From a virus (lineage: Duplodnaviria; Caudoviricetes), in the IMG/VR virus record IMGVR_UViG_3300021431_004083, positions 1 to 64,000 of that record: a stretch of 64,000 nt of DNA; one strand, given 5' to 3'. Position numbers and translations under genes: made by a program. Under the pieces are notes generated by a model. That model saw only the letters and a list, made by a program, of their open reading frames with translations. It ran no database searches and was not told where the DNA came from. Shown here piece after piece: positions 1 through 64,000 of the stretch (positions are counted from its first letter, which is position 1; the number at the start of each line of letters is the position of its first letter).

Positions 1-78
1 CAAAGAACGACCCGATCTGGCAATTTGCTGAATAGTAACATCAGCACTTACAAAAAGAAAAAAAATTATCACACGAAT

Positions 79-307
79 TTCAGTCAATCATATAGTTAAA
101 GTACGGTATAAAATAATCTCTGCTAAACAGTACCGTCAAATATCGGTACTCGCAAAGTGCAGAGAGCTCGTGGATAGTTGCGCAAGTCTGATACTGAACA
201 ATACTGTCAAACACCAGCGCTCACAAACTTCAGTCAATCATATAGTAAAAATGCAACACAAAACAATCTCTGCTAAATAGTATCGCCAAATGTCCGCACT
301 CATAAAG
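79..307. repeat. Imperfect direct repeat, two 79-bp units 150 bp apart (79-157 and 229-307), upstream of cas12a
   Basis: Both units begin TTCAGTCAATCATATAGT and contain AATCTCTGCTAAA; about 16 of 79 positions differ, mostly transitions (hand alignment). Confidence 0.9.
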
Positions 308-374
308 AAAACGCAAAGCGGAGCAAAGCAGAGTGTAAATGGTTAGGTATCAAAAAATAAAAAGGAGACAAAAA

Positions 375-3300
375 ATGTCAAACAAAACAAGCTCCATTAC
401 AACAACAAACAAGTTATCGTATACAGGTTTTCACAACAACGGAAAACAAAGCAAGACCTTGATGTTTGAATTAAAGCCTATCGGCCGAACCACCGAACAT
501 CTGGACAGAAAAGGTTATCTCGCCGATGACATCGACAGAGCCGAGAGCTACAAAACCTTCAAGGAAATCGCGGATAATTTCCACAAGAACCTCATCGAAG
601 AAAGCTTAGCGACCTTCACTTTCAGCGATACGTTGAAGGACTATTTCGACTTATGGCTTAGTCCTGTCCGCACAAACGAAGACACGCCGAAGCTCAGAAA
701 AATGGAAGCAAAGCTTCGAAAAGAATTATCCTCAGCGCTCAAGCAGCACCCGTCATTTGCTGCGACAAGCTCCGGTAAAAGGCTGATTGACGAAGCCTTA
801 TATCCCAACGCAAGTGATAAGGAACGTCAGTGTCTTGACCGCTTCAAAGGCAGAAGCTCATACCTTGACAGCTACACAGAGGTTCGTTCATTCATTTATA
901 CCGACCTCTGTAAGCACAACACGATTGCTTATCGTGTTGTCAATGAGAATCTCAAGATTTATCTTGAAAACATCCTCGCTTACGAAAAGCTCATGCAGAC
1001 AGCCGTAAACGGCAAACTCGAAACCGTAAAAGAAATGTTCCATGATTTGTATCCCACTTTTTCAATGGACATTTCCATCTTCTTTACAAGCTACGGCTTT
1101 GACTATTGTCTTTCCCAGAATGCCATCACACGATATAATATTCTGCTCGGCGGTTGGTCTGACGATAACGGTATCCACCACAAAGGTCTGAATAATTATA
1201 TCAACGAATATAACCAGACCGTTCCCAGAAACAAGCGTCTGCCGAAGCTCAACAAACTTCAGAAGATGATTCTGAGTGAAGAAAACTCCATGTCGTTCAT
1301 CATCGATAAGTTCGAAAACGACGTAGACCTTGCCAACGCCATCCGCTATTGGCTCAAGAACTGTCAATTTGATGCTCTCAACCTACTCATCTGGACACTC
1401 GATGTCCATTACAATCTCGATGAGATTCACTTCAAAAACGACAATCAGGGCAAGAACATCAGCGACCTGTCTCAGGCACTCTTCAAGAACCACCATGTAA
1501 TCCGTGACGCATGGGACTACGACTACGACATCGTAAACGCAAAAGCAAAATCCCGTCAAAAGCCGGAGCGTTACGCGGAAAAGAGAGACAAGGCGTTCAA
1601 GAAAATCAACAGCTTCTCTCTGTCGTATCTCGCGAACATTCTGTCGCAATACGACAATCAATACGCGAATTTCGTTGCGCAATTCAAGACACGAATCAGT
1701 GTGCATATCCAAAACGTACAGCAAATGATTGCTGATAAAACGCTTGACATGAGACTCGACCCGCTGATGCTTCTAAAATCCATCAGCAGCGACACGAAAC
1801 TTGTCGAAGACATCAAACGCGTACTCGACAGCCTCAAAGATATGCAGCGCATGCTCACACCTCTCCTCGGAGAAGGAACTGAGCCTAACAGAGATGCTAT
1901 GTTCTACTCTGATTTCGAACCGCTGATGAACTATGTCGACACACTGACGCCTTTATACAACAAAGTCCGCAATTATATCACAAAGAAACCGTACTCCACC
2001 AAAAAGACGTCTCTGTATTTCGGCGCGTCGAACTTCGGCTCAGGCTTTGACGTAACAAAGCTCCCTGTATCCCACACAATCATCATGAGGGATAAAGGAT
2101 GTTACTATCTTGCTGTTATCGACAACAACAAGCTGATTGATAAGCTCTACGACCACAACGATAATGACGGATACGAATATATGGTATACAAACAGATTCC
2201 GTCCCCCATCAAGTATTTCAGCCTGAAGAACATTCTGCCGCAAGACCCGCCGGATGATATCCGTCAGCTTCTCGAAGACAGAAAGAACGGGGCCAAATGG
2301 TCACATGACGATGAGACACGGTTCATTGACTACATCGTCAACGAATTCCTGCCCACCTATCCGCCTATTCACGACAAGAACGGTAATCCTTACTTCTCAT
2401 GGAAATTCAAGAACCCCGACGAATACGAATCTCTCAACGAGTTCTTCGACGACGTATCCAAACAGGCGTATCAGACATCGTTCCGTTTCGTCTCTCGTGA
2501 CTTCGTGGACGACGCCGTTGAAAACGGAGATATCTTTTTCTTCCAAATCTACAATCAGGATTTCTCGCCCGCAAGCCACGGCAAGCCTTCTCCGCACACA
2601 TTATGGTTCAGAGCGTTATTCTCCGACGTCAATCTGGAGACAAAGGATATTCGCCTCAAAGGCAACGCCACAGCGTACTTCCGTCCGGCAAGCATCTTCT
2701 ACACAGATGAAAAGTGGAGAAAAGGACATCATTACGAGCAACTCAAAAACAAGTTCAAGTTCCCTATCATCAAAGACAAAAGATATGCTCTCGACAAGTT
2801 CTTCTTCCATATCACCCTTGAAATCAACTGCAACGCAACTGTTGAAAAGTATTTCAACAACAGGGTGAACGAAGAAATCCGCAAAGCTGATAGATACAAC
2901 ATCCTTGCTATCAACAGAGGAGAGAGAAATCTCTTATACGCTGTTGTCATGGACCAGGATGGTACCATTCTCGAACAGAAATCGTTCAATATCATCAAAT
3001 CGGAGCTTCCCAACAAAACCGTCAAAGAAACAGACTATTGGAAAAAGCTCCATGCACGCGAGAAAGAGCGTGACACGGCTCGTAAAAGCTGGAAGTCTAT
3101 TGAGTGTATCAAAGACCTCAAGAAAGGATACTTATCCTACGTAGTCAAAACCATCACTGACATGATGTTTGAATACAACGCCGTGCTCGTTATGGAAAAT
3201 CTCGACATCGAGATGAAGCGCAGCCGACAGAAGATTGAAAAGAACGTTTACGCACAGTTCCAGAACGCAATCATCCAAAAGCTATCCATGTATGTCAACA

Positions 3301-4127
3301 AGGACATCGACCTGCACATCGCTCGTACCGCCCCCGGCGGCACGCTCAATCCGTACCAGTTAACGTATATCCCCGCAAGTCGTACCAAGACACCGAAACA
3401 AAACGGCTTTGTATTCTTCCTCAATCCGTGGAACATCACGGAAATCGACCCGACAACAGGCTTTGTCGACTTGTTCCAGACCTGTTTCAGAACGAAAAAC
3501 GAATATAAGGATTTCTTCGCGAAGTTCAAGGATATCCGCTACAACGAAGCACAGGGTTGGTTCGAGTTCGACACAGACTACACCTATTTCCGTGATAAGG
3601 AAAAAGCCGGTAAGAGAACCAGATGGAACATCTGCTCATACGGAACACGTCTGCGTCGTTTCCGTAATCCCGACAAGAACTACGCGGAAGACGCGATGAC
3701 AGTCTATCCGACACAGATGCTCAAAGACCTGTTCGACGAGTACAACATTCCTTACGCACCCGCCTCGGCAAAAAGTACCTCAATCAGTATCAAAGATGAC
3801 ATCATCCAAATCGACAAGCTTGATTTCTACAAGAAGCTGTTGTATATCTTAAAACTGATTGTCCAATTGCGAAACACGTCTCCTTCGTCCACTGAACAGG
3901 AAGACGATTATATCATCTCCCCTGTTATCAACGAAGATACGAACTGGTTCTATGACAGCCGTGACTACAATGAAGAAAGCCTTCTTCCCTGCAATACAGA
4001 CGCGAACGGCGCTTACAGCCTCGCTCTGAAATGCAACATGGTCATTGACCGTATCAAAAACACAATCCCCGGAGAACCCGTGGATATGTATATTTCCAAC
4101 GCAGACTGGCTTGACGCTCGACAATAA
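375..4127 (+). CDS. cas12a: Cas12a (Cpf1)-family protein, predicted DNase-dead (RuvC-I D->N)
   Basis: Cas12a motifs along the whole length: SKTLMFELKPIGRT, LYNKVRNYITKKPYS, FQIYNQDFS, IIKDKRY..DKFFFH, VMENL, IDPTTGF, QLRN, DANGAY. RuvC-I reads AINRGERNL instead of GIDRGERNL. RBS AAGGAG at 362-367 favours ATG 375 over 339. Confidence 0.95.
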   Translation: MSNKTSSITTTNKLSYTGFHNNGKQSKTLMFELKPIGRTTEHLDRKGYLADDIDRAESYKTFKEIADNFHKNLIEESLATFTFSDTLKDYFDLWLSPVRTNEDTPKLRKMEAKLRKELSSALKQHPSFAATSSGKRLIDEALYPNASDKERQCLDRFKGRSSYLDSYTEVRSFIYTDLCKHNTIAYRVVNENLKIYLENILAYEKLMQTAVNGKLETVKEMFHDLYPTFSMDISIFFTSYGFDYCLSQNAITRYNILLGGWSDDNGIHHKGLNNYINEYNQTVPRNKRLPKLNKLQKMILSEENSMSFIIDKFENDVDLANAIRYWLKNCQFDALNLLIWTLDVHYNLDEIHFKNDNQGKNISDLSQALFKNHHVIRDAWDYDYDIVNAKAKSRQKPERYAEKRDKAFKKINSFSLSYLANILSQYDNQYANFVAQFKTRISVHIQNVQQMIADKTLDMRLDPLMLLKSISSDTKLVEDIKRVLDSLKDMQRMLTPLLGEGTEPNRDAMFYSDFEPLMNYVDTLTPLYNKVRNYITKKPYSTKKTSLYFGASNFGSGFDVTKLPVSHTIIMRDKGCYYLAVIDNNKLIDKLYDHNDNDGYEYMVYKQIPSPIKYFSLKNILPQDPPDDIRQLLEDRKNGAKWSHDDETRFIDYIVNEFLPTYPPIHDKNGNPYFSWKFKNPDEYESLNEFFDDVSKQAYQTSFRFVSRDFVDDAVENGDIFFFQIYNQDFSPASHGKPSPHTLWFRALFSDVNLETKDIRLKGNATAYFRPASIFYTDEKWRKGHHYEQLKNKFKFPIIKDKRYALDKFFFHITLEINCNATVEKYFNNRVNEEIRKADRYNILAINRGERNLLYAVVMDQDGTILEQKSFNIIKSELPNKTVKETDYWKKLHAREKERDTARKSWKSIECIKDLKKGYLSYVVKTITDMMFEYNAVLVMENLDIEMKRSRQKIEKNVYAQFQNAIIQKLSMYVNKDIDLHIARTAPGGTLNPYQLTYIPASRTKTPKQNGFVFFLNPWNITEIDPTTGFVDLFQTCFRTKNEYKDFFAKFKDIRYNEAQGWFEFDTDYTYFRDKEKAGKRTRWNICSYGTRLRRFRNPDKNYAEDAMTVYPTQMLKDLFDEYNIPYAPASAKSTSISIKDDIIQIDKLDFYKKLLYILKLIVQLRNTSPSSTEQEDDYIISPVINEDTNWFYDSRDYNEESLLPCNTDANGAYSLALKCNMVIDRIKNTIPGEPVDMYISNADWLDARQ

Positions 4128-4248
4128 ATATTGTACAATGGGGATGCCGCATTCACGACATCCCCAAAAAAATGACAGAGTTGTATTAGTGTAAACCTAA
4201 AAAACGCTGCTACAAATATGTCAAATCCAAAAAAGAAAGGTGTTGTGA

Positions 4249-6345
4249 ATGTTACCCGACCTTTCAGCAAATGATATGCTGTTTATCAGAAAAAAGAAAA
4301 AAGGACCCGGAGATTGGGCTCGAATGGACCGTTTGTTAGACTACCTATTCACCAAACCAAAAAGGACAATGACAAAGCCCAACAACAGGTGCTTGCTTTT
4401 ATCTGTAAAGCTCGCGAAAATCATAAAAAGAGAACAGCAATTTTGTTGTCTGATGGCATTGTGTGAATATATGATAACGGACGCTTTCACCGATGGAAAA
4501 TTCATCACGAAAGAATACAAAGAAATCATAAAGCAGTTCCAAAATGACCACGCGAACTATGAAATAACACAAAAGGCAATCATACAGCGCTTCCAAGGTA
4601 TGAGAAACCATCTTCTCGAAAAATGGATAAAACTCATACGAATACTTAAACGTATCGAAAAGGAAGAAATGACAGAAGAATGGGAATATATCATCTCATA
4701 CCCGATACGAAGCACAAAAGCACATCTTGAAAAATTAGCCGATACGTTTCCTGTTCTTTTGATGGCTACGCCGCTGTATCTCATCCAAAAAGACATTCTG
4801 ACGCTTGATTTCTGTGACGACCTTCTAAACGCGACATCCCATCGCAACTGGGAGAATCTGAACGACAATGAAAAAAACTGCTTGACAAAAACAATACGTT
4901 CGCTGTATCAAAACACCGATTATGGCAACAACACCGACGTTCTCAAAAGCGAATCGGAAAAACAATACAGAATCATCTTCAATATGGAAAAGAGGAAACA
5001 GGAAGCACTGCAAAAAGAAAAGGCTGACTTTCTTGAAACCGTAAGAAAAGAAGATGAATACAACCGCCAATGTGCGGTCAAGACCATAAAGAGAGTAAAA
5101 GCGCTTCTCGACAAAGAGGAATCGAGCGTAAAACAAAGCCTGCAAATAGATGATGAAACGAAAGAATACATTATAAAAAACGATATCGAGAATATCTATA
5201 TATTGCTATTCGCTCAATTCAACACTGATACGCTTATCGTAAATTCTGTTGCGAAATATTATCCTCGAAGCAAAAAGGAAGTCCTGAGAAAATATTTCCC
5301 GATCAGCGTAAAACAGGCAAAAATCTTTTACTCAAAAGAGGAAGCACGACGTCATATTCAGGAAATACGGAACTGGGAATCAAGGCGTGATTACAAGATG
5401 TTCAGAATCATTACGATAGATACAATGTTTTTGCTCGCAGCAATGCAAAAGAGACATGACGAAAATAAACGCATGTTGGCAACCGTCTCCAATGCAAAAC
5501 AGATACCCATCTACATACCGTCGCCGATTCGCTATGACATAACAGGTCGCGTGCTGATACAAAACGAACATCTGAACAACGACATCACACAATCATGCAT
5601 TGCGTTGTCCGATTTGCTGAGCTTTTGTCCGACCAAACCGCGTCTCGTTGATATACGCCCTGTCTACACAACAGAAACCGTAAGACGAGACAAAAGCTTG
5701 AATACATATCAAATCCGAGATTATCTCCACAAAGACCAATACCTCTGTCGACTCCAAGAAGGTATATGGCATGTTGTTACATACAAACAAGCAATTTCAG
5801 ACGAAGTTGTACTCATCCAACTCGTTTCCGCCGACACACTGACCGAAACAAAATGGAACAGTTATTCTTACCATAACTCCATGCTCAAAATCGGAATAGT
5901 TGAAACAACAATGACCGACGAAAACTTCGTATATCATTACCATAGAGCGATAGACACGTCCGACAATTGGAGTTTATACATATGGTCAAACAGCATTGAC
6001 ACAGAGAACCCGAAAATCAATGCCATAGAATTGCGTTTAACGACACATCTGAAAGAAAAAACGTCCAGAAAAGATGAGTGCGAAGACGCAAAGAACGGGC
6101 TCACGAAAGCAAAGCTGTTGACGTATTATGATGATGATACCATACGCGAATATCAATGTCTCATAGATGAAGAAACCCAAAAGGTTCACAAAATAAGCAA
6201 AAAACAACAATGTATCTATGAAGGCTATGAGAAAAGCCATGATATCAAAAAAGAAATCATCATACTAAACGGAAAAGACTGTTATGTGGTCGCAAAGCGA
6301 CCTGAAACGCAGGAAAAATACTATTTTCCGGCTCAAAACACCTAA
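4249..6345 (+). CDS. Hypothetical protein, 698 aa
   Basis: Long ORF with RBS-like GAAAGGTG, followed by a hairpin at about 6354-6383; no recognised motif. Confidence 0.75.
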   Translation: MLPDLSANDMLFIRKKKKGPGDWARMDRLLDYLFTKPKRTMTKPNNRCLLLSVKLAKIIKREQQFCCLMALCEYMITDAFTDGKFITKEYKEIIKQFQNDHANYEITQKAIIQRFQGMRNHLLEKWIKLIRILKRIEKEEMTEEWEYIISYPIRSTKAHLEKLADTFPVLLMATPLYLIQKDILTLDFCDDLLNATSHRNWENLNDNEKNCLTKTIRSLYQNTDYGNNTDVLKSESEKQYRIIFNMEKRKQEALQKEKADFLETVRKEDEYNRQCAVKTIKRVKALLDKEESSVKQSLQIDDETKEYIIKNDIENIYILLFAQFNTDTLIVNSVAKYYPRSKKEVLRKYFPISVKQAKIFYSKEEARRHIQEIRNWESRRDYKMFRIITIDTMFLLAAMQKRHDENKRMLATVSNAKQIPIYIPSPIRYDITGRVLIQNEHLNNDITQSCIALSDLLSFCPTKPRLVDIRPVYTTETVRRDKSLNTYQIRDYLHKDQYLCRLQEGIWHVVTYKQAISDEVVLIQLVSADTLTETKWNSYSYHNSMLKIGIVETTMTDENFVYHYHRAIDTSDNWSLYIWSNSIDTENPKINAIELRLTTHLKEKTSRKDECEDAKNGLTKAKLLTYYDDDTIREYQCLIDEETQKVHKISKKQQCIYEGYEKSHDIKKEIIILNGKDCYVVAKRPETQEKYYFPAQNT

Positions 6346-6443
6346 AAATATAAGTTGAGATGCCGTTTATCACGGCGTCTCAACACACTCGGCAATTTCG
6401 AACAAAAATCATACCATTATATCAAAATAGAGGAGGCTAAATC

Positions 6444-6893
6444 TTGAGTGAAACAAAATACGGAACAAGCATTTCACGCTGTACAAAACTCAGGCTTGAC
6501 GTACTCAAATACTGCGAAAGTGTTAATTTCCATCCTGACGAAAACACACTGAAAATCCTATCCAAATACGGTGATATTATCATAGGAGAAAATCACATTC
6601 TCGGATTTGACAGTCCCGTTAACTCAAACAATGCAGAAACACCCATGATTATTCAAGTCACGAAGTACGAGCAATCACACGGTCTCCCTGAAGGCTACCT
6701 TGTCATACAACGATTTGCCATAGGAAAACACAGACCGTACAAACTCCTCGTAATGGACAAATATGGAATTTTGTATCAATGTCAGCTTAACCGTGGATTA
6801 ATAAAGCCGAATTCGATAAAACCGCTCGGTGCACCGTTTGCCGGATACATTGTCAAATTATTCGCGGAATGGACATACAAACATTTTATCTAA
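6444..6893 (+). CDS. Hypothetical protein
   Basis: GAGGAGG RBS before a TTG start. Confidence 0.7.
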   Translation: MSETKYGTSISRCTKLRLDVLKYCESVNFHPDENTLKILSKYGDIIIGENHILGFDSPVNSNNAETPMIIQVTKYEQSHGLPEGYLVIQRFAIGKHRPYKLLVMDKYGILYQCQLNRGLIKPNSIKPLGAPFAGYIVKLFAEWTYKHFI

Positions 6894-6902
6894 GGAGAGA
6901 AA

Positions 6903-7208
6903 ATGAAAAAGCCTCGACCGAGAAAAGTATCCTATACTCATGTGCAAAACATATCTATGACATCTCGCCAATTTGAGGATTTCATGAACACCATTCTCAA
7001 AGACGAATCATACTACACGACATACAGAATGAGAAAAGAGCCGAGCGCAACGCAATGGTTCTCAAGCAACTCATACGATACGAGCGACACAATGGCCAAC
7101 GTCGCTCACAAATGCTGGACAGACAAAATCGGGCGATATCTGAAAGAACACGGCTTTCCGCCTGACGTCGTTAAAATCGAGCATGTATATATCGAACTGA
7201 CAGACTAA
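6903..7208 (+). CDS. Hypothetical protein
   Basis: AAGGAG RBS; tightly packed with neighbours. Confidence 0.7.
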   Translation: MKKPRPRKVSYTHVQNISMTSRQFEDFMNTILKDESYYTTYRMRKEPSATQWFSSNSYDTSDTMANVAHKCWTDKIGRYLKEHGFPPDVVKIEHVYIELTD

Positions 7209-7219
7209 CGGAGGAAGAA

Positions 7220-7681
7220 ATGAAAACATCACCGAACACTGACAACCAAAACGACATCTCAAATATCCCCGCATCCGCTCTCGACATTGAGACAATCACA
7301 GAAAAAAGCATCATCCGTTTATCAACCGAAAACGGTGTCAAATATATCAAATTCCTCGGCTACGGTTATCGTACCGATGAAGACGGTGACAAACCTTACC
7401 GTTTCGTAGAATACAGCTTCTTTGAGGTTCCTATCAGAACAGTACTCCCCGACATTTACGGATACGAAAATGAAGAGAGTAGTGACTATAAACAGTACAT
7501 CAGTGAATGTACTGCTGAAGAAATGCTCAAAACCTACTGCGAATATGATAACGGAAAAGCTCCTACGCTCATCAATGTCAACGCCGTCAACGAAAATACA
7601 CCCGATGGGTGTTATATCCTGCTTTTAAGCTCAACTATCGAACGAATCCTGCAAAATGAAAGGAACAGCCATGCTGATTGA
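7220..7681 (+). CDS. Hypothetical protein
   Basis: GGAGG RBS; operon packing. Confidence 0.7.
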   Translation: MKTSPNTDNQNDISNIPASALDIETITEKSIIRLSTENGVKYIKFLGYGYRTDEDGDKPYRFVEYSFFEVPIRTVLPDIYGYENEESSDYKQYISECTAEEMLKTYCEYDNGKAPTLINVNAVNENTPDGCYILLLSSTIERILQNERNSHAD

Positions 7682-8294
7682 GTTTAAACTGTTCGACGCT
7701 GCTGAACGAAAAGAGTTCCACGAACTTGTAAAAACAAGCATTGACAAATTCAACTCGCTCGGTATAGTCAAACAAAATATATATGACTTACAATCATACA
7801 CGAGAAAAGCCATAGAAACCGAAGCTGATTCTATTGGTTCTATGTATCCAAACATTCCACGCAGCACCATCATAGATTTCATCATTTTTGCCCGTTTCAT
7901 CTTCGGCTACGTATATGACACAGACCAAAAAGTCCATATATCACCTATGTATATCAATACAAGCACAATCGGACACTATGCTGTAGCGTTCGACGTCAAT
8001 AAACAATTGACAATATATGAGATATATAAGCGCATCGGACCGTTTCACAAATTTGCTTGTGGCGGATGGTCTGATATCGTGATTGATAGCAACAACATGC
8101 AACGTGTTGTATTCAACAAGAAAAACAACACTTTTACAATATGCGCGTTAAAAGCAGAAGACGCCGTGAAAGCGTTGCAGCGTTTGCTGTTGACAGAAGA
8201 AACAAAAGTAGCAAACGCATTGACAACAGACGACAATCACCTCTACCCTGTAGAAGAAAAGATTGCCGTATTAACAGGCAAAAGCCTCAACTAA
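7656..8294 (+). CDS. Hypothetical protein (start may be 7671)
   Basis: ORF overlapping the previous stop; AAAGGA precedes ATG 7671. Confidence 0.7.
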   Translation: MKGTAMLIEFKLFDAAERKEFHELVKTSIDKFNSLGIVKQNIYDLQSYTRKAIETEADSIGSMYPNIPRSTIIDFIIFARFIFGYVYDTDQKVHISPMYINTSTIGHYAVAFDVNKQLTIYEIYKRIGPFHKFACGGWSDIVIDSNNMQRVVFNKKNNTFTICALKAEDAVKALQRLLLTEETKVANALTTDDNHLYPVEEKIAVLTGKSLN

Positions 8295-8340
8295 AAAAAA
8301 AACCGAAGACGCTTTGAAAAGCTGTCTCCGGCTAACAAAA

Positions 8341-8490
8341 TCAGTGAAGAAGAACCAAAGGCTTCTTTGCTGATTTACCTTGATTACTGACAATGCGACC
8401 TGTACGGTACATCAAGGCTATTTTCTCATTTCGACGCTCAGTCTGGTCATGGGAATCAGGCTGACGTCGATTTGACGCAGAATTATACAT
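8341..8490 (-). CDS. Small 49-aa basic protein, opposite to its neighbours
   Basis: Strong RBS AAAGAGAGGTG before ATG (MYNSASNRRQPD...); stop lies next to a hairpin at about 8300-8335. Confidence 0.5.
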   Translation of the reverse strand: MYNSASNRRQPDSHDQTERRNEKIALMYRTGRIVSNQGKSAKKPLVLLH

Positions 8491-8577
8491 AACAAAACAC
8501 ACCTCTCTTTCACAATCCACGCATAATAAAAAAGATAACATAAAAATAAAAAGAAGTCAATAAAAAGGACGTTTAAT

Positions 8578-9348
8578 ATGAATAATACTTTTGACAAAAA
8601 CGAAGTCTTAAACAAACTTTACGAAAAAGCCAAAAACATCGGAGCCGAACTGAAAATCAACAACCCCGAAAAGCTTCACACCAACAGACGCGATGTTCTC
8701 TGGTATGGCGGAGAAGTCGCCCGTGTAAATTACAAGGGCTATTCTTTCATACTCAACGCGGAAGGAAATGTCGTCGCCAATTTATCAAGTATAGGGGAAA
8801 CAGCTGATACAGATATCTATGAACGTGTCAGTGATACAGATAACAGAGGTGAATTCTTCGATATCATGTCCCCTCATATCGATAATGACACAACATTACG
8901 GTCATTACAAGAAGGCGGCACCTTACACATTCCCGTGGAAAATCCGCTCACGGGACAAATCGAAGCGAGGCCCTATGAGCTTGTCATTATCAACAATAAC
9001 TGGTGGGAAATCGAAGTCCTCGATTCAAAAGGACGCTTCTACAATCCTGAATGGATTTGCGAAACCGATAGTTGGGATGACGCAATCGAAGAGCTCATCG
9101 ACGGAGTTGCCGATCTCACCGAACAACTCGAAAAGAAACAAAATGCAAAAATCCTTTGCAAAAACATCATATGGGACATCGAAGACGACGATACCAATAT
9201 CGACAGTCTTCCTGACAGTGTAACCATCGTCAACCCTACACAGGATATGCTCGATGACGTCAAATACGGAAACGATACAATCGTCAACTACCTTTCTGAC
9301 AAATACGGTTATTGTATAAAAGGCTTCAAACCGGAAATCATTGACTGA
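8578..9348 (+). CDS. Hypothetical acidic protein
   Basis: AAAGGA RBS; 256-aa ORF. Confidence 0.75.
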   Translation: MNNTFDKNEVLNKLYEKAKNIGAELKINNPEKLHTNRRDVLWYGGEVARVNYKGYSFILNAEGNVVANLSSIGETADTDIYERVSDTDNRGEFFDIMSPHIDNDTTLRSLQEGGTLHIPVENPLTGQIEARPYELVIINNNWWEIEVLDSKGRFYNPEWICETDSWDDAIEELIDGVADLTEQLEKKQNAKILCKNIIWDIEDDDTNIDSLPDSVTIVNPTQDMLDDVKYGNDTIVNYLSDKYGYCIKGFKPEIID

Positions 9349-9369
9349 CCTTGATTAAAGGAGAAAAAA

Positions 9370-9933
9370 ATGAAAATCATATGCACTAACATCAAATGGA
9401 AACTGCACGGCAACAATATGCCCGAAACCGTCAAAATATTAGGCGTGCCTGACGATGTTATCATCGGCGACGATAAAGTTCTTGAAAAAGACAGCCTTGC
9501 CAATCATCTCGCAAAAGAATATAATAACATCGTGAAATCATTTGATTATCAATTAATCGAATACACCACCATCGTATATGATACGACAGGGACACCCACG
9601 CCGACCGAAATCTCGATTGATAGCAATCATACGATTTTTATCAACCAAAACGGTCATACAATCACCCTCTCCAAAGAAGGCGTCAATGTTGTTGAAAGAC
9701 TGTCAAACAAGCTCTACTATAAAGAAGACGTCACCAACTACTTCAAAGAGCGTGAATCGATATACGACATCGAAAGACTAAACAAAGACGTCACATTGCT
9801 TGACGACATTCTCAATGCCTACACGGCAAACCGCGAAAACGCTGATTTCGGCGATATTGCAATGTCATGGACAGAATGCCTACAAAATGCCGTAAACCAG
9901 TTCGAAAAAGAACTCAGTGCTTATAAATTATAA
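9370..9933 (+). CDS. Hypothetical protein
   Basis: AAGGAG RBS; N-terminus (IICTNIKW..P.TV.I) resembles the C-terminal module of the preceding ORF. Confidence 0.7.
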   Translation: MKIICTNIKWKLHGNNMPETVKILGVPDDVIIGDDKVLEKDSLANHLAKEYNNIVKSFDYQLIEYTTIVYDTTGTPTPTEISIDSNHTIFINQNGHTITLSKEGVNVVERLSNKLYYKEDVTNYFKERESIYDIERLNKDVTLLDDILNAYTANRENADFGDIAMSWTECLQNAVNQFEKELSAYKL

Positions 9934-10076
9934 AATACAGAATATCAGCTGTGAGGCTACACTCACGGCTGATATTCAGGAGAGTTGAATTCTTAGAAAA
10001 TTAAACAAAATTATTTTTTTTTTAACGACGTTCCGTGGGACAACCACTCCACGGAAGAAAGGAAAAGAAATAACCC

Positions 10077-10820
10077 ATGTTGTCCTACAAAGGCTTTTAC
10101 GGAAGCGTAAGTGAAATATGCAAAACGTTCTATAAAGACTATAAGACCGTTATGCATCTCGCTGAAACACGACCGATAGAAAAAGCCATTGAACAAACAA
10201 AATCAAACACACCGGTAACATGCAAACAAAAACAAATCGACAATATCGCACCTTTACCTAATTTCTTAAGATTAGACGAAGAGGATAGAACTTACGCGAT
10301 AACCAATATCGATATCATCGAAAACTTCATCCAAGAAAGACATATCAACGATGAAGATATGCAACAAAATCTATATGTTCAATATCTATATGCCGTAACA
10401 AAAACAAACGCATATATGAAACGATATTATAGACGACTGTTGATAAAACAAAGGCTGAGACAAACCTACATTATACTTTTCAGAAAACAATATATATGTA
10501 AGCGAAATACTGTTCTCGTTAACGCCAAAACAATATTGCGCGAGAAACAAGAACAAAACGTACACGATATTGAAAAACAAATTACTGAAAAAGTAAGGCG
10601 CGAAACAATAAAACACGCAGTTTCCCTATTGACGCCGAGAAAACAAAGAGTCATAAATGCTTACTATGGCTTAAACGAAAACAAACCCAAAACATTCAAC
10701 CAAATAGGAAAAGAACTCCATGTTACACTACAGCGCGCAAAATACATACATGATGAGGCGTTAAGGGATTTACGTTCTCCAAGAATACTACATGAACTAA
10801 AATTAAGGGAACTCCTTTAA
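10077..10820 (+). CDS. Sigma70 region-4 (HTH) domain protein
   Basis: C-terminal LTPRKQRVINAYYGL...KTFNQIGKELHVTLQRAKYIHDEALRDLRSP matches the RpoD-type region 4 pattern. Confidence 0.7.
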   Translation: MLSYKGFYGSVSEICKTFYKDYKTVMHLAETRPIEKAIEQTKSNTPVTCKQKQIDNIAPLPNFLRLDEEDRTYAITNIDIIENFIQERHINDEDMQQNLYVQYLYAVTKTNAYMKRYYRRLLIKQRLRQTYIILFRKQYICKRNTVLVNAKTILREKQEQNVHDIEKQITEKVRRETIKHAVSLLTPRKQRVINAYYGLNENKPKTFNQIGKELHVTLQRAKYIHDEALRDLRSPRILHELKLRELL

Positions 10821-10843
10821 TTCCAACAAAGAAAGGATAAATC

Positions 10844-11923
10844 ATGCCGACAACAACATTGCATTGGTCAATTTCCGGCGAGTTTATAACCGAAACAGCA
10901 CGTAACTGGTTTTGGTCAGAAAACAAACCGTATGAAGTCTGCGAAGAACTCCTAATCAATTGTCTCGTCAACCCGAACGTAACGCTCGAAGACAGAAAAC
11001 GTCTTGCGCGAGATATTATTGAAGGTCGTAAGAAAATAACAGGCGTCAATGAACTCACTGTCGAAGACGACGGCGAAAACATCCGTCCGCTCCAACTGAA
11101 AATCAAAGAGCTGACACGCAAGAACAAAATCTACGAAACGGAACGCTGCATTGAAAGCAATCCGATTATTTACGTAGACCCATACGCAACATCAAAGTCC
11201 ATACGCGCCTTAACGGAAGGTCTTACACGTTACAGAAACGATTATAACACAAAAGAAACCTTACAAGATTACTTTTGTTATCACGCCAACGGCATAACGG
11301 AAGAACCCATGTATGATATGCCTTTGTCGGGCATCGATAAACCATCCCGCTGCGGACTTTGGTTATGGGAAAATCCCAAACTCATCATCGACGTCTGCGA
11401 GGAAAAAGACACACGACCGGGAACACCTGAATTCTGGGAAGGTATTTACGAGTATACAAAAGAAAGACCTGAGTTCCACGAAAGAAACATGAGATATCTT
11501 GCGGCAACGCGCATCTCGCCGAATGATATCAACGCACAGCCTGTTGAAGACCGCGCTGTAGACAAGCCCATCGGTAAACCCGTCAAGCCGAGCGGCTTAA
11601 AGTCGTGGATTGGTCTTGTAGATACCATGGGGAATTTCTACAGCTGCGAGTTTGCGGAGCATGAAACGCTCGCGTACAAAATCATCGTAGGCTCTCCTGA
11701 AAAATTTCCCGAAAACGAAAGCAATATTTATCTTCTCACCAGAGCGCTCGATATATTAATCAACAAATATCATTGGTGCGCTCTCCGTGACGTATGGGGA
11801 ACAGGAAAAAGTATCAGGTTCCCTGACGACAACAGAATCACAAGCGCTCAGAAGAACACAATATGGGAAGCCATCACCAAATTCGACGTTCATATCAAAA
11901 TCCCCGAAATTCTCATGAGTTAA
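10844..11923 (+). CDS. Hypothetical protein
   Basis: GAAAGGA RBS; 359-aa ORF. Confidence 0.75.
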   Translation: MPTTTLHWSISGEFITETARNWFWSENKPYEVCEELLINCLVNPNVTLEDRKRLARDIIEGRKKITGVNELTVEDDGENIRPLQLKIKELTRKNKIYETERCIESNPIIYVDPYATSKSIRALTEGLTRYRNDYNTKETLQDYFCYHANGITEEPMYDMPLSGIDKPSRCGLWLWENPKLIIDVCEEKDTRPGTPEFWEGIYEYTKERPEFHERNMRYLAATRISPNDINAQPVEDRAVDKPIGKPVKPSGLKSWIGLVDTMGNFYSCEFAEHETLAYKIIVGSPEKFPENESNIYLLTRALDILINKYHWCALRDVWGTGKSIRFPDDNRITSAQKNTIWEAITKFDVHIKIPEILMS

Positions 11924-11938
11924 ACAGGAGGACACAAC

Positions 11939-12538
11939 ATGCACTCACCTTTATATAAAAAAGACAACCTCAACGGTAACTGCATATACGTAATACGAAA
12001 TCAAACAAAGTTAAAATACAACCCCGCAACGAAGCGTTTCTATATGTATGACGAACCTCACAGTAATTGTGACAGCGCGTCAGAATGGAGCGCTCACTTG
12101 CTGCACACAAACCCCGACTTTGACATCATGAGCGTATATGCTGATATACAAACAGATGATGATTTTGACAAACGTTCACCGCTTGCGTTCCGTGATTGCC
12201 CCGACATAGATGAACGAAAAGAGTCCTGCGTCTTATACGCTTACAGCACACAATTCTACAAAATGGAGCTCATTTTCAAGCTGTCAGTCAGCGATATCAC
12301 ATTGAATAATGTGACTGAGCTCTTGTCTCGGGACCACATCATTATCCCCGACGCATTTGACATCAAAGTCGAAATGACACTTCCCTTTGTACCGTCAGAG
12401 GCACAAATCGAAGAATACACCGAAACAATCAAAGCTCAAAAAGAAATCGGCGGCAAACTCATAGAACAGGTACGCTTTGATGGCTACAGTTACGTAATAC
12501 CCATAACCGAACCTGACAAAGGAGACGACAACAAATGA
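11939..12538 (+). CDS. Hypothetical protein
   Basis: AGGAGG RBS. Confidence 0.75.
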   Translation: MHSPLYKKDNLNGNCIYVIRNQTKLKYNPATKRFYMYDEPHSNCDSASEWSAHLLHTNPDFDIMSVYADIQTDDDFDKRSPLAFRDCPDIDERKESCVLYAYSTQFYKMELIFKLSVSDITLNNVTELLSRDHIIIPDAFDIKVEMTLPFVPSEAQIEEYTETIKAQKEIGGKLIEQVRFDGYSYVIPITEPDKGDDNK

Positions 12539-12759
12539 CCGAAACACTAAAAGAAGGCGACGCCATAACAGCAATCATACCCGTAAGACACAAAATAGGA
12601 AAACCTCTTATATTTGTCGAAGTAGAAGGAGTATTCCTGCAACACACACATAACGAAACATCCAAAATCCGTGTCACCAAACAGCTTGACCACAAAGACA
12701 AAGCTCTCATTTCCACAGGAACGTACGCGGTATACACAAAATTCATAAAAAAGATATAA
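12535..12759 (+). CDS. Small hypothetical protein
   Basis: AAGGAG RBS; ATGA start/stop overlap. Confidence 0.6.
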   Translation: MTETLKEGDAITAIIPVRHKIGKPLIFVEVEGVFLQHTHNETSKIRVTKQLDHKDKALISTGTYAVYTKFIKKI

Positions 12760-12829
12760 CACACAGCCTATAATACAAAATATCACAAAATAATCTCTGC
12801 TTCGGCAGAAAAAAGGAGAACGATTACTT

Positions 12830-13555
12830 ATGTCAGTATTATTACCCATTCTTTGCCTTATTTTCGGTGGATGTATCGGCATCGCTATCATGTGTCTGCT
12901 CACCGCCTCTCACAGACAAAACGAAAACGACGACCCTCACTACAGAAAACCCAACCGTCCGATTATCGACAACAACGAACCCTATGGTATTTACGCCGTT
13001 GCCTGCTATATCGCCTCTCAGATGGAGGACAAATACGTAACGGTTGAGAATATCTTAAACATGCTGTTACTCTGCCAAATTCACCACCTTGCATGGCTCA
13101 ACACCGTACTATTTCCTGCCTACTTCATCAAAAAGGATGACAAAATCGTCTGCTGCGATCTCGACTTTACGGAATTCCTCGAAAACATACCGAAAGACGC
13201 AAACGTAAAGGAATATATCATGGCAAACTGTCATTTCGACAATTTGCCTGAGGCGGAAAAAGTTGACATCGAACTGACGATTCATCGTCACATGCGCTCA
13301 GATACAAACATCTTGATTAAGGAAAATCCCGTATTTATAAATACGGAAGACGGACATCTGCTCTCTTATATCAAATTGCGTAACGCGTATTCCTTAGAGG
13401 ATGATGTACCGTCTGAAATCATAGACAAATACGACAACAAGACAGACGAAAATGATGACGAGTCCGTGGATGAAACACTCGAAGAACTCCCGGACACAAA
13501 CGACAACAACGCACCGAAGCATTTTGCACAGGAAAAGGACGTAAACAATGAGTAA
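12830..13555 (+). CDS. Membrane-anchored protein, possible degenerate Panacea/SocA (DUF4065)-like domain
   Basis: N-terminal hydrophobic helix; AVACYIAS...VTVENILNMLLLCQIHHLAWLNTVLF loosely resembles the DUF4065 N-terminus. Confidence 0.4.
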   Translation: MSVLLPILCLIFGGCIGIAIMCLLTASHRQNENDDPHYRKPNRPIIDNNEPYGIYAVACYIASQMEDKYVTVENILNMLLLCQIHHLAWLNTVLFPAYFIKKDDKIVCCDLDFTEFLENIPKDANVKEYIMANCHFDNLPEAEKVDIELTIHRHMRSDTNILIKENPVFINTEDGHLLSYIKLRNAYSLEDDVPSEIIDKYDNKTDENDDESVDETLEELPDTNDNNAPKHFAQEKDVNNE

Positions 13556-14117
13556 CAAAACAAACCGCGTATCCCTCAAAGGTATCACGATACATTTACC
13601 GACAAAACGCATTCTGTGGTCAAATGACGCCAATGAGATACGACATGTCGTATCTCATAAGGACGTCATCGACTGTTGTCCCGAGGCTGCAGCTGACAGC
13701 GTCACATTCAATCAAATTCAAAGTGATATGCTGAATGACGCTATGCGATTCATCACAGACAACGCAGGATATGCGTGTAACGAAATCGTTTGTATCGGAA
13801 TCATCAATGACCATAACGGTCGATTCATCGGAATCAAAGAAATCAGAAACAATGCGATTCGCAACTGTTTCTCGCTTAATGATTTTAAACATAACGACGA
13901 AATCACATTTGGCATTGACGAATACAAAAACCTCGTTGCTGTCATCAAAAACAAAGGAATCACCGTCCATCAACTCTATCGCGCATACAAGCCCCTGTTA
14001 TCTGACAGACAGATAAAGAACTTTGAAAACAAAGTTAAAAGCGGACGTGTAACAAACTACGATATTTCCGTATATACGGAAAACCTGAGTCAATATATGC
14101 GTGATATCTTAATTTGA
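13548..14117 (+). CDS. Hypothetical protein, ILWSN paralog family, copy 1
   Basis: Shares ILWSN...YR..K...Q..NF...DIS.YT with four other ORFs. Confidence 0.75.
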   Translation: MSNKTNRVSLKGITIHLPTKRILWSNDANEIRHVVSHKDVIDCCPEAAADSVTFNQIQSDMLNDAMRFITDNAGYACNEIVCIGIINDHNGRFIGIKEIRNNAIRNCFSLNDFKHNDEITFGIDEYKNLVAVIKNKGITVHQLYRAYKPLLSDRQIKNFENKVKSGRVTNYDISVYTENLSQYMRDILI

Positions 14118-14135
14118 AAAGGAGACCGCGCAATC

Positions 14136-14723
14136 ATGCCCGGACAAAACAACAAAACGCCAAGAGTAGAGCAAATCAGCTATCTCTTATGGTCAAATAA
14201 CGCAAAAAAGTTCCCAAAATACATCCAAAAAATCGTAAACAAAAAGGGATTCGACGAAAAGCGCCCCGACGCAAGCGAAATCGAGTTTCAACGTTATTCT
14301 GATATCGTATTGTATACAAAGTTAAGCGAAATCAGAAAAGAAATGCCTGTCGCAGATAACGATATAATATGTTTCCTCACCGTCGTAGACGAAAACGGAA
14401 ATGAAACGACAAGCTATCATGAACTACCGTCCAGAAACATTGAGACGGTACTTCACCCCATTATCGGAACCGATGTCGCTAAATGTGAGGAACACCGCAC
14501 CATCACATGGGGCGCCAATCGTCACCAAAACCTAATCGGACTGATTGACGACGGAAACACACATTATCGCGCGACTTATCGTGTATTCAAAACAGGCGTC
14601 GACGACAAACGTAAACAAATCTTCAAAAAAGCATTTTATGAAGGAACGTTGACAGACGCGGAAATTTCTCGTTATACTGATAACCTCGGAAAACACGCAC
14701 GACAAAACAGAAAAATGAGGTAA
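14136..14723 (+). CDS. Hypothetical protein, ILWSN family, copy 2
   Basis: LLWSN...YRVFK...YEGTLTDAEISRYTDNLG. Confidence 0.75.
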   Translation: MPGQNNKTPRVEQISYLLWSNNAKKFPKYIQKIVNKKGFDEKRPDASEIEFQRYSDIVLYTKLSEIRKEMPVADNDIICFLTVVDENGNETTSYHELPSRNIETVLHPIIGTDVAKCEEHRTITWGANRHQNLIGLIDDGNTHYRATYRVFKTGVDDKRKQIFKKAFYEGTLTDAEISRYTDNLGKHARQNRKMR

Positions 14724-14726
14724 AAA

Positions 14727-15299
14727 ATGCCGTTAAACAAAACCGAAGAAAAAGACCAAGAATTCATCACTGTGTTAGCGAAAAAGGCAACCCAACAAAA
14801 AACATCACCGGAACAACAAACCATCAACTGTGAAATCAACAATATCGTATCCATCGCAGACGATATGATTAGATTGCATCGCGAAGTATTCGACTGTATC
14901 ACAGAACATAAAGAATACCTTCTTAATACCTGCGACACCTTTTACGCTAATATCAGAGACCCTTTTGCTGAAATCAGTTTCAAAAACAACGGAGACATCG
15001 AATTCATATTCAACGCTTTCCCTCACCAGTTTTCACAACTGATAACCGTTACAAAAGAAGGGTTTACATTACGCGCCAAAGGCTACGACACACGAGTTGA
15101 CAATACATGGCCGAATACAGACTTCGCTGTTATCGATGTAATTCAATTCACTGACGAACAATCATCCCAATACAGCTACACCGTAAACCTGAAAAAGCCC
15201 TACAGCGCCAGATGGTTCACTATGTGGAAATGCGGGCTTTTAGACTGGTCGACACATTGGGACAGATTCATCGACGCTTTCAAAGAAAAACTCAGATAA
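14727..15299 (+). CDS. Hypothetical protein
   Basis: GAGG RBS; packed ORF. Confidence 0.7.
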   Translation: MPLNKTEEKDQEFITVLAKKATQQKTSPEQQTINCEINNIVSIADDMIRLHREVFDCITEHKEYLLNTCDTFYANIRDPFAEISFKNNGDIEFIFNAFPHQFSQLITVTKEGFTLRAKGYDTRVDNTWPNTDFAVIDVIQFTDEQSSQYSYTVNLKKPYSARWFTMWKCGLLDWSTHWDRFIDAFKEKLR

Positions 15300-15313
15300 A
15301 GGAGCATAATAAC

Positions 15314-15658
15314 ATGCTGAGAAAAAATCCGCCCGCTGCTTGCGACAGGATTCCGTGTATTCTCGCCGCTATCGGGACGGTTAAACCGTTATCACAAATC
15401 GAAATCATACCGGACAGTATAAACCCAACAGGCTATACACGTCTGGATGCTGCTAACAGACTAATTCGGAAAAACCTCTCTGTCAAAAAATCAATCGAAT
15501 ACCGTAGAGGTAATCGACCGAAGCTGAAAGAGCTCCATCTTGACGGACAGGCTATCGTTTGTGTTCTTGGACATTATTTATACCTTGACCGAGAAACATA
15601 TCATTCGTTTTTCGACAACGAAAACGATGAAGTTATCCGCATATGGATACTCAAATAA
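15314..15658 (+). CDS. Hypothetical protein
   Basis: AAGGAG RBS before ATG 15314. Confidence 0.65.
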   Translation: MLRKNPPAACDRIPCILAAIGTVKPLSQIEIIPDSINPTGYTRLDAANRLIRKNLSVKKSIEYRRGNRPKLKELHLDGQAIVCVLGHYLYLDRETYHSFFDNENDEVIRIWILK

Positions 15659-15692
15659 ACAAAACCTAATTCAACAAAAAAGGAACACAACA

Positions 15693-16583
15693 ATGAACAG
15701 AAAAACAATCTATGTACCGATTTCATCCGGTATTGCATATAACAGCCTCCTCAACGAAATCCTCTCCGAGATGCCCGACGGTTCCGTCGAGAGAGAAGAT
15801 GTCGGAGGATATGTACAAATATACGTTGACGATGAACCTTCCGTTCGATTCAAGCTCATCGACAATCTTTTAGAAAACAACTTTCCTGTATACGGAACCA
15901 ACCCACATGAGGAAAAGGAATTCATCAATCGCTTAGAGCATGACGAGCGAACCGCTGACAAATGGTCAACGGTTATTATGAAAGACGCCGACAGACTGAT
16001 GACGGATATCTTGTCTGTTATGTCAAATGAAAACAGACAAAGACCGTCCGTTCACACGGACGATATCTATGACATGTGCTGCAGCATTGTCGACAAAACC
16101 ATCGACGTCATCTACCTGCGTTTGCACGGAATTGAACCTCGCGGCTGTATTGCTGAAAGCCTTGCGAACCACACAATCTGCGATTGGGAGTTCAATAATA
16201 CAGAAAGCGCCTTGTTGCTCAACGTTTTGGCAACAGCGGGCGCGTCCAGAGAAACGATAAACGAATTGCTCGCAACATTACTCCCTGTCGACCAGACAGA
16301 AATCGATACGGACCGCCTCAATATCGATGAGCTTCTGCGTTGCTTCAGCGATGACGAGAGCGATGAAATGTTCTCAAATGAACCGAGAACCGTGTATTCT
16401 GAAATCGTGAACGAAGAAATCAGCACATATCTCACAGAAAAAGGTGAGAACGCACTGAGCAATATGCACACCTTCGTTCGAAAAGCGTTCACCAACGCCG
16501 GAATGACCGACAACAAGAACACCGAAATCAGAGATAGTATCGACGCGAGCTTAGACGAGCTGATTTGGAATTACGTTCCGTAA
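15693..16583 (+). CDS. Hypothetical acidic protein
   Basis: AAAGGA RBS before ATG 15693. Confidence 0.7.
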   Translation: MNRKTIYVPISSGIAYNSLLNEILSEMPDGSVEREDVGGYVQIYVDDEPSVRFKLIDNLLENNFPVYGTNPHEEKEFINRLEHDERTADKWSTVIMKDADRLMTDILSVMSNENRQRPSVHTDDIYDMCCSIVDKTIDVIYLRLHGIEPRGCIAESLANHTICDWEFNNTESALLLNVLATAGASRETINELLATLLPVDQTEIDTDRLNIDELLRCFSDDESDEMFSNEPRTVYSEIVNEEISTYLTEKGENALSNMHTFVRKAFTNAGMTDNKNTEIRDSIDASLDELIWNYVP

Positions 16584-16595
16584 AGGAGAGTTATC

Positions 16596-17207
16596 GTGAC
16601 AACATTCACATTGAAATTAAAGATCAAAAGCGCAATACTCGGCGACAAACGACAAAACGATATTGACAATCAAAAATGGTGTGACATAAGAGCGCATCTC
16701 AAGAAAGCCTACGGTTTTGGTCTGACAGTAAATGACCTTTGTAACGATAAACTCATTACAATACCAGAAGGACAAAAAATAAACGTCAATGCAGTACTGA
16801 CGTTATTTGTCATGGAGCGCTGTTTGAATAAAATAAACATAAACGAAAGCGCGATGGTCTTACGGAAACGCGGCGACAAATTATGCGTCACCGTTGTCAT
16901 CGAAACAAGTCGCGACACATCGGAAGTCTGCGAAATCCTCAATGGACTCTCAGAAACAATCGTTATGGGAAAAACAAACATATTCATCGAAAACAACGCG
17001 GCTACGAAACTATATTTCGATAAAGAAGATAACACATTCAAGACCGAAAATACAATTTCGTGCGAAAAAATATTATACGCTTTCAGAAAATATATCGAAC
17101 ACGATATCGAAAAAACAACCGACACAATGTCGTTGCGCGAAAAACTGAAAGCGACAGGTCTGCGTGAAACGGAAATCGACACTCTTTTCGAAGACCTGCT
17201 TATCTAA
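16596..17207 (+). CDS. Hypothetical protein
   Basis: AAGGAGAG RBS; GTG start. Confidence 0.7.
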   Translation: MTTFTLKLKIKSAILGDKRQNDIDNQKWCDIRAHLKKAYGFGLTVNDLCNDKLITIPEGQKINVNAVLTLFVMERCLNKININESAMVLRKRGDKLCVTVVIETSRDTSEVCEILNGLSETIVMGKTNIFIENNAATKLYFDKEDNTFKTENTISCEKILYAFRKYIEHDIEKTTDTMSLREKLKATGLRETEIDTLFEDLLI

Positions 17208-17222
17208 AAAGGAGCCGACAAA

Positions 17223-17456
17223 ATGACGAAAAACACAAACCCTGACACAACAAACCAGATAAAAGAGTATGATGTATCCTGTCGTATCGAAGGACGTTTC
17301 CATGTCCTCGTTAGCGCTGAATCTCTTGCCGAAGCTGAGAAAAAAGCAATACTTGCTTATCAGGATGCCGACTTCGGCGCGGCAGAAGACATTGATATGG
17401 AAATCATCCATATCATAGAGGACGACAAAAAGTACCACTATCCGCCCTTCAAATAA
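17223..17456 (+). CDS. Small protein, DpnD/PcfM-like
   Basis: Pattern KEYDV...V.V.AES..EA..KA...Y. Confidence 0.45.
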   Translation: MTKNTNPDTTNQIKEYDVSCRIEGRFHVLVSAESLAEAEKKAILAYQDADFGAAEDIDMEIIHIIEDDKKYHYPPFK

Positions 17457-17511
17457 CAAAATAACCTTTTGTTACAACAAAAAGGACGTAAAAAAGGAAT
17501 AAAGTAAAAAA

Positions 17512-17829
17512 ATGTATATTGAGCAAACACTCAAAAAATTCGGCACAACAGTCGAAGTGAAAAACGACACCGTTATAAAAACAAAAGCATTCATCAATCC
17601 CTTAAAAAGAAGACACGCGCTGTACACATCAAATATAGAAAAACGACTTTTCGAAAACGAAGAAGCACGTAAGCTCAAGCTTTATATCGGAAACGCCAAC
17701 GTACCCATCACAACACAAAGCATCATCACCTGCGATGACAAACGATACAGCGTCGTATCTACAGAAACACAAACCATCAGAACAGATGACGCCTATACGT
17801 GGGCTATTCTGCAACCGATAGAGGATTAA
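17512..17829 (+). CDS. Hypothetical small beta-rich protein
   Basis: ORF with RBS; no confident family assignment. Confidence 0.55.
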   Translation: MYIEQTLKKFGTTVEVKNDTVIKTKAFINPLKRRHALYTSNIEKRLFENEEARKLKLYIGNANVPITTQSIITCDDKRYSVVSTETQTIRTDDAYTWAILQPIED

Positions 17830-17830
17830 C

Positions 17831-19306
17831 ATGTCATATAAACGAATCGCAACAATCATTGCCGTTTTGACAATACTGACAGGCGGAACTTTGTTTGGTA
17901 TCGGTATCAAAATGACAATCGACAGTTTGCCGCAACCCGTTTCCCTTGAACATCATACGGAAAACGAAATCATCGCCAAAGCAAAAGAACTGAATATTGA
18001 TTTCAGCAAAAAGGATGCGTTTGAGGAAAACTACAACATTAGCGAAGATGGATATGTGGCAGGGAGATTAACAAATGACACCCAACAGGCGTCATTGAAT
18101 ATCCTCAACCTCTATCGCTACGTCGCAGGTCTTCCTTACGACATTCAGCTGAAGGAAGAATACATCGAAGCCGCGCAAACAGGAGCACTGCTAAACGCCG
18201 CTGTCGATGAAATGACACACCATCCGAACAAACCGGAAGGAATGAGCGACGAAATGTATGAAATAGGACGCAACGCGTGTGCCAATTCCAACCTCGCTCA
18301 AAACCACGGCAGCTTACCGCATGCGATGGTCAACGGTTGGATGGATGATTCAAATGAACACAATATCCCAAAAATGGGACATCGACGATGGGTACTCAAT
18401 CCCAATATGCAATATACAGGATTTGGCAGCGTAGGTGCATACGGAACAATGTATGCGTCAGACAATACGAAAAATATCGAAATCACAAATGATTATATCG
18501 CGTGGCCTGCCGAAAACACACCCGTTGAAATGTTTTCGGGGTCGGTATTCACCTTCACCCTCAACAAAGAGTATGACAAACCGCATGATACAGACGTAAA
18601 AATCACAGTCACATCAAAAACACAAAATAAAACATGGCATATAGATAACGCAAGCGAGCTTCCGTTTTATGTCAACAACGAAAACTATTGTATGCCAAAA
18701 TGCATCATATTCAAAGTTGACGACTTTACGCAGCCTGATGAAATCGATATCCATATCACAGGCATCACCAAAAACGGAAAAGACGCACCAATCAATCATC
18801 ACATTCATCTGTTTTCCGTAACAGAATTGAGCACACCAAATACAACCATTCTGCTTCAGCCCGGACACGGCGCAGACTTCAACGTCACAGCGAAAACACT
18901 ATTCGCGACTGAACCGCCGCAACTGAAATGGGAGTCTGAAGATGAAAATGTCACAGACATCTATTATTACCCCCACTCCGAAAAACTCGGTTTCTACGGA
19001 AAAGCAAAAGGGCGAACAACACTAAAGGTGTCCGTAACAGGCGCCGAAATACAGTTCAACGTCATCGTAGACGAAAGTGAATTCTATTCAGGGGACGCCA
19101 ACAATGACAATATCGTCGATATCACCGATGTAACAGCGATTCGAAAACATATCACGCAAAACGATATGATTGCCGATTATCTCGCTGATGTAAACAGCGA
19201 CAATACCGTCAACCTATTAGACGCAACGCTGATACAGCAATATCTCATAAATGCGAAAACCGATACAGACGTCGGAAAAAGTCGCATTAGTTATTTCACG
19301 CGTTAA
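17831..19306 (+). CDS. CAP (SCP) domain protein with C-terminal dockerin
   Basis: N-terminal TM/signal; LNLYRYVAGL, SNL, GHRRWVLNP...GFG; duplicated dockerin Ca-loops GDANNDNIVDITD and ADVNSDNTVNLLDA. Confidence 0.85.
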   Translation: MSYKRIATIIAVLTILTGGTLFGIGIKMTIDSLPQPVSLEHHTENEIIAKAKELNIDFSKKDAFEENYNISEDGYVAGRLTNDTQQASLNILNLYRYVAGLPYDIQLKEEYIEAAQTGALLNAAVDEMTHHPNKPEGMSDEMYEIGRNACANSNLAQNHGSLPHAMVNGWMDDSNEHNIPKMGHRRWVLNPNMQYTGFGSVGAYGTMYASDNTKNIEITNDYIAWPAENTPVEMFSGSVFTFTLNKEYDKPHDTDVKITVTSKTQNKTWHIDNASELPFYVNNENYCMPKCIIFKVDDFTQPDEIDIHITGITKNGKDAPINHHIHLFSVTELSTPNTTILLQPGHGADFNVTAKTLFATEPPQLKWESEDENVTDIYYYPHSEKLGFYGKAKGRTTLKVSVTGAEIQFNVIVDESEFYSGDANNDNIVDITDVTAIRKHITQNDMIADYLADVNSDNTVNLLDATLIQQYLINAKTDTDVGKSRISYFTR

Positions 19307-19349
19307 ATAACAGCGTTAGACAATCAAAAAAGAAAAAGGGAAAAGAAAC

Positions 19350-20108
19350 ATGACTTCAGTCAACAAAGCAAACACACAAAATACGTCTCGCCTCAACAAA
19401 AGAAAAGGTAAAGTTTTGTCCATCGACTACGACTTCTTCCAAAACGCAAATGCGGCAGAGCAAGCAGTGCTTTATCCTGACGGACATGATTTCGCAAATA
19501 TAAATCTGAGAAACCTCATATGGAGAGCCAGATACCAAACGACACCTGCGCTCCGTGACATCACCTTAAACAAGTCCTTGCTCAAAGAGCTCATCTCTAT
19601 CTTGCAAGAACAAAAACCCGACACGCCTGTCACCATCAAAAACAGCCATGTATTCGCCTACCAAACAGTTATGCAACTGTCTGATGAGCTAAACAAACCT
19701 GTCGATGTATATCACGTTGATATGCACCATGACCTCTTTAATGAAGAGCCGTTCCACGAAAAAGTCGACTGTGGTAACTGGCTATTATTCGCGAAAGAAG
19801 AAGGGTACGTTGATGACATCATATGGTTCGGAAGAAAAGCAAGTAAAGAGCTTTGCCCCATCGACGATACACTATCAAAAAAACCAACCGACGTTTACTA
19901 CGACACACTCGACGCCATAAAAACAATAACGTTCGACACGATATTCTTATGTCGTTCTGACATGTGGTCGGCGCCGCATCTTGACAATGGTTTTCAAAGA
20001 TTGATAAAAACATGCAAACAGCATTTTACTCAAGTATCCATTGAAAAAGACGTAGCGAAACCTCGACCGAAAACAATCTACGCAAAAAGTGAGGAATCAA
20101 ACACATGA
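19350..20108 (+). CDS. UPF0489/ureohydrolase-like metalloprotein
   Basis: VLSIDYDFF, HVDMHHD, DCGNW, FLCRS motifs. Confidence 0.55.
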   Translation: MTSVNKANTQNTSRLNKRKGKVLSIDYDFFQNANAAEQAVLYPDGHDFANINLRNLIWRARYQTTPALRDITLNKSLLKELISILQEQKPDTPVTIKNSHVFAYQTVMQLSDELNKPVDVYHVDMHHDLFNEEPFHEKVDCGNWLLFAKEEGYVDDIIWFGRKASKELCPIDDTLSKKPTDVYYDTLDAIKTITFDTIFLCRSDMWSAPHLDNGFQRLIKTCKQHFTQVSIEKDVAKPRPKTIYAKSEESNT

Positions 20109-21208
20109 TTGACACACAAAACGGTCATCACCGCAACAAAATTCCGAAATATTTATATCGAACCGAAAATGCTTACGGAAGCGGTGAGCGCGACTTAAGA
20201 GCCATTATCGAATACGAAGTATTCGAGCTCGGCAACACCGATATTTTCGATTATATGCTGAAACATTATGATTTCGAAAAATATAATCTCCAAAGCGGAT
20301 TTCTCAACACACTGCAAACAATGCGCGAAATGAGCGGCGACAGCGATCCTGAAAGCGTAGAATCACTCGAAAGGGTAGCTGATGATATCGGAAAAAATAC
20401 CGCAAAAAAGGAATTTATAGATTCCGTCATGAGCCTCATCAGATACGTTACCGGCAAAAGTATCCGATACGGATTATGGCTTGCCGAAAAAGACGCTGTT
20501 ATTCGATTCTATAATAATATGTCAAAAGAAAACATTGACACTTACAGAACGAGCGATGTTATTTTATCAGACCTCAACGAAGATGGCATCTTGTTCGGAT
20601 ACGAAGAGAAACCAAAACCGGTCAGCCCGTACGACGAAATCGCAAAACTGGAAATTCTTCTTGATAAGAAAATCACAGACATCAAAAACGATATCGAAGA
20701 AAAAGAAGATACGCGTCTTAAATACGAAAACAAGGTTTGCGGCAAAATCGACAAAGCGTTCAACAAATACAGCGGACTCGTCAGCGCTATGGAGCACATC
20801 AATAAAGCTTTGACAGAAACAACGCCTGAAAAATGGAAAGCATTCCAAACACTCAGACACACGAACACCGCCGCAAAATGCAGCATAAGATTCGACGGGC
20901 GACGCCCTGATGACAGTTCCTCGATACCGATTATTCTGACAAAAGAAAACAATACAGACGCTCATGATATCAGCGCTCTGCGTTTTGACTTCGTAAAAAG
21001 AACTGTCACCGCGATGAATGACACAGAAGACATTGTCACTTTCCGGCTCACGCCCGAAAACATATTTTCCGTCAACTATAACACACTGTCCGCAAAACAA
21101 ACACTTGACGACAAATGCAAAGCATTGACACAAATCGATGATTTGCTCGATTCGTTTGTAGAACAAATGCCGAAATTTGTCGAAGCCTTTACAAAAATAG
21201 AACCCTAA
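20105..21208 (+). CDS. Hypothetical protein
   Basis: GAGG RBS; ATGA overlap. Confidence 0.75.
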   Translation: MIDTQNGHHRNKIPKYLYRTENAYGSGERDLRAIIEYEVFELGNTDIFDYMLKHYDFEKYNLQSGFLNTLQTMREMSGDSDPESVESLERVADDIGKNTAKKEFIDSVMSLIRYVTGKSIRYGLWLAEKDAVIRFYNNMSKENIDTYRTSDVILSDLNEDGILFGYEEKPKPVSPYDEIAKLEILLDKKITDIKNDIEEKEDTRLKYENKVCGKIDKAFNKYSGLVSAMEHINKALTETTPEKWKAFQTLRHTNTAAKCSIRFDGRRPDDSSSIPIILTKENNTDAHDISALRFDFVKRTVTAMNDTEDIVTFRLTPENIFSVNYNTLSAKQTLDDKCKALTQIDDLLDSFVEQMPKFVEAFTKIEP

Positions 21209-21224
21209 AAGGAGAAAACCACAC

Positions 21225-21623
21225 ATGGGGGAAACAACCTATAACAGCGGCAATGACGCTAACAACATCTCACACAACGCAAGCGACATCATGAAGCGAT
21301 TCGCAAATGATGTCAGAAACTATGAAAACAACGGAACAAAAATCGACGCCGCCCTTCAATGCGTATCATTCGACGGAAATATCGAATTCCGAACATTGAG
21401 CGACTCACCTGAAAGAGCCGTCGGCGTCACCTTAGTCGGTCTGGTACAATTCATAAGAAGAAATGTGCCTGACGAAAAAGAAGCCGCAAAAATGCTATCC
21501 TACGTTGTCAACGACCTGATGAACGTGTTGTCAAAGTGGTCACAAAACACAAATATGACAATGCAGGACCTTGCGGATAACATCAACAAACATCCGTTCA
21601 AATTCATCGACTTCAAAAATTAA
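21225..21623 (+). CDS. Hypothetical protein
   Basis: AAGGAG RBS. Confidence 0.7.
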   Translation: MGETTYNSGNDANNISHNASDIMKRFANDVRNYENNGTKIDAALQCVSFDGNIEFRTLSDSPERAVGVTLVGLVQFIRRNVPDEKEAAKMLSYVVNDLMNVLSKWSQNTNMTMQDLADNINKHPFKFIDFKN

Positions 21624-21714
21624 ACTTTTTGTTAATATGAAAGCAAATCGTTGACTGCAATATGACTTGTGTGATAAAATCAAAACAACAAAAAAGAAAA
21701 AAAGAGGTTTCACT

Positions 21715-22719
21715 ATGAAAAGATTCATATCAATCCTGTGCGCGTTGACGTTGATTGCTTCGTTCGCAACAATAACGGCAAACGCCGAAAAAAAGGGCGT
21801 CACGGAACTCAAATTAAACGAAGGCGATAAAGTCAAATATACGCTCAAGCTCGGAGACATTGAAAAACCTGTCTTAGGCTGTGACTTCTCAGTATATTAC
21901 GACAAATCCGCAATGAGCATCGATTCGTTCGCTGACTTCACCAACAGCACGAATGAAGACGACTGGGAATGCCTCGTTAACACAGAAGCAGATAATGAAA
22001 TCATAGGTAACTGGAGTATTATCAGGGGTGTTGACTTCAGCAAAGAAAGAAATATGCTTACAGTCAACTTCACCGCAAAAAAAGATACAACAACAAACAT
22101 TCGATACTTCATTCGCTATCTGTATGACGAAAACGTCTTTAACGCCGGTAAAAAACAAATCGAAAAATATACCTTCAAATGCGACGTTTCCGTAAACGGA
22201 ACACCGGTTATTGAAAACGGCAATCCTGAGCTTGAAACCAAAACAGAACAAAAACAGGGAACCTTCGTTAACTCACCGACAGGTGACAGTGCTGACGCTG
22301 ATACGAGCATAAAAGGCACCGTAGGAAACATCGAAGAGCGTAAGAAAAACTACAAGAATACAAACAACGAAAGCTACGAAGTCCATCCCGAAAATAAGAC
22401 AAACGAAAACACAACTAATGATAACAATGATGACAAGCCGAATGAAAACACAAGCAGCTCATCATCAAAAGCGGAAGACAAAACAGAAGCTTCCGAAAAA
22501 GAAAGCGCAATAAAAGAAACAACGCCCACAAAAAACGAGACAACAAATGAAACATCTGCCGTAACAACTATTGCGACAACTGCCACAGAGCATGTATCCA
22601 CACCAACTGAAGCGCAAAACGGAATGAAAACATCCCCTCTCGTATGGATAATTCCCTGTGTGGTTGTACTCGTCAGCGGCGGCGTCGGGTTCTACTTCTG
22701 GAAAAAGAAAAAGAAATAA
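21715..22719 (+). CDS. Cohesin-like surface protein with C-terminal membrane anchor
   Basis: Signal peptide; GDKVKYTLKL...GCDFSVYYD...LTVNFTAK cohesin-like strands; T/E/N-rich linker; TM helix plus poly-K tail. Confidence 0.6.
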   Translation: MKRFISILCALTLIASFATITANAEKKGVTELKLNEGDKVKYTLKLGDIEKPVLGCDFSVYYDKSAMSIDSFADFTNSTNEDDWECLVNTEADNEIIGNWSIIRGVDFSKERNMLTVNFTAKKDTTTNIRYFIRYLYDENVFNAGKKQIEKYTFKCDVSVNGTPVIENGNPELETKTEQKQGTFVNSPTGDSADADTSIKGTVGNIEERKKNYKNTNNESYEVHPENKTNENTTNDNNDDKPNENTSSSSSKAEDKTEASEKESAIKETTPTKNETTNETSAVTTIATTATEHVSTPTEAQNGMKTSPLVWIIPCVVVLVSGGVGFYFWKKKKK

Positions 22720-22777
22720 AAACAACGCCCTCGATACCGAGGGCGCGTTTCTTTAGAATCAAATAACGAAACCTCTT

Positions 22778-22806
22778 GACAAGCACAGCATAAAAATAGT
22801 AAAATC
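22778..22806 (+). promoter_or_regulatory. Sigma-A-type promoter (coordinates approximate)
   Basis: TTGACA ... TAAAAT upstream of the AAGGAG RBS of 22821. Confidence 0.55.
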
Positions 22807-22820
22807 AAAGGAGAACAAAT

Positions 22821-23429
22821 ATGGCAGACTATGTATCCGCGCACAGAACAAGTTATTTCCGTGTGACAGACGAAGACGCTTATGAAAAGCTATGCAAAGG
22901 TCTTGTCGGAGTGGACGAATTCTTCTCCGAAGAAAAACCTAACGGATTATATCACGGGTTTGGCGGTTTCCAACCGGCACAATATTCCGCACCGCCGAGC
23001 CAAAACGACGAAATCATAAAACATTTGAAAGAAAACAAACCCGTCTATAAGATTCGATACCGCAAAGGCACCCCGTATGGCGCGAAAGCAGCGTATGATT
23101 TATTACCGCTGACGCCCGAGGAGCTTGCTAAAATAGATTCCGATTTTGACGAACTCTATGATGAAAACGGAAAGTGTATCTATGAAAGATGGGACGATAT
23201 CGCTGACCTCGACGCCGAAAACGGCTTTATCTCGAAGCTTCAAAAGCTTCTCCATCCCGATGATGCCTTCGTCTATATCGAATCCGGCCATGAAAAACTC
23301 CGCTATATCAGCGGCTCAACCATTATCGCAACACGCGATAACATGAAATATATGTCTCTCGACGGAATCATCAACACTACGATAAAAGAATTCCTCGGCG
23401 ATAATGCGTCAGTGGAATACACATATTAA
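22821..23429 (+). CDS. Hypothetical protein
   Basis: AAGGAG RBS. Confidence 0.75.
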   Translation: MADYVSAHRTSYFRVTDEDAYEKLCKGLVGVDEFFSEEKPNGLYHGFGGFQPAQYSAPPSQNDEIIKHLKENKPVYKIRYRKGTPYGAKAAYDLLPLTPEELAKIDSDFDELYDENGKCIYERWDDIADLDAENGFISKLQKLLHPDDAFVYIESGHEKLRYISGSTIIATRDNMKYMSLDGIINTTIKEFLGDNASVEYTY

Positions 23430-23452
23430 AAACAGAAAGGAAACATGTAATT

Positions 23453-24634
23453 ATGGCTATTGATTTAGTGCTCGATACCGCAGATGAAACGCCTGCGGCA
23501 ACAGCTTCTTCCGAAGCGAACGAAACCGCTCTTCTTGCTAAGGTCGAAGACCTCACCCCCGAGGAGCAGGCAAAAGTAGAAGCTTTTGCCAATAAGATTG
23601 ACCTGCACAAGACCGAGATAACCACGAATTATGGCTCTACCGTCCGTAAACAGTCTGCTGCCGTGTCCTCCAAGACGTTGGCTAACGTCAAAACGAAGGA
23701 TACAGGAGCCGTTTCCGACCTTCTGGTCGAAATGGTCGCTGTTATGAACGGCACCAACAAGAGTGACGAAAAAGCTTCCGGCATCCTTGAGAAATTTCTC
23801 AAGAAAGTCAAGGGTGAGGTCACCGTATTTCGCACCAAAAACGAGAGCGTAGAACATACGCTGGAACGTATCGAGAAACAGCTCGAAGGCCACAAGCTCA
23901 TTCTCCAGAAGGACATCAACATGCTTGATGACCTTTATGATGAGAACTGGGAAATCTACAAAGGGCTTACCTTATACATCAAAGCGGGCGAAATCGCCAT
24001 CGAAAAGGCGAAGGCAGACCTCACCGAGATGTACTCGGCCGCAAGGAGCTCCGGTCGTCCCGAAGACGCTGTCAAGGCTGACGACTTCTCTGCTCAAATC
24101 GATGAATTCGACAAGCAGATTGACGCTCTCCGTCGCACGCGCGCCGTATGCTTACAGTCGGCGCCGCGTATCAAGTCCGTTCAACGTATGGACACCGCTC
24201 TTACGCGCAAGCTTCAGACATCCATTATGGATATGCTGCCGTTATGGCGCAATCAGCTCGCGCAGTCCATTGCGCAGGAGCATACCATCAAGGCCGCCGA
24301 AGCAGCCAACGCCGTTGACGAAATGACCAACAAAATGCTTCGTGAAGGAGCCAAGCAGTTCCATACAGCGGTTGTCGAATCCGCTAAAGCTTCCCAGAGA
24401 AGCTCTATCGACACAGAAACCATCGACTTCGTTTACAACGAAGTCATCGCCGCTGTATCCGACGTTATGTCCATCGAAGAAGAAGGACGCCGTCAGCGTG
24501 CTGCCGCCGTACAGGTTCTTGCCGACTCCGAGAAGAAACTCGTATCGGGTATCCTCAACGCGGCGAAGCCTAAAGCTGACAATGTTGTCGACACCACAGG
24601 CGTCGACTTAACAGAAGAAGAACCTCTGTCTTAA
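23453..24634 (+). CDS. telA: Toxic anion resistance protein TelA family
   Basis: NYGS..., VKTKDTGAVSDLL, KDINMLDDLYDEN, QSAPRI, LPLWRNQL, TNKML, RSSIDTET. Confidence 0.85.
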   Translation: MAIDLVLDTADETPAATASSEANETALLAKVEDLTPEEQAKVEAFANKIDLHKTEITTNYGSTVRKQSAAVSSKTLANVKTKDTGAVSDLLVEMVAVMNGTNKSDEKASGILEKFLKKVKGEVTVFRTKNESVEHTLERIEKQLEGHKLILQKDINMLDDLYDENWEIYKGLTLYIKAGEIAIEKAKADLTEMYSAARSSGRPEDAVKADDFSAQIDEFDKQIDALRRTRAVCLQSAPRIKSVQRMDTALTRKLQTSIMDMLPLWRNQLAQSIAQEHTIKAAEAANAVDEMTNKMLREGAKQFHTAVVESAKASQRSSIDTETIDFVYNEVIAAVSDVMSIEEEGRRQRAAAVQVLADSEKKLVSGILNAAKPKADNVVDTTGVDLTEEEPLS

Positions 24635-24659
24635 CAGAGAAGAAAGGAGATATACCTCT

Positions 24660-24776
24660 ATGCCTATTGACAGATTCCGCAAGGAAAAAGACGGGAGAAT
24701 CGAACACGAAGGCGGTTCTTTCGTTCACGAAAGAGAAGACCATACCACTCGTGTATCCGACTTAGAATTGGTCTAA
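24660..24776 (+). CDS. 38-aa small protein (MPIDRFRKEKDGRIEHEGG...), not in the ORF track
   Basis: GAAAGGAGA RBS; fills the gap before the terminator hairpin at about 24785-24808. Confidence 0.55.
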   Translation: MPIDRFRKEKDGRIEHEGGSFVHEREDHTTRVSDLELV

Positions 24777-24855
24777 CAAGCAAAACCGCCCCTGCACAAG
24801 GGGCGGTTACTCCATTCTCATACCAACCACGAAAAAGAAAGAAAGGGAAAGATAA

Positions 24856-25620
24856 GTGAAATTCCCCAAATTACCCATATTCACACTAATCATCGCCATA
24901 CTCGGCGCGATCGGAATCGGCATTACCTCTGTAAGCAACCCCGAAATGATTGTAACCATCGGTATAAGAACCGTTGAAACATGGCACACAATTGCCATCA
25001 CAACAACAGCTCTCGCAGGCGCGGCAACAATTTTATCCCTTGTTCCGTACACAAGAAAGACCATCAAGCTCAAACAGATTAACGGAAAACACCGACAAAT
25101 GCTCGATGATAAAATAAAAAGTGACAAGCAAGCGTTTGACGATTATGCAAAAGACAGTTTAAATCCTGCTTTAGCGAGAAAAAGACTGCTGAGTCTGAAA
25201 GAACACAATGCTGACATAAGCGAAACTGTTGATTCCTGCATCAATCAAATGGACAAAATGGACAGATACCAAGAAAAGCTCCAAACATTGATTGACGCAA
25301 ACGAGGCTATTTATCTCAACGATACCATATCAGCACTCGACAACGCTGAAAAGCGCATGTGCAAAAACTACAGAAGCGTCATCAACTGCCTGATGTTGTT
25401 TGAAGACGGCAACGAAACTATGACCGATTTCGACGAAAACATTATTGCAAACGCTATCAAGGCGAACGATAATGAGCTCGATACTGTAGGAAAACTCATA
25501 AGATATGCTGTCAACTATATCAACAACTATGAACAAAATGGTATAGAAGACAGAAGCGAGTTGGATTCATGGCTGAAAATTATGTCTGAGGTCGACAAAA
25601 AAGATGACCTCGCCATATAA
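24856..25620 (+). CDS. Two-TM helical protein, probable TelA-associated partner
   Basis: Two N-terminal TM helices plus a helical domain; adjacent to telA. Confidence 0.55.
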   Translation: MKFPKLPIFTLIIAILGAIGIGITSVSNPEMIVTIGIRTVETWHTIAITTTALAGAATILSLVPYTRKTIKLKQINGKHRQMLDDKIKSDKQAFDDYAKDSLNPALARKRLLSLKEHNADISETVDSCINQMDKMDRYQEKLQTLIDANEAIYLNDTISALDNAEKRMCKNYRSVINCLMLFEDGNETMTDFDENIIANAIKANDNELDTVGKLIRYAVNYINNYEQNGIEDRSELDSWLKIMSEVDKKDDLAI

Positions 25621-25673
25621 CAAACACCAAAAAACCACAACATCTATAAAATCGTACAAAAACAGGAGGAAAA

Positions 25674-26102
25674 ATGGACAACCACAATCTCACGCTATGC
25701 GTAACACTCGATAACAAACTGTTCATCAACTGCAGAATTGCGAATATCAAGTTCCGACTCAGCAACAATCGATATATCGACATTGCCGCGTTCGGGACAA
25801 ATAATCGCATTCTCGACGATACCGTCGAAATCACAACGGCTCTCGCGTTAACCGGTATGACATATGATGTCACAAAGAACACATCCGAACAAAGAACACC
25901 CGTTGAACCTGTCATCAGTCTCAATCAGATCATCGGAATTGAAAGAATCGAACTTCTTGTTCCTAATCATACAGAAAACGAGCCTGTTGCTGTAAAATCC
26001 ATGGAAATCAAAATCCCTAATCTGTTTGACGGAGACAACAACATTATTTCCATTCCGCACGACATTTGCGCAAGCGCAAATATACACAAAACCATCGCCT
26101 GA
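25674..26102 (+). CDS. Hypothetical protein
   Basis: AGGAGG RBS. Confidence 0.7.
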   Translation: MDNHNLTLCVTLDNKLFINCRIANIKFRLSNNRYIDIAAFGTNNRILDDTVEITTALALTGMTYDVTKNTSEQRTPVEPVISLNQIIGIERIELLVPNHTENEPVAVKSMEIKIPNLFDGDNNIISIPHDICASANIHKTIA

Positions 26103-26122
26103 CAACAAAAAGGAGGATAACT

Positions 26123-26263
26123 ATGCCCTATGGTGACGACCCCGGCTTCGACATGGCCATGCATGACTTTGAAGAAGCCAACCATCCTGACGACTATGAT
26201 GATTATGACGACTATGACGACGAATATTATGACGAGGAGTACGACGAATACGATGGATACTAA
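26123..26263 (+). CDS. 46-aa extremely acidic D/E/Y-rich peptide
   Basis: AGGAGG RBS; MPYGDDPGFDMAMHDFEEANHPDDYDDYDDYDDEYYDEEYDEYDGY. Confidence 0.65.
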   Translation: MPYGDDPGFDMAMHDFEEANHPDDYDDYDDYDDEYYDEEYDEYDGY

Positions 26264-26822
26264 AAACAAACACACTGTCAAAATCCACGAACCGCGAAAA
26301 ATCCTCTGGTCAAATTTGTCGGACTATATCCGGTTCGTCATTGACATCCCGGGAATCTATGCCGAAACGCCTGAAGCAAAGACTGACAGGCAACTGTTTG
26401 AAAGCATCAAACAATCAAAGCTTGACGACATCATGCGACGTATCAGAAGCAATATCAATTCCTACATGTACGCCTACAACAATGTTGTCATGTTCGAAGT
26501 GTGGGACAACAACCCTGACGTCGTTCACTTCACCGACTTCAGTTCAAAAGACATCAGCAACGCGTTCACGCTGCTCACACCCACAGGCAACATACCGAAT
26601 ATCGTCTACGGTGTAGATTCGTACAAAAACCTTGTTGCGAAAGAATACAGAAAGTTCTTCACAACAAACGAAACAGTAACGATACGTTATCTGTTCCGAG
26701 CTTTGAAAGAAAATATCACACCGAGACAGTATGACAATCTTGTTGAGTATTGCACGAATGACTATCTCACACAACAAGATATATCCAGATACACAGACGC
26801 CATCGGATATCGTCTTGTCTAA
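26253..26822 (+). CDS. Hypothetical protein, ILWSN family, copy 3
   Basis: EPRKILWSN...YLFRALK...TQQDISRYTDAIG; start taken at ATG 26253. Confidence 0.7.
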   Translation: MDTKNKHTVKIHEPRKILWSNLSDYIRFVIDIPGIYAETPEAKTDRQLFESIKQSKLDDIMRRIRSNINSYMYAYNNVVMFEVWDNNPDVVHFTDFSSKDISNAFTLLTPTGNIPNIVYGVDSYKNLVAKEYRKFFTTNETVTIRYLFRALKENITPRQYDNLVEYCTNDYLTQQDISRYTDAIGYRLV

Positions 26823-26858
26823 GTCACAAAAAAACTTTCGGCAAAAAGGAATCAAACA

Positions 26859-27464
26859 ATGTCAACGCAAATCAAAATTCGAATGCCAAAAGAAATCTTA
26901 TGGTCAAATTATCCGGATGATTTCTCAAAAATCACACGTATCGAAAACATTATAGACAGATACAAATACCATCTGTCTCCTTTAGACAAAGTTTATAGGG
27001 AATGTGTCGGCGAAGAATATTACAAACGCCATGTCGCACAGGATATTGACAGAGAGTTACAACGCATGATGTCCGAACTCAAAGACAAAACGCCCTGCGC
27101 CGATGACCATATCATCGCAATCGGCGTACTGAACCTTTGGAACGTACAAAAACTCGGTTACAAACATCTCAAATCATCCGACATAGGAGAAATCTTCGAT
27201 ACAGCGCAAGGTGATTTCTCAACATGGGGAATCGCCTCAAACAAAGACGTTGTGTGTGTCGATCGCCATCATGATGGCACAAACTATTATTTGTATCGTG
27301 CATTCAGACCTTATATCACAGATACTCAAAGAAATAACTTCATGGCAAAAATTTATGAAGGGACATTGAAACAGTCCGACATCTCGAAATATACCCATCG
27401 CATCGGAGATTGCTTCCTATCAGATCAAACTCTTGTTAACATCCGCATTCACGATTACAACTAA
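26859..27464 (+). CDS. Hypothetical protein, ILWSN family, copy 4
   Basis: ILWSNY...RHHDGTNYYLYR. Confidence 0.8.
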   Translation: MSTQIKIRMPKEILWSNYPDDFSKITRIENIIDRYKYHLSPLDKVYRECVGEEYYKRHVAQDIDRELQRMMSELKDKTPCADDHIIAIGVLNLWNVQKLGYKHLKSSDIGEIFDTAQGDFSTWGIASNKDVVCVDRHHDGTNYYLYRAFRPYITDTQRNNFMAKIYEGTLKQSDISKYTHRIGDCFLSDQTLVNIRIHDYN

Positions 27465-27490
27465 AAAAGTAGAAAAGAAAAGGAAGAACG

Positions 27491-28057
27491 ATGTCCACTC
27501 AAATTACAATACGAGAACCCAAAATCATTTTATGGTCAAACTATATGGACGATTTTGCTAAAATCCCCCGTATCAGCCGTATCATAAACTCATATTCACA
27601 TGTCAACGAAACCGATGACGACGCGCTTGGCTATCTCATGGCACAAGAAATCGACGACGAATTAAGCAGAATGCTGTCAGAATTCAAAGAAGAAACGCCC
27701 TATGCGGCAGACGATATTGTCGCGATTGGAACCCTAAACCTCTGGAACGGGCAAAAGCTCGGTTACAAATACCTCGATTCATCCGACATCGGAAAAGTTT
27801 TCGAAACAGCTCAGGGTGACTTCACGACATGGGGCCTCACAGCCAACAAAGACATTGTATGTGTCGACCGGCATCATGACGGCACAAACTACTATTTGTA
27901 CCGTTCATTCAAACCCCGTATCACAGACACACAACAGGAAAACTTCCTGACAAAGATTTATGAGAGAAAATTGACACAACGAGACATCTCAAGATACACA
28001 AGCCGCATCGGAGATTGCTTCTTGTCAGACCGAACTCTCGTTAATATTTACAGTTAA
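27491..28057 (+). CDS. Hypothetical protein, ILWSN family, copy 5 (recent tandem duplicate of copy 4)
   Basis: Near-identical blocks LNLWN.QKLGYK and CVDRHHDGTNYYLYR. Confidence 0.8.
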   Translation: MSTQITIREPKIILWSNYMDDFAKIPRISRIINSYSHVNETDDDALGYLMAQEIDDELSRMLSEFKEETPYAADDIVAIGTLNLWNGQKLGYKYLDSSDIGKVFETAQGDFTTWGLTANKDIVCVDRHHDGTNYYLYRSFKPRITDTQQENFLTKIYERKLTQRDISRYTSRIGDCFLSDRTLVNIYS

Positions 28058-28130
28058 AAATCTCTGCTATAGCAGAGTCCCAAAAACACCCAAAAAAAAA
28101 ATCCTTGCTAAAAAAGAAAGAAGGCAGAGT

Positions 28131-29813
28131 ATGCACAAAACAACAAGAATCTTAAGCCTGTTACTTGCAGTCATGATGATAACGTTTATCATCACCGGCT
28201 GCACGCAGCATAATGAAGGCAACGAGAAGGTATACAGCTACGATGAGGCTGTTACCGAACTGAATGCCTTTAACCAGAAAATCAAAACAGATACCATCGA
28301 CCCTGTCATGGATATCTATGACGACGATTCCGAGAAAACAGCCCTTGCTGATATTTCCGTTTTCGAGCTCACAACAGAAGGCTCAGGAGACATCAATCTC
28401 GAAATCGCGGCACCGTCAGAGCTTTCCGGCGCAGCGCCCGACAACTGGCTCAATATCATTGCCGACGACTTCAACAAAGAAAGAAAAACAATTGACGGCA
28501 AGACCGTTTCCGTTACAGTCAGAAAAATCGCTTCCGGTGAAGCTGTCACTTACATTGCCGACGGCAACTACAAGCCTGACTTGTATATCCCCTCATCCTA
28601 CGCATGGGGCGAAATGCTGACAGCCAAAGGTGTCAAGACAACTACTCTTGCCGAAAGAACTCTTGGCAATACAGCAGGTATCTTAATGGAAAAAGACACC
28701 TACGATACGTTTATTGACAAATACGAAACGCTCAGTCTCGACAAAGTCATCGAAGCGTCTCTCGCCGGTGACTTAACGTTCGCATATACCAATCCGTATA
28801 CGTCCGCAACGGGACTGAATGCTCTCGCGTCTACATTAACGGCTTTTGACGCTAAAGACCCGTTATCTGACGCCGCACAGCAGAAACTGCTTGACTATCA
28901 AAAACAGTCACCGCCTGTAGCGTACACAACAGGTGTACTGGTCAATCAGGCGTCCAAGGGCATCATCAAAGCCATGGTCATGGAGGAACAGGCTTATGTA
29001 AATAAGCCCGAACTCAAGAACTACGTTTATGAGCCCTTCGGCATCAGACATGACCATCCCATGTACACGTTCGACTGGGTATCAGCCGAAAAGAGAGAAG
29101 CCGCCGAGCTGTTCACCGAATACTGTCTTTCCGAGAAAGCACAGGAGTTAGGAACAGAAAAAGGCTTCAACAGACATGATGATTACAAGTCCCAGAATAC
29201 TGATTTTACGGGACAGCAATATTTGTCCGCCCAAACTATCTGGAAACAGTCCAAGGACGGCGGTCAGCCCATCATTGCCTGTTTCGTCGCCGACATCTCC
29301 GGCTCCATGGACGGTCTGCCGTTAAATCAGTTAAAGGAATCACTGCTCGCAACCAAGGGCTACATCAGCGAAAACAACTACGTCGGACTCGTCTCATACG
29401 CGTCCAAGGTACACGTTAATTTGCCCATTGAACGTTTCGACGCGACACAGAAGGCTTACTTCTCAGGAGCAGTCAAAAACCTCAACACAGAGGATTCTAC
29501 GGCTACCTATGACGCCGTTCTTGTCGCCATGAAGCTGATGATGGACAAGAAAGAAGAAGTTCCGAATGCCAAAATGATGTTATTCGTACTGTCTGACGGT
29601 GACCAAAACTACGGCTACAACTTAAACAGAGTGGCGCCCATCATCGGCGGTCTCAAGATTCCTGTCTATTCTATCGGCTATAATTTGAGCAAAAACTCCG
29701 GTGCCGAAAAAGAGCTTACCCGTATGTCCAACATCAATGAAGCGGCTATGATTAACGCAGATTCAGAGAATCTTATCAACCAGCTTCGTAACCTGTTCAA
29801 CACACAGCTGTAA
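28131..29813 (+). CDS. Lipoprotein with solute-binding-like domain and C-terminal VWA domain
   Basis: Lipobox IITGC; MIDAS motif DISGSM, TATYDA, VLSDG. Confidence 0.85.
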   Translation: MHKTTRILSLLLAVMMITFIITGCTQHNEGNEKVYSYDEAVTELNAFNQKIKTDTIDPVMDIYDDDSEKTALADISVFELTTEGSGDINLEIAAPSELSGAAPDNWLNIIADDFNKERKTIDGKTVSVTVRKIASGEAVTYIADGNYKPDLYIPSSYAWGEMLTAKGVKTTTLAERTLGNTAGILMEKDTYDTFIDKYETLSLDKVIEASLAGDLTFAYTNPYTSATGLNALASTLTAFDAKDPLSDAAQQKLLDYQKQSPPVAYTTGVLVNQASKGIIKAMVMEEQAYVNKPELKNYVYEPFGIRHDHPMYTFDWVSAEKREAAELFTEYCLSEKAQELGTEKGFNRHDDYKSQNTDFTGQQYLSAQTIWKQSKDGGQPIIACFVADISGSMDGLPLNQLKESLLATKGYISENNYVGLVSYASKVHVNLPIERFDATQKAYFSGAVKNLNTEDSTATYDAVLVAMKLMMDKKEEVPNAKMMLFVLSDGDQNYGYNLNRVAPIIGGLKIPVYSIGYNLSKNSGAEKELTRMSNINEAAMINADSENLINQLRNLFNTQL

Positions 29814-29827
29814 AAGGAGAGGACACA

Positions 29828-30259
29828 ATGGAAAACTGGCTCAAATATATCCTCAGACGAGTTCAACAACACGCTCTCGGTGAAGATTATATCGTAAAAA
29901 ACATTGACGGCGAACGCTGCTTATACAAAGAATTCGCAGATGGTTACGACGTCGAAATCAGCGGATTGAACGGCAGAAAAGCAACCGTCCCTGACACAAA
30001 CATCCATATTTGGGCGAAGACGAATACGAACAATCCTGAAATCGTTTTCACCATCAACTTGCTTCCCGCGACCATGATACCTAAATGGTTATCTTTCATC
30101 GAACGTGTCGTCGAGTACCATAAAACAAATATGCCTAACGACATGACGCATATGCGCCTGTACCCGAAAGTGGAACACTGGCACAGTACGAATATCAATG
30201 AAGATATCTATGATATCTTCGTCGACGAACAAAGAAAGACGATGTTCAAAAAGTCATAA
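29828..30259 (+). CDS. Hypothetical protein
   Basis: AAGGAG RBS. Confidence 0.7.
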   Translation: MENWLKYILRRVQQHALGEDYIVKNIDGERCLYKEFADGYDVEISGLNGRKATVPDTNIHIWAKTNTNNPEIVFTINLLPATMIPKWLSFIERVVEYHKTNMPNDMTHMRLYPKVEHWHSTNINEDIYDIFVDEQRKTMFKKS

Positions 30260-30440
30260 ACTATGGGAACACTGTTCATCAAAATAATCGCGATGGCCGC
30301 TCTAACGGTCTTCGCCCTTATAAAAAGCATAAATTGACAGACAAGGGGTGTTCGAGATAATCTCAGCATCCCTTGTTCACCATATCAAAAAATGCACCCC
30401 CATAAAAAGAAAAAATACAAAAGTGAGAAAGGTGATACCT

Positions 30441-64000: not shown

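Follow-up and report, generated by a model that had tools for sequence, protein, structure and literature searches.

A full-length Cas12a in which the catalytic RuvC-I Asp is replaced by Asn is encoded on an element whose own gene leaders carry a variant of the 5' handle of Cas12a (AAU-C-UCU(G/A)C-loop-G(C/U)AGA-G) in at least 22 copies, and it is this set of handle copies on an element carrying a dead Cas12a that is new here. Comparison with relatives shows that the dead state has become fixed and is under strong selection. The notion that the protein was repurposed rather than decayed is well founded, since the Asn is common to relatives under purifying selection and since the gene lacks both adaptation genes and a canonical array as companions. 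We put at about even the chances that this DNase-dead, otherwise complete Cas12a is kept as an RNA-binding or RNA-guided regulator, with the handle-variant leaders, its own included, as partners. The window analysed is the stretch of 64,000 nucleotides that begins at position 1 of the record, and several searches were run on the whole record.

The open reading frame spans positions 339-4127 (+), and ATG 375 is the likely start because GGAG precedes it at 364-367 and because the length of 1250 aa is found in all relatives (Table 1). The protein scored 916.7 bits with the TIGR04330 cas_Cpf1 profile, compared to a curated equivalog cut-off of 300, and thus belongs to the Cas12a/Cpf1 family. Pfam domains REC1, REC2, PI, RuvC_1 and NUC were detected on it, in line with a WED-REC1-REC2-PI-RuvC-Nuc architecture, and its best PDB matches were ReChb (2e-223) and LbCas12a (1e-178). 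Length and domain order are the same as in the canonical type V-A enzymes FnCas12a, LbCas12a and AsCas12a. The sequence around RuvC-I reads ILAINRGERNLLY, compared to IDRGER in 108 of 112 aligned Cas12a. The RuvC triad Asp-Glu-Asp is thus incomplete, with Asn at the first Asp and with the Glu and the second Asp present. The Asn codon in a full-length Cas12a, which an earlier note on this DNA had pointed out, was therefore borne out by the sequence and by the TIGR04330, Pfam and PDB matches; alignment confirmed the retained RuvC-II Glu and RuvC-III Asp, and the drifted segments quoted in the note, ENLDIEMKR and ITEIDP, are real. Substitution of the RuvC-I Asp abolishes DNA cleavage in the Cas12a studied so far, and the present protein is predicted to be unable to cut DNA. 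In the WED-III segment, G796, H797, H798, K803, K805 and K812 are invariant between this Cas12a and an array-bearing sister clade; the WED RNase residues of Fn Cas12a are H843, K852 and K869 (bioRxiv 10.1101/122648).

Table 1. Positions, within the window, of the cas12a gene, its upstream units, its downstream neighbour and two short handles
Feature	Position	Strand	Remarks
3' part of preceding promoter-handle unit	1..75	+	start of the unit lies at the end of the circular record
Leader unit	76..225	+	motif A TTCAGTCAATCATATA at 79-94 with -10-like box; handle at 115-164
Leader of cas12a itself	226..374	+	motif A at 229-244; handle-like element at 265-333; RBS at 364-367
cas12a coding sequence	375..4127	+	1250 aa, full length, RuvC-I Asp to Asn
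WED-III segment GHHYEQLKNKFKFPIIK, pre-crRNA RNase region	2724..2774	+	six residues invariant between this protein and the array-bearing sister clade
AAC codon, Asn at RuvC-I catalytic Asp	2913..2915	+	N859 counted from ATG 339; N847 in the 1250-aa form
RuvC-II Glu, kept	3195..3197	+	E953 counted from ATG 339; motif MENLDIEMKR
RuvC-III Asp, kept	3999..4001	+	D1221 counted from ATG 339; motif NTDANGAY
Gene of unknown function, 698 aa	4249..6345	+	in relatives, invariably the next gene after cas12a (696-698 aa)
Short 19-nt handle AAU-C-UCUGC-UUCG-GCAGA-A	12792..12810	+	directly followed by AAAAGGAGA; ATG at 12830
Short 19-nt handle AAU-C-UCUGC-UAUA-GCAGA-G	28059..28077	+	between two ORFs; top match of the canonical model, 15.1 bits

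Every one of the 12 full-length sequences in the 90% identity cluster has Asn at the RuvC-I position; they stem from independent samples, diverge by up to 94 aa (7.5% amino-acid divergence) and lie on contigs reaching 288 kb. This ruled out a read error or a private mutation, either of which the earlier note had regarded as fatal to its proposal, and the check it had proposed, whether close homologs have the D->N change in common under purifying selection, came out positive. The Nei-Gojobori omega was 0.06 at a dS of 0.62 in the comparison with relative L029. In the two deepest comparisons, per-domain omega was 0.01-0.11, and no domain with more than a few substitutions, REC1, REC2, PI, RuvC and Nuc included, exceeded about 0.2; the RuvC-III segment had an omega of 0.01. 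Overall, dN/dS lay at 0.05-0.10 across the domains. Canonical Cas12a keeps the RuvC-I Asp, whereas the present protein has lost it and deviates, in addition, at 48 of the 227 columns with a conservation of at least 90% among 112 Cas12a, the highest count of any sequence (median 5). Its branch in the tree measures 1.11 substitutions per site, and so many deviations on such a branch fit functional change, not decay. The same tree places it as sister of the array-bearing clade with a support of 0.98. Its nearest natural relatives, P0003 and P0005, have V-A loci ordered cas12a, cas4, cas1, cas2, array. A compact PI motif is common to this Cas12a and the sister clade, and a loss of the PAM-reading LKL motif specific to P0001 was rejected, as the active sisters P0003 and P0005 have the same compact motif. 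No Cas12a-like match was found in GenBank phages, and the search of GenBank plasmids returned only two distant Butyrivibrio cas12a genes.

Unlike the loci of P0003 and P0005, the element has neither an array nor adaptation genes. The earlier note had seen no cas1/2/4 or canonical array in the window, and this holds across the whole 251,549-bp record: six-frame profile searches detected no cas1, cas2 or cas4 and there was no second Cas12a, and the search of the rest of the replicon for arrays, which the note had proposed, revealed no CRISPR array of 36-nt repeats with acquired spacers in the 251 kb. The sole periodic match, with a period of 87 nt, was rejected as an array because it corresponds to a 29-aa HEAT-like protein repeat within an ORF. 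Two canonical TCTAC...GTAGA sites in the 64-kb window both lie inside ORFs and were judged chance or unclear. Cas12a is thus an orphan as regards adaptation genes and array, as the note had it; the description fits less well in that a Cas12a-handle variant heads many leaders of the element, with four tandem units upstream of cas12a. The presence of this diverged handle motif in leaders suggests that the lack of an array does not leave Cas12a without candidate RNA partners.

The leader motif is strand-biased and handle-like in its anatomy. The 9-mer family A(A/T)TCTCT(A/G)C occurs 34 times, with 28 occurrences on the + strand compared to 4.8 expected. Of 18 promoter-linked leaders, 12 contain a perfect stem of at least 6 bp, CUCUGC/GCAGAG or CUCUAC/GUAGAG, and the loops measure 4, 16, 18, 28, 35, 42 and 49 nt. 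Loops of the handle variants are 4-49 nt long; seven copies have exactly 19 nt and 4-nt loops, and most copies carry long loop insertions. The canonical handle has 19 nt, with a 5' AAU, a 5-bp UCUAC/GUAGA stem, a loop beginning with U and a closing U.U, the AAU and the first loop U being pseudoknot features (PMC6507119). The element handles keep the 19-nt layout of AAUUUCUACUnnnGUAGAU, with U.U changed to C-G and an expandable loop. Retained are the AAU, the 5-bp stem (UCUAC or UCUGC) with its matching 3' arm and, in most copies, the U as first loop base (A in one short copy). The closing pair is C-G in all of them, whereas it is U.U in 12 of 13 sampled canonical handles. Genuine repeats beside another Asn-variant Cas12a (L005) show the UCUGC/GCAGA stem variant as well.

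A covariance model built from the 13 canonical handles only was then used to search 52 kb. It retrieved handles at L029:3049 (21.7 bits, E 0.011) and L029:2300 (21.0 bits) and at genome positions 235859 (19.8 bits) and 242381 (19.2 bits), the four matches being individually modest (E 0.011-0.048). In the 64-kb window, its best match was again a handle, at 28054. By arithmetic on 13 fixed bases, about 0.01 matches to AAT-N-TCTAC-N4-GTAGA are expected by chance per 0.5 Mb. Pair covariation in the family with 28-nt loops was no better than in shuffles, so that the stem is supported by conserved sequence and variable loop size, not by compensatory change. No Rfam family matched the leader region.

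Four promoter-plus-handle units lie in tandem, ORF-free, directly upstream of cas12a, and the 89-bp terminal repeat falls inside them. Close relatives differ in the number of units, with 4 on this element, 3 in L002 and 1 in L029, and the sequences that follow their handles are partly alike. In the unit at 76..225, the handle consists of AAU-CUCUGC, an inner GUACCG/CGGUAC hairpin and GCAGAG, followed by a degenerate second copy of the hairpin; the nested hairpin has a folding energy of -19.7 kcal/mol (z -5.8). A -10-like box or an A-rich stretch precedes every copy of the motif, and the leaders would be transcribed from motif-A promoters. An RBS is located directly after the handle or within its loop at 12792, 135480, 142163, 178384, 230730 and 235864. 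In the cas12a leader of L029, the handle is followed by AAAAGGAGAC and then by the ATG, and a His-variant relative (L004) has a canonical solitary handle immediately before the RBS of its cas12a. The canonical handle resides in the array, whereas the element motif resides in mRNA leaders.

We infer from these arrangements both the binding of leaders by Cas12a and its output. The partners of the dead protein would be the diverged handles in the leaders of at least 22 element genes, not array spacers. Cas12a would recognise the handle in the leader RNA, probably use the retained WED RNase site to cleave on the 5' side of the handle, and hold about 20 nt on its 3' side; because this stretch is often the RBS, binding may set the stability or translation of handle-bearing mRNAs, the cas12a mRNA included. 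Alternatively, each leader could serve as a guide that returns Cas12a to DNA as a roadblock. For post-handle sequences, no second match was detected in the element, neither of 13 nt or more nor as 9-12-nt seeds beside TTTV, which counts against a guide function. The full Cas12a domain set, the selection in all domains and a WED-III segment kept as in the array-bearing sisters support a regulator; on the other side, RNA binding alone does not account for the selection on the PI and Nuc domains. More tentatively, and with slightly less than even confidence, we propose that handles have spread as cis-elements into about 20 leaders and that these mRNAs are bound or processed by the inactive protein, or that it acts as a self-guided roadblock, which would constitute a handle-tagged regulon with cas12a autoregulated. 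The earlier note had inferred a repurposed Cas12a; repurposing as opposed to decay was supported by the 12 relatives and their omega of about 0.06, and such RNA partners were missing from its list of roles. TldR proteins, which are TnpB-like nuclease-dead repressors, are similar in concept: RuvC-dead and RNA-guided, they regulate genes with hard-wired guides. They derive from TnpB, use an omega-RNA scaffold and have known target sites at promoters, whereas the RNA element described here lies within mRNA leaders and no target for it was found in the element.

The main rival to a regulatory role is an anti-CRISPR function, which we regard as possible, if rather unlikely: the dead Cas12a would, as a dominant-negative copy, capture host V-A crRNAs or would shield protospacers of the element, and the handles would be Racr/Cracr-type mimics misleading host Cas12a. 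V-A loci are frequent in Clostridia-type gut bacteria, cas12a is surrounded by many small genes of unknown function, and constraint on the whole protein, PI and REC included, would suit protospacer shielding. Precedents exist for both components. Repeat-mimic RNAs against V-A systems are proven in the case of RacrVA1-3 (PMC10651486) and of CracrVA1, from a phage of Ruminococcus (bioRxiv 10.1101/2024.10.29.618823); viral cas homologues act as Acrs (bioRxiv 10.1101/2023.06.24.545427), and a phage dCas9 was proposed to sequester crRNAs (PMC11656645). These RNAs and CreR, which serves host autoregulation, are processed by Cas12a as crRNA-like RNAs (PMC10651486; bioRxiv 10.1101/2024.10.29.618823). 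As in the element, each is a solitary repeat-like handle that has a promoter of its own and a short spacer-like stretch and lies upstream of cas12a or on a mobile element. However, they act on an active host Cas12a, in one or few copies and with a canonical handle, whereas here at least 22 variant handles, many of them fused to coding mRNAs, accompany the element's own dead Cas12a. Similarly, the phage Cas9 with inactivated RuvC is a class 2 effector that is nuclease-dead and whose mobile element lacks an adaptation module (PMC11656645), but it belongs to another effector family and its tracrRNA matches the host system, whereas the RNA motif here differs from canonical repeats. The uniform C-G closing pair and the many deviations of the protein at family-conserved positions rather suggest a private protein-RNA pair than host mimicry. 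Moreover, decoy RNA and decoy protein on one element would titrate each other, and the one Eubacteriales MAG that holds a 97% copy of the element has no other Cas12a, although this MAG may be incomplete or mis-binned.

Binding-only interference against rival mobile elements, with guides from host arrays or from the ORF-free tandem units, seems improbable. Such a role would be similar to that of Cas12m (V-M, a plasmid-borne silencer) and Cas12c, in which, as in Cas12k (CAST), RuvC is inactivated or unused and RNA-guided binding is kept, also on mobile elements; all three form distinct subtypes of smaller size that have arrays or a tracrRNA of their own, whereas the present protein is a bona fide Cas12a without array. 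Plasmid-borne nuclease-dead type V effectors silence competitors, and Cas12m is enriched on large plasmids (PMC11656645); Cas12m (PMC11013384) and Cas12c (bioRxiv 10.1101/2021.12.06.471469) are precedents. All DNA-recognition domains are under selection, and other RuvC-I-substituted Cas12a carry real arrays, L003 with at least 18 repeats and L005 with several mini-arrays and Cas4. Against this, the element lacks a spacer array and adaptation genes, the number of ORF-free units varies, and the partial likeness of the post-handle sequences is unlike acquired spacers.

We give equally little credence to a leader motif that has nothing to do with Cas12a, in which case the protein would have another role or no dedicated RNA. 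The motif could itself be a promoter-proximal, initial-transcribed or translation-initiation element, given its constant position after a -10-like box or A-rich stretch and its frequent contact with the RBS; its UCUCU can pair with the RBS GGAGA in some folds, as an anti-Shine-Dalgarno element would, and neither significant covariation nor an Rfam family was found. Yet a model derived independently from canonical handles finds the element handles where chance would hardly supply a match, the 19-nt geometry is exact, and the copies cluster at an orphan cas12a on the same replicon. It is very unlikely that the protein is still a nuclease, with the Asn tolerated or another substrate, as the kept Glu and second Asp and the low omega of the RuvC-III segment might suggest, given the general effect of this Asp substitution, and a decaying remnant is excluded by the intact 1250-codon frame in 12 variants at an omega of about 0.06.

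The known nuclease-dead type V proteins constitute separate small subtypes (Cas12k, Cas12m, Cas12c and TldR), and we found no published account of a naturally dead full-length Cas12a; the present case concerns the type V enzyme in widest use. Among the Cas12a sampled, RuvC-I has been lost on at least four independent occasions, and with a dead state that is here fixed and under strong selection, loss of cutting seems to be a recurrent route in the evolution of Cas12a on mobile DNA. If the leaders are indeed ligands, the element would offer a natural example of CRISPR repeats serving as cis-regulatory mRNA tags, in a private protein-handle pair orthogonal to canonical Cas12a. This would inform how CRISPR parts become exapted and would provide a ready-made orthogonal dCas12a and handle, the latter tolerating large loop insertions.

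The carrier appears to be a large extrachromosomal element from a Clostridia-type gut bacterium. The IMG/VR record is circular, has 251,549 bp with terminal repeats and is catalogued as a virus. Searches of IMG/VR for relatives of the element by protein and by two leader motifs returned only chance matches. The ~700-aa neighbour of cas12a had no match in Atlas or Pfam, and a conserved partnership with it was rejected, as another Asn-variant has a non-homologous neighbour. Profiles for Terminase_6N and the HK97 capsid had no match, so that the element, on the genes tested, does not qualify as a tailed phage, and none of 29 large ORFs had a structural PHROG match apart from weak tail-fibre-like stretches. 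The carrier looks plasmid-like, since a MobL relaxase is present (E 2e-53) and capsid and terminase were not found. The relaxase agrees with the conjugative element of the earlier note, whereas the VirD4, TraG-D_C and VirB4 profiles (PF02534, PF12696, PF12846) had no match, which intron-split genes could escape, and the catalogue entry is that of a virus. The element also encodes CHAP hydrolases and Cna_B/SpaA adhesins.

The cas12a gene lies in a single long open reading frame (ORF; window 339-4127, plus strand), and ATG 375 is its likely start, since GGAG is found at 364-367 and the close relatives are all 1250 aa. The complete Cas12a architecture is present in the product (Pfam domains REC1, REC2, PI, RuvC_1, and NUC), which scored 916.7 bits with the NCBI equivalog model TIGR04330 (cut-off, 300) and could be aligned over its whole length with Cas12a proteins of known structure (ReChb, 2e-223; LbCas12a, 1e-178). 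The codon at 2913-2915 was read as AAC, which gives the RuvC-I motif AINRGER; 108 of 112 aligned Cas12a proteins have IDRGER. The replacement of the RuvC-I catalytic Asp by Asn, proposed in an earlier note on this sequence, was thus borne out. The RuvC-II Glu and RuvC-III Asp were indeed both present, and the drift that the note quoted for conserved segments near the RuvC residues is real.

This Asn is neither an error nor decay. The 90% identity cluster of the protein has 37 members, 12 of them full-length, from independent samples and on contigs of up to 288 kb. All 12 carry Asn at RuvC-I while differing from the window protein at 0 to 94 residues. Purifying selection, which the note had proposed as a check together with sharing of the substitution, was also observed: overall omega (Nei-Gojobori) was 0.05-0.06 at dS up to 0.62 between the window gene and three relatives, and 0.10 between the related loci L029 and L031. 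In the two deepest comparisons, omega for the single domains (REC1, REC2, PI, RuvC, and Nuc) ranged from 0.01 to 0.11, and no domain with more than a few substitutions exceeded about 0.2. Moreover, the window protein departs from the consensus at 48 of 227 columns of at least 90% conservation, the highest count relative to 112 other Cas12a proteins (median, 5), and it occupies a branch of 1.11 substitutions per site whose sister group is an ordinary Cas12a clade (support, 0.98). A burst of change followed by strong present constraint fits a new function.

The sister clade contains P0003, encoded in a cas12a-cas4-cas1-cas2-array locus, and P0005, encoded in a cas12a-cas2-array locus with cas4 shrunk to a short ORF; both loci have a canonical repeat with the 3' end AATTTCTACTGTTGTAGAT. 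In FnCas12a, the RNase residues H843, K852, and K869 lie in the WED-III segment (bioRxiv 10.1101/122648). This segment is common to the window protein and its array-bearing sisters, with GHH, K803, K805, and K812 invariant, the alignment giving no assignment of the catalytic His. The compact PAM-reading motif is also alike in the window protein and the active sisters and is therefore uninformative about loss of DNA binding.

The record is one contig of 251,549 bp with 89-bp ends repeated. Six-frame profile searches of the whole record gave no match to cas1, cas4, or cas2, and it contains no second Cas12a. The repeat-spacer scan of the whole record, which covered the rest of the replicon as the note had suggested, returned a protein repeat only; the reported lack of cas1/2/4 and of a canonical array thus holds beyond the window. 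The 87-nt periodic repeat was ruled out as a CRISPR array because it is a protein repeat inside an ORF, and a naive scan may take this HEAT/PBS-like ORF for an array.

IMG/VR classes the entry as viral and complete, with terminal repeats. The 89-bp direct repeat (window 1-89 and record 251461-251549) falls within tandem leader units and so may simply mark circular assembly, as the overlap of a circular molecule; the count of four leader units may be misassembled. No terminase, HK97 capsid, or other structural phage match was found among 29 large ORFs. The conjugative element suggested earlier finds partial support: the element encodes a MobL-family relaxase, but profile searches of it gave no match to VirD4, VirB4, or TraG-C. 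It also encodes CHAP hydrolases, a 2276-aa SpaA/Cna_B adhesin, a primase, RecJ, a helicase, and two ClpB-like proteins, one interrupted by what is probably an intein. On balance, the carrier is tentatively better described as a large plasmid than as a phage. A 97% copy was binned in a Eubacteriales MAG that has no other Cas12a.

Upstream of cas12a, an ORF-free stretch spanning the record junction consists of four tandem units of approximately 150 nt (152 nt). Each is headed by a promoter-like sequence, motif A (TTCAGTCAATCATATA), with a -10-like box, followed after 20-36 nt by AATCTCTGCT and then by a hairpin with outer arms CUCUGC/GCAGAG around loops of widely differing size. The stem is perfect in 12 of 18 promoter-linked leaders (loops, 4 to 49 nt), and two leaders carry CUCUAC/GUAGAG, the canonical Cas12a stem. 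The 9-mer family has 34 sites genome-wide, 28 of them on the plus strand (expected, 4.8), with a 5-6-bp closing stem in at least 22; the exact 19-nt layout of the Cas12a handle occurs in seven copies, including window 12792 and 28059. Since there are four ORF-free units before cas12a here, three in the related locus L002, and one in L029, the units behave as duplicated promoter-leader modules and not as a spacer record. An ORF at window 10077-10820, whose only match is sigma-70 region 4, could encode an element-specific sigma factor or activator reading the conserved motif-A promoters.

As published (PMC6507119), the handle is built of five Watson-Crick pairs together with three 5' bases, one U.U pair, and one reverse-Hoogsteen A-U. 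Compared with it, the element leaders keep AAU and the stem, with an A-U to G-C swap in some copies, and U is still the first loop base in most, whereas copies with a perfect closing stem have C-G instead of U.U. Trained on 13 canonical handles, all from outside this element, a covariance model recovered four element handles (19-22 bits; E, 0.011-0.048; 52 kb searched), and its top match in the 64-kb window was a handle. Rfam gave no family match for the leader motif, covariation in the long-loop family did not exceed that of shuffles, and post-handle sequences had no second match within the element, whether or not flanked by TTTV. Handles are often adjacent to translation starts. A ribosome-binding site (RBS) directly follows the handle at 12792, 135480, 142163, and 230730 and lies inside the loop at 178384 and 235864; in L029 (7.5% diverged), the cas12a leader reads promoter, handle, AAAAGGAGAC, ATG. 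In predicted folds (window 262-377; L029:9940-10003), the 5'-arm UCUCU can pair instead with GGAGA of the downstream RBS, an arrangement that could toggle the leader between a formed handle and an occluded RBS; the z-scores of the folds were not significant.

The simplest account using all observations would be a private pair, in which a DNase-dead Cas12a acts with a co-diverged handle spread over the element's leaders; the output might be mRNA processing, translational control, a self-guided roadblock, or another effect. The main rival is an anti-CRISPR role of the dead Cas12a or its handles. Repeat mimics against V-A systems (PMC10651486; bioRxiv 10.1101/2024.10.29.618823) and Cas homologues as CRISPR inhibitors (bioRxiv 10.1101/2023.06.24.545427) are established, and a dead phage Cas9 has been proposed as a crRNA sponge (PMC11656645). 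However, the element handles are consistently C-G, unlike canonical ones, the protein is heavily remodelled, and the sole MAG at hand is without a host Cas12a, none of which is decisive. A natural dead Cas12a was not described in the literature searched.

Features of the element and of loci encoding other Cas12a variants
Feature	Location	Strand	Description
385-aa ORF	L023:14692-15849 (record 247692-248849)		about nine 29-residue HEAT/PBS-like repeats, 87-nt period
MobL-family relaxase	L032, record 65560-67626	minus	E 2e-53
ClpB-like double AAA+ protein gene	window 61020-63974, ORF continues to 64553		interrupted by LAGLIDADG/Hom_end segment
Second ClpB-like gene	record 156571-158466
His-variant cas12a loci	L003:984-5956; L004:1017-4987		canonical array directly after gene, without intervening cas4/1/2
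Solitary canonical handle AATTTCTACCGCTGTAGAT	L004:974-992		directly 5' of RBS and start of His-variant cas12a
P0058 locus	L005:10001-15800 (also L006)		56-kb element with plasmid-partition ATPase (ALP_N) and integrase

Other Cas12a proteins also lack the RuvC-I Asp. P0008 and P0010 have His at this position (SIHRGER) and are placed inside the sister clade among normal Cas12a. The His-variant proteins of L003, where the array has at least 18 repeats, and L004 may represent binding-only Cas12a that have genuine spacers; a tRNA-Leu gene lies upstream in L003. The solitary handle of L004 looks like an autoregulatory leader, similar to the published CreR but differing by its fusion to the mRNA. 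P0081 combines Asn at RuvC-I with Glu at the RuvC-III Asp (NVEANGAY). At least four losses of RuvC-I occurred among the 113 Cas12a sampled. P0058, with Asn at RuvC-I, is an independent variant elsewhere in the tree, with cas4 and several mini-arrays nearby, and some repeats at its locus carry the stem variant TCTGC...GCAGA, as in the leaders of the window element.
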